A stretch of 57,697 nt of DNA, counting the filler, from Catajapyx aquilonaris (taxonomy: Eukaryota), in assembly GCA_000934665.2 (NCBI GenBank). It is 2 parts of 2 records of this genome, joined end to end, with 100 filler letters (N's around TTAATTAATTAA, not from the genome) between each part and the next. Parts side by side here need not be neighbours in the genome. Positions count along the whole stretch, not along the records: positions 28,821 to 57,697 come from JYFJ02004889.1; 1 more part is not named here. One strand, given 5' to 3'. Within the stretch, counting starts at the first letter, position 1. The number at the start of each line of letters is the position of its first letter. Both the position numbers and the translations under genes were made by a program. A model generated the notes under the pieces. The model was not told where the DNA came from. It did not search any database and saw only the letters and a program-made list of their open reading frames with translations. This document shows, one piece after another, positions 1-57,697 of the stretch.

Positions 1-365
1 ACTTGACGAATTTACAATGCCGCATTTCAGTTTTTTGTCTCCCCTGTAAAATTTTGTCTCATGGACTTATGACCTTTCCATTCTGGGTGATTCATATATT
101 TTCTTCAACTTATAGAGAACTTTGACTTAGGAATGTTTGAGCTATAGAAGTTCCTCTGCATGTTTGCAGACTAAAAGTGGAATAAAAGTCAGCTTAGATC
201 CATGCAGGTGACATCCTTTTTATGGTCCTCCAGCAGGAGTCATTCAGCAAACATTGTGCATATCACCACTCTTGGAAACCATGCTGCCAACGACTAAGCG
301 CATGGAAGATTTCCACTTGTATATTCATCTGAACTGACCTCTGTTCCACCTAATAAAGTAATATC

Positions 366-673
366 GGGGAGACGGAGTGGCCTGCGGTAACGTACGCGCC
401 CACGGATGTTAAGGTCCTGGGGATACCCCATTCATCTCGTGCAGAGTTCTTGGGTCGTCTCTGGCTTCGTTTCGGGTGGTATTTCCGACTGACTAAGCCA
501 CCCAGGGGAGCTCACAAAATGACCTTACTAGTTGATGCACTGCACCTTGCACATCCCCTCCCAGTCCCCCTGCCCGTAGGCCCGGGCGCTTGTAACATGG
601 CCTCCCCGAATACCCCGTAAGGGGTGGCAAGGGGTATTACAAAAAATAAAGTAATAAATAATATAAAAAAATT
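366..673 (+). mobile_element. tRNA-derived SINE, family 1
   Basis: tRNA-like head (GGAGTGGCCTGCGGTAA...GGTCCTGGGGATACCCC), A-rich tail, flanking direct repeat AAGTAATATC at 356-365 and 674-683. A homologous copy lies on the minus strand at ~22912-23110. Confidence 0.7.
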
Positions 674-950
674 AAGTAATATCTCCGTAGAGTATAAAGT
701 CATTCCAAGTTTGTCACACTCCCTAAGGTGCATTTGTTTGGCAGTGGACACTGCATTTTAAGGTATAGGCCTAGTACATAGCATTTTAGAAACCAGCAGT
801 TTACATGACTGGAGTATAATCAACACTCATTCATGATAGGAAAAATATTTGTAGGCCTACGAGTAAAATTTTTACGAATAGGGGCCTGAAATTCATTATA
901 ATTAGCCAAAATTAATTGTGAAACCAGCAGTAATTCAGAAGTATACTTAC

Positions 951-3900
951 TTTCAACAAGAAAAGCTCATTGTCAAGATCATCAACCTCTTTCTGCAACT
1001 CTTCGACTAGGAAGTCCTTCTTATTGCTTTCATCTGCCATTCCTGCCATATGTCCTGTCAATTATACAGTATATAATGTAATGTAATGGTTAAGCACTGA
1101 ATATTTACCTAACATGTTCCCCAAATACTGCATAGTAATTTCCTGTCCTCCATTAGTAGGTTCATGTACCATATTTTCAGGTTAATTGAGAATAATTCAG
1201 AATGAAAATAAAGTGAGTACACAGTAAACACAATACAGATAATACAATCATTAAGTACAAACAGGTTATTACACAAATCAATGTGTTCATATTTCCAATC
1301 TTAATCTCCTGCTTATTGAACCACATGTATCTGATATATTGTGGGTTTCTCTGTAGGCTATAGCTATTGTTTGCAACAAGGAACCAAACAATAACAAGGA
1401 TAAAATGGTGGGATAACAAAACGATCAATCATGCAATAATGTCACGTGATAAAATCTCATTATTCAAGGCCATGAAACACGTGTCTTCAAGAAACAACAA
1501 AAATAATGATTGCCAGAATTTAAAATGTATACCTTGCCTGTGTAAAAATTACTGTGCCGGAACCTTGTCCAAAATATCACCAGTGTTCTTCAGGAATGTG
1601 AGTGTGTCCGACTAAAATTTTGCTCCTTCCCACTAAATGGTTAGAATGATCCCCAACAATTTATGACAGTTTGGTAGTCATTTCCTAGGTAGCTGTTTAG
1701 GTTATATTGTTGCAGCAGTTCTAGCTAGGAAACCTGAAATACAGGGTGTCTCAACTTTTTTGTCCGATCAGTTATCGGAAAAGCCTATGTATCTTCTAGC
1801 TATGTAGCCAGAATATGCCCCAACATTTCTGGCACATCCCTCAACAGTTGAGGGATGTGCCAGGAATGTTGGAGCATATTCTGGCTACATTGCTAGAAGA
1901 TACATAGGCTTTTCTGATAACTGATTGGACAAAACAGTTGAGACACCCTGTATATTATCTTATATCTATTCCATCATTTCCCCTGCAAGAAAGCATGACT
2001 ACTGCATGCTCAATGGCCCATGTAAGCTAAAAGAGAGTTCTCACTTTTTTTAAAACCTGCGCCCACTTATGGTGGGAGAAATGTCCCACTTCCATCGCAT
2101 TCTGGCCAATTAACCACAAGACATTATATTTTGGCAGTAAAACTTTGATAAAGAATTGAATATTTAATCAGTCTGAATTTCCATCTGAATGGTCTATGCG
2201 GCCCACTAACAGGCCATGGACTACACACTGAGAACAACTGGTCTAGAGCAGTCACCATCTCAAGCTTAGACTACAGTATTACCCAATGTCAACATATCCT
2301 GGATAAAACCAGCCCTATGTAATATACTTTTTAAAACATACATTATTTTGATAAGTTAAGACATCAACAAAAATAATAAATTAGCAATAAACTAGAATGG
2401 TTACAACAATGTGGTACTGTATTGTAATAAAAATGACACTGCCCAGTCAAGCTGGCAAAATTTATGAATGTCTAATTTTTGAATTTTTTTAATTCCATTA
2501 TTTTATTTTATCTTTTCAAACCTTGGGTAACTGAAACCATGAATAATAATTGGAACATACTGTACTATTTAAAATATCTATCTTTATTTTTATCAATATA
2601 GTGTTCGGTGTTTTAGCCATCACCACAACGAATAACTTTATTGTAAATGTGTCATATCTGTTAGGTTGACCAACATGCATTTCCACCAATATTGAGTCAA
2701 CTTGAGTCAGGGGGATTGGCTATCCAGCATTATAATCGGAGCTGCTCTAAATACACATAGTAGACACATCATGCATTTCATAATTGAGCTCACATGTGTA
2801 TCAGTAAATATCTCATGGTCACTCATATCCATTCACCCAGCTCTCCGCTCACCTTGAAGTATGGAAGTGAGTCACAATCATACATTGTTGGAAGGACATT
2901 TTGTGGGCTTTTCAATGGTATATGTAATCCCATGCCAAACTTGAATGTGAGTTCACAGTGACGAGAGTCCACTAAATTTCCACTGATAAAAATGTGAGCT
3001 TGATTCTGAAATGTCTGGTAGATGCACTGATGCAGGACATTTGGCACAGAAGATTTTATTGGCTCAGTTATGAAAAACTTTTAATTTTTTTTCCTGGCTA
3101 GCTATTGATTTTTGCTCCTATATTTCTGACGTTTAAAATTTTTTTCTCTGCCATGGCTTTTTTTTATTTGTTGGGCATCTTAAAACTTGCTCCTAGGTAT
3201 TTCATTGGTCCAGCCCCTGCGAGGGTTCCGGCATTACGTCGATGCTTACTTCTTCAGCAGTTGATGTCTGTGGTTCCTGATGATATAAAAATACTTCAAC
3301 TGGTGTCATACAATAGCCTGATATTAGAATTATTATACAAGATTGAGTCAAATGAAAGTGAATCAATGAACTGTATGCAGCACTTTTTTTTTAAATGATT
3401 ATGGGACTGACCCAGCCTTGTGGCCCTACAGCCCCTTAGTCCCTATTTATTTAATGCAACAAAATACACCAATGCAATATGCAAAACAATAAACTGCACT
3501 CTTACGCTAAGCCTGCATCCTCTTCTTTGCACTGTAGGGGCACGCACAACTTTAATTAATCATGATCCAAGTCAACTTACAATTTACTCCAATTAGCTTC
3601 AGTTCAATTCATCATTCAGCTTCAAGTCACTGCCATTCAATTTCCCATTCATCTTAATTCAATTCACTTCCCTTTTATTTACATTAAATTCCATTCACCT
3701 ACATTCTTCAGTGAATTTGGCTGCCCTCAATAATGCTTTTCAGTCTATCATAATGATGCAATTTAGGAATCCATTCAATTCCTAATTGAATTGGGCCTAT
3801 CACTTGTACACAGACATAATTATGGTGACGTTCTGGAGCAAAAATGCTACATTTTCAAAAAGGTCTAATATATCGATGGAATATTAAGTTGATCTGAGAG

Positions 3901-6711
3901 TGGTAGGACAGACAGATGTTTCAAAAGGGATCCCCTGCCACCATCATGGCAGATGACACATAGGGATATGGGACAGAGGAGGGTGGAAAAAGAAAAAGAG
4001 GGGCAATAATATGCATTGGTTTAGTCAAGTGTACTCCCCACCACCATTTACACACCTACCCACTGGTAGACCAAATTTGGATGTACAGTACCTGCCTAAA
4101 ACTGGATCAAGGCTCATTGCTCTCAGTCTACACGATTTGCTTCCCAAGGCTGCTCTTTATTTGACTGGTTCACTTTCATTTAACTCAAACATTTAATATG
4201 GTATTAGTGCTTGTGCTTAGGCCTCGTGGTTGTATGTTTTCAATGATTATAAGATGAGGTACCTCCACAGACCCCTCAGCTGGTTTCTTGATTGCAGCCA
4301 AGCGGAGTGTGTTGTATTTTTCCCTCCAAAAGTGAAGATCTTCTTGTGCAGACCTTATTCGCTGGATACACCACTTTACTTGGTTCATCAGTGCATCTGT
4401 CTGGGCCTTCTCTCGCTCGGCTGCCACTCGGATCTCACTCTGTCCCAAACAATGCACAAGATGTCAGTTACATTCAGCATTCAAAGATAATGATGACGCA
4501 AATCATTCTTGCTATTTCCTGTTATTGCTGGCACCCCCCTTCAGGGAAATTCCATGATATAAGGTAAAGTATGTGAAGCACATGTCAACTAGAATTGGGA
4601 TGCCAAATTTTTCTGTTCCTTATGCATGGCACCTGTTGCTGGACTGATTTAAAATCCTTGACCTCCATCGGAAATCACGTATTATTCAGATTAGTATATT
4701 CCCATTTACATTCTTAGAAAGAAAAACAGAAACTCTACCCAAAGGTGACAAGAATTAACGTTGGGGAGGATGGGGACTATACTTTCTGATGCAGTCAGTC
4801 ATTTTAGTTTTCCTCCTCACCTAACATGAGGAGTGCTTGCCAGTATAATGTTTTCATATATTTTATCACATTAGAGGAGAGTCAATGTTGGGCATTATGT
4901 TTTGTGGAAAGAAAGACAAATGGATGGGAGGGAGGGAGGGGTTTCCTTACCATGGGTTATCCTAGGGCAATACATGAAACATATGTGCACTGGTTTTGTC
5001 AGGTGAAAGATTACAGACCATTGATAATAATAAGAAAGTTGTGTAGGTTGATTAAATGTGGTAGGGGGTTTTTGCAAAACCGATTTACGATACTCTCACA
5101 TTTGAGTGTTTGGGAACAGTGGTAAGAAACGAAGTCCTACCACCTGTAAACATGGGGCATAAAAACATGACATGAAAGAGATCATAATTATCAGCTAGGT
5201 TACAATAATCACAGTGCTGGTCGTGGGCAAGTTTGTCATGCCTTAGTATCGAATACAATGGGATAACTGCCATTTAAAGTTGGTTTGTTGGTTGTGCCAA
5301 AGCAACTAAGGCTATCTGGCATTCACGTGATGGGTTTTTGGTAGTGGGAGGAAACAGGAGAACCCCAAGAAAACCCACACAAACACGGCAAGAACAGCGA
5401 AACTCTTCCACATAAGTGTCCTTCGTCCAACCCGGGGATCGAACTCGGAACCTTAGAGATGGAAGCTGTGGCGTTAACCACTACACCACCGTGTCGCCCC
5501 GCCATTTAAAGTGGACTTAGGTCAGTATACTGTACATAATTGATTTTTTAAATGTGGAGTCCGGGTTGACTGAGTGGGAGGGGGTTCACTCCCTCTTATT
5601 ATACATAATGGCAGTTCAACACCGAAGCAGTTTGGAGTAGGGGATATGGTGTCCGACTGCTAATCGGGAGGTCCTGGGATCAAATCCCGGGGCCGGCAAC
5701 TCTGACCGTGGTTTTCTGTGGTTTCCCACGGTCCTTCCAGGAAAATTCCAGAGTTGTTTCCGTAATTAATAGGCCACAGCCGCTTCCTTCCGTCCCTATC
5801 CTATCCCAAAAAGCGCAGTAAAATGAAAGCAATGAGTTCCAGGCAAAAAAAAAAAAAAAACTTCCCCCCTAAAGAGCCGATAGGCTGATAATGGGGTATG
5901 AATTATTAACATTTGGCAGTTCAACGTGACACATGCATGGGGTCAAGTTGGACCCAGAGTCAACCTGGCTGGAGAGCAGGTTTAACTCTGCCAGCCAGAG
6001 TTAAGATCATTTTAATATGATGGACAGAGTCAAGTTTTAAAAAAGTGTTTTAGAACTGTTGGAAGAGGTCAAGCCTGGGTGACAAGGTACGGTACAACCT
6101 CAGGGACACCCCACGAAGGTGTACAATGCCATTTCTTCCTGGAAAAAGTGACATACTGGTACTATTCTGGGGTTGGAGGGGTTGGTTATTCACATTGGTA
6201 TGTATCCAATTCAACTCTGGATTCAACCCTGACTAGCTCTCTCCATGGAGTTACTCAACCCTGCAATTTGAGCAGTCATTGTGCTTTACAGTTAACACAC
6301 AATTTAAATGCATTATTTTTTTTCCAGATATTAGGTAGTTTATGAGAAGGTTTCATGGAAAAAAATGCTACAACAAAAGTGTAATGGAGAAGTCACTCTG
6401 TCAAGAGCAAGAAATAATAACATGCAATGCTCTTCCATATGATCTGAACTTCCTGAGATTCCAAGATTGCAGTGGTTGTTTGACATTACCATTGTAACTG
6501 ACCACTTGAACCAATCAAGGTGGAGAATTCAACAAGTTATAATGCTAAGAGCCAAACAACCACTGCAATCCTGGATGTTGTATGACATGCTGTAAAACTG
6601 GAAATTGAGAAGATTACTTACTTTCACAGCCTTAATTTTGCCCTTGAAGTCTGCAATTTGAGCCTCAAGATGTAATATGAGGGCATCCTGGTCACTTATT
6701 TCATTTTCCAT
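951..6711 (-). CDS. Putative coiled-coil protein gene or pseudogene, partial exon set
   Basis: Candidate exons with canonical splice sites: 6711-6622 (MENEISDQDALILHLEAQIADFKGKIKAVK|GTAAGT), 4439-4263 (SEIRVAAEREKAQ...KKPAEGSVE|GT, phase-compatible with the first) and 1054-951 (HMAGMADESNKKDFLVEELQKEVDDLDNELFLLK|GTAAGT). The composition is heptad-like, but the linking exons are unresolved and nearby candidates contain stops. Confidence 0.3.
1742..1950. mobile_element. Palindromic Tc1/mariner-type MITE
   Basis: Near-perfect 209-bp palindrome CAGGGTGTCTCAACTTTTTTGTCCGATCAGTTATC...GTTGAGACACCCTG flanked by TA. The same terminal-repeat family occurs at 49012-49340. Confidence 0.85.
5085..5273 (-). 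mobile_element. Non-LTR retrotransposon (LINE) ORF2 C-terminal fragment
   Basis: Translation contains CDYCNLADNYDLFHVMFLCPMF, a C-x2-C-x9-H-x4-C zinc knuckle typical of LINE ORF2 C-termini. Confidence 0.5.
5281..5500 (-). mobile_element. tRNA-derived SINE with V-SINE-like core
   Basis: The minus strand has an A box (GGTGGTGTAGTGGTT) and a B box (GAGTTCGATCCC), then GTGGAAGAGTTTCGCTGTTCTTGCCGTGTTTGTGTGGGTTTTCTTGGGGTTCTCCTGTTTCCTCCCAC, resembling the V-SINE domain. A 12-bp TSD GCCATTTAAAGT lies at 5269-5280 and 5501-5512. Confidence 0.75.
5621..5913 (+). mobile_element. tRNA-derived SINE, family 3 (core resembling insect Talua-type SINEs)
   Basis: tRNA-like head (TGGAGTAGGGG...GGGATCAAATCCC) and core GGTTTTCTGTGGTTTCCC...TAGGCCACAGCCGCTTCCTTCC. 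A 12-bp TSD TGGCAGTTCAAC lies at 5609-5620 and 5914-5925. A degenerate copy lies at ~13450-13590. Confidence 0.7.
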
Positions 6712-6798
6712 GATTTATCAAGACTTCTCAAGCTGTTGATAATGCATGACATTAAAAGACATTGCCTTATAAGAGATACTTCACTTGCTAAAAAAAAC

Positions 6799-6799
<1 letters not shown>

Positions 6800-6846
<47 letters not shown>
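6800..6846. repeat. (CAT)n microsatellite
   Basis: Direct tandem repeat. Confidence 0.95.
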
Positions 6847-6847
<1 letters not shown>

Positions 6848-7073
6848 GTATGTCGAATAGAGGATCATCTTATGTGAAGAGTTTCAATGGCTCTCTTCAC
6901 ATGGTTTTCTGAATGTTCTCCCATTTCCATGTTCTTGTCATTACTACTACTACTATTACTACCATATTACCTCTCATAAAGCGGCATGCCCGGGGGTGGC
7001 CAGCATGCCGCAATAACCGAGGTAGATTTCAGTAATTTTCATCCTTGCAAAAAATTTTGGAATGCTGCTGGTA

Positions 7074-7514
7074 CAGTGCCGTGCACAATAGCATATAACA
7101 AGTGTAAACAACGACTTTGACGTTACCTGGCAACTGGGCGTGTTCCGACATCGGCATGTGGAGAGTGCTTAGCGTTCTTTCTGTCGTTGCCACTGTTTAC
7201 AGGTAGCGATTGATGCTGGGAGACCTATAGCGAAGGGTGTGTGCATGCTTGCCAATGCATGGCATCGGAATAAGCGGGCTGAGGGGGATATTATTTTGAG
7301 AAGGCGCTTCGTTATTATCACACTATCGTCACTGTCTTACTCCCACGATGATGGAGTTGCGGAATGGCCGTTAGAGACATTGCACTTGCACTTTGCACAT
7401 CCCCTCCTATACCTACCCTGGAGTAATTAAATAAGATCTTCTTATATGGCTCCAATTTTCGATGGTGGTAATCCACCCCCCTAATGGATATGGTAAATCC
7501 CAATGGGGTAATAA

Positions 7515-7578
<64 letters not shown>

Positions 7579-7797
7579 TCCCCCTCAGCCCGCTCATTCC
7601 GATGCCATGCATTGGTAAGCATGCACACACCCTTCGCTATAATTATGTCGCCCAGCATCAATCGCTACCTGTAAACAGTGGCAACGACAGAAAGAACGCT
7701 AAGCACTCTCCACATGCCGATGTCCGAACACGCCCAGTTGCCAGGTAACGCTAAAGTCGTCGTTTACACTTGTTATATGCTATTGTGCACGGCACTG
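7074..7797. mobile_element. Non-autonomous DNA transposon with ~220-bp terminal inverted repeats (Tc1-like CAGTG ends)
   Basis: CAGTGCCGTGCACAATAGC...GAGGGGGATATTATT (7074-~7295) is inverted at ~7573-7797, with TA on both sides. The centre holds a SINE fragment and an (AAT)n tract at ~7509-7578. Confidence 0.85.
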
Positions 7798-8868
7798 TAC
7801 CATACTAAACTACTGTAATGTTACAATGAAAATGGCAGGAGTGTACAGTTGTGAGAATATGAAAGTTATGTTGCACAGGGCATATAAAAAATGTAGCGTG
7901 TATGACCAATCCCATCGTCAGCCTGCTTTGACAGGGGAACCCCCTGCTCCAACATACTGTTTAAATAGAGATCATTGCCAGACACTACAATTGAAAACAA
8001 TATATGGTACAGTACATGTACCGGGTGCACAATCTGTTGACTTTTTATGTGAGCTGTGCAGGATACAGCGAAGGTGTGAGAGCTACAGTAGTATTAAAAG
8101 TTTGCAGCACTGCTTTCCCACTCACCTAAACTCCTCCGTGTGTGACCTTGTATATAAGGCACTGCCCATGAATAGTATAATATATGAAGCAGACTTTTAG
8201 CTTGATTCACTTACACATGAATTAGACCAACTGAGGAGTTGTCATCATAATATAAAGTATTTAATTATCACATACGCCTCTAACTAGTAATAAATCTTCA
8301 CAGTTATAACATTACTGTTTTTTAAATTTTTTTAAATGTTTGAGATGGTCTGCTTAGCATTCCAAGATTTAATGAATAACACACTTCTTTCACAACAATA
8401 TTTTTAAATTTGTCTTTATTTTACGAAAATAATTTCAAAACCACTGTACATACCTAAAGCTCTTGAAAGTCAATGAGGTTTCAAAACCAAACACTCAAAT
8501 TTTGTATTTTCCAGTAATCTGAATATGAGCACTGAAAATTTTGCTCCCACTGTTTGAAATGGCCAGAATGATTTTACAATAATTTAAGTTTGTTTGGTTG
8601 CCAAGCATTTTGTCGGAAAACTAAAGCAGGGAAATTATGGTAAACAAGAATGGACACCCTGATTATGATCATGAGTGCCTATTAGGAACTGCATGGGATA
8701 GCAGAAGGGAGAGTGCATGATGTCACTGGCTACAAACCACATTTGGGACGAGCATCTGAATGAAATGCCTCCCTGCACTTGCACCCACAAAGTTCAGTTT
8801 TCGTTACTGCAGACATATTACTATACTAGACATTTTCACTTATTCAGCTCTGTCCTAGTATTACGTTA

Positions 8869-9324
8869 TCAATCCTTCTTTGTCCACTCAAGCGCTTCCA
8901 TCTGGCATTTCTTTTCCTCCACTTCACGTCTGACTGTTTCTCCCTTGGCCGCCAAGATCTCCTCCACGTTCTTCTTCCCATTCAGGTCAGAGAACCATCC
9001 AAGATTGTCCGCAACCAAGTGTCGGCTGGAGCAACCCTCGCACTGTATGATGACAACTCCTTCCTCATACGCCTGCCTTGAGAACGTCTTTGTGTCTCTC
9101 TTTCCACACACTTTGCATGTGTACTCCATCCTCATCTTGGGCGCAACTTGACCCACCGCCCCATTGCCTCCATTGTTCCTCAAGCACTTGCTGCTCCACA
9201 AGCTCCGGACATTCAAGTGTCTGTTCACAGCAGTCTGCTGTACTGGAAGCACTCTAGCCCTACGAACTAACGTTGAAACCACACGAAACATGTGTTTCCC
9301 ATTCCCAGCAAAAAAGGTAGCCAT
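8869..9324 (-). CDS. DNLZ: DNL-type zinc finger protein (Hep1/Zim17/Tim15, mitochondrial Hsp70 escort), 151 aa, intronless CDS
   Basis: YTCKVCGKR...FSRQAYEEGVVIIQCEGCSSRHLVADNLGWF is the zf-DNL signature. The Arg-rich, acid-free N-terminus fits a mitochondrial presequence. Confidence 0.93.
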   Translation of the reverse strand: MATFFAGNGKHMFRVVSTLVRRARVLPVQQTAVNRHLNVRSLWSSKCLRNNGGNGAVGQVAPKMRMEYTCKVCGKRDTKTFSRQAYEEGVVIIQCEGCSSRHLVADNLGWFSDLNGKKNVEEILAAKGETVRREVEEKKCQMEALEWTKKD

Positions 9325-10006
9325 GATCCAGTAGTACCAACCAATTTTTTCTGCATAACCATAGTCATAATGAATTTTAAAACCATGGAACTTCCATATT
9401 AATGCTTATTACCATTTAAAAAACCGTTAATAAGTTTATATTTACAATTTAATTAAATTTAACACACTGTTACATAAGCACTGCCACCTGGGGCAGGTGT
9501 GCTGCACCTTCAAGGTACCCTAATATCTGTCATCTGCTGTCACCTTTTAACAAGAACTAACTGAAGCCAGAACCGTATTAAAATTAGTCCCCGTTTAAAT
9601 CGGGCAGATATCCTGAAGTAGTCCACACCATGCAACATTATTGTGGAACACGGAGGAATTTTTTTCGCGCGGGAGGAGAGAAACCAATCGGCCATCTTGA
9701 TGTCGCAGTAACACCTCGTAAAGCCATCTCCGCCCCAGCAATCGACCACGTCTCCCACTTCTCCCGGTCGGCCATCTGGACCGTCGCTTGAATCACTGGG
9801 AAAGTCAGGGGGTGGCTTGTCCACCTCATCGGAGTGGGAAATCCCAGTGAAACATCAAAAACATATTGTCATACGAAGACAAGCTGAGGGGCTAGCTTAT
9901 TGTGCTGGTAGTTGGCGCCAGGCGCGTGACAAGTCTGCAATGTTGTAGGGTTACTGAGTGTTAAGGTGTGGGTTAAAAGCTGTTGGCGGGCAGTTGGGCA
10001 GGCAAA
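9325..10006. promoter_or_regulatory. Probable bidirectional promoter DNLZ/MEN1
   Basis: Start codons are ~680 bp apart head-to-head. A CpG-rich core at ~9650-9830 has a CCAAT box and several GCCATCT (YY1-like) motifs. Confidence 0.55.
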
Positions 10007-13000
10007 ATGTGGCCTCTGAGTGAATCGGCCCAGCAGCTGTTTCCGCTGAAGGATGTGGCGGGTGTGGTGTCTCTCTTCCGATTGCAGTTGCAGGACCCAC
10101 AGCCTGACTTGGCCCTGATGTCTATTGTGCTTGGTGCATTGGAAAACTCCATGACCTGCAACCGTGCCCTGTTGGCAGCTGCGCAGCCCAAGAGGCAGAA
10201 GTCCGGGGCGGACGAACAAGCACAAGCAGAGGAGGCTTCGACAGCCAATGGGAACAGTGAGAAGGGGATAGAGTTTCCGCCACTGCAGCTGGAGCATGTG
10301 GAGGCACTCCTTGCCAAGTTTCAGGCCCTGGTGAAGGGCTCAGTGGACCTGTCACAATTCCCACCATCGAGGCTGGCCACATCCAGGGGTCTTGTCAAAA
10401 AAGTTTCTGATGTTGTCTGGAACACTCTCACACGGTCATATTACAAAGACAGGGCGCATCTGCAATCCCTCTACAGCTACCTGACAGGTGGGTGTGCTCA
10501 GGATGTAAATAAGTTTTCTAGCAGCATGCAGGTAGATCTGCATTATGCTAAAGTGCTGTGTCATGCTACAAGTCATTCTGTTGCCTTATATATTGAAATG
10601 CCAAGTGGTGTACTCTGTAAGCCCGGTGACACAGTCAGTCAATGGGCCTGAACAAGACAGGTGTAGTTATTTTAATCATTGCTGCCATTTTGAATGTGCA
10701 GACAATTAGAGTACGTTGCTAAATTTAGCTGCTGCCGCAGCAAAGCAAAAAACACATTTGATTCGTTACGGCAGTGTCTGAGTTTAGCAATGTACTCTTA
10801 TTGTCACTCTCATGACAACAATCATGCCATCAATATGATAATTATGATGTGAGATCTGAATATCGAAGGAGCAAAAATGCAACCAGAGCATGATGCAGAT
10901 ATTATGACTATCCAAAAACAAATGCATGCCAATTGTGTTGCTTTTAAGATCGTGTAAATAATTTTTTGAAATGTCTGTGAAAATATTGGTGAATTTAATG
11001 TACTTAGCTGAAGGCGTTGCCCTCCTAGGAGCAATGTGTGATAATAGCGTAACATTATTTACAAATCATGCCCATTTTAAGGGCTTCCTTAACCATCCTT
11101 GTCATAGATAATTATTAATGATTTTCTTATACTGCTGTAAAACTAGGATTTCTCTGAAGTTGGTGGATGGTACTTGAGTTTGCAAAAGCCTATACTGTTG
11201 CCAAACAATAACAATATTGTCAATGTTGAGGCTGGAGGAATGTTACCTGCTTAATGAACAACCCCCACTTCCCCCATTCCAATCCCTGCCACATATGCTC
11301 ACCACCCTCAAGTTAGGAATAGCGTAGTTTAGTATATAGCTCAAGTGATGTAGCACCATTATTCGACCCAGAAGGCCTCCTGGTTATACAATAGTGGCTT
11401 TTCCCACACGATGCCTCATATTAAAAGGCTACTAACAAGGGAAAATAAGTAAACCACTACTGTCAGACTAATAATGAGGTAAGAAACCAGCTGTAATCTT
11501 CAGCCATATGTCAGGCAAAAGTCCCATGATAAGGAATTTGCCTGTGACTGGCAGTGTCAGTTGACATGCCTGAAGTACAGTCTATAGCTATAAAAGGGAG
11601 TAGGCCTATAAAATAACTGTGTCAGTAGAGTTTTGACTCACAACCAAAGTATAACTTTTCTTACCCTCCTGAATTGTGAAAATTTTTGGATTTTCTAATT
11701 CTGCTTGGCCTGTAGTGTTGAGAAAACATCACCTCCGCTGCTAATTTCCACGTTAGCAGGGTGAAAATACAGCCAAAATGCAAGGGTTTTTAAATTGGGG
11801 CATTCTTTTTCGATATTTGTTACTTTTTTCAAACTGTAATGCACATTGTGATGATTGAAAACATTCACCAACAGTACTTAATGCAGTGGTTTCCAATCTT
11901 TTACCAACTGCGACCCCCTAAACATGTTTCCATAAATGTGCGACCCCCCCCCCTTCCTCCCCTCCCCTGACCCCTCCTACAACTGCCCCCTTTCCAGAAA
12001 ACATACACTCTGTACGGCCACAAAAATGGTTCAATTGACACAGAAATTGCAAAAATGAAAGTTGAACCAAGGCTTACGACCCCCCGCAACCCACCGGTTG
12101 GAAACCACTGACTTAATGCCTTCACAAACTGTTTCATCAAACCGAGCTTGATATGGTATGTTTAAGTCTAATTCTAAAGCTATCCCCAGAGTAAATATCA
12201 ATGGGTGTCCTTTTTTTTGCGAAAATCACAAGTTTTAAATTGCATGAAAACTAGAGTATGTAGAGGAAAACGATTTCAGATTTGAAATCAGCGTTGAATA
12301 AACACTTAGAAGCAGTTGAAAAATCTCATGCAACAGAAAAAAAACTTCTTTTTTTTGTTGCCCAGTGTAATCATCCCCTTGGCAAGAGGGAAGCCTATTT
12401 CTGACTGGGAACTGCCTGGAGCAGGTGGAGGGAAAGCATATTATGACACCTGTGAGGCTGTCTGGACTGTGACATACTCAGTACACAACTGTGCATGTTT
12501 TAACTGACATTTATTATGTGAAAGAGACGCAACAATGTTGTGCCAATAGTACAGGTGTGAGTGTATGAACACAATTTCACCTTCTGCCATTGCATTGCCA
12601 GCTGTTGAAATTGCTACTAAACATGGGCACAGAGGAATGATGTTTCACTGGAACTCTGGACAATATGAACAGATACAGTGCAATTTTAAATGTGCAGTTT
12701 GGACATCTTAAGTTAGTATTTCATTCAAATTGGTGGTGGTTTTCAGGGAAATGCCTGGCTTGTATGGCTCTTGTGTATTGAGCCTTGGCAGCCAGGGACA
12801 AGGAGGGTAAAATTTACCCCTCTTAACCAGTGAGACTGGGAAGGATAGGGATGTCAGGGGTGGGCGAGGAGGGCAAGCACCAGCTGTACTGCAATGCCGG
12901 AGTCACTCCAAGAACCGGGGTGGGGTATTTCCCCAAGCACCCTGTCCAGCCCAGAAATGCGAGTTTGTTCTGATGAAGACCACTCGAGTAGGCATCCCAG

Positions 13001-16000
13001 TCTTCCCCATAGTAGCAGGGCAGGCCCTCTGTATCGGCAGGGTCAATCAGGACACCAAGCTTGTACTATCGCTGGACGACCCAGTCGATGGATTATATTT
13101 CATTCTAATTCTCGCTGACCAACCTAATTGTAGGGAAGCTTGAGAGGCAAGAGTCATTCTAGGTTGGTTCTAATAGATTTTTTCAACCACAAGGCTTTTT
13201 TGGGGGCAACCATAGCAGGGGTCGAAATATTTGAATGCACTCCAAACAGAGCCTTGGAGTGCAACGTATGCACTCCAGTTGGTCCTGCTTTTAAACATTG
13301 CTACATCCAGTAATTAAAAATTAAGCACTCCAAGTAAGTAATTTGCACTCCAGATGAACATCTGGAGTGCAAACTTTGCACCTGGACAAAAATTTAAGAC
13401 TCAACGCCTGCCATAGGCAGTTAGTGTTTAGGCATTCTGGTCAGCCATTCATGAGGTCCTGTTTAAAATCACAGGACTACAATTCTGACATGGGGATTCT
13501 TGTTTTCCCTGAACAACTCCAGGATAATTCTGGAATGGATTCCTTTTTGAATGACCATGGCTGCTTCCTTCCCTGTCATTTTCTGTGAAATATGTTGTAC
13601 ACATTTAGGCTACACTTTCCTTACCTGCTCCCTTCGTTGCTTTGTCATTATCATCCTGTTCAGGAGTGATTCGGTTCCTTGGAGCCTTAATGCATGTGTC
13701 CCTTCTAATGAACCACATGTATAAATCTACTTAGAAAGAAAATGTTTTATGCACAAAATACAGTCGGTATATTCCCTTTTATAACATGACAACAGCAAGT
13801 GAACAGAATTGTGACTGCTGTTTATAAAGTCCTAAGACCAGTCACATCAGAAAACAGGTAGGCCATAGAAAATGCAGCGAAACCTGCTCAAACTGTGCCA
13901 CAAATTGTACCTCAAACTTTAGCATGTATGTAGACTATTAGTATACCTACAGTTTTATGTGATCATTATTTTTTTGAAATTGAAATTTTTGTCAGGTGAC
14001 ATGTGTCAAGAACTCTGATATTTACTAAGAAACCTACTCGGCAGGCAACAAGTTGGACTGCTTTGGTGTGGCGTTGGCAGTGGTGGCTGGTTGCCAGGTC
14101 CTTGGCTTGAATGATGTTCACCTCTCCCTGTCAGAAGACCATGCCTGGGTGGTGTTTGGTCCTCGAGACTCCCCCTCTACTGCAGAAGTCACCTGGCATG
14201 GGAAAGGGAATGAGGACAAGCGTGGGCAACCCATAGAGGCCGGTGTGTGGGCCAAGTCATGGCTGTATCTCAATGGCCAGGCTGTGGTGTGTACTCGAGC
14301 AATGGAGGTGGCTGCCATGGTGGCGGCAGTGAACCCCTCCATCAATGCCTCCACTGACTCTTTGGAGGTTGCTAGGATGCAACAAGACCTGCTGTGGCTC
14401 CTATATGACTTGGGACACATCACCAAGTATCCTATGGCCATTGGTAACCTAGGTGACCTGGAGGAGGTCAGCCCCACGCCTGGTCGAGCAACTCCCACTT
14501 CCCTATTTCAAGAGGCTATAAACGCCACTCGTACCTTTTACAACAATCAGCACGTGTACCCCTACACTTTTCGTGGTGGTTACCTCTACAGGAATAAGTT
14601 CTACAAGGAAGCACTTGAGAGCTGGGCCAATGCCTCTGATGTTATTAGGCAGTTAGTATTTTTTGGGTTGTTGGATGTTGCACCTCTGTTTCTTGTGAAT
14701 CATGTGAAGGGTGTTTTTATATTTATTTTAAAAAGGAATTATGTGATTGTAGAAGCAATCTGTGAATGTGTATGTGCCAATGGAGAAGAAAAAGATAATG
14801 GTTCATATATGAAGAAATTCTTTCCAAATCTCTCAGACCATTTGGTTTAGGTAACATAACCTTGTGAGATGACCATTAGATTCTGTATCATGGATATCGT
14901 GTGTGCATACTGAATCAGGTTGATTTTTTGATTTCAAGGCACAGGGAAATGCCTTCACACACTGCTCTGTTGTTTCTTTTCCCCTACTTAAGTGCAGGAG
15001 TATTCACATGGTTTGGGACTATCCACAAAATTTACATAAAAGTGGGTCTGAGCTCTCTTTTTGTACCACAAGACTAGTGCATTTGTAACCTTTGGTTCAG
15101 CTGCTGGTAGGTCTACTCATAAACCATAGATAAAGAATGGACTTCTGTAAGTAGATCTTCATGTGGTTCCCATGGTATTATCGGGGCAGAAATGGCACGG
15201 ACACTTGTCAGTGGTCAGCTTACCCCCTATAGTGTCCATACCATTTCTGCGCTGATGGTACCTTTTGAATTCCAACCGCTGCATATTCACCAGTTTCCCT
15301 AATTATCAATCATAGTGCCAAATTATAAATTACAAAATGTTTCACACTAAATTACTAAACCATCTTAATGTTTTCTCTTTGCCTGTAATCACCCCTGTGA
15401 CATGAGAACTGGAAAGTGGTCTAACTCCTGTACATAAGCTACTGAAATTGAAAGGAAAGAAATTTCATGAGCAGAGAAAATGACAAAATATTATTATCGA
15501 AACACCTACAAAAAGAAGGAAGTTGATTTTTAAAATATATTTAGAATCGTGTTTTGTCTTGGTACAGATTGATTTCTTATGATTTTTGGCTGAAATACTA
15601 GCTAATATAAAGCCACAGTTGCTGCGAAATTTTTGTTAAAAACATTAGTAGAACTAAGGGATTAGCAAATTATACAGGGTGTTTATTACTAGAATGGCCA
15701 ACAGCCATTAGTGTATTCCTTGGGCCAAAACAAGTCAAAAATTTAGGGGGGAGAAATGTTGATGGACCAACCATTAACGTGGTAGATGACCAGAAACATT
15801 GGCTGGTGGTTGCCTAAGGAGCAATATGTGACCGGTGATAATCACTTCTGTGAAAGAGGTGATCTCACAAATCCCAACAGTCTCGATTATCATGCTCATA
15901 TCCTGCTCCTTAAGCAACTACTGACGAATTTTAAAGTGATGAACTGTAAGTCACTTTGTAGTGTTACATCCTACTTTGGAGGCATGATGTATCAAGGATC

Positions 16001-19000
16001 ATTCAACATTGTTATTAATCCAGATCTCAATGAAAGTCTTTGCCCTTGGATATTTGCAATGATTCATGGTCACAATATACAAATGCAAAGATACATTAGT
16101 GCCATCATTTAACATACTTGTCATTACCAACAAGATAATTTGGAAACAGTTAAATATCACCAAAGATGCATGTACATTGTGCCAATGTGAGTCCTGAAGG
16201 GACTATCTAGTTTGTCTGTGCTTATATACCCTCACCTTCAGCTTTGCCAGAGCAGAATGACTTAGATGCATTAGCCAACCTGCTGTTGCTTGCATTGTAG
16301 TCATGTTTCATTACTTGTGCAAAAGTGCTTACAAAGCCAGATCAATGACACTTGGACATATTTGCAGTAGTAGCTCTGGCTGAGTTCTACCTGATCAAAA
16401 GATTACGCAAATGTAGGAAATAGGAATGACACCACCTCCACCACCCCATAATTGCCATAAACAATGTGAAATATGAGGATACCAACAAAAATAAATGCTC
16501 GCAATAATGCTCTTATCTCACTAGTATGGCAGGAGGGAGGTACTGGAACACCCATCACATACACCTGACTGTAATTTTTCCAAAAATAAGAGCCAATGTG
16601 TTGAAAGATCTTCACGAATGCATTTGACCTGCATCAGACAGCAGCACTATCTTTGGCTGATTACAGCGAATGGCATTCAAAGGCTTCCTCATTGGTGTAG
16701 CAAGGTCATGCACAACCTTGGTGTCCAAAATGAGAGCCTTGAGGTAAGACAGAGAGCATTTTTATATCATATTTTCATGTTTCACGTTGTTAGATCGACT
16801 GGATGTGATGGATGGTGGTGTCATTCCTGTTTTATTTCCTGACATCTTTTGCTACATTTGCATCATCATTTTATCACTTTGGATATAACTTGGAGAGGGA
16901 TACAAAATGTAAATTCTTAGGTACTTGAATGAAAAAAATACGTGCCTAGGCTTTGTTCCAACCCTCATTCTTGAAATGCTTCATTACGTAACTTTATAGA
17001 AGGAATATTTTGACATAACAGGCCATCTTCGACATCAGAACTGAAATATATTGCCCCTGTTCACCTAGAACTAGGTATATCATTACATTATGCACCACCA
17101 TTTCCATATGTTGCAAGGGGAAATAAACCTTCATGATGCATACATGAGCACAGGCAGCCAGGCAGGGTGTTCTAGTGGAAATATCCAGTTAAGTTTGAAA
17201 TTTTTGGCACTAACCAGCCGCTTTTTAAACAGTTGCTTTTGAAGGTTGTAAAAAGTATTAACTCCATGGGCCAATATTTTTTATGCCTGAAGGTGTGTGT
17301 GGGAGGGGGCATCTGACATGCATAAAAATTGGTTCAACTGTCTAGTAATTACTGAAATATATGCAGCTTAGAGTCAAAAAATCACTAACTAAAACATTGG
17401 AACACCTTGTATGTTGATTTCAGGTGATTTTCTCAGGAGAATATAATTATTAACTATTGATTAGTTTCATTGGTAACAGCCCTCTTGCTCTCTTTGTAGT
17501 TACAACTACTCACGTGATGATGAAGAAATCTACAAGGAGTTTTTGGAGATAGCAAACGAGTTGATCCCCCACATAATGAAGATAGTGAGCTCCGGACACA
17601 ATGCCCACAGCTTGCTGAAGGACCCTGAATGTTTCGCCTACCTCTTGCGATTTTATGATGGGATCTGCCAGTGGGAAGAAGGCAGCCCTACCCCCATTCT
17701 GCACATTGGATGGGCCAAGCCCCTTGTCAACACCATCTCCAAGGTCTCTGCATTTCACCAGATGATTCACATGCCTGTATTTTGTATGGGAAAACTTCAG
17801 GCCGTCAGTTTTAATGCATAGGCCCTAGGACCTACCCACATAGCCATTGGTTTACTCCAGTTTTTAATTGGAGTGCAAGTATAAAATAACATTACACTGA
17901 CACTATTTGATTTTGTTTTCTGAATCAAGGAAATACTTAAAAAAAAAAAAATTAAGCGTAAGGCCTGAAATTTTCTTCCTTTTTATCAATCATAGTGTTT
18001 GATACATTCACAACGTTTGATACATTCACAACAAGCAATCATAGACCTTGTTTGTACATTTCCATTGCATGATCATGTTCCAAGTAGGAATATAACAGCC
18101 TGCATGATTTGGACATTCTCTCATGGAAGGTCCCATAGCTGTTGCAATGCATGCATCATGACTTTGTGACATGTAAGAACATACAGAGTATACTTCCTTT
18201 CACACTCACCTTAATAATGAACGAGTTCAAATGTACCGGTAATGTGTCTGGCATACTATGCGAGAAAATTCATTCCTTTTGAGAACATGAAAGTGAGGCC
18301 TTTAGGTTTGCACCCTTGTATAGGAAAGCTCAGTAAGCACTTTTAGGAAAACTTACATTCCACAAATTCTTTCATGAGCCCTAAATGTGACATGACAAGC
18401 AATATTGCATTTCCTTCTATTACTTCCGAGACATCTGACATGATCTTTCAGCTCCTGCATGACATTGATTTTCTGGTGAGGCACAAATGTTTCTCATGAG
18501 TGTCTACAAGATGAGATCCAAATCCCATCACAACTGGATAATATGGAAGCCAAGCAATTAACTCCTTTTCTGGTCAACTGTACTAAATCACTCAAAAAGA
18601 TGGAGATGATTTTGCATTTGGTGTCAATACAAAATCATCTCCATCTTTTTGAGCAATAAAGTACATGATATCAGTAATGAGCCCTAGCTGAATTTGATTC
18701 TAGAAGTTGAGATGTCCACAAACTGTACTGACACTATGTCAGAATTAGTGTCTTCAGTTCAGCTTAACCTCTTGAGACCTGAGAAGCCATTGGTGTAATT
18801 ATTTAGTAATACAGTACTTGGAAAGGACACTCTGTCGGGGAGGTGTAGAAGCCATTTTAAGTAATTTTATATATTTTTTTAAAATCACATTTTGCAAAAT
18901 TAGATGTCCAATATATTGGACATCTGGTCTTACATATAACATTCCTTCTCTACGTTTTTCAATGAATTATTTAAAAAATTTGCAAGGAGAAGAAAGTACA

Positions 19001-19820
19001 GTATCATGAAAGTTTTTATTACATATCGTCGGTGATCATGCAAAACCTTGTATCTTCCATTGGTTTTTGCAGGAGATACGAGGTTTTGCATGATCACCGA
19101 CGATATGGCGATCCTTTTAAAAATTCTGAAAAATTCCTTTCTGCATTAAGACAAAAATAAATACCACATTTCCTGCACTTCATTTTTGTCGTATTTGTCT
19201 TTTTTGCATGGAAAGCTGCTAAGTTTCCTTGCCAGAGTGCCTGGAGTATTTTTTCGCTCTAGCGCCATATCTTGATTACCACTCGAACTTACAAGGGAAG
19301 GCCGCGATGTGACACTAACGTATTTGGACCAAAATCGCTCAGTGGGTAAATCACATGATGCATAGAATTCACTGGTGAGCGTAAAAAGATGCATTACACA
19401 GCCATTTTTTTATGAGTGATGACAGATCCTGCATGCTCAATAGTGCCTCCACCTCCAAATTCAAAGGTTCCGGTTGCCGGACCTAGTGTTGTCTCACTTC
19501 CCCCCCTCCTCCCACCATTTTATTTTTGGCTGCACATACTGAAATTCAGTCGTGGTTCAGTCTAATTTCTGGAATAATGTCAACATATTCGTAAGAGATG
19601 GGCAATATACTGGATTCTGCGTCTTTTCTTGGATATGTTTTTCTCACCAAGGATGGCCCATACGGACTGAATTAAACATTGATTATTTGATCATTTGAAG
19701 GCTTGTACCTTCCCCTATATATGAGAAATAATTACTTACTTCACGGTGAGGAAAACACATCATCCAAAAAAAGAGGCTGAATCTAGTATATTGCCCATCT
19801 CTTATTTTGACATTATTCCA

Positions 19821-19856
<36 letters not shown>

Positions 19857-22800
19857 GATACCCTGTGACATTATTCCAGTAATTAGACTGAACCACGACT
19901 GAATTTCAGTATGTGCAGCCAAGAATAAAATTGGGGGGGAATGGGCCAAGTGAGACAACACTTGGCCCTGCAACAAGCTACCGTATTTACTCGGATATAA
20001 GACGCACACGCGTATAAGACGCACCCCGGTTTTGAGGCGAAAAATCGTGGAAAATCGGTTGTTGACGTATATATGACGCACCAACACGTGGCTGGCTCGT
20101 GACGACCTGCCGCGCACACCCTCCGGCAACATCAAGAGGGCCGCCCCGACAGTCATTGCGGGCTGGGTCAAATCTGCCTGGGACAACCTCAACCCGGAAA
20201 TCATCACTCGGTCATTCAAGAAGTGCTGCCTCAGTAATGAGCTGGACGGAACCGAGGATGACTTGCTGTGGCTCGACGACGACGCCGATGAGGAAGCGGC
20301 CGTGCAGGACGACGATGACGACTCGGATGGGGATGACGAGGATCCAGAGACGGCCAAGGAGAGCGACGATGACTGATTCGAATGTGCGATGTTTTTACAT
20401 TTTTCAATAAACGATTTTCATGATTTCTCACGGGTTTCGCCCTTTGTGCCCTGCCGTATAAGACGCACACGCGTATAAGACGCACCGTACTTTCTGAGCT
20501 ACAAAAATCGGAAAAAAAGTGCGTCTTATACTCGAGTAAATACGGTACTTCTGCGAGGGACCTTTGAATTTGGAGACGGAGGCGCTATTGAGCGTGCGGG
20601 ATCTGTTGTCACTCATATATTTAAAATGGCTACGTAATGCATCTTGTTACACTCACCAGTGAATTCTATGCATGTGATTTACCCACTGAGTGATTTTGGT
20701 CCAAATACGTTGGTGTCAACATTGCGGCCTTCCCTTGTAGTGCTATTCCAATCTTCTCCATAAGAAGGCAGTAAATAATTAAGTCCGGATGTCCAATATA
20801 TTGGACATGTGGTCTCACCAAACTAACTCTTCTTACCCTCCTAAATTTTGAAAATCTTTGGATTTTCTAATTCTGCTTGACCTATAGTGTTGTGCAAACA
20901 TCACCTCTGATGCTAATTTTCACATTAGCAGGGTCAAAATACAATCCAAAAGACCGAAAATTCCGAAATCACAACACCTGCGTCTGGTCGCGGGTGGCAG
21001 GTCGCCGGTCCCGGCTGGCCAGTCACAGGTCGTCATGACTGATATCAGTGATATGTAAATGATTGATTAAACTTGATTCATAAATTGTTACACAAAATCT
21101 ATTTCGAAGCTTGTGAGGTCATATTCTACTTTCTTGCGCCACCCTAGAGCGCGCTATAGTCCCGGCGACCGGGGACCTGTGACCTGTGACCGGCTGCTAT
21201 GTGTTGTGGCTTGGGAATATCACATTAAGCTTGTATTTTGAAGTGAAAATTAGCAACAGAGGTGATGTTTGCACAATACTATAGGCCAGCAGAATTAGAA
21301 GATCCAAAAATTTCCAAATTTAGGAGGGTAAGAAGAGTTAGTTTGGTTGTCAGGAGGTTAAGGATGCACTCAGTCTTCTCTAAGTAGTCATCATTGATAG
21401 GTTTAAGCCAGTTGCACTTATTACATACACAATTCAAAATAGGCTTGTAGTAAAATAAGATTTTCCACTTTAACCGTCCAGCAAGAAAACCTGAAAGTTG
21501 TACCTGTCGTCATTAAAATTTTTTTTATATCATGAATTCTCACTATAGTCAAGTTCTCATTATGTTTCTTAATCCTATTTCAGTTTGATGCCGATGTGCG
21601 AGCCCAGGTTGAAATAGATGAAGGGCAGCTACAGGAGCGCCACTTGGAACCCCCGTCTTCCACCTCTCCTCCTGTGAATGCTGCTCCAGATGAAGCCCCA
21701 AATGCCACCGATGCCTCTGACGTGGTGGGGAACAACAACACAAAAGGATTTGCCTCTGCAGAACTGATCCGCAACCTGGAGTCCCAAGTGGGCTCCTCTG
21801 AGGCTCCTCCACATCCATCCATTGCAGCACTTACACAAGCCTGTGGGGAAACCATTCTTAACCCAGGGTATCTACTGGGAGTCAGTGGAGGGGAACCATT
21901 TGTCAAGGCTCCAGGTTAGTTACAGGAAAAAAATGTTTTTTCCGAAGTTATATTTACAGAGACCATGGTTGGTTGTTTTGGGTAGAAATATAGGATAGGA
22001 CTGAAGTCAGAGCTAGTTAGAGCTTTGGGATGTGCGAAAAGGGACTATCCTTAGATGTTGGCAGCCTGATTTTGTGTCTTACTCATGTACTATACCCACA
22101 TGCTCCTTGGCCCCATCATTCATATATCAGTAGTTATTTACATTATTTTGCCATCACATTTTCTCTAACAATGATACAGACAGTTTCAGTAATAAGATTT
22201 TCATTGAACTCCATTCTGTACTGGCAGAGACCAGTTTTCCAGCTAGTGCATGATAATTTCACTCTTCAGACCTTCATGCCAGTGCAGCATGGAAAGTTTA
22301 CAGCCCACTTTTTTTTTTTCTTCTTCTTCTTCTTTTTTATATTTTTTACTTGGATACGTCTTTAAAATCGGATCAGGGGGCATGCAGGCAAAGGCGAATG
22401 TCACAGAAAAGCGTTACAGTCAGGGCCCTGCCAAGGGGCCTTGCCAGGGGCCCCATGGCAGGGCTAAAATCGGATCCGCATAGGGGGGGCATGCAGGCAA
22501 ACTCGAGCGTTACAGTCTGTTATTACCGAGTATGCTATAACTGACAGTATGTTACCTGCTCATTACGTCACACATATATACTTCCCCGCCCTTTGCACAT
22601 TACGTCACACATACTCCCCTCCCCTCTGCTCACAACATCACACACACTGCCCCTCCCTCTATGCACTGATGTCATCAAGGGATCAGGGGGCATGCAGGAA
22701 AACTTGAGCTTCACAGAAAAGCGGTACAGCAGGGCCCGGCCGGCCCCATGGCAGGGGCATTGGGGGGNCTGGGTAACGCTTTTCTGTAACGCTCGAGTTT

Positions 22801-23379
22801 GCCTGCATGCCCCCTGATCCGATTTTAAAGACATATCCACGCCTCCATGCATAGGTTGTGCCCGCAAAAGCTGTGGCTTGTGTCCCCGACACAACCTAAG
22901 GTGAGGTGATAGGGAGGGGATGTGCAATGTGCAGTGCATTGTTGTTTGCGAAGGTCATTTTGTGAACTCCCCCGGGTGGTTAGGCTATCAGAAATCCCAC
23001 CCAAGGTGAAGCGTGAGACAACCCCAAACTCTGCACAAGATGAAAGGGGGGAACCCGGGACCTTTCCATCTGTGGGCGCATACGTTACTGCCAGCGCCAC
23101 TCCGCCTCCCTGTTTACAGGCCACTTTCGAAGGCATTTTTCATTCTCATTTATCAGTTGTCCACTAAAAAAAGAAGAGAGAAAAAAGCCTATGCAGCTGC
23201 ACATGTGACACATCCACTCTTTCTCCTCTCTCCAATGAACGGAAAGAATCACTCATGCAACATAGTAGTGGCTTGTTGAATTAATTGCAGGCTATGGAAA
23301 TGTTTTCCCAGTCATGCCCGAAGTTGGCACTAGTTTGAAATAGGTCTGTCATAAGGGTTAATCACCCATGGCGTAATAA

Positions 23380-23446
<67 letters not shown>

Positions 23447-24017
23447 GTTTGAAATAGTTCCCTGGCAAGGTACTTATGTTGGTCCCTGAAAGAAAAAGGT
23501 GAGATTTTTTAACAACTGAATAATTAACAAAGATCATGGAAAAATGTGTGTTTCACTTGTCAATGATTGGCCTCAGGCCTTGAGTGTGACAACTATTGAT
23601 ATCTTTGTAGGTGAAAATGGAGTGGACCAATCAACAGAAGCCAAACCCAAGCCAGCACCTACTTCAGCAACTGAATCATCGACGACGACGACGACGACTA
23701 CGACGACGACGACGACGACGACGACGACAACCTCTGCTCCAGGAACTCCTGCTGTTTCAGCCACACCCAAGAGACCCTGTGTCCACCTCCACAGCCACAA
23801 GATGAGGGGATTGAGAGAGCTGCTTCTGTCTGAGAAGCTCAACACACATGCCATATCCCTTCAGTTGACAGCCCAGTCACAAGTGCAGGTGGGGAAGAAG
23901 GGTAGGGGAGGTGTGGAATCTGGGGGAGGGGGGGCAGGTGGTGGGGGAGGTGGAGGAGGAATGGGGGCCATAGAGGAGGGGATTGGGGTGAGGGCCAAAA
24001 GGGCAAGGCGTGATTGA
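10007..24017 (+). CDS. MEN1: Menin, 5 coding exons, 689 aa
   Basis: Exons 10007-10487, 14045-14651, 17500-17743, 21584-21914 and 23611-24017 join in frame with GT-AG introns (2070 nt). Motifs: [134 protein letters not shown], and C-terminal NLS KRARR. Confidence 0.96.
11884..12110. mobile_element. hAT (Charlie-like) MITE in menin intron 1
   Basis: Terminal inverted repeats CAGTGGTTTCCAA / TTGGAAACCACTG with a perfect 8-bp TSD ACTTAATG (11876-11883, 12111-12118). Confidence 0.88.
19292..20737. mobile_element. TA-flanked non-autonomous DNA element with ~105-bp terminal inverted repeats
   Basis: CAAGGGAAGGCCGCGATG...GATGCATTAC (19292-~19398) is inverted at ~20633-20737, with TA on both sides. 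A second internal inverted pair lies at ~19510-19583 and ~19867-19940. Confidence 0.8.
19981..20545 (+). mobile_element. Internally deleted pogo/Tc2-family transposon with transposase C-terminal remnant
   Basis: Terminal repeats CCGTATTTACTCGGATATAAGACGCAC / GTGCGTCTTATACTCGAGTAAATACGG with a TA TSD. An open frame ~20080-20376 reads [62 protein letters not shown] plus an acidic tail, typical of pogo-family transposase C-termini. Confidence 0.88.
20817..21347. mobile_element. MITE with ~105-bp terminal inverted repeats
   Basis: ACCAAACTAACTCTTCTTACCCTCCTAAATTT...CTAATTTTCAC is inverted at ~21243-21347. A one-arm fragment of the same family lies at ~11643-11780. Confidence 0.8.
22351..22839. 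mobile_element. MITE with ~40-bp terminal inverted repeats and internal subterminal repeats
   Basis: TGGATACGTCTTTAAAATCGGATCAGGGGGCATGCAGGCAAA is inverted at ~22798-22839. GGGGGCATGCAGG recurs internally at ~22485 and ~22686. Confidence 0.75.
22912..23110 (-). mobile_element. tRNA-derived SINE, family 1 (second copy)
   Basis: Reverse complement aligns by eye with 366-561 (TCATCTTGTGCAGAGTT...TCACAAAATGACCTT...TGCACATCCCCTCCC). Confidence 0.75.
23381..23446. repeat. (TTA)n microsatellite
   Basis: Direct tandem repeat in menin intron 4. Confidence 0.95.
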
Positions 24018-27000
24018 AATTACATACTGAAGAAATTTTTATTTGTTGGGGAAGGAGGCCAAAGAATTATTATGTACTGATTTAAAATAAGAAACATTAT
24101 CAAATCGACAAAAACAATGTAAGCATTTGGGACATCTCGATCTGGGCAGTTTATTTTTCTCTCCAAAAAGTACGAGACTTTGGTTTGTATCCTGAAATCA
24201 TTTTGCCTGTTGCTAATTAAACCACATTCAAAACAACTTTCAAGACTTCCTGATGCCAATTGTAATTGCGTCGTTAGTTATACTGTTGTGATGCAATTGA
24301 ATAGCTAGACCGGGTTGACTCTTAATTTATTCATGAGTTGAGTGCAATGCTTTCAGGATTCCAATCCTTTTAAATCCCATTTAAAGTATGGACTGTTGCA
24401 TTTTATTAAGAGAAAGGGAACTGATATGTTTTTATTTTGAAACAGATCGGACGCATGTGGTGGAGAAATGAGTTCGAGCTGCTTGCTGGTTATTTTTACT
24501 TAAATTATTTTCCTAGCCAGAGAGTAAGAGAGAGTAAGAGAGATAAAAACGGGCCTATTTTTTGGCATGCAGATGAGTAGGAAAGGAAGGCAAAGGTTAT
24601 TTTTGTTGTGTCAAATGGGAGACAAGTGCGAAAGAGAGCGAGAGCGTGTTGATGAGAGATACAGATCGTAACTCAGTATTTTTCTATGGTTGTTGACAAA
24701 CGTGGTTTAAGATAGATGCCGTGGAAGAGGGATGGTTTCTCGTTATCTGGGCAACAGGTCTGCATTTTCTAGTCTATTATACAGTAACTGGTAAATAGGT
24801 GAAATTTTTGGGTAGAATGGTTGGGGGCAGTAAATTTTTATGGGGGGCGACAGGCAAGTTATAATGGTTGTGATTGGGTTTTAAAATATATAAATATACA
24901 TATACAAATATATATTTCTGATGAGGAGTGCCAACATTCCATGCTGCAAGGCAGAGATATTAAACGGGAATGCCAGTGAAAGGAACAGAAATAAGAGAGA
25001 AACGAGTGTCTCAACTGCTGCTACTCAGAGTACAAAAGTTTAAAAAATATGGAGGAAGTTTGAAAAAATATGTGTTTGTGTTGCAATATGTTATTCACTG
25101 TATGTTTTTTGTTCTTGTTATTTCAAGTAGGAGGAGATTTTCTACATGTTTGTGTGGATTACAGGGTTGCCACTATTTTAGGATACTAGTACAAGAAACA
25201 AAACATTTCATGGGCAGTGACATTTTTTAGAGATTAGGTATGATTTGTACATAATTTTGAAATAAGTTGGAAACTTTTGTTTTTATGAAACATAGTTGAC
25301 AGTGGATTTGGGCATGTTTGTAAAATTTTCTGTTCTGTCCATGATAATACTGATGTAAAAACCAGTGGCAACTTTGAGGTTATTGAAAAAGAGTGCGTAA
25401 ACCTACTAGTTATTTTTACATAACATCTTAAAGAAAGGGATTTTTTCTTTGCAAAAATGATGTTGCGCTTCACTTTTTTTCTGCAATTTTTTTACGGGGA
25501 AATGAGGCTGTGGATGTTAACGATAGTTGAATAAATGTTAGCATTAATGAGGTTAGGAGGTTTTAAAAAAAGGAGCAAGGAAGACATATGGCAAGGAAGA
25601 TGAGCTGTGAGGTGGTGATGCAGAGTAGTTTCCTATTCTCTTTAAATTAAATTTTTATTATGTTGTAGATGTTGTCACAGTATGTCACTTTGTCGCACTG
25701 TCACCAGTTGGTGATTTTAAAGATAGCAATAGCAGTTCCCACACTAGAAACTAACATGTATTGGATTATGGAAAATAAGAATTGTTTAAGACTTCGAAAT
25801 GGCTGAAATGAGTTCAGGAATGACTGACAAAACTAAACCAAGTCTCTGTAGAAGGTATGTGAAAATGACTTATTGTGCATCATTTGCATGGCTGGACAAC
25901 TTCAAACAATGACATGGTGTCATACCTCAGGGGATCAGGTCCTTCAAGTGAAACGCCAGGTCCCTTACACATGCTTAAGCAGGAGGGAGGAGTGCACCTG
26001 AGTTGTGATGGGTCTCAAACCCAACCATGACACACATTATCCTGCACTATTCTACCCAGAACCAGAGTGCGCCCCTCCCATGAGAACAGTGCAGTTGGTT
26101 GAAGTTGTTGCAATGTCTTGTTAATACTGCTAGGCAAAACACCAGAATTGTACCAGAAGGGTCCTGGAAACTTGGTATTGAGAGAAAGGACTCTATAACA
26201 AGGAGAGAAAGACTCAACCATACCCATTTCTGTTAACGTCTGTTACCATGCTGTTACTTGAGAGATCAAGTTATAAAGCTTCCACATTATTTGCCACGTC
26301 ACCAATGTCTGGTTGTCTGGTTCATGGTTGAGAGTGATGGTAGGTTTACCCTCACTAAACCTAAGTGACAAATGAGAGAAGACTTGGGTAATCTGCTAAT
26401 TAGAATGTTGTATTTGAGCTGCTGTGGGACCTGCAGAAAATGAAAATATATATTGTAAATTTCCATATTTTTTTTTTTGTTACCAACACTGTATGTATGA
26501 TGATTTTTTGGATAGGGCTGTGGACAGGCTGCGATATTAAGTTGGAAAAGAATCTGTCAGTTGATTTTAGGTTGGAAATGTTTGCATACCCACAACTGCC
26601 CTGTAAATTGTTACTGTTGCTGTGCTTTTAGTTTCATTTATTGCACCATTATTTAATTTTTGATGCCCTGTGCCCTGACTTGCAAATTTTCTAAATGTAT
26701 GTTGTTGTTGTTCATGTAGTGTCTTGCAGCCAGGGTTTAAAAGTGTATCAGAGAGATATGCATAACACATAACCACAGACTACTATGACTACCATTAGAG
26801 CAGTCTGTGGCATAAACTATGAAGATCTACGCAGCTTTTTTGTGAATCACATGTCATGATCTCCATCCATTAAAATATTGTTTGAATGCCCACAATATAT
26901 GCATTATCATTGTTTTATTACCCTTTTTAGTGTGGTTCCATTTACCCAATGGTGACAAGTTTGTTAACAGATGAATGCCAGATATTAGTGGAAATTGGTC

Positions 27001-28089
27001 TGATTGAAATAATTGTTTAGGATATAGTCACAAATTGATATGCTCTTACTTAAGATCAGTGCCTTGTTATACATGGTGACTCAAAAGTCAGCTCTTATCC
27101 ATATGGGTGGAATGGTTACAGTCCTATCAGCTGACCCGAGCTGACCACCTGTCTGAGAAGCGGATTGGGCTTGCATGCTATTGGCTGGTGAACATGTGCA
27201 CCCTTTCAGTGTGACATGGAAGCCTGCTTGTCAGCGAGAGCAAGAGGCAACCCTTATGTGAACTATTTGTGACAGCTCCTCTGATGTGACTGACCTGACT
27301 TTTGGGACACCATGTATTGGTTATTAAAGACAACTGCATTTTTGTTGTGATAGTGGTCACTGTGGATGATGCATTATTACAACAGAAAATCAGCAGCTTG
27401 ATTTTGCATGAAAACAAGCAAGGCAGTAATAATTGACTGACATGAGAAAGAGAGATACGGACATTATACTATATGTGCTTAAAAAATTCCAAACTTCTCT
27501 AACTCGAATCTTATATAACTCGAAGTTTTTCCCCGGTCCCGTGGAGATTCGACTTATAGAAGTTTTACTGTATCTTGCAGTAACTGAATAGTTTCCCAAT
27601 AACTTGTGGCATCCTGACCTATAGTAGGAGGTAAGTGATTTGCCACTTTTGCAGAGCATTCTCACTTCCTTTGCACATCGCTGACTGGAATAAGCATTTG
27701 AATGGTTGACACTTTGATTCAAGAAGACCAGTATATCTGCATCAGAAATATTTCCTGTCAGCTGAACATATTTATTGGGAAAGTCTTTGACATCATCCAC
27801 AACTCATTTTGCCTCCTGAGGAACTGACCAGCAGTTCTCAGTGATTTGGAACTGCAGCAAGCTGCCCACCATTGGGGCCAGATGCAGCCAACAGTGGAAC
27901 CCTTTCCGGACCCTTTCTTCACCAGGGTACACGTATTACTTCACAATTTTTAAAATTATTTACAATCATTTTAAAACCATCCCCTCCTTGGTTTTTATTA
28001 CGTCATCTCCTCATGTGCTCTTGTTCAATTCTGGAAACATGATTCCAGTTGTGGCTATGCCAGGTAGGCCCTATCACTAGACCCTAGAG

Positions 28090-28463
28090 CAGGGGTTCCC
28101 AACCAGGGGTACCTGTACCCCCATGGGGTGCGAGGTGGCCCTCCTGTGTGGGTATGGAGCTATTAAAGTACCCCTGAGTCCAAATCGCGCAATTTTGGAC
28201 ATAGCACAGCCCAAGCACAACCCATAAGTGGCTTGCACAAAGGAAAATATAGATAGATTATAATAGAAAAAGTGACTTAATTTTCTTTCACTTCATCATA
28301 TTCCTGGTCCCAAAATATTGATTATAAAGTAGTTATCACGATTATCACGGCATGGATTAGTTAAATGTCAAAGATTCGGTTAATCTGTCATCCTATAGTA
28401 GGTACGAGAAGAACCAACTGCTCTCAAAGGGGTGTGAAGGCCCGAAAAGATTGGAAACCACTG
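28090..28463. mobile_element. hAT-type MITE
   Basis: CAGGGGTTCCCAA...TTGGAAACCACTG ends with an imperfect 8-bp TSD CCCTAGAG / CCCTAGCC. Confidence 0.65.
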
Positions 28464-28720
28464 CCCTAGCCCCTAGGTATACTTTTACTAATAATGAGCA
28501 GCCCAGAAATTATTTTTTGCTGATACCAAAAAAAAAGGTAACCATAAAGGCAATCATTGGTGATTCATGAATCATTCTATTGTTGAAAGTCACGAGCGTA
28601 GCCACCGGTACGCCCGGGTATGCTCATCTAATACATATTTCTAGACGTATGTCTGTCTCTCCTGTTATTCGCTATGCAAATCCGTACGGAGGCCCCGACA
28701 TATGCCCCAGGGGTTTCACT

Positions 28721-28820
28721 NNNNNNNNNNNNNNNNNNNNNNNNNNNNNNNNNNNNNNNNNNNNTTAATTAATTAANNNNNNNNNNNNNNNNNNNNNNNN
28801 NNNNNNNNNNNNNNNNNNNN
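28721..28820. other. Artificial assembly spacer (N44-TTAATTAATTAA-N44)
   Basis: Exactly 100 bp and symmetric; the central 12-mer places stop codons in all six frames. Confidence 0.95.
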
Positions 28821-30522
28821 ATGATCACATGAGTGATGATGATACAATCAAGGTGTGCAATAAAATAATAAAAATAAAGATTAATGCATAGGAAAGTGTT
28901 TACGTGCAGTTTCAAATGTTAATTTCTTTCAGGCCTGCTTACGAATGTTCCTTGACCTGGACCTGATAAAGAGGTTCCACATCGACTACGAAGTCGTCTG
29001 TCGATGGCTCCTCAGTGTAAAGAAGAACTATCGCCACATCACCTACCACAACTGGAGGCATGCATTTAATGTGGCACAAATGATGTTTTCTATTATAACG
29101 GTAAGTTGCAGACAGTTTTTATTGCAATTTAGGAGCTAATTGAAACAATTCGTAAACAAATGCTATTCCTGTTTGTCGTACCTGTTTACGGCTCTGTCAT
29201 TGTGAAAAGATGGGATCAGTTCTTCATAGTACTTTTTATTGCCATTAATGTCCTGAAAAGTGTGATGAAGAATGGATCATTAGATTTGAAATTTATCCTC
29301 TAAAAACATGACCTGACTATTTTTGTGGACTCTTTCAGGCTACCCAATGGTGGAAGGTCCTTGGTGAGCTCGAATGTCTGGCTTTGTTGATAGCCTGCCT
29401 CTGCCATGACCTAGACCACAGAGGGACGAACAATTCCTTTCAGATCAAGTAAGGCATGATTTTATAATAATACCACATGTTAAAAGAGAGCTATCCTTAA
29501 ATAAATGCATAATTTTCTCCCTTTGTCTAAAGGGCATCATCACCATTAGCACAGTTGTACTCAACATCTACGATGGAGCACCACCACTTTGACCAGTGCC
29601 TCATGATCTTAAATAGTCAGGGAAACCAAATTTTGGCAGGGCTTTCCTCTGACGAATACTCCAGGGTCATCAAGGTTCTTGAAGAGGCAATCCTAGCTAC
29701 TGATCTCGCTCTGTACTTCAGGTGAGAAGAGCACTGATAAGCATGCAAATAATATTTATTGTACACACATTATTCTAAAGTCCCATACCGCCATTTTGAA
29801 ATCTTCATTAATTGTTGTGTTCTTCTGATTGATTAGAAATCGTGGTGTTTTCCTCCACCTGGTGTCCTCCGAGAGCTACAACTGGTGGCAGGAGGATCAT
29901 CGGAAGCTTCTCCGTGGGATGCTGATGACCGTGTGTGATCTGGCTGCCATTACCAAGCCTTGGGAGGTGGAGAAGAGGGTGGCAGAGCTTGTGGCTAGCG
30001 AGTTTTTCGAGCAAGGCGACATTGAACGCGAGGAGCTGAAAATCAAGCCCATTGTGAGTGAACCTTATGAAAAATTTTAGATCCAAAGCTGCTCCTGATT
30101 CAGCTTCTTTAGAGTATTGCAGAAAAATAACAGTAGGCTTATAAGGACTTCATTTCTTCTGCAGGATATGATGGACCGAGATAAGAAGGATCAGCTGCCT
30201 TCAATGCAGGTTGGATTCATCGATGCCATCTGCTTGCCCATCTATGAGGTGAGTGTGTTACAAGTCTTTAGGAAATGGTTATCTGTAGATTTCAACGAAT
30301 CGTGATGAATAATAGCTATTGAGAATTCTCTAATTTGTGGTTACCAATTCTGTCATGTATTTGACCATTCTTGCTGCCCATTTGTAACAAATTTCAATTA
30401 ATTTTCAGGCATTTGCGCAACTTTCTGACAAGCTCGACCCTCTCCTGGACGGTGTGAAAGAAAACAGATCCCACTGGGAGTCCATGTCCGAAGAGCACCC
30501 GAATTCTATCAAGGTCGGCTGA
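28821..30522 (+). CDS. Pde11: Dual cAMP/cGMP phosphodiesterase 11-like, catalytic-domain 3' exons (5' part missing at the gap)
   Basis: Exons 28821(partial)-28852, 28933-29100, 29339-29448, 29533-29721, 29837-30053, 30165-30248 and 30409-30522 join in frame. Motifs [54 protein letters not shown] and MQVGFID closely match my recollection of arthropod PDE11. Confidence 0.9.
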
Positions 30523-31176
30523 GAAGGGACCTGCTGTTGCAGTGGCCAAGATTTTAAATAATAATTCCTACAAAAGAGGTGGAACTGAGAGTTCACAAGA
30601 CTAAACCGAGTCCTGAGCTGAAGGAACAAACAGGACTTCTTTAATTTAAAAATATAAAGAAAGCTAGTCGATGATGTATATATGCCAAGGAGAGAACGAA
30701 AACAAGAGAGAGATATAGTTCTACCCTTCGGCTGCTGATGTACAGTGAGATGTCTTTAATTTAATTTTAAACTCCCTGAAAATTCCTTCAGGGTTATTTA
30801 TTTTATACCTGCAGGGGTTTTAATTCGTTTTAAAAGCCTCTTTATGTGCGCTACATATTATAAGCAGAATACACGACTTTAGACTGAACCCAACATGATT
30901 TTATTGTGCATTCCTGAAAGCTTGTCGTTTTATTGAAGTGAGATCGTATTGTTAAAGATTCTGTTGGAATGGATCTGCCACACACATACATGAAAGTCGC
31001 TTGCCAGGAAAATTATTAATTATATTTAGCACAACATAACTTTATTAAACAAATAGCATAACAATGTCCAGGTTTGGAAAACAAAATTCATAACTCCTGT
31101 AACCGTGTTCGCTTAGAGCAAACCTGGGGTCTCAAACCGAAGAAAATAATGTCAATTTCCGTAGACAAATCCAAAA

Positions 31177-32371
31177 TTAGTAAGCTCCAGACTTCCAGGT
31201 TACCTGCCATGCACGGATATTGTTGTCTGTGTATCCTCCGAATAGGGTTTGTCCATCAGTAGACCAGGCAAGCGAGATGCATTCAGGATACTTAGGTTTC
31301 TTGCCCATCGAGTCCATGACCTCAGCTCGTAGCTCCTCCACAGTCATCTTGCCTTCCAGATCCTGGTTAGAAAAAGGATATAACTAAAATTCAAAGACTT
31401 CCATGTAACTCATACCCATATTTTGATGGAGGATCCTGCCGCTACGCACAGCCAGTAGCGATTGGGTGCAAAACACATGGCATTTATCTCGCCTGAGTGG
31501 TCCAAAGTGTAGAGTTTCTTGTCGTCGTGAAGATCCCACAGCATCACATGAGTATCCTTTTTAAAAAATAATATGATAAACGGTAACACCTGACTCCCAA
31601 TTAATCTAATGTCAGGGGCACGTACCTTGCCACCTGAGGCACAGAGTGATCCATCAGGTGAGATGCTGACTGCATTGACAAAGTTTGTGTGTCCAATGTG
31701 GTTCATGCGCAGTTTGCAGTTGGTAAGGTTCCACACCTTTACAACCTTGTCCCACCCACAAGAGACTATCACTGGGTTCTGTGGGTTGGGAGAGAAGCGT
31801 ACGCAGGACACCCAGTCTGTGTGGCCGTACTCTTGCAGGGTGTACTTGCATTGGGCTAGAGTGTTCCACAGCTTGATGGTATGATCGCGACTACCGGACA
31901 CTATCTGGCGGTTGTCTGATGAGAAAGCCACAGTCGTCACATCCTGTAAGTGGTTAAATTTTCACGTTTTACAGCAGCCACAACACTCCTGACCTATTGC
32001 TACCTTTGTGTGGTCCTGAAACTTTCGAGTGGACTTCCCAGCATTCAAATCCCACAAGCGAAGTGTCTTGTCCCATGCACCAGACAAGGCATAGTTACCA
32101 TCGGAGGATAGGACCACGTCGCTTATAAAGTGGTTATGACCATAGAGGCGCTTTTGTGGGATGCCCAAGGAATCATCGCCAGTCAACTTCCATATTATCA
32201 GCGTCTTATCTGATGCCAGGTTACAAGTTAAATATTGTTCAATGCGCACAACTGGGACTCACCTCGTGAGGATGACAAGAGCAAGTTGGGAAACTTTGGG
32301 TTCGTGGCTATTTGAGTGACCCAGCCCGAGTGACCTCGTAGAGTCCCACGTTGTATCAGAGTCTCGCCCAT
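31177..32371 (-). CDS. RACK1: RACK1 (GNB2L1) WD40 protein, 5 coding exons, 319 aa, divergent
   Basis: Exons 32371-32263, 32209-32004, 31943-31626, 31556-31416 and 31362-31177 (960 nt). Motifs [62 protein letters not shown] and [18 protein letters not shown] on the minus strand at 31041-31046. Confidence 0.95.
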
Positions 32372-33059
32372 CTTCACCACACAGACTGACCTGGATTGTG
32401 GACAGGAGAAGAGTGAAGTGGATTTGCAGTCATAGGTAACTAACAAGGTGCGTGTCATTTGATTTTGGCCATTTAACAAGCAATATTTGAGTAGGTCAAA
32501 TCCAACCATTTGGGACACATTTGAAATAATTTTGGCTAATTCATAGTGAGACGTAATGAATTTAACAGTGTTAATTGACCTGTGAAAAATACAGTTAACA
32601 CACTTTTTTGTCCCCATTGCCAATTTATTTTGCAATACAATCCGCAATATTTTGTAGATGCATGACACTTTATGGGTTTCAAGATAAGTTAATCTCCTTC
32701 AGTTTCGAAGTAGCAGTGTGACGACATGGGTTTTACCAATCGGGGGATTAACTATCGCAATAAAAGCAGCGGTTTATCATGTAGTATGTACGGTACTGTA
32801 ACACGTCCTTGAACTGCCAATAACTGTTATCAGCATATGCTTATTGCTGCTTATTGCACCTGAAATATTCGTCCGTAACTGTCACCCCGTGATCATACAT
32901 AGCGAACTACTAGCCATATGTGTGGTGCTTTCATGCACAACTTTGATCTAGCATATTCCGCATGAAAAACGCTGAAATCCTCTCTCATCACAGCTAATAT
33001 CCGTAATAGCTACTAGCTAAACTGTAGCCAATTTGTAAAATACATTGAAGCCGACTTGA

Positions 33060-33215
33060 ACCTCAAATAGTCCGCCATATTAGAACTCAAACCCGTCACG
33101 TGACCATTCTCCACCACTCCTATTGGCTGCGAGCTCCAATATGGCCGCCCTGTCATTCGATCTTATTTCCGCCAATGGGCAAGCGCGGAATTGTCGTGAC
33201 GTCACTCTGACATCA
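33060..33215. promoter_or_regulatory. Promoter motif cluster between RACK1 and PP2Ac
   Basis: CCGCCATAT and ATATGGCCGCC (YY1-like), GTCACGTGAC (E-box), several CCAAT/ATTGG boxes and a palindromic GTGACGTCAC (CRE) lie within ~150 bp. Confidence 0.6.
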
Positions 33216-33832
33216 CGACCAAGCAGCGGAGATGGGAGTGGATTGTATGGGTTTGTAGCTACTAACAGTTGAGTAGCCGTTATTGCAGTGTGACGGGCTC
33301 TGTGTGTCATTGCTGGTTGTATGTAACGGGCTGGGTTGTGTATGTAGGCGTGTTAGGACCAGGTTAGTCCGGATGTGCATATGTGTTGATGTGTGGGCCT
33401 TGTGCGGCGCACACTGGAGCGTGTGTAGCATGTAGCTGTCAACCGGCGAAGTAGCCGAAAGCGACTTCTTTCCAGCGGCTGTGCTGGAATCGGCCCCCAC
33501 CCGACCGGGCATCCGCCATTTTGATCTCGGGCGGCCCGACACCAAGCAGCTTCCTCTCCTCGGGGGCGTTCGAACGTTCGATCGTTCGGACCAATTTTTT
33601 TTCTCTCTCCTCCTCCCCCCCACACCCAACTAAATTAATTCCATCTCATCAGCCACGATAAATCTGGGATTATTATATATTTTTTTTATATTTGGCTCTC
33701 CCTCCCGCAGTTATTATTTTTTTTCTCTCTCTCTTCCGGACTCGACACTGTGGTTTTTGGGTGTGGTTTAAAAACCACTGGGGCAAATAAACAGTGAGGA
33801 TTCCCAGGGTTTTGTGAGAGGCTGCCTCTGCC

Positions 33833-39095
<5,263 letters not shown>

Positions 39096-40957
39096 AGGCC
39101 CGTTCATCTTTTTTGCCTCACCGAGATCCCTCCTAGCCCTCCCACCACCTCATGTACCCATCCTCATCCCGTATGCTACAAAATATGTTTTTGTTTATAC
39201 TTGTGGACCCCCGATTTTCCCCCATCCCGCAACTTATCAATACACTTGATCCCAGTTTCCCATACAAAAAAAAGAAAGATCCCTCCTCGCATTTTCACCA
39301 TTTCCACCTACGAAGTAAGCCAAAATGGAAAGAAAAAAAAAAAAGGTATAGCTTTTTTTTCCAGATAAAAAGGTGCGATGCTTTGTAGTCGGAAAATATG
39401 GCAGAGAGGCCACTTTTTTCTTCGTATTATCATTATTATTATTTACCCCCCCGAGACACAACATAGTGCCCTGCAGAAGGTCCAATTATAAGAAAAAATA
39501 AATAATGATAATTCTGGTACCGACGTGTGAGTGTGCGTGTGAATATGTGTGAATTTGCGTGTGAGCCGTTTGTGTAATTTTTTTTTTCTGGATGAAAAAC
39601 CTTGCTAACGGACTTGACCAACCAAAGCTGCATTGAAAAACAAAGTTCTTTTTTTGGACCACGTGTGAGTATGTTTGACGGGTATTCAGAAAAACGTAAA
39701 TTGCCCTGAAGGGGGGGCAAATAAACTGCACACCCATAGGTTTACGCCCGGACAAAAAAGATGAACTGCCACCTGCCCCCCATTCCTTTAAAAAAAAAAC
39801 AATAAAATAAATCATACCATTATTGCTGATGATTTGCAGATAAAACTTAGATAATGTAATTGTGTGGAGAGGATTAATAATAAATACATGTTTAATTTAA
39901 ATGAATATGTATAGAGAGCCAATAGGAATTTTTGCCAGTTTTTTCCGAATGGTTAGAGTCCCGTATTGCTATGTTTGTAGTCAAATAGTCGCCCCCAACC
40001 CAATCCTTCGACACCTTGAGTAATGAGAATGCCTGTCAGACTCATCCTTACGAGTAATAATTTTTAAACCTGAAAAAGGGGAATAAATTGTAAGCGAGTT
40101 TTGTAACAGCGTCTTTTTGAATTGTTATAACGACCTCTTTATTATGCACGACACATCAATCCAGTGATGTGGTTTATTGCACTTTTACATTGCTCAAAAT
40201 AAGTTAAAAACAGTCTTTTAACAGTGGCGGGAATATCACAGGAGTCTGTACGTTATTATGCAAATGCAAATAGCATGAAGCGCGCGAAGTTGTTCATGTA
40301 AATATATTCTCTTGTCCGCAATAGCGAGTACCAACTTGGTACGTGTCAAACTCAGTTTAAGTGAGCTGATATTATGCAAAGTAGTTGATGGAAGGGTCAT
40401 ATGCATGATTTGGCAGGTGTATTTTGATCATAATTAGCCAGTTAATGTCAACAGTTGCATGGGAAGCTGTAATACTGCTGACGAGGTATTACTTTATGAA
40501 GTATTTCAGGAGATTTACGGCAGTTGTAACATATCCACAGTAATGTGTTGCCGACTATTATTTCCTTGTGAGATAATGCACATTCGAGTCTATTTGACAC
40601 TGTGAAGGAAGTACTGAACTCGGATATGTGCAATCGCCTACGAAAAGTCTACCATCTTTTTTTCATCCGTATGTTGCACTTTTATGTGCAGAAACCAGTT
40701 GCGACCTAATTTTATTCTACAGAGATTCAGCGTAGCACCATCTCGTCAACATAAAGCAGCAATAACTGGCATAATCTGCACAAATAATTTAATAAGCTGG
40801 TCCACGTTGTTTCGTATGTGACTCGAATCCGAGAACTTCTCCCTGCACACCCTTGTAATGAGGGCCAGTAATACTGATCACCCACCCCCTTTTTTTAAAA
40901 AACATGTCCACCACCATTTGTTACACACTCCCTCCTCCTGTGTAGTTCAATTGGCTT

Positions 40958-42589
40958 TCACTCAATCTTCATTCCTGTGTCGAGATTGAGGAGCTGTTTC
41001 ATGAGCTCGTACACAGAGAAGGAGACTGCGACCATTGGCACTGCTCGGAGGTAGTTGATGCTCATCCCACGGTACAGCCCTCGGGACACACCATTCTCGT
41101 TGTATATGAGACGTAAAGTTGAAAGCGTACCCATTCTGTGGGATTAGAATGTTAATGTCAGGTATATCCGACAAACCGCAATATGCAATTTGACGTTGAG
41201 TATTTCATTCGACACATTGCATGTTGCAGTAATGACCTTTTTTTTAGTACAAGAGTACACCATTTGGGAGATGTAGGAATAATCGGGTTAAATGGCTGTT
41301 AGCACGCGAATAGTGCGAGAAAATAGTTACCTTCTACATGTACCCGACACCATCCAATGAGAAGAGAAAAAAAAGAGAGAAAAGATGTAATTACAACACT
41401 TGCAGATGCAACAAAATGGTGCAGCGTAACCGGTTCAGATTGTCCCACTTTTTAATTTGAAACCCAGCAACGTCCTAAGCTTACCCGAACTTGTGCGTCT
41501 CGGGACTCATCATGGCCAGCTGCATTCTTCTTCTGACCACGTCTAGAGGATATGAGAAGCTCTGCGCAACCGCTCCTGCCACGCCGCCACACAAGAATTT
41601 GGCTGGGATTAGCAGCACCAGTCCTCCAGTATTCCTGGTGCATGGTCCACAAGTGGAGCGGGGGAAGTACTTCATACAGTAGAACTTGAGGGACTCGAAG
41701 CAGTAAAAGGACAGGCCAGCGTACGGAACCATCCCGCAAACGGTTGGGGCAAATCCGCGGTACAGTCCACGTATCCCACCTTCCGTCCTGAGGATTTCCG
41801 ACATGGTGTGTACTATCCCTGAGTACATATGTTCACCTACCACCTGTAAAGAGCGAGATTGCAGGTCGGACATGTCGTGGTTTACAGCAACTTACCTGGA
41901 ACGCAAGCCTGGCTCTGACTGTATCAAGCGGATAGGTGAGCGCAACGGCCGTTACTCCAGCGGACGACCCGGAGAGGAATTTGGCAATGTGAGACTTCGA
42001 TCCAAGGAGATCGCAATACATCTGCAAGTAATTATAACTTTTAATTAATAATTATTTAAATTATAATCCAATAGACTAGACATTGTCTCTTGAAGCCCGA
42101 CATATCCAGAGTCTACTGGATAATTTCCATGTAATTCAATGGACGGTAACCTTTTTGTACAGCTCGAAGGACGTGAATTGCGTCGCAGCGTATGGGAATA
42201 TCCTGACCATCTGCGCTCCATTCCCTTTGTACAGAGCGAAGTGCCGCTCCTTCTCGATGATGGCTTTTAGCCCGGAGAAGACGTTCAGGTGGTAGTAATG
42301 CTTGTTGTGCGCCTGCAGCAGGATCTTCACTCGGTCCAAAGGTGCAACCGTTGTCTTCGAGCACATCCCTGCTATGCCTGTAAACCACATGTTTACCATG
42401 TATTACCACATGTTTTTTGGCCTAGTTATTTTCTCTTGCATTGCCCGCAGCTGATGCAACATAGTTATGTTCCAAAATGTAATTATTCTCACCTCCGGCC
42501 AAGAAGGACTTGAGCACGACGGTGACCGTCTTGTCCTCAGCCTCAGCCGCAACAGGAGCACCTTTCCTCTGCTGCTCCTCCTGCTGCAT
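40958..42589 (-). CDS. SLC25A16: Mitochondrial carrier, Graves disease carrier/SLC25A16-like (CoA transporter family), 328 aa
   Basis: Exons 42589-42493, 42377-42151, 42021-41896, 41843-41485 and 41135-40958 (987 nt). Three carrier signatures PLDRVKILLQ, PLDTVRARLAFQ and PLDVVRRRMQL, plus KGNGAQMVRIFPY typical of SLC25A16. Confidence 0.92.
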
Positions 42590-43833
42590 TGTTGCTTGGC
42601 CTTCCTATCCCTCCACCGTTTGAGCCTGTTTATTTGGCACAACGTGTACTACTTTTGAGGGGCATTAGTCCATTGCCATGGGGGATGGGATGGGGGTGGC
42701 CAGGGGAAGGCAGGAGGGGTGCACGTGTGGGCGTGAATTAATTTTGGACGCTCTCTGACCGGGTAGGAAGGACGAGGGTCATCTAATCGTCTAAAAGAAA
42801 CATCCTGAGGATCCAGTGATTGGTGATTTGACCTCTCGGGGAGGTCACGACCATTAGTGATTTTATTAGTGAGGTCATCCACTCCGTTCCAGAGACTGTC
42901 ACAGTCACAGATGGAAAAAGGCAGAGGTCCGAATGCGACCTCAGGACCGCCATCTTTGGAGGTATTGCAGGGTTGCCAATTGAATTATTGTGGAAAAGTA
43001 TGGGGGGACGTTAACTGTACTTACGGAAATAATTGCAGCAATTTAACTGAGTCATTTAAAACATTCCTTCTAATTTCAACAAGAACTTTATCAAGGTGGA
43101 ATGAGGAGGGCGGGATTTTTCTAACAGTTATTTTGAACTGTTACTGTCGGTTACGGTTGTGGACAGCAAAAATGAGACACAATTGTTGCTCTGAGCATCT
43201 GTACACCCGAGATTACAACAATAACAAATTGGTCACTGGGTTGCCTTCATGTCCTATCCATGTTGTGGATGCAGTGATTGTTGGCTAACGGACAATCCCT
43301 ATAAAAATGTAATTAGCTGACCAGCAGAAAAACTTCCAACAATTTTTGCTGCAGAGTGACAACCATTGGGCATTTCAATGGGACTCTTCATGTAGGTACA
43401 GTACATTATTATATTGTGTGCATGACTGCCAACAAAATACTGTTTAAAATAGTACATTCTCATACATGGAATATATTGTGTATTGGTCACGCTATCATAA
43501 TATAGAATAATTGCAATATCACGGCTCACATGTCTGTGCCATATTGAGGGTAATATTTTATTTACTCTTGGTACGCATTTGTTTGCATTTAATTCACATT
43601 TTGTTCTCAGCAAACAACTTATTTTAAACCTATAGGTTTACATGAAGGGTTGATTATCACAAGGCTGCGTGGTTACATCTAAAATATATATGTAAATGAG
43701 GGTTGATCACACGTGAAGAAAGAAATTATGCCCATTTTTTTCTCTCACTTGTTTGTACAAAAAAATATGCATTTGTCAGGAAGACAAGATCAAATCAGTC
43801 TAACGTTCAATATTGTTGAAGAGAAGAAAAATG

Positions 43834-44679
43834 TTACGAATGGGCAGTGTTTTGTGGCGGCTTGTGTTTAACAGCTTGATCGTACGTAGGTGGAGGACTA
43901 GTCCCTGTTATCGGTGGCACAGAAGGAGACTGTGGCGCACTCCAAGCTGGCGGTGGGTCTCTGGGACGCAACAAAGGACGTGCTTCTGAAGAGTGTTCTC
44001 CTGTCTCACCCTGCAACAATAGTCCATGCTGTAACTGGATTGTACTACCATGGTGGTGAGTATAATTTCAAACAAATTTTCAAACAAAACTGCAGAAAAG
44101 CTGAACAAACTTTGCCTTTTATATGCATACGTAGATGATTGATCAATCACATCCACTGTCGGCCATATAGAAGTTGTGGAGTGTGATTCATGAATCATCT
44201 TCATATCAATCAGTCAATCAACACACTGTCAGCAATCATGAAGTTCACTCACTTGGTTTATGGAGACATGTATGACATTGTGGTCGTGGTCTGACCCATG
44301 TATGGGCAGGTATTGCATCTGTTGTTGCCTGGCCTCCCAGCGTCTCATGCACTTGCAGCATATGAGGAGGATCAGCAGTAGTACAAGGAACAGGTTGACT
44401 GCCCATGATTGATGGTTAGAAACATTGTTAACTCAATGCAACAACTGGTAATGCCGACATTGCTTGTGCAAAAACAGTGTCGGCACCCACCTGTATTAAA
44501 GGCTTACTTCCAAGTATGAGTCCACTGCTGCTTGTCCACATGTTGGAATTGAAGCAACAGTCATCGTCACCTATTGCGCAGCAGACTGTGCCGCCCTGGC
44601 AACAATGCTGACCCACGTCGGTGCAAAAGGCAATTCCGCATTTGCTCCGATATAATGTGGCACTCATGCTGCCTTGCAT
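43834..44679 (-). CDS. Array gene A: Cys-rich N-terminus, single TM, PPTY tail (~164 aa)
   Basis: Exons 44679-44508, 44398-44253, 44010-43834: MQGSMSATLYRSKCGIAFCTDVGQHCCQGGTVCCAIGDDDCCFNSNMWTSSSGLILG-INLFLVLLLILLICCKCMRRW...VSINQ-GETGEH...SPPPTYDQAVKH. The start may be the second Met (44667). Confidence 0.8.
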
Positions 44680-45028
44680 TCGTCAAAAATAATTATGAGC
44701 GTAGGTATAGGTACAGTACACTTGAAGTCTACCTCTGAAGTGCAAATGGACCCTGTCTTATCTTATCATCTGGGGAATGTAGTCTAGGCAGGTAGAGGGC
44801 AGCAGATAGTTTGCAATTGATAAGTAGCGGATAAAAAAAAAGTCATACGCATCTTCGCAGCACTAATTGCATCATGTTAGGACATTACTGCCTATATTTT
44901 TCTGCCATAGTAAATGGTTGTGTGTTTTATTGTTGTTCAATATTACAAAGCACGCAGGATGCACTGATGGGTGCATGGTTTCATGAAAATGATTTTTTAT
45001 TAAAAAATATGTTGCAGCCCATTAGTTC

Positions 45029-45658
45029 TCAAATCATTCTCTCCTTTATTTTCATAGCGTCGTCGTAAGATGGCGGACATTCCTCCGCTGTATAAGATGG
45101 CGGACTTTCCTTCACTGCAATATCTGTCGATGAAGATGTCTCCTGATGATGAGACATCTCGTCACTTCCTCTCGTTACCCCCTCCGGTTCCTCCTCCGAT
45201 TCCTGGAGGCACTTGTCATTGTTAATTACTGCACGAATGTATGACCCATGCTCCTTTACCTGATGCGCAGGAACTTGATCGCTGATCACTATGACCACAC
45301 ATTCATTCTCATTTGGTGCTGAACGTATCAAAAGTACTTCTTGAGGTATGTCGTCGATTCTAGCAGCCGTGGCACAACCGCAGCAGATGACCCACAGGAG
45401 TCTGATTACCAGGATAGCCACTAGTAAGCCTGAAGAAATATCCAAAATTAATGACGTGCCAATAGCAACATTTCTGTATGTCGGAATCAAAAAAAATGCA
45501 GTTTGTCCACCAAGTAACGACACTGACAATTAACATCACTGATTAGCAGATGTTTCTTGCTTACATATTTTTTTTAAAATAACTGTGTGAGTTCCACATT
45601 TCTGTGAAGTAGAAAACTTCTTACCTACTGGAGGGCCTGCTGCGTAATAATAACTCAT
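45029..45658 (-). CDS. Array gene B: short N-terminus, single TM, two PPSY motifs (~125 aa)
   Basis: Exons 45658-45625, 45429-45260, 45202-45029: MSYYYAAGPPV-GLLVAILVIRLLWVICCGC...DQVPAHQ-ESEEE...ESPPSYTAEECPPSYDDAMK. Confidence 0.75.
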
Positions 45659-46862
45659 GTTGTTTGGTCGTCCTCTGCACAGGCTGCTTTGTCAACAATA
45701 CCAAATGTCAGGTGTCAGATTTGGAAGCTGAAAATTCGACAGGCTTGACACCTGTTACAAGCGTGCAATGTTTGTACGATTAAGGAGAAAATATGGATTT
45801 ACAGCAGTCCCAGTACTTATTGGATTAAAATGAAATTTGACACCCCATTGTCAGCAGGTCGCTGACTTCAGATCTAGTGTCAAAAATAAGAAATTCAAAA
45901 TGGCGGACTCATGAGAAAAGTTACATAATCATCACCCAGTGCAGTGCAGTGGGAGAAATAGTAAACATCCTGGTAAAATTTGTAATTGCATCATATCCTG
46001 CCTGGATGGGTTAGATCTTTCCCACACATTATATTGAGCAGTTCTCTTGTTCGTATCCTTGTAACTTTGGTGTAAAAAAAATGATATGCGTGTTCTGTAA
46101 GGTACACACATATGACGCAATTTGGGGAATTGGTGCAAGCACGAGCAAGAATTTATTTCGCCTCCTGATTACAATCAAGACAAAGAAGTTATTGAAGGAT
46201 TTTGCGGATAAAATCTAAGATGAAATTTACTTACGCAAAAGTAGTTGCATGTAACGTGACAATTCCTTCTTGTTCAAATAATCAGTAAACTTCTGATTGC
46301 AAATGAAAGAACACGCTCAGAAGTACATTATAATGGGGGTAAAACAATCATCATCACCTTTCTCTATTGAAGCCAAGAGACAATCAAATATCTTGGACCG
46401 CACTGGCACACTGGCTCTTGTTCTACTAATACACCGTGAGATACTAGTCGTAGGAGCTAATATAAACATTTCAGCGTGTTGCTGTACGAACCAGATGGAA
46501 GACTCCGCATTCCTTTTTTAACGATATGACACTGTTGCCAAATTGGTATTTCGACCATGTTTTTAGATATTTCTCACACTGTGTAATCGGTTAAAAAAGT
46601 AAGTGGAAAAATGAAAAATAGGGGAAGGTAATAAATAAGCTTATGTTCCATTTTGAGAATGACCTCAAGTTGCCTTGGTTTGTGGTTCTTGTGGGTATGT
46701 TATCGTAACACTGACTTGGTGATTCCCCGCCAACTTCCTTTACAACATGGAGAGGAAGGAGCAGTGGTTAGCAGTGGTCAATGGAAGACAAGGATCCGCT
46801 GAGAGGGGTGGAGATTCTAAATATGAAAAATTGCAAACTCGCAAAAAAATGCTACACCGAAA

Positions 46863-46960
46863 TCACTTGTAGTTTTTGACGTCTTCCTCGTAACAAGCCG
46901 GATTTTCCTCCACAGCAATCTTTGTCGGCAGTTTGTTGAAGTATCTCATGACTTCCGCTC
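46863..46960 (-). pseudogene. Orphan exon-3 remnant of the array family
   Basis: Reads ...KIAVEENPACYEEDVKNYK*, homologous to KITVEENPPSYEEAT of genes D/F. I found no matching exons 1-2. Confidence 0.5.
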
Positions 46961-47239
46961 GATTTTATGAGCGTAAAATTTCACTCGTATTTTTGGAACA
47001 TTTTGCGAGTTGTGCGAAGATTATTATTAGCGTACAGAGCGAACGTATGATCTATTCATATGACCTTCTAATGTGCAGATACTTTATTCCAAGGTAAATA
47101 TGGAAAACGGTAGACAGTGCGACAATGTATATAGGTTCATATATATACACATTTTATTAACCATCTACAGGTCTACACTAATGCCAGCAATCCTGAATAT
47201 TGTTTTTATCAGCAAAATCATATTGACAAGTAGATTAAT

Positions 47240-47824
47240 TTAAGGCTTCTTTTGAATACGGAGAGATTCCTCGTACGAAGGCGGATGCTCTTCTGGAGGA
47301 TGTGCTGGACAGCAGTCCCTTGCACTATTCACATTGGCTCCCTGAAGAGTTGTGAATATTTTGCAATAGTTAGTGAACATTTTGTGCTGCCTAAAGAATA
47401 ATTATGCTTGTTCAGTTATCAAAATTATGCTAGTTCAACTTACCAGGGATGCAGGAACTTCATGGCTGACCACGCTGACCATACTGTCTGGTGGTATCAG
47501 CAATACCCGTTGGCGGTCGCGGCCAAGGCGGTAGCATATCCACCAGATGAGGAACCCGAGTTTAAGTCCTCCGACAATCGCAGCTATGCCTGTGGAACAA
47601 TCCAAAAATTAATGAAGCGGTAACAGTCTTCTGAATATTTTGCTTCAAAATGCACTTTGTCCACCGAGTATTGAAATAATTAGCAATGGCACAAAGAACT
47701 TAATAACATGTTCTAGAGTTTGAGATATTAATATCGCTTCAACAATATGTAGTATGACAGGCTCTGAAGAATTAATATTTCATACAATCTCTTTACCTAT
47801 AATAGAGTACCCCTGGTAACCCAT
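47240..47824 (-). CDS. Array gene C: short N-terminus, single TM, PPSY (~91 aa)
   Basis: Exons 47824-47797, 47589-47444, 47341-47240: MGYQGYSII-GIAAIVGGLKLGFLIWWICYRL...HEVPASL-GANVNSARDCCPAHPPEEHPPSYEESLRIQKKP. Confidence 0.72.
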
Positions 47825-48182
47825 AATGCAAAGTTTTCTTGAAGAAATACACTGAATGGCCAGTGCCGATTTAAAGAAGTAAATTCAAGCACTGCAGATC
47901 TGACGACTTGGTGTCTTCAGTTGCTTTTGTGCAACGCTTGGAGGAGGAAGCAAAGATGCAGTATTATCAGCTTCATAGTACCTTATCTTGAATTAGTGTG
48001 GTTTTTCTAATCTATTTCTTCTTGGTTGGCATCCTGGTAACAATATGAGGGTTGCCAAATGATGAAAAGTCCCCGAGTTTTATTTACATAATTGCGCAAT
48101 ATTGTCTTCTGTGTTTGGAGTGTAATGAGATAAAAAGCTATTGAGTATATTTTTAATTCATTTTAAGGGGTAGCTCTTCCAG

Positions 48183-48790
48183 TCAGGTCTTGTTGCTTCT
48201 GGTGGCTTCCTCGTACGAAGGAGGATTTTCCTCGACTGTAATCTGTGTCCGGGAAGGAATTTGTTGCAACTGGTAATGAGACATCTCGTAATTTCCATTC
48301 ACTGAGGCGTCCATTTCCTACAAGCAATTTCCATCATAATTTATTAGTGAACGCAGATTAATATACGTTGTGTTAACGGTAGGAATACAAAGCGAATACA
48401 TGATTCTCCTCACCTGGTGTGTAGAAACTTGACCGTTGACCACTCTGACCACACATTCATTCTGTCTCGGTTCCGACCCTATCAGCAGTGTCCGTTTAGG
48501 TGTGCGATTGCAGCAAGTTCTGATGCATCTCCAGATCATGAATTGCAGGAGGTTGAATAGCAGGAAAACTAGTATGGTTATGGCTGCATAATAATACAAA
48601 ATTAATAGTGTCAATAGCGTAACGAATATTTCGTATGTCGGAATGAAAATGCAGTTTGTCCATCAAGTGATGACATTGATGGCATGAAGATCTTCAAAAC
48701 GATTTTGATTTTGAAAAGGAACAATATTGCATAAGCAAGAGCATCAGCGGAATTCTTACCTATCGGGCCGAATCCGTTGTAACCACTCAT
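48183..48790 (-). CDS. Array gene D: short N-terminus, single TM, PPSY (~111 aa)
   Basis: Exons 48790-48760, 48583-48414, 48317-48183: MSGYNGFGPI-AITILVFLLFNLLQFMIWRCIRTCCNR...QVSTHQ-EMDAS...EENPPSYEEATRSNKT. An in-frame upstream ATG at 48928 is an alternative start. Confidence 0.78.
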
Positions 48791-49011
48791 GGTGCTAGCT
48801 CGTCCTCGTCTGCACAAGATGCTTCTTGAACAGTGCTGGACATTAATGGTGTAGCGCCACGAGCCGGTGTTTGCAGAAGAGAGAATCGAAGTGATCAAGT
48901 GCGAGCAAGTGCGAGTATAATAAGTCATAGACCCCTGATAGCGTAACTGGCTGCTCACTCTTTCAAAACACCCTGGAGATATCTTTAGTGTGGTTTTTAC
49001 TAATCTATATA

Positions 49012-49340
49012 CAGGGTGTTTCAACTTTTTTGTCCGAACAGTTATCGGAAAATTGCACGTAGCTGCTACTTTGTAAGCAGTGACTTGCAAACGGTGATTT
49101 TTCGGAGGAACGGGGAATATCCCCTGCGAATCGTAGGTTGAAGTGGCATACGTGCTGCCCGCTGAAAATTGAAGGTCAAGCCTGGAAAAAAGAGGGTCAC
49201 ATATGCCATGGGATGTGTGACCCTCTTTTTCACCATTTCCCATTCCTCCGACAAACCACCGGTTGCAAGTCACTGCTACAATGTAGCAGCTACGTGAAAT
49301 TTTACGATAACTGTTCGGACAAAAAAGTTGAAACACCCTG
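49012..49340. mobile_element. Tc1/mariner-type MITE upstream of gene D
   Basis: ~57-bp terminal repeats CAGGGTGTTTCAACTTTTTTGTCCGAACAGTTATC... flanked by TA. It is absent at the paralogous sites ~52020 and ~48010. Confidence 0.88.
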
Positions 49341-49575
49341 TATATATATTTTTTCCATTTGGAGACATCTGAGTAATATCATGGGGTTTTACACGTAATG
49401 GAAAAGGTACTGGGTGAGTTTCGTGTTCATAATTACGTAATATTGGCTGGCCTGTTGGCAATGGTAATTATTTTTGGTGTGTTATTTCAATGTGCAAAAA
49501 AAAAGCACTAGTGCACTTCAGAAGTCTAATTAATTTGATGTCAGTGAATGACATAAACCTCTTCCTGCATTATTC

Positions 49576-49650
49576 AATATAATAATATATAATATAATAA
49601 TATAATATAATATAATATAATAATATGATAATATATAATATTATAATATA
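49576..49650. repeat. (ATATA)n microsatellite
   Basis: Imperfect pentanucleotide tandem repeat. Confidence 0.85.
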
Positions 49651-49998
49651 AGCATATGAGGTACTGATGTATAGTATGGAACGTTGAATAATTACCGGGA
49701 AAAGGCTTATTTTTATAAAAGTGTTGAAACCATATGAAACGTATTACTCAATTCCGAACATTTAAAATGATTATATTCCTAAGCATTTGATGCGGAAAAA
49801 GGGAAAAAATTATAATTAAGTTTTAAAAAAATCAAAATATATAGGGAGAAAATTAAACAAAATCAGATTTTATTCACTTAAAAAATGACAGGTGCATCAC
49901 ATACGTGGAAAATAGTTTGGTCTACGGCTTTTATTTTCACCTCTTCATTCCACATTTCATTGGTGAAAAGTTACTCCATTTATAAGACGTTATTCGTA

Positions 49999-50684
49999 TT
50001 ATTGCTCATCTACGAGTAATTGCATTGATGTAGATGGACTTGGGTGAGTTGTTTCCTCATATGAAAATCGGTCCTCTGATGGAAACCTGTAAGATGATCG
50101 GACATGTCCCAACTCACGAGAATCGTTGCCAATCCTTCCCACAGGACACTGCGGTGAGGAAAATTATTAGTTAATACCATCTTACAATATGAAGGCTTAT
50201 AGATGTACAGTATTTTAATTAAAATAATGTCAGACACAGTATACGGAAGGTACAAAATTATCTCGATAATGCACAAACAATTTCTGCACTTCTTATACCT
50301 GATGTGCAGCAGCCTGGTCGGTACTTCGTGTGGTTCGCACTCGTAAAGGTATCGGCATGTTTCCTCGAAGTTCTCCGCCTTCATAACTCCTCCTGCACTT
50401 GTAGATGCCCCATACTACTATCAGTACAGTGAATGCTAGCCCTATGTAAAAGAGAACCAAATTACTAACCCCAGGTGTCCATTACGTGTATTGTTGCAAA
50501 ACTCACATCCTATGGCGGCGTATATTCCGTATTCATATGGCGTAGGTCTGATAATGGGTTCGCTGAGACACCGTTGACTAGTGGAGCAGTACCACTCGGT
50601 GCCCAAACAGCATGTTTCCGAATCCTTGCATCGCAACTGACCACCACACGATTTTGACCCGACCAAGCTCCAACTTCCGGACAT
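49999..50684 (-). CDS. Array gene E: 6-Cys N-terminus, single TM, PY motif degenerate (RFSY) (~156 aa)
   Basis: Exons 50684-50507, 50441-50299, 50148-49999: MSGSWSLVGSKSCGGQLRCKDSETCCLGTEWYCSTSQRCL...YAAIG-WLAFTVLIVVWGIYKCRR...AAAHQ-CPVG...PSEDRFSYEETTHP. Confidence 0.75.
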
Positions 50685-51308
50685 GATAGTCTGGTGCTGT
50701 ATACGGACGTCTGTGCTGTCTGTGCTTACTGTGACTATGATTTTGTGACTTCCTTTACATCAGACGTGTCTTAAGTGGGCGGTACCAAATGACATTACCA
50801 TATCAAAGAGGGCACTAATTGGCCGGTGGAACGACCAGAGTCACATTTGACTGATTTTGAGCCATGATGGTTTGAACCTTGAAAATTGCACCATTACGGG
50901 ATAATTACAGTATTTTCAATAATTACACTAAGGGACTCTAATGTCTTACTGTAACAACTGACATGATTATTATCAGAAATGGTTTTATTCAATATTGACC
51001 AAATGTGACTCTGATCATTCTGGGTATGGGTTGCATAGTTCAATTTCGGGGCACGCAATAAAAACCAGAAATCAGCAACTTTTATGTTTGTATATTGTAC
51101 AGATAATTTTAATGTGTAGAGAACATTGAGTGAGGCTGGAGTATTGTTGTGTTTACTCGTATAGGTCTATTATTGTATGACAGTTAGCAACAGTTAGCAG
51201 CAGTAGTAGCAACAGATTGATGTAATATTGCCTGCTAATTACTATACTTCCGGATGTAGATGCTTTCCGACCTTTGAAACTTTGTAACATTGCGCATTGT
51301 TGCTCCAA

Positions 51309-51810
51309 TCACGTCATGTTGCTTCTGGTGGCTTCCTCGTACGAAGGAGGATTTTCCTCCACTGTAATCTTCGTCTGTGAAAGGATTTGTTGCAACTGGC
51401 AATGAATCTCGTCACTTCCGCTCACTGAGATTTCCGTTTCCTGCAAGTATTGGTAAATAGTGAACATACTGTATAGATTTGTATACATTGTGCTACCGAA
51501 TACATTCGCCTTACTTGTTGTGCAGACACTTCATCACTGACCACTATCACAACATTGTCTCTCGGTGTCGACCCTATCAGCAGTGGCTGTTGAGGTGTGC
51601 GGTTGCAGCCAGTTCTGATGCATCTCCAGCAGATGACACACATGAGTTTGATTAGCAGGACAATTACGGCTAATGCTGTAGAATAATCCAAAATTAATAG
51701 TGTCATATTTTGATTTTGGAATGATCAACTCCAATAAGCACGAGCTTCACATTTTGTGCACCTTCAGCGAAATCCTTACCTATCAGGGAGAATCCGTTGT
51801 AACCACTCAT
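51309..51810 (-). CDS. Array gene F: short N-terminus, single TM, PPSY (~107 aa), close paralogue of D
   Basis: Exons 51810-51780, 51675-51515, 51440-51309: MSGYNGFSLI-ALAVIVLLIKLMCVICWRCIRTGCNR...EVSAQQ-ETEIS...EENPPSYEEATRSNMT. Confidence 0.78.
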
Positions 51811-52531
51811 GGTGCTAGTATAGGTAGTCCTCTGTACAGGCTACTATTGGAGCAATACCAATGGTCACTATACTGTCGATTTGAAGCAGTAAATTCTGGG
51901 TCCTCGGATGGACGGACTTGACAGCTTCTGTTGCAAAGTGTGCAATGGTTGTTCGATTCAGGAGAAAATATGGATTTGTAGCAGCTTGCACAGTGCGATA
52001 TCTTAGTGTGGTTTTTCTGATCTATTTCTTCTTTAGCGGCATCCGGGTAATATCACGGGATTTTCCACATAATGGGAAAGGCACTGGGTGATTTGCATGC
52101 ACATAATTACGTAATACTGACTTTCTTGTTTGGGGTAGAATTTTTGCTGTATTTTTAATTACTAAATGTGCAAAAAGCACTATAGTGCACTTCAGAAGAC
52201 CAATAGTGATATGCCAGTGAATGACATATTCTAAGCTCTTCATGCAATGTTCAATATATGAGCATATGAGGTAACGTACATGACGGAACATGGAATAATT
52301 AGCAGAAAAAACACCGTGGAAAAAAGCGGCATGATGGATTAAAATAATAATAGTCTGCCCATTAATATGAATATTACCAAACGATGCGTCACGCGTCGCG
52401 TCGGTAAATGGAAAATAGGCTACTAACTTCTGCTTAGTGCTTTAAATTTTTTTTTATATTTTCACCTCATTACATTTCATTGGTGGAAAGTTACTACGTT
52501 TATGTAATCCGTAATTTGCATTATTGCAAAT

Positions 52532-53337
52532 TTATTTAATTGCTGTAGGTGGACTTAGGTATTGTCCCTTGGTAGTCTCTTCACATGAAGGTGGCTTGTC
52601 TTGAGATGGAAACCTGGGAGATGACTGGAAGTGTTCCAATTGAGAATAGTTGCCAGTTTCTTCAGTTATAATAATTGCAGGAACCTGCAGTGTAGAAATT
52701 ATTGTCGATTATTCAACACCATTTTAATCGGCTGTTATATATACCCTATAGTGTACAGGCTGATGTTTAAGACGCGATGAAAACCTATGGCTGTTTCAAA
52801 AGCTAGCTAGATTCAACTCGGTAGCATTATCAAAAAGTAGGCTACATTGGGAAGGCAGAGCTTACAGTATATGGCTTTGATAATGTTTAAATGATATTAT
52901 ATTCTCCAACCAAGAAGGGACCATCATATCCTGTACTTCTTACCTGATGTGCCACAACCTGAAGGCAATTAGGGTTGGTACTGTGTGTAGTTTGCACTTG
53001 CAGCACATTTCCTCGACGTTCTCCGCAGGCAGGACTCCTCCTGCATTTGCATATGATGCATGCGACAATCAGTATAATAAATGCTGCACCTGTGGAAGAG
53101 AACCAAGTTACTAACCAGTCAGCCGGACTGGTGTGTACGTACTGTACGTGTAATGTTGCACTCCTTACATCCTATGGCAACGTATGTTGGGTCATATTGC
53201 TGAGTAGGTCCACTAGTGCACCGTCCACTCGTTGTGCAGTATGAACCATTGGTACCCAGACAGCATGTCTCCCAATTACTGCATCGAAATTGACCACCAC
53301 ACTGCTTAGACCTGACAAAGACCAAACCTCCGGACAT
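52532..53337 (-). CDS. Array gene G: 6-Cys N-terminus, single TM, PY motif mutated (PPSC) (~155 aa), close paralogue of E
   Basis: Exons 53337-53169, 53089-52944, 52684-52532: MSGGLVFVRSKQCGGQFRCSNWETCCLGTNGSYCTTSGRCT...YVAIG-CAAFIILIVACIICKCRR...VVAHQ-VPAII...QDKPPSCEETTK. Confidence 0.75.
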
Positions 53338-53812
53338 CTCTGGTGCTGTGCAGCGATTGTTAAGTTCAAAAAGTAGATGTGCCGTTCTTGCACTTTTTAT
53401 CATAAGACTGGTTTTGTGATTTCCCGGTAACTTCCTAGAAATGTAATGCCATTGCGTTCATGCGCAGGGCTTGCGTTTTTTCCCACAGAAAAATAAGTCG
53501 GAAATGTTACCGTCAACATACCCCACCTCATCTTAACTTGAGGTTTGGTTGCGATTTTATCATGCGAGACTTCCTTAGGTTGGTTCATTTGTGGGTAAGT
53601 GAGGGGTACCACTGTGCATCAATGGTCTTAGCTTTGGAAATAAATGGAAATCTTTTTCTATATGTACCTACTATTTGCTTGTAAACTTGAAGGCACGAAA
53701 TGCACGATCACAATCTCAGTTTGATCAAAATGATTCAGTTGATTTCAGATATGCTGTTCAGATTCATCCACCTATTTATTTCGTGAAAAATCAATTTTAA
53801 CAATGTTTCACA

Positions 53813-54380
53813 TCACATTTTGGCAGCTTCACTGTACCCAGGTGGATCTTCCGTTGTCATTTGAGGTAAGTTGATGTGCTGGGGCATTGTAGCGTAAGTT
53901 ATTATGTCCTAGAAATAGACATATATTTGGCGTAATTGATACAGATATTTGCATACGCGTATATGGAAAACACACATTTTCACGAACACGAAATACTGGT
54001 GTTCTTACGTACCTATACAGTAAATATGGCTTACGTAAATACTTGAACCCTTCCCACAACTCTGACTTGATTACTCTTGTACTACTATCACTCTCTTTCT
54101 GGAGAGGCATCTTTTGCAGACCGCAACTAACATCAGGATAGTGAAGATTATTGCAACTGTAAATATTCAGTAACATAACACAATGTCATTGTTGTGGAAG
54201 TGCAAGGCAGGATATTTTGGGCAATTTTTTGATGCGACATCGTAACAACTTACCTACACTGCTCACAGTTATTGAGGTGCTGTGTGACCCAGAATCTGTG
54301 GGGTCCGTAGGTTCATCATCAGGAATTTGAGTGGAATTTGGCAAAATGGTGCTCCGTAATAAGCTGTAGTTTTGAAACAT
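53813..54380 (-). pseudogene. Array gene H: Ser/Thr/Pro N-terminus and TM, premature stop in exon 2, intact-looking PPGY exon downstream
   Basis: Exon 1 54380-54254; exon 2 from 54156 reads VAIIFTILMLVAVCKRCLSRKRVIVVQE* (TAA at 54073-54071); exon 3 53908-53813 reads DIITYATMPQHINLPQMTTEDPPGYSEAAKM*. Paralogue of J. Confidence 0.6.
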
Positions 54381-55022
54381 GCTGGTATAGTAGTTGACAA
54401 TGCCAACTGTACTGTACGTACTGTGTGAATGGGCTTATCCTTCTTTGGAATATTTGTGTAGTGTTTGCAATGAATCTTATCTCTTTGCCAATCATTTGCA
54501 ATATAGTTATCTCCTGCATATTGGAAGTCATAAATTACTCTGGACAATACCAGATCCGGTCTATATGGAAAGATTTATTATTGTAAGCCAAATGATAAGT
54601 TCGTAGCTACTCTACAATCTCTACCCATTGTAGTCATACCCTCTTTCGCAGGAATACTCTGCTAAGCTTAAATTCTACAAAACTTCCAATTGAGAGGAGA
54701 TCATGTTTTCAGATTTGCATCACTTTATGTCGCTTTATGTACAGCGGTTTTGTCTTTAGGGAGAGGAATGACATCGATTTATTATTGTGCCAAAATCATA
54801 AGGATAGTACGAGTTTTATACACATAATTGTTTCAGAACAATAGAAATTTTTGTACCACAAAATGTGTGAGCGTTTAATTTTCAGAATACTGTACGAGAA
54901 GTTACAACCTCATATATAGTCTATATATGAGGTTGCCTGAAGAGAAGAACAATATTGTGATTCAAATTACCAGAATATCTCTTATGTTGCTATTATCGAC
55001 TGGTACGAATTCATCTTAATAT

Positions 55023-55570
55023 TTAAACAATGTTTTTGCACTGCTCTTGAGGATGGTAGCTATCCTTAATAGATTCTTCGTACGAAGGCGGATTTGCTTC
55101 TGGAGATATCTCTGGGGATGAAGCTCCCTGCTCCAACAATGCCAAGGCATCCTTTCCATCTGTCGGGACAGTAGCTTCCTACAATTTGTAATTATTGTTA
55201 GTGACATTTTCTTACACTGCGCAATAATTTTTTGAGGACGTTTCATTCTTTAGATTTCGGAATGTGATTAGTGCCAAAAATCATATTTTGTATTATAGAA
55301 ATGAGTGTGTAATGTCCTTGCCTGATGATCAGCATTTTGAGGTCGAACATCCACGTTGATCATATTTGCCTGGATTGCCGCGTGTTCTGATGCCGAAATC
55401 ATAAAGACTGGTCGACGTTCTCTGCAGAATGATCTGAGACATTTCCAAAGGAGACTTACAAGTAGCACTATCCCTAATCCTGACACTGCGAGAGAATTAA
55501 AAGTTTCAGAAATGTCAGCAGCAACAATATTGAACGCACTATACTTACAATATAAAACTTTCTTGTCCAT
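55023..55570 (-). CDS. Array gene I: short N-terminus, single TM, PPSY (~113 aa), GC-AG second intron
   Basis: Exons 55570-55549, 55485-55322, 55178-55023: MDKKVLY-LSGLGIVLLVSLLWKCLRSFCRERR...NADHQ-EATVP...EANPPSYEESIK. The donor is CAG|GCAAGG at the position where paralogues have CAG|GT. Confidence 0.65.
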
Positions 55571-56099
55571 CTTAGAGGTGCACTGGGGAGTTCAAGAATG
55601 TTAACAACTTTGAGAGCATGTGCACAGCTTATACCTTTGGACACTGTTGCAAACGGAATTGAAGTAAGGGAAAGAAATGGTTCCGATACGATAATTCCAC
55701 GCTTTATCTCGACTTGCGGTTTGGTTGTGCTCTTTTATCAAGACGGCTTCCCTTTTAATTCGCACGTTTCATGTGAGGGGTACTGTACCACTGATGTGTA
55801 TTAATGCTCAACTTTTGGCAATAAAATTTATTATATTTCTATTCTTCCACGTGTAAACTTGACACGAAATGCACGATAGTATCAATAAGGTCAAAATTGA
55901 ATTAATATTTTCGTTGCCTTCATATATTCTGTTCAAATAACTAAACGCATATTATCCGTTACACATGCTTCACTATTTCTTGAGGTAATTTACATGCTTG
56001 GAGGGCCTTTATTACACTCTGTGCAAGTGTTTTTAAGAAGTAATACATTTTCCACTTTATCTAATAATTCGAATATATTATTTAGTGAAAAGCGTTACA

Positions 56100-56689
56100 T
56101 CAAGTGTCGATTTTGACAGTTTCAGTATACGGAGGTGGATCTTCTGTTGTCGGTTGTGGCAGTGATTCCTGGGGTTGTGCCTGGGGCAGTATATGGAGAT
56201 CAGTAGCCATGTTTGTTACTGCCTGGAAATAGACACCAAATTGTAAGCACATATTCGCAAAACACCATTACGAGTTACATTGCTCCACGATACATTTTTT
56301 GAATTTTTTTTGACAACCTGTGGTTCTCTTACCTGCATTTGAGTTAGATTGACTTGAACCATTTCCAAAACTCTCCTAGGGTTCCTCTCTGTTGCCGGTG
56401 CCTCCTCTGTGGTCTCTGTCTGTTTGAAGCAGCAGATACGGGCGCACCGGCAGCACCATACGAATATCAGCGCAGAGAAGAATAATGAAACTGGAAGAAT
56501 TCAGTAGTATAACACAATAATTCCATTCTTGTGGAAATGCAAGGCAGACTTTGCACAATATTGTAGCTTACCTAGACTGCCCCCATACAATGCGGTGTGT
56601 GACCCAGTAGGGTCAGTAGGTCCATCATATGGAAATGCCGTGGTGTTTGGCGAATTGGTGCTCCATAATAAGCTGTTGTTTTGCAACAT
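56100..56689 (-). CDS. Array gene J: Ser/Thr/Pro N-terminus with N-glycosylation sequons, single TM, PPPY (~132 aa)
   Basis: Exons 56689-56572, 56490-56333, 56222-56100: MLQNNSLLWSTNSPNTTAFPYDGPTDPTGSHTALYGGSL-VSLFFSALIFVWCCRCARICCFK...LTQMQ-AVTNM...TEDPPPYTETVKIDT. Confidence 0.78.
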
Positions 56690-57697
56690 ACTGGTAGTTG
56701 ACAACACAAATTGATGGGTGTACTGTACAGTACGTACAGTGCTAATGGAATGGGCTTATTCTTCAGAATTTGTGTAGTGCTCGCAATGGGTTTTTATCTC
56801 TGTTTCATTTGTCAGTTATCCAGCATTTGATTGGAGACTAGACAAGGAAGGCTTGGTTACATGACGAAGGTGAGATTTGAATAATGATCTCACCGTTGAG
56901 GAACGTCCTTCTCTTGTAAATAGCATTAAAGGTATCTTTTAGCTCGAATATTATGGAAAAGGAAATTGATTTTTTCCAGCATAAATATTGAAATCACACC
57001 TTAAACTATTAAAGCTTTCTTAATTATCAATATAAGTATGACAAAAATGATGCCATTTTTTGCATTTTGTTCCGCATTTCTCGGAGACAGTTTTAAAAAT
57101 CAGCATATTGGATGGTGATTGGCAGGAAACAATAATATGACTTTCCACAACAAGTAGCATGAATGTCACTGTGACTCTGAAGCCACATTTGACATTTTGC
57201 ATTTTTTATGCTGAACAGGATGGAATGATAATATTGATAAGGATTGGCATGCGATTATTGAGTCATGGAATATCCTGAGAGCTTTTGATTCTAAACCAAA
57301 TATTTATCTCCACTGTCCAAATGGCTGTTCAGATATTCAGAAATGATATAGCACTAGGACTAGGCGGTAACTGGCACCACATGGCACATTACTCTCTAGC
57401 ATTTGCCAGGCTGTGTCGTCATTGAAACATTTAGCCAGGCCAAGGTACAACAATCTGGAGTATTTTTCAGATGACAAGCATACAGGTTCATTCAAAATGG
57501 AACGACTGGCACATCCAGACTGGGTGATTCTGATGGATTGCCCAAGAAAATAATATGCTCATAATAGCCCTGTGGATATTGGAAGTCATAAATCAATTTG
57601 GACACAACAGATCCGATCTGTGTAAGCTTTATTATTGTTGGTCTAGCATTGTGCCCTAGTTTTATCAGAAGGAATCATGCTGCTTATTACTCATGAC

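Follow-up and report, generated by a model that had tools for sequence, protein, structure and literature searches.

WBP1L, CYYR1, Ndfip and Commissureless (Comm) are examples of small PPxY membrane adaptors, which determine the receptors that get ubiquitinated and degraded. Such adaptors are not numerous, are difficult to detect by sequence and are poorly understood beyond model organisms. CYYR1 has been shown to bind WWP1 in a PPxY-dependent manner (PMC11399591), and WBP1L to be an adaptor that is palmitoylated, has an ectodomain of the pattern C*C*CC*CC and binds WWP1, WWP2 and ITCH via [L/P]PxY motifs (PMC6991692). The same C*C*CC*CC pattern is given for the ectodomain of the Shisa-like or STMC6 proteins (PMC5578492, PMC6991692). 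Comm is reported to bind Nedd4-family ligases via L/PPxY motifs and is presented as having an extended LPSY-DEAL motif and no signal sequence (PMC5578492). Likewise, the PPxY motif of adenovirus protein VI is described as recruiting Nedd4 ligases (PMC2841620).

We analysed a window of 57,697 nucleotides from Catajapyx aquilonaris (GCA_000934665.2), and rebuilt ten three-exon gene models, A to J, on the minus strand of positions 43834-56689 (within JYFJ02004889.1). All frames are open and encode 91-164 aa, with an amino acid identity among array members of just 21-65%. In every model the exon lengths, modulo 3, are 1 for exon 1, 2 for exon 2 and 0 for exon 3, and therefore the introns are in phases 1 and then 0 in all ten. 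Donors are GT in 19 of 20 introns and GC in the remaining one (GCAAGG, intron 2 of gene I), and all 20 acceptors are AG. This agrees with a preliminary description of the locus, which had proposed ten same-strand units plus an orphan exon, three coding exons in these phases per unit and intact products of around 90-165 aa. Its proposal that exon 2 often ends in HQ was partly right: HQ closes exon 2 in five models, and Q is its last residue in eight, but the rest end otherwise.

Three units encode a Cys-rich ectodomain. Gene A (164 aa; exons 44679-44508, 44398-44253 and 44010-43834, minus strand, GT-AG introns) combines, along 43834-44679, an ectodomain C-x4-C-x6-CC-x5-CC-x6-CC with a membrane helix, a CCKC cluster and a PPTY tail. 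Gene E (156 aa; 50684-50507, 50441-50299 and 50148-49999, minus strand) contains, within 49999-50684, an ectodomain C-x5-C-x5-CC-x6-C-x5-C, a helix and a tail in which RFSY replaces PPxY. Gene G (155 aa; 53337-53169, 53089-52944 and 52684-52532, minus strand) has gene E as its nearest paralogue (56% identity), and its tail carries PPSC in place of PPxY (52532-53337).

Five other units encode only 7-11 residues ahead of the helix, all of them on the minus strand. Gene B (125 aa; 45658-45625, 45429-45260 and 45202-45029) specifies, along 45029-45658, an N-terminus of 11 residues, the helix, CCGC and two PPSY motifs; gene C (91 aa; 47824-47797, 47589-47444 and 47341-47240), an N-terminus of nine residues, the helix and a PPSY tail along 47240-47824; and gene D (111 aa; 48790-48760, 48583-48414 and 48317-48183), an N-terminus of ten residues, the helix, RCIRTCC and a PPSY tail along 48183-48790. 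Gene F (107 aa; 51810-51780, 51675-51515 and 51440-51309) has D as its nearest paralogue, with 65% amino acid identity. Gene I (113 aa; 55570-55549, 55485-55322 with the GC donor, and 55178-55023) has a PPSY tail, and retention of its intron 1 would stay in frame.

In the products of genes H and J, the helix is preceded by a stretch of about 40 residues that is free of Cys and has two NxS/T sites. Gene J (132 aa; 56689-56572, 56490-56333 and 56222-56100, minus strand) has an open frame that continues, within 56100-56689, with the helix, CCRCARICC and a PPPY tail. Gene H, also on the minus strand, consists of exon 1 (54380-54254), an ancestral exon 2 (54156-54035) with an in-phase GTAAGC donor, and a tail exon with PPGY (53908-53813). 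The ancestral exon 2 contains an in-frame TAA at 54073-54071, and the gene is intact only via a weak GTACAA donor at 54083, which gives 98 aa; judging from these features, H is probably disabled, or its product shortened to about 69 aa. Finally, an orphan tail exon lies at 46863-46964 on the minus strand and shares 76-78% identity with the tails of D and F. It is a relic: translated in frame 2, it shows a decayed motif, reading NPACY and then EE, together with a stop codon, and no matching exon 1 or exon 2 partner was found for it.

Because the intron phases are common to all units, any exon 1 could join any exon 2 in frame, and the intergenic gaps are of just 350-1580 bp. There might thus be fewer genes than units, with the array providing alternative first or last exon cassettes, for instance by read-through joining an exon 1 to exons 2 and 3 of another unit. 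We regard this as very unlikely: each unit comes with an ATG and a stop codon of its own and, at up to 375 nt from the stop, a downstream poly(A)-type hexamer (AATAAA or ATTAAA; background of 1.7 per kb), and a block upstream of B, C, D and F is shared in the way that separate promoters would predict. This block lies at 51936-52204 (minus strand) upstream of F, and segments of it are repeated upstream of B (45759-45807, 88% identity), C (47993-48064, 78%) and D (49358-49530, 71%); it is a candidate for a promoter or 5' UTR exon common to these genes. The onset of paralogue conservation, exactly at the ATG for E/G and 8 nt upstream of it for D/F, argues against a coding exon hidden further upstream, and so does the distance between a shared upstream word and the ATG, in which E and G differ by 4 nt. 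A foldback insertion is located upstream of gene D, and the gene adjoining the array is a mitochondrial carrier, as identified with Pfam.

A single membrane helix was predicted in all ten models, and one Cys following it is the sole invariant column of exon 2. The 15 residues past the helix have a net charge of +2 to +5 in eight models, while the charge before the helix is +1 or less; the proposed arrangement of helix, juxtamembrane Cys and basic residues holds. The Cys-rich ectodomain that had also been ascribed to the family stands for A, E and G, but B, C, D, F, H, I and J lack ectodomain Cys. From the hydropathy of the N-termini, and with paralogue conservation setting in at the ATG, no signal peptide was found in any model; A, E and G have 12-13 mostly polar residues before the first Cys, and the best 8-residue hydropathy mean within the N-terminus is 0.8-1.9.

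The canonical PPxY motif occurs in the tails of eight models. The preliminary description had placed PP[STPG]Y[EDTS] in each gene, which is accurate except for E and G. We counted nine occurrences of PP.Y in the three minus-strand frames of 43834-56689, compared with 1.09 +/- 1.06 (maximum 5) in 300 shuffles and with one occurrence in the remaining 43.8 kb of the minus strand. When the tails are aligned, the two Pro columns and the Tyr column are each conserved to at least 90%, against a mean column identity of 33%. The motif is situated near the C-terminus of an acidic tail in the context [ED]-x-PPxY-[EDST]-[EDQ]-[AST], with readings that include PPSY-EEA, PPSY-DDA, PPTY-DQA and PPGY-SEA, and there is one per tail, with the exception of the two in B. 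PPxY is also a short motif, which could arise by chance or serve other readers.

Such another reader could be an SH2 domain. TRAP-like palmitoylated transmembrane adaptors have a tiny ectodomain, a helix and a CxxC-type acylation site, and acidic residues after Tyr favour Src-family kinases and SH2 domains. The array proteins could correspondingly be phosphotyrosine adaptors of this type, in which the Tyr of the motif is phosphorylated and read by SH2, WW binding being absent or switched off by the phosphorylation. Half of the members, with their 7-11 outer residues and a Cys beside the helix, would fit; in eight of ten tails, and in eight of the nine with a Tyr (G has Cys), this residue precedes E or D and then E, D or Q, though not in H (SE) or J (TE); and a PRR7 cluster (score 0.83) is among the leads of the Atlas search below. 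We nevertheless find this reading unlikely, because the two Pro before the Tyr are conserved as strongly as the Tyr itself, and they are needed by a WW ligand but not by an SH2 ligand. The loss of Tyr in G and of the prolines in E favours neither WW nor SH2 binding.

Several lines of evidence support that the units behave as real, fast-diverging paralogous coding genes. Identity between D and F is 78-90% in exons, 64-69% in introns, with large gaps, and 37-45% in flanks; for E and G, these values are 72-75%, 58-73% and 41-50%, with intron 1, at 73%, conserved as much as the exons. Among aligned paralogues, exon length differences are a multiple of three in all eight non-zero comparisons, as against two of eight for the matching introns. 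Over five pairs, dN/dS ranges from 0.53 to 0.81; bootstrapping places it below 1 for E/G (0.58, 95% interval 0.35-0.97), B/D (0.57, 0.33-0.93) and B/F (0.53, 0.28-0.98), and indistinguishable from 1 for D/F (0.81, 0.44-1.58; exon 2 with a pN/pS ratio of 0.98) and H/J (0.68, 0.37-1.32). The greater conservation of exons than of introns and flanks, the multiple-of-three exon indels and the dN/dS values together favour real coding genes. The suggestion in the preliminary description of immune, reproductive or other conflict-driven divergence was left without support, because no pair and no exon showed a dN/dS clearly above 1 in the paralogue comparisons within the array; the divergence looks more like relaxed purifying selection.

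The same values could be read as those of an array that is mostly decaying, in which recent duplicates include few or no functional copies and open frames survive since the copies are short and young. In line with this, for two of the five pairs the ratio is not significantly lower than 1, H contains a nonsense codon, one tail exon is orphaned, E and G have lost the motif, a foldback sequence has inserted upstream of D, and no such protein appears in libraries (which hold no close relative of the organism). However, dS is large in most pairs, from 0.5 to above 1, and nine of the ten units still keep three in-phase exons, start, stop and splice sites; moreover, exons outconserve introns and flanks, every exon indel spans a multiple of three nucleotides, and conservation of the PPxY columns is far above that of the remaining tail. 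We therefore judge general decay to be quite improbable.

Searches for known families were conducted with 27 exon or ORF pieces, including a near-full-length ORF of B (132 aa), against Pfam with E values up to 10; since pieces were used rather than spliced proteins, sensitivity was lower for A, E and G. No family scored over its cut-off with these pieces, and the WBP-1, CYYR1, Shisa and DUF2650 families, put forward earlier as possible matches, behaved no differently, within the reduced sensitivity for A, E and G. The sole hit among Shisa-like family profiles was DUF2650 on exon 1 of A (E 0.065, 13.4 bits against a cut-off of 22.9). The Comm profile (PF15957) gave E 0.016 on the B tail (15.9 bits against 27) and E 0.077 on the 132-aa ORF, and did not match the other nine tails. 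Protein libraries of 1.8 and 5.8 billion sequences yielded no relatives; with menin as a control, the best library match was 74% identical, indicating that these libraries contain no close relative of this organism and, hence, that the lineage-specificity of the array cannot be judged from them. An Atlas feature search returned only leads below 0.9 (TMEM52, PRR7, LDLRAD4 and others), and the tail profile retrieved, from PDB sequences, only adenovirus pre-protein VI, with PPSY followed by EEA (E 0.03-0.13, at motif level). None of the searches detected a significant relative outside the window.

On balance we lean towards a birth-and-death tandem family of real genes for small single-pass membrane proteins, whose PPxY motifs dock Nedd4-family ligases; we infer the adaptor role from the motif and the architecture. 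The proteins would lie with the N-terminus out and the C-terminus in, without a signal peptide. Exons 2 and 3 encode a common chassis. It is made up of the helix, the invariant Cys and further Cys beside basic residues, where palmitoylation is likely, a short, hydrophobic and strand-prone stretch, a linker of acidic character and PPxY. To this chassis exon 1 adds one of three outer segments: a six-to-eight-Cys, Shisa-like segment (A, E, G), one that is free of Cys but bears N-glycosylation sites (H, J) or hardly any segment at all (B, C, D, F, I). At the plasma membrane or on endosomes, the cytoplasmic PPxY would serve as a docking site for the WW domains of HECT ligases of the Nedd4 family, and the proteins may act as ligase activators, adaptors or sorting factors, like WBP1L, CYYR1 and Commissureless, possibly routing cargos. 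Some members would not act as ligase adaptors, as E and G have no canonical motif and H has probably been disabled.

An extension that we hold to be doubtful sees the array as a modular sorting toolkit. A Shisa-like ancestor would have lost its signal peptide, and its descendants would then have dropped or exchanged the recognition module on the luminal side while keeping the PPxY chassis with its palmitoyl anchor; receptors would be routed to degradation by a Commissureless-like set of proteins with differing luminal and helix specificities and the same recruitment of Nedd4 ligases; E and G might be motif-less decoys. In this respect, MSG...Y-x-G...I in the short exon 1 of D and F may be compared with both ends of the Cys-rich first exon of E and G.

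At the level of sequence, the array amounts to the expansion of an uncharacterised gene family rather than to a novel type of system. It is a compact natural series on one cytoplasmic chassis with three kinds of outer segments, including two independent motif losses, one copy that is probably disabled and one relic exon, and such a series would let the cargo-specificity part of adaptors be tested directly. It also illustrates that ORF-based scans can miss proteins of 90-160 aa when their coding sequence is divided among three short exons.

Among known systems, the array proteins resemble the Shisa-like or STMC6 group (Shisa, WBP1, WBP1L/OPAL1, VOPP1, CYYR1, TMEM92 and DUF2650) in being small and single-pass, with a Cys at the cytoplasmic end of the helix (present in all ten) and a tail [L/P]PxY (eight of ten), and, in A, E and G only, a short disulfide-type ectodomain. 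Gene A contains the C*C*CC*CC pattern plus a further CC, and E and G a C*C*CC*C*C variant. They differ in that they have no signal peptide, in that seven of ten are without the Cys-rich module, in carrying one motif per tail (two in B) instead of several, and in being shorter and encoded by ten genes in tandem. Commissureless (PF15957), together with PRRG4 as its functional analogue, is likewise short and single-pass, without a signal sequence, but the similarity is at the level of the motif, which starts with PP and not LP in the array, and A, E and G have luminal Cys, unlike Comm; the luminal parts of Comm are, presumably, also much longer. A further point of agreement with this family is that the genome of the window looks arthropod. 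The key motif of Comm is reported as an extended L/PPxY followed by acidic residues and then Ala or an aliphatic residue (PMC5578492), comparable to PPxY-[EDST]-[EDQ]-[AST] in the array. The PPSY motifs of adenovirus protein VI and LITAF-type proteins, which are validated or annotated Nedd4 WW ligands, are nearly identical in local sequence (acidic, PPSY, EEA, aliphatic, Lys/Arg), although the proteins are unrelated; as the likeness is limited to this short linear motif, it indicates convergence and not homology.

The exon borders of the ten units of the array (genes A to J; minus strand, positions 43834–56689) were placed by hand on the minus strand and then checked by script. As the preliminary description had it, these are ten same-strand units of three exons each: all ten predicted models are open from ATG to stop, with deduced products of 91–164 aa and intron phases of 1 then 0. 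Donors are GT in 19 of 20 introns (GTAAG or GTGAG in most), with GCAAGG at intron 2 of gene I, and all 20 acceptors are AG, with pyrimidine-rich tracts ahead of them. Translated in its three minus-strand frames, the array contains the pattern PP.Y nine times, versus 1.09 ± 1.06 expected from shuffling (maximum 5 in 300 shuffles) and a single occurrence in the other 43.8 kb of the minus strand. The PPxY motif had been ascribed to every tail, which holds except in E and G, where RFSY and PPSC, respectively, stand in its place; likewise, the HQ said often to end exon 2 is found in five of the ten models, and a final Q in eight. An orphan tail exon at ca. 46964–46863 (minus strand) has an identity of 76–78% with the D and F tails, and its motif is decayed to NPACY.

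The motif was lost by different changes in E (50002–50148) and G (52535–52684), and an RFPS-[EQ]-D stretch just upstream of the lost motif is common to both. This loss suggests that the need for the motif was relaxed in the E/G subfamily, or that these tails have another partner. Gene H shows damage of a different kind: within its ancestral exon 2, whose in-phase donor at 54035 is strong, an in-frame TAA stands at 54073–54071, and an intact frame needs a weak GTACAA donor, so that H is probably disabled or truncated. That the array is mostly decaying stands as a rival reading.

The gene structure and the motif are conserved, and the exons are under coding constraint. Amino acid identity between members is 21–65%, the closest pairs being D/F (65%), E/G (56%) and H/J (50%), and divergence at synonymous sites runs from 0.25 to more than 1; despite such divergence, three in-phase exons are kept in nine or ten units. 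For D/F, identity is 78–90% in the exons, 64–69% in the introns, with long gaps, and 37–45% in the flanks; for E/G the corresponding values are 72–75, 58–73 and 41–50%, with intron 1, at 73%, equalling the exons. Where aligned paralogues differ in exon length, the difference is divisible by three in all eight cases; for intron length, this holds in two of eight. The two prolines and the tyrosine of the motif are conserved to at least 90%, against a mean column identity of 33% in the tail alignment, and the sole invariant column of exon 2 is one cysteine after the helix. A poly(A)-type hexamer lies no more than 375 nt past every stop (background, 1.7 per kb), and a conserved upstream block is common to B, C, D and F. 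Cassette use, with fewer transcription units than units, is a further alternative that we retain here.

Nei-Gojobori estimates with codon bootstrap gave dN/dS values of 0.58 for E/G, 0.57 for B/D and 0.53 for B/F, all with 95% intervals below 1, and values indistinguishable from 1 for D/F (0.81; 0.44–1.58) and H/J (0.68; 0.37–1.32); the pN/pS ratio of D/F exon 2 was 0.98. A tree of exons 2 and 3 supports only the E+G and H+J groupings. Together, these lines of evidence internal to the sequence (exon conservation, dN/dS, the conserved motif and cysteine, the hexamers and the upstream block) point to a family that is real, on which purifying selection is relaxed and whose members turn over. Since no pair or exon had a dN/dS clearly above 1, there is no sign of positive selection among them, and the conflict-driven evolution proposed earlier is left without support.

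Each protein contains one hydrophobic stretch of ca. 19 residues. Net charge past this helix is +2 to +5 in eight of ten models, against at most +1 ahead of it, and none of the ten models has a signal-peptide-like N-terminus. Conservation between E and G begins exactly at the ATG, and a shared upstream word stands 4 nt farther from the ATG in one gene than in the other, which indicates that the stretch in between is noncoding. From the charge bias, the lack of a signal-peptide-like N-terminus and the start of conservation at the ATG, the array proteins are predicted to be N-out and C-in and to have no cleaved signal. A Cys-rich outer segment is limited to A, E and G; ahead of the helix there are 7–11 residues in B, C, D, F and I, and in H and J the outer segment is ca. 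40 residues long, Cys-free and has two NxS/T sites. In D and F, the short exon 1 (MSG...Y-x-G...I) is similar to the two ends of its Cys-rich counterpart in E and G, which hints that the short forms might derive from internal deletion. The Cys spacing of E and G recalls, in our estimation, half a granulin module; no Granulin match appeared in the Pfam scan of 27 exon or ORF pieces, and an AlphaFold2 model of the E exon 1 domain from a two-sequence alignment had a mean pLDDT of 54.9, too low for use.

Cysteines and basic residues follow the helix (CCKC, CKCRR, RCIRTCC, CCRCARICC). Next comes, in B, C, D and F, a hydrophobic VVxVV-type stretch that recurs more weakly in other members; in these four, ca. 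20 residues past the helix, exon 2 encodes a conserved cytoplasmic run of alternating Val/Ile and then Ser/Asn plus an acidic residue (VVxVV-S-D-E type; for example at 48455–48414, 51556–51515 and 45301–45260), which we take to resemble a SUMO-interaction-type hydrophobic core. The tail motif extends to [ED]-x-PPxY-[EDST]-[EDQ]-[AST]-x-[KR], 6–20 residues from the C-terminus. We propose that the array proteins would be membrane-anchored, probably palmitoylated PPxY proteins, that the motif would dock Nedd4-family ligases by their WW domains, thereby activating or directing them, and that the helix and outer segment would supply the specificity of each member, perhaps routing different cargos. 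Taken together, this is the reading we find most likely, and we hold it with moderate confidence; that the proteins are instead phosphotyrosine or SH2-type adaptors is kept as a rival account of the same tails.

The stretch from gene E to the start codon of D contains a foldback element (49002–49350), with outer arms of 74 nt (95% complementary) and inner arms of 43 nt (88%), that looks like a MITE-type insertion. The element separates D from the conserved upstream block, which F, B and C keep near their start codons, and it produces a 255-aa ORF, the longest from stop to stop in the region, which had no Pfam match. The block upstream of D and F contains a palindromic octamer, TTACGTAA, inside ATTACGTAAT (49433–49440 and 52107–52114), with four matches in the whole window versus 0.5 expected from shuffling. 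The octamer resembles, as we judge it, a PAR/bZIP-type binding site, and is thus a candidate shared regulatory element.

The DNA of the window is animal. Pfam matches upstream of the array identify exons of a mitochondrial carrier at 41481–41891 (minus strand), menin, a zf-DNL protein, a WD40 protein and a Metallophos phosphatase, the last two presumably RACK1-like and PP2A-like, respectively, from their sequences. Within 22545–22954, a run of N breaks repeated low-complexity sequence between the menin exons (X in ORF translations); N letters in the whole window number 89. As a control, a protein-library search with the 273-aa menin ORF retrieved 764 proteins at E up to 1e-10, with insects and other arthropods ranked at the top and top identities of just 60–74%. 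This indicates that close relatives of Catajapyx aquilonaris are absent from the large protein libraries, and blank searches for a fast-evolving family such as this one therefore mean less.

None of the 27 exon or ORF pieces passed the Pfam threshold, including for the WBP-1, CYYR1, Shisa and DUF2650 families suggested for the array; the best sub-threshold matches were DUF2650 on A exon 1 (E 0.065) and Commissureless (Comm) on the B tail (E 0.016), and a near-full-length B ORF matched Comm alone (E 0.077). A word-indexed protein search with the B exon 2-intron-exon 3 ORF gave 12 candidates, none of which scored, and the E+G exon 1 profile, run with HMMER exhaustively over 1.84 billion representatives, had no match at E up to 0.001. 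The tail profile, run against longer proteins (E up to 10), gave four matches among 8000 scored candidates, none of them significant: a LITAF-like protein, an EGF-like single-pass protein, a 302-aa protein with PPSY-EEV and PPSY-DDT and no Pfam family (P0122; E 5.7), and P0121, a 106-aa protein predicted from an 874-bp assembly contig, with N-glycosylation sites, one helix and two PPSY-EEA near its C-terminus. The last is the sole external candidate relative, at a non-significant E of 0.05, and its layout matches that of H and J.

A metagenome scan with a four-tail alignment yielded 36 pattern matches and one locus confirmed by tblastn (L001), inside a 294-aa open frame beside an ABC-ATPase-like frame on a 22-kb contig. 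The frame looks, from its sequence, like a bacterial RpiR-type regulator; we rejected the locus as a chance match. Atlas searches gave no leads for A exon 1 and, for the B ORF, only leads below 0.9 (0.88 or lower), namely TMEM52, PRR7, LDLRAD4/PMEPA1, MLANA and Myc target 1, all tiny single-pass proteins. Against the PDB, the tail profile matched adenovirus pre-protein VI only, at PPSY-EEA, a likeness at the motif level. A narrow literature search turned up no paper that describes an array of this kind.

The nearest comparison is with STMC6, the Shisa-like group that includes WBP1L and CYYR1 and was reportedly defined by Pei and Grishin in 2012, and with Comm. According to the cited papers, Shisa-like/STMC6 members are short proteins that cross the membrane once, with PY motifs and an ectodomain of the C*C*CC*CC pattern (PMC5578492, PMC6991692, PMC11399591); WBP1L, a palmitoylated protein, binds WWP1, WWP2 and ITCH via its motifs (PMC6991692); and CYYR1 binds WWP1 via PPxY (PMC11399591). 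Comm is described as a short insect protein without signal sequence whose extended LPSY-DEAL motif is essential (PMC5578492), and adenovirus protein VI recruits Nedd4 ligases through PPSY-EEA (PMC2841620). The STMC6 Cys pattern is matched by gene A and, in a variant form, by E and G; the other seven members lack it, and all array members differ from STMC6 in missing a signal peptide; we therefore do not file the array under STMC6 or Comm. On paper, the array would resemble both STMC6 and Comm in its workings, a resemblance that need not reflect descent from either.

Follow-up and report, generated by a model that had tools for sequence, protein, structure and literature searches.

A tandem array of predicted single-pass membrane proteins in Catajapyx aquilonaris carries a PY motif in eight of ten genes and has lost it independently in the other two

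Small membrane adaptors with a PY motif, such as Comm, the Shisa-like proteins, Ndfip and PRRG4, select the receptors that are delivered to the cell surface or removed from it, and their rapid evolution makes new families difficult to spot. The vertebrate PMEPA1 and LDLRAD4 are related PY-bearing single-pass paralogues, not arranged in tandem, of which one has a Cys-rich (LDL-A) ectodomain and the other almost none, while both keep their PY motifs. As summarised in parts of two papers, the Shisa-like (STMC6) superfamily takes in Shisa, WBP1/VOPP1, TMEM92, CYYR1 and Drosophila CG15760, and the PY motifs ([LP]PxY) in the cytoplasmic tail of its members are read as docking sites for Nedd4-family proteins (PMC5578492, PMC10531659). 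The first of these describes an ectodomain with six Cys arranged as C*C*CC*CC, an aromatic four-residue motif in the STMC6 membrane segment and, in CG15760, a signal sequence at the N-terminus, ahead of the Cys domain (PMC5578492). Insect Comm, in the accounts given, is a short single-pass protein with a Cys-free ectodomain and no signal sequence that acts as a Nedd4 substrate adapter and has PRRG4 as its functional analogue (PMC5578492, PMC12101832); the motif is extended to LPSYDEAL in Comm and LPSYEQAV in PRRG4 (PMC5578492).

In the window, by which we mean the whole stretch of 57,697 nt analysed here, the minus strand was translated in three frames and spliced gene models were then built. 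These place ten three-exon genes (A to J) between 43.8 kb (A) and 56.7 kb (J), a tract wider than the interval 45029..53337 considered in the earlier note, and all ten encode single-pass membrane proteins of 91-164 aa without a signal peptide (Table 1). Every gene has three coding exons with intron phases 1 and 0, and 19 of the 20 introns are GT-AG, the exception being intron 2 of I (GC-AG). The genes are separated by 349-1581 nt and lie on the same strand; each stop is followed within 373 nt by at least one AATAAA or ATTAAA, hexamers that are common in AT-rich DNA. A CAG-containing motif resembling an acceptor or an initiator ends 8-21 nt before the ATG in five genes (B, D, E, F and G); the other five have looser matches at distances of up to about 55 nt. 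Nine of the 15 PP.Y words found by six-frame translation of the whole 57.7-kb window fall in last exons of these genes, and tblastn with nine of the proteins (A-I; J was left out) gave no match at E<0.05 outside 43.8-56.7 kb in the window. This concentration and confinement argue that the array is not a product of chance. Orthologues or homologues of the array proteins were sought, as were RNA runs and a sister genome, and none was found.

Table 1. Genes, exon relic and duplicated blocks in the array (exons in the order of transcription)
Feature	Position	Strand	Exons or remarks
Gene A, 164 aa	43834..44679	-	44679-44508 / 44398-44253 / 44010-43834
Gene B, 125 aa	45029..45658	-	45658-45625 / 45429-45260 / 45202-45029
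Relic of family exon 3	46866..46925	-	NPACY where PPSY expected; upstream frameshift
Gene C, 91 aa, short N-terminus, PPSY	47240..47824	-	47824-47797 / 47589-47444 / 47341-47240
Gene D, 111 aa, short N-terminus, PPSY	48183..48790	-	48790-48760 / 48583-48414 / 48317-48183
Gene E, 156 aa	49999..50684	-	50684-50507 / 50441-50299 / 50148-49999
Gene F, 107 aa, short N-terminus, PPSY	51309..51810	-	51810-51780 / 51675-51515 / 51440-51309
Gene G, 155 aa	52532..53337	-	53337-53169 / 53089-52944 / 52684-52532
Gene H, 95 aa as modelled	53813..54380	-	54380-54254 / 54156-54092 / 53908-53813
Gene I, 113 aa, short N-terminus, PPSY	55023..55570	-	55570-55549 / 55485-55322 / 55178-55023
Gene J, 132 aa	56100..56689	-	56689-56572 / 56490-56333 / 56222-56100
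Duplication block 1, genes E + D	48178..50700	-	blastn colinearity with 51304-53349
Duplication block 2, genes G + F	51304..53349	-	blastn colinearity with 48178-50700

Each of the ten proteins has a single hydrophobic segment. None shows a signal-like core at its N-terminus, where Kyte-Doolittle means over 8 residues reach at best 0.77-1.91 within the first 25 aa, and the 12 residues after the transmembrane (TM) segment carry a net positive charge in eight of them. In A, an in-frame stop lies two codons upstream of the ATG. The predicted topology of the family is type III (N-out, no signal peptide), with the PY tail in the cytoplasm. A Cys cluster directly follows the membrane segment in each protein, one or two PY motifs are present in all genes except E and G, and acidic residues follow the motif near the C-terminus.

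The earlier note had proposed that members keep either a Cys-rich ectodomain or the PY motif, with A alone keeping both, and the spliced models confirm that this split is real. A has eight Cys before its one TM segment (C-x5-C-x6-CC-x5-CC-x6-CC) and an intact PPTY. E and G have six ectodomain Cys each, arranged as C*C*CC*C*C with Y and R where the last two pairs would have their first Cys, and the alignment gives RFSY in E and PPSC in G at the PY position; in E the 65-nt intron 1 interrupts the TM segment. B, C, D, F and I, described before as short at the N-terminus but with PPSY retained, were found to be so, with no ectodomain Cys and 4-12 residues ahead of the hydrophobic segment. Their first exons measure 22-34 nt and each has its own ATG, which makes a hidden upstream exon encoding a Cys domain unlikely. 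The longest belongs to B, which has two PPSY motifs and an intron 2 of just 57 nt that is in frame and free of stops. D carries TTG in its TM exon at the position of an in-frame ATG in F and so needs its mini-exon, which is 90.9% identical to that of F over 55 nt including the ATG and the donor (blastn). The either/or division is incomplete, since H and its paralogue J, which had been missed, form a third type with a Cys-free ectodomain of 36-37 aa, two N-glycosylation sequons each and PPGY and PPPY, respectively.

E does lie directly upstream of D, and G directly upstream of F, with 1208 nt and 721 nt, respectively, from stop to ATG, as had been pointed out. However, the idea that the two types recur as pairs counts one event twice: five colinear blastn segments of 67-91% identity link the two blocks, demonstrating at the level of the DNA that one two-gene block, a Cys-type and a short-type gene, was duplicated once to give G-F and E-D. 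In the gene tree that had been suggested as a check, E and G form the only strongly supported sister pair (98/97). The synonymous divergence is lower between D and F (pS 0.21) than between E and G (pS 0.385; bootstrap 95% interval of the difference 0.03-0.32), which a single block duplication does not predict unless gene conversion occurred later. The codons at the PY position read CCA CCT TCA TGT in G and CGA TTT TCA TAT in E, and their comparison gives CCA CCT TCA TAT (PPSY) for the common ancestor. On this codon evidence two losses of the motif followed the duplication, through CCA CCT to CGA TTT in E and through TAT to TGT in G. Because both lesions postdate the duplication, both genes of the ancestral pair still carried PPSY, and the proposed division of that pair into a sensing and a ligase-recruiting chain was not borne out.

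The array has also been shedding and damaging members. No exon 2 matching the exon-3 relic was found, and exon 2 of H, relative to that of J, has gaps of 14 and 13 nt and a stop and is open only through a weak GTGATA donor; the relic and the damaged H point to birth and death in the array. The first exons of A, E and G have in common the motif RSK.CG and the CC spacing, and the ectodomain-less B, C, D, F and I may derive from an ancestral form with a Cys ectodomain of the C*C*CC*CC type, as in A. The likely route would be a deletion that removed the central, Cys-coding part of exon 1 and spared the start codon and the phase-1 donor; DNA alignment returned short similarities only and did not resolve this deletion. 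Whether the short forms have a single origin was likewise left unsettled by the tree, in which one clade of short forms is not rejected (p-AU 0.33) and support in that part is low. We consider it reasonably probable that this array, restricted to one lineage and evolving by birth and death, encodes PY adaptors of the Nedd4 type that are comparable to the Shisa-like proteins and Commissureless, two of its members being PY-less derivatives. By analogy, WW-PY binding most likely lets the PY-bearing members recruit HECT ubiquitin ligases of the Nedd4 family, and the recruited ligase would steer the adaptor and its bound membrane cargo to endosomal degradation.

Central to this reading is the state of E and G, for which the earlier note had raised the possibility of neutral decay. 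Both retain their start codons, all four splice sites, full open reading frames (ORFs) and all six ectodomain Cys, which are common to the two, and their exons differ in length by 9, 3 and 3 nt, all multiples of three. The dN/dS between them is 0.58 (bootstrap 95% interval 0.34-0.95). When neutral evolution was simulated (5000 runs, 0.27 substitutions per site), the ORF was kept in 0.14% of runs for E and 0.92% for G, rising to 2.3% and 5.5%, respectively, at half that divergence. On these three grounds E and G are not long-decaying pseudogenes. It is nonetheless conceivable, if unlikely, that E and G, and perhaps D and H, became pseudogenes recently or have been under relaxed constraint since duplication, in which case PY loss would be the first visible damage. 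Such an explanation would fit the destruction of a functional motif in both E and G, the high dN/dS values of 0.58-0.81, the upper one being that of D-F (interval 0.42-1.67, indistinguishable from neutrality), and the loss and damage seen elsewhere in the array. It would also fit the significantly faster evolution of E, which has 25 private changes against 11 in G (chi-square 5.4); with about twice the private changes of G, E may be drifting. Against it stand the intact gene structures and in-frame length differences, and a neutral ORF survival below 1% per gene over the whole split time and of 2-6% over half of it, so that inactivation is possible only if it was very recent. As far as the DNA can tell, purifying selection has instead continued to act on the reading frame and the six Cys of E and G, and this selection suggests that the two genes probably give rise to expressed proteins with a PY-independent role. 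These could, for example, be ligase-blind and compete with, or modulate, the PY-bearing members or the cargo of those members, and they would not need to be obligate partners of the neighbouring gene.

Such a partnership was the interpretation first given to the locus: the PY-less Cys chains (E, G) would bind ligand and pair with the adjacent PY chains (D, F), which bring the ligase. The domain complementarity is real, E and G are constrained and so probably functional, both types were duplicated together and are still adjacent, and the PY motif is gone from both Cys-type copies, as a division of labour would allow. We nevertheless regard the interpretation as improbable, and pairing through the membrane or juxtamembrane region as equally so, given that the adjacency reflects one historical event rather than two, that both chains of the ancestral pair carried PY, and that B, C and I have no PY-less Cys-type neighbour, B adjoining A with its Cys domain and PPTY. 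There is little likelihood that tandem duplication and complementary loss produced a two-chain module with ligand recognition and Nedd4 recruitment on separate polypeptides, inherited and duplicated as a unit. In a variant, in-phase first exons may be mixed by splicing, making a cassette of ectodomains on PY tails. A related and very improbable scenario is that the genes are not independent, the Cys first exon of E or G being spliced to exon 2 of D or F, or the genes being co-transcribed; if true, there would be Cys-ectodomain proteins that do carry PPSY. In-frame joining is feasible, as the intron phases are identical in all ten genes (first introns phase 1), and the short intergenic distances on one strand and the CAG-containing motif upstream of the ATGs are in keeping with it. 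However, each gene comes with a separate ATG exon and a separate stop, with a polyadenylation-like hexamer nearby (subject to the frequency of such hexamers noted above), and exons 2 and 3 of both E and G are complete and have been kept open.

Under the preferred reading, a birth-and-death family of PY adaptors, one locus presents three ectodomain states on one conserved tail, together with the disappearance of the ligase-docking motif, on two separate occasions, from genes that selection has continued to hold. Those losses offer a natural experiment on the job of a PY-less protein, whether decoy, competitor or partner. Should the PY-less copies be expressed and modulate the PY-bearing ones, their action would be a further level of regulation in the biology of Nedd4 adaptors; at present, the locus is a tidy and unsurprising case of birth and death in a lineage-specific family.

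The array was also compared with described systems. The nearest neighbour of B in the atlas, a protein-language-model feature space, is TMEM52 (PF14979), like B a small single-pass protein, from chordates; its score of 0.89 and its 164 of 256 common features lie below the marks of 0.9 and 170, and no Pfam match to TMEM52 occurred in any exon translation scanned. LDLRAD4 is a weaker atlas neighbour (0.80), and the likeness of the array to the PMEPA1/LDLRAD4 pair is one of description, with no sequence similarity shown and a different ectodomain fold. A search by hmmscan of eight exon-level ORFs (E<=1) and 18 exon-2 and exon-3 pieces (E<=10) returned no Shisa, WBP-1, CYYR1 or other such Pfam family, the use of exon-sized pieces only lowering the sensitivity of these scans. 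Of the 18 pieces, only B matched Commissureless (PF15957), in the PY region only and with 12.8 bits (E = 0.15), where the cut-off is 27.

In architecture, the array proteins resemble the Shisa-like proteins in being short and single-pass, with an N-terminal Cys-rich outer domain, Cys in or just after the membrane segment and a tail PY motif in eight of the ten genes. A fits C*C*CC*CC with one further CC, and E and G fit it in part, with C*C*CC*C*C. The array proteins differ from the Shisa-like ones in lacking a signal peptide and a common four-aromatic motif in the TM segment (that of A has a single F), in that half of the members have no ectodomain, and in their tandem arrangement. The combination described for Comm, a single pass with no signal sequence and a Cys-free ectodomain, occurs in seven of the ten (B, C, D, F, H, I, J), although these features are not specific to Comm; the Cys-rich ectodomains of A, E and G set those three apart from it. 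The tail sequences PPSYDDAM (B), PPSYEEAT (D and F) and PPTYDQAV (A) resemble the extended motifs of Comm and PRRG4 in that the PY motif is followed by acidic and then by small or hydrophobic residues, but they begin with P in every case, where those two proteins have L.

All ten small genes on the minus strand between 43.8 and 56.7 kb (A to J, lettered by rising coordinate) were modelled from three-frame translations, and their spliced products were then checked. Every gene (10 of 10) has three coding exons with intron phases 1 and 0, the introns measure 57-259 nt and are GT-AG in 19 of 20 cases (GC-AG in intron 2 of I), and the products are proteins of 91-164 aa with a single hydrophobic segment and no signal-peptide-like N-terminus. 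Since the charge after the hydrophobic segment is net positive in 8 of the 10 products, the N-terminus is predicted to lie outside and the tail in the cytoplasm. In eight of the ten genes the tail carries a PPxY-like (PY) motif 8-21 residues before the C-terminus. Fifteen PP.Y words occur in the six frames of the window and nine of them fall inside last exons of these genes, an enrichment beyond chance. A tblastn comparison of nine of the ten proteins (A-I) with the window gave no match beyond 43.8-56.7 kb.

Intron 2 of B (57 nt) is in frame and stop-free and may be retained, which would extend the tail by 19 residues. An in-frame ATG within intron 1 of F offers an alternative start immediately ahead of the membrane segment, with TTG at the same place in D, and in G an in-frame ATG precedes the conserved start by 22 codons, with no counterpart in E. 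A word similar to TGTACAG, TGTGCAG or TGCACAG ends 8-21 nt before the ATG of B, D, E, F and G, and looser TGTACAG-like words are present up to ~55 nt upstream of the ATG in A, C, H, I and J. This recurring CAG word could be a candidate initiator-type start or a splice acceptor, serving either a 5'-UTR intron or trans-splicing.

An earlier note had proposed that members of the array keep either a cysteine-rich ectodomain or the PY motif. In the spliced models, A combines eight ectodomain cysteines with PPTY, E and G have six ectodomain cysteines each and read RFSY and PPSC, respectively, at the aligned PY position, and the short genes B, C, D, F and I have 4-12 residues ahead of the membrane segment and keep PPSY (two copies in B). 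The proposed split thus holds for E and G against the short genes. It does not extend to the family, which is not cleanly either/or because H and J form a third class, with a cysteine-free ectodomain of 36-37 residues, two N-glycosylation sequons apiece, and PPGY or PPPY.

E lies upstream of D (1208 nt from the E stop to the D ATG) and G upstream of F (721 nt), as the same note had observed in describing the two types as occurring in pairs. The adjacency is real, but it reflects a single block duplication rather than a recurring arrangement. Self-comparison revealed five colinear matches between the block holding D and E and that holding F and G: exons 2-3 of D and F (73.9% identity), their mini-exons (90.9%), the intergenic piece (73.6%), exon 3 of E and G (69%) and exons 1-2 of E and G (67%). 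In a tree built on the residues of exons 2 and 3 common to the family, E and G are the sole strongly supported sister pair (98/97), and D and F are sisters too, weakly. These colinear matches and sister pairs together indicate that E-D and G-F are copies of one two-gene block, so that the adjacency goes back to a single historical event. The E-D spacer owes most of its greater length to a 349-nt inverted repeat, absent from the G-F spacer, which has arms of ~117 nt (88-95% complementary) and a loop of 116 nt and resembles a MITE or hairpin insertion. Synonymous divergence (pS) is 0.21 for D-F versus 0.385 for E-G (interval of the difference 0.03-0.32), and the lower D-F value may stem from gene conversion that D and F underwent later, or from another cause. 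D and F show one synonymous difference within the 17 codons round PPSY. Global identity of introns and flanks is uninformative here, as this scoring gives 70% even to unrelated pairs of 150 nt. B, C and F are 68-71% alike over ~150-260 nt upstream of their first exons, and promoter-proximal DNA therefore travelled with the duplications.

Positions of the features discussed, counted along the window
Feature	Position	Strand
Menin exon	14029-14850	
Runs of N	22768; 28721-28764; 28777-28820	
B intron 2	45203-45259	-
DNA upstream of B first exon	45666-45807	
Relic of family exon 3	46866-46925	-
DNA upstream of C first exon	47864-48121	
Block 1 (D, E)	48178-50700	
D	48183-48790	-
Inverted repeat in E-D spacer	49002-49350	
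Block 2 (F, G)	51304-53349	
F	51309-51810	-
In-frame ATG in F intron 1	51706	-
DNA upstream of F first exon	51823-52136	
In-frame ATG upstream of G start	53403	-
H stretch compared with J (exon 2)	54020-54161	-
Weak GTGATA donor in H	54091	
J stretch compared with H exon 2	56320-56495	-

The short N-termini are encoded by first exons of their own, 22-34 nt in length. No piece is better conserved between D and F than the mini-exon (55 nt, ATG and donor included), and the membrane exon of D reads TTG where F has an in-frame ATG, so that the mini-exon is needed for the start. An undetected upstream exon encoding a cysteine domain, which the earlier note had raised for the short genes, is argued against on two counts: the conserved CAG stands 16 nt (B), 19 nt (D) and 21 nt (F) before the ATG, which leaves no common frame upstream, and B, C and F each meet an in-frame stop 11-22 codons upstream. 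The short first exons retain the ATG and end in ATAG/GTAAG, resembling the ATAGGAT/GTRAG of E and G. This would fit an origin by loss of the middle of exon 1, although the first exons give too short a DNA alignment to prove or resolve such a deletion. The tree comparison neither rejects (p-AU 0.33) nor shows that the five short genes arose once.

The PY codons themselves read CCA CCT TCA TGT in G and CGA TTT TCA TAT in E. Because both prolines survive in G and the tyrosine survives in E, the ancestor of E and G had CCA CCT TCA TAT, an intact PPSY, and the ancestral pair of Cys-type and short-type genes thus had a PY motif on both genes. The codons show that the motif was lost twice, after the block duplication: a single change destroyed it in G, and three changes did so in E. 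The cysteine domain is ancestral to A, E and G, given the 'RSK.CG' and the C, C, CC spacing common to them, and at least two changes of cysteine state are required on the tree.

Damage is seen in two other places in the array. Between C and B lies what looks like a dead member, a lone relic of the family's exon 3 in which NPACY replaces PPSY; the relic is frameshifted a little way upstream, and no exon 2 could be detected for it. Exon 2 of H, compared with J, has gaps of 9, 14 and 13 nt and an in-frame TAA; H is kept open solely by a weak donor, so it may be a pseudogene. The window between 8 and 42 kb holds exons of housekeeping-type genes, presumably those for RACK1, a PP2A-type catalytic subunit, a DNLZ-type zinc-finger protein and a mitochondrial carrier. 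The identity of a menin exon was confirmed by search: invertebrate menins are 56-74% identical, no vertebrate is among the best 120 of 763 matches, and in a tree of 20 rows the exon forms a long branch outside the lophotrochozoan and deuterostome set. The source is accordingly read as an invertebrate, distant from the species sampled, and a teleost origin is rejected.

The earlier note had also named neutral decay of E and G as a possibility. In each gene the start codon, the four splice sites (all canonical), the whole ORF and the six cysteines are intact, their exon lengths differ by 9, 3 and 3 nt, and E-G dN/dS is 0.58 (bootstrap 95% interval 0.34-0.95; 1.8% of replicates at or above 1). 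When neutral evolution was simulated at 0.27 per site, half the synonymous distance, ORF and ATG stayed intact in 0.14% of 5000 runs for E and 0.92% for G, and all N-terminal cysteines were kept in ~1% of runs; at a quarter of the synonymous distance the ORF was kept in 2.3% (E) and 5.5% (G). Such low survival, set against the intact features, excludes long neutral decay and confines pseudogenisation to a very recent inactivation, which we regard as unlikely even though dN/dS is high family-wide (0.5-0.8 among closer pairs; 0.81 for D-F, interval 0.42-1.67) and private changes number 25 in E versus 11 in G (chi-square 5.4). The G ectodomain was also modelled with AlphaFold2 from three aligned sequences, giving four short strands (residues 11-40, pLDDT ~70) and a mean pLDDT of 57.9, too weak for a fold search. 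Somewhat less probable than recent pseudogenisation is the earlier note's own model, in which neighbouring genes encode the subfunctionalised chains of an obligate heterodimer: the juxtaposition seen in E-D and G-F would suit it, but that juxtaposition arose once. In-frame mixing of first exons by splicing, or co-transcription of these tightly packed genes, we consider highly improbable.

As E and G remain constrained, the most economical reading is that they are ligase-blind variants that would compete for the same cargo or partners, or that they have another, PY-independent role. PY motifs bind WW domains, the docking partners present in Nedd4-family ligases, and the altered site of E and G is predicted to be unable to dock them. 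The PY-bearing members, in turn, would most likely recruit such ligases and so send both themselves and the cargo associated with them to endosomes, with the cargo possibly chosen by the ectodomain or the membrane segment. Besides PY-WW binding, this proposal draws on Comm, whose PY motifs, in the account of PMC12101832, join Nedd4 and Robo1 in one complex, with degradation of Robo1 as the outcome.

Searches for relatives used exon-sized queries, and the nearest sampled species are distant; blank results therefore show neither novelty nor absence. A word-indexed homologue search with the B ORF gave 53 candidates, none at E<=0.01, and an exon-2 profile (A2) scored against longer proteins gave 8000 candidates, none at E<=0.1. 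An exhaustive profile search of 1.84 billion representatives with alignment A4 returned one match and no family member; the match, a 621-aa PPGYEEAL-repeat protein aligned in the PY region only and devoid of a membrane segment, was rejected as a homologue. Composite alignments A1 and A3, in which exon pieces were misplaced, were left out. Against PDB sequences the cysteine exons of E and A gave chance-level matches only (E = 0.47 and 0.68), an atlas search with exon 1 of E gave no usable match, the atlas placed TMEM52 at 0.89, under its own marks, and Pfam returned only Comm, in the PY region of B, at 12.8 bits against a cut-off of 27.

On its features and these exon-sized scans, we file the array as a putative new lineage-specific family of small PY-motif membrane adaptors, neither Shisa-like nor Comm. 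By the descriptions in PMC5578492, gene A is like Shisa-like (STMC6) proteins in its C*C*CC*CC pattern but unlike them in being without the signal peptide and aromatic TM motif described there, and the cysteine-free members are like Commissureless in lacking a signal sequence and in having acidic residues after the PY motif.
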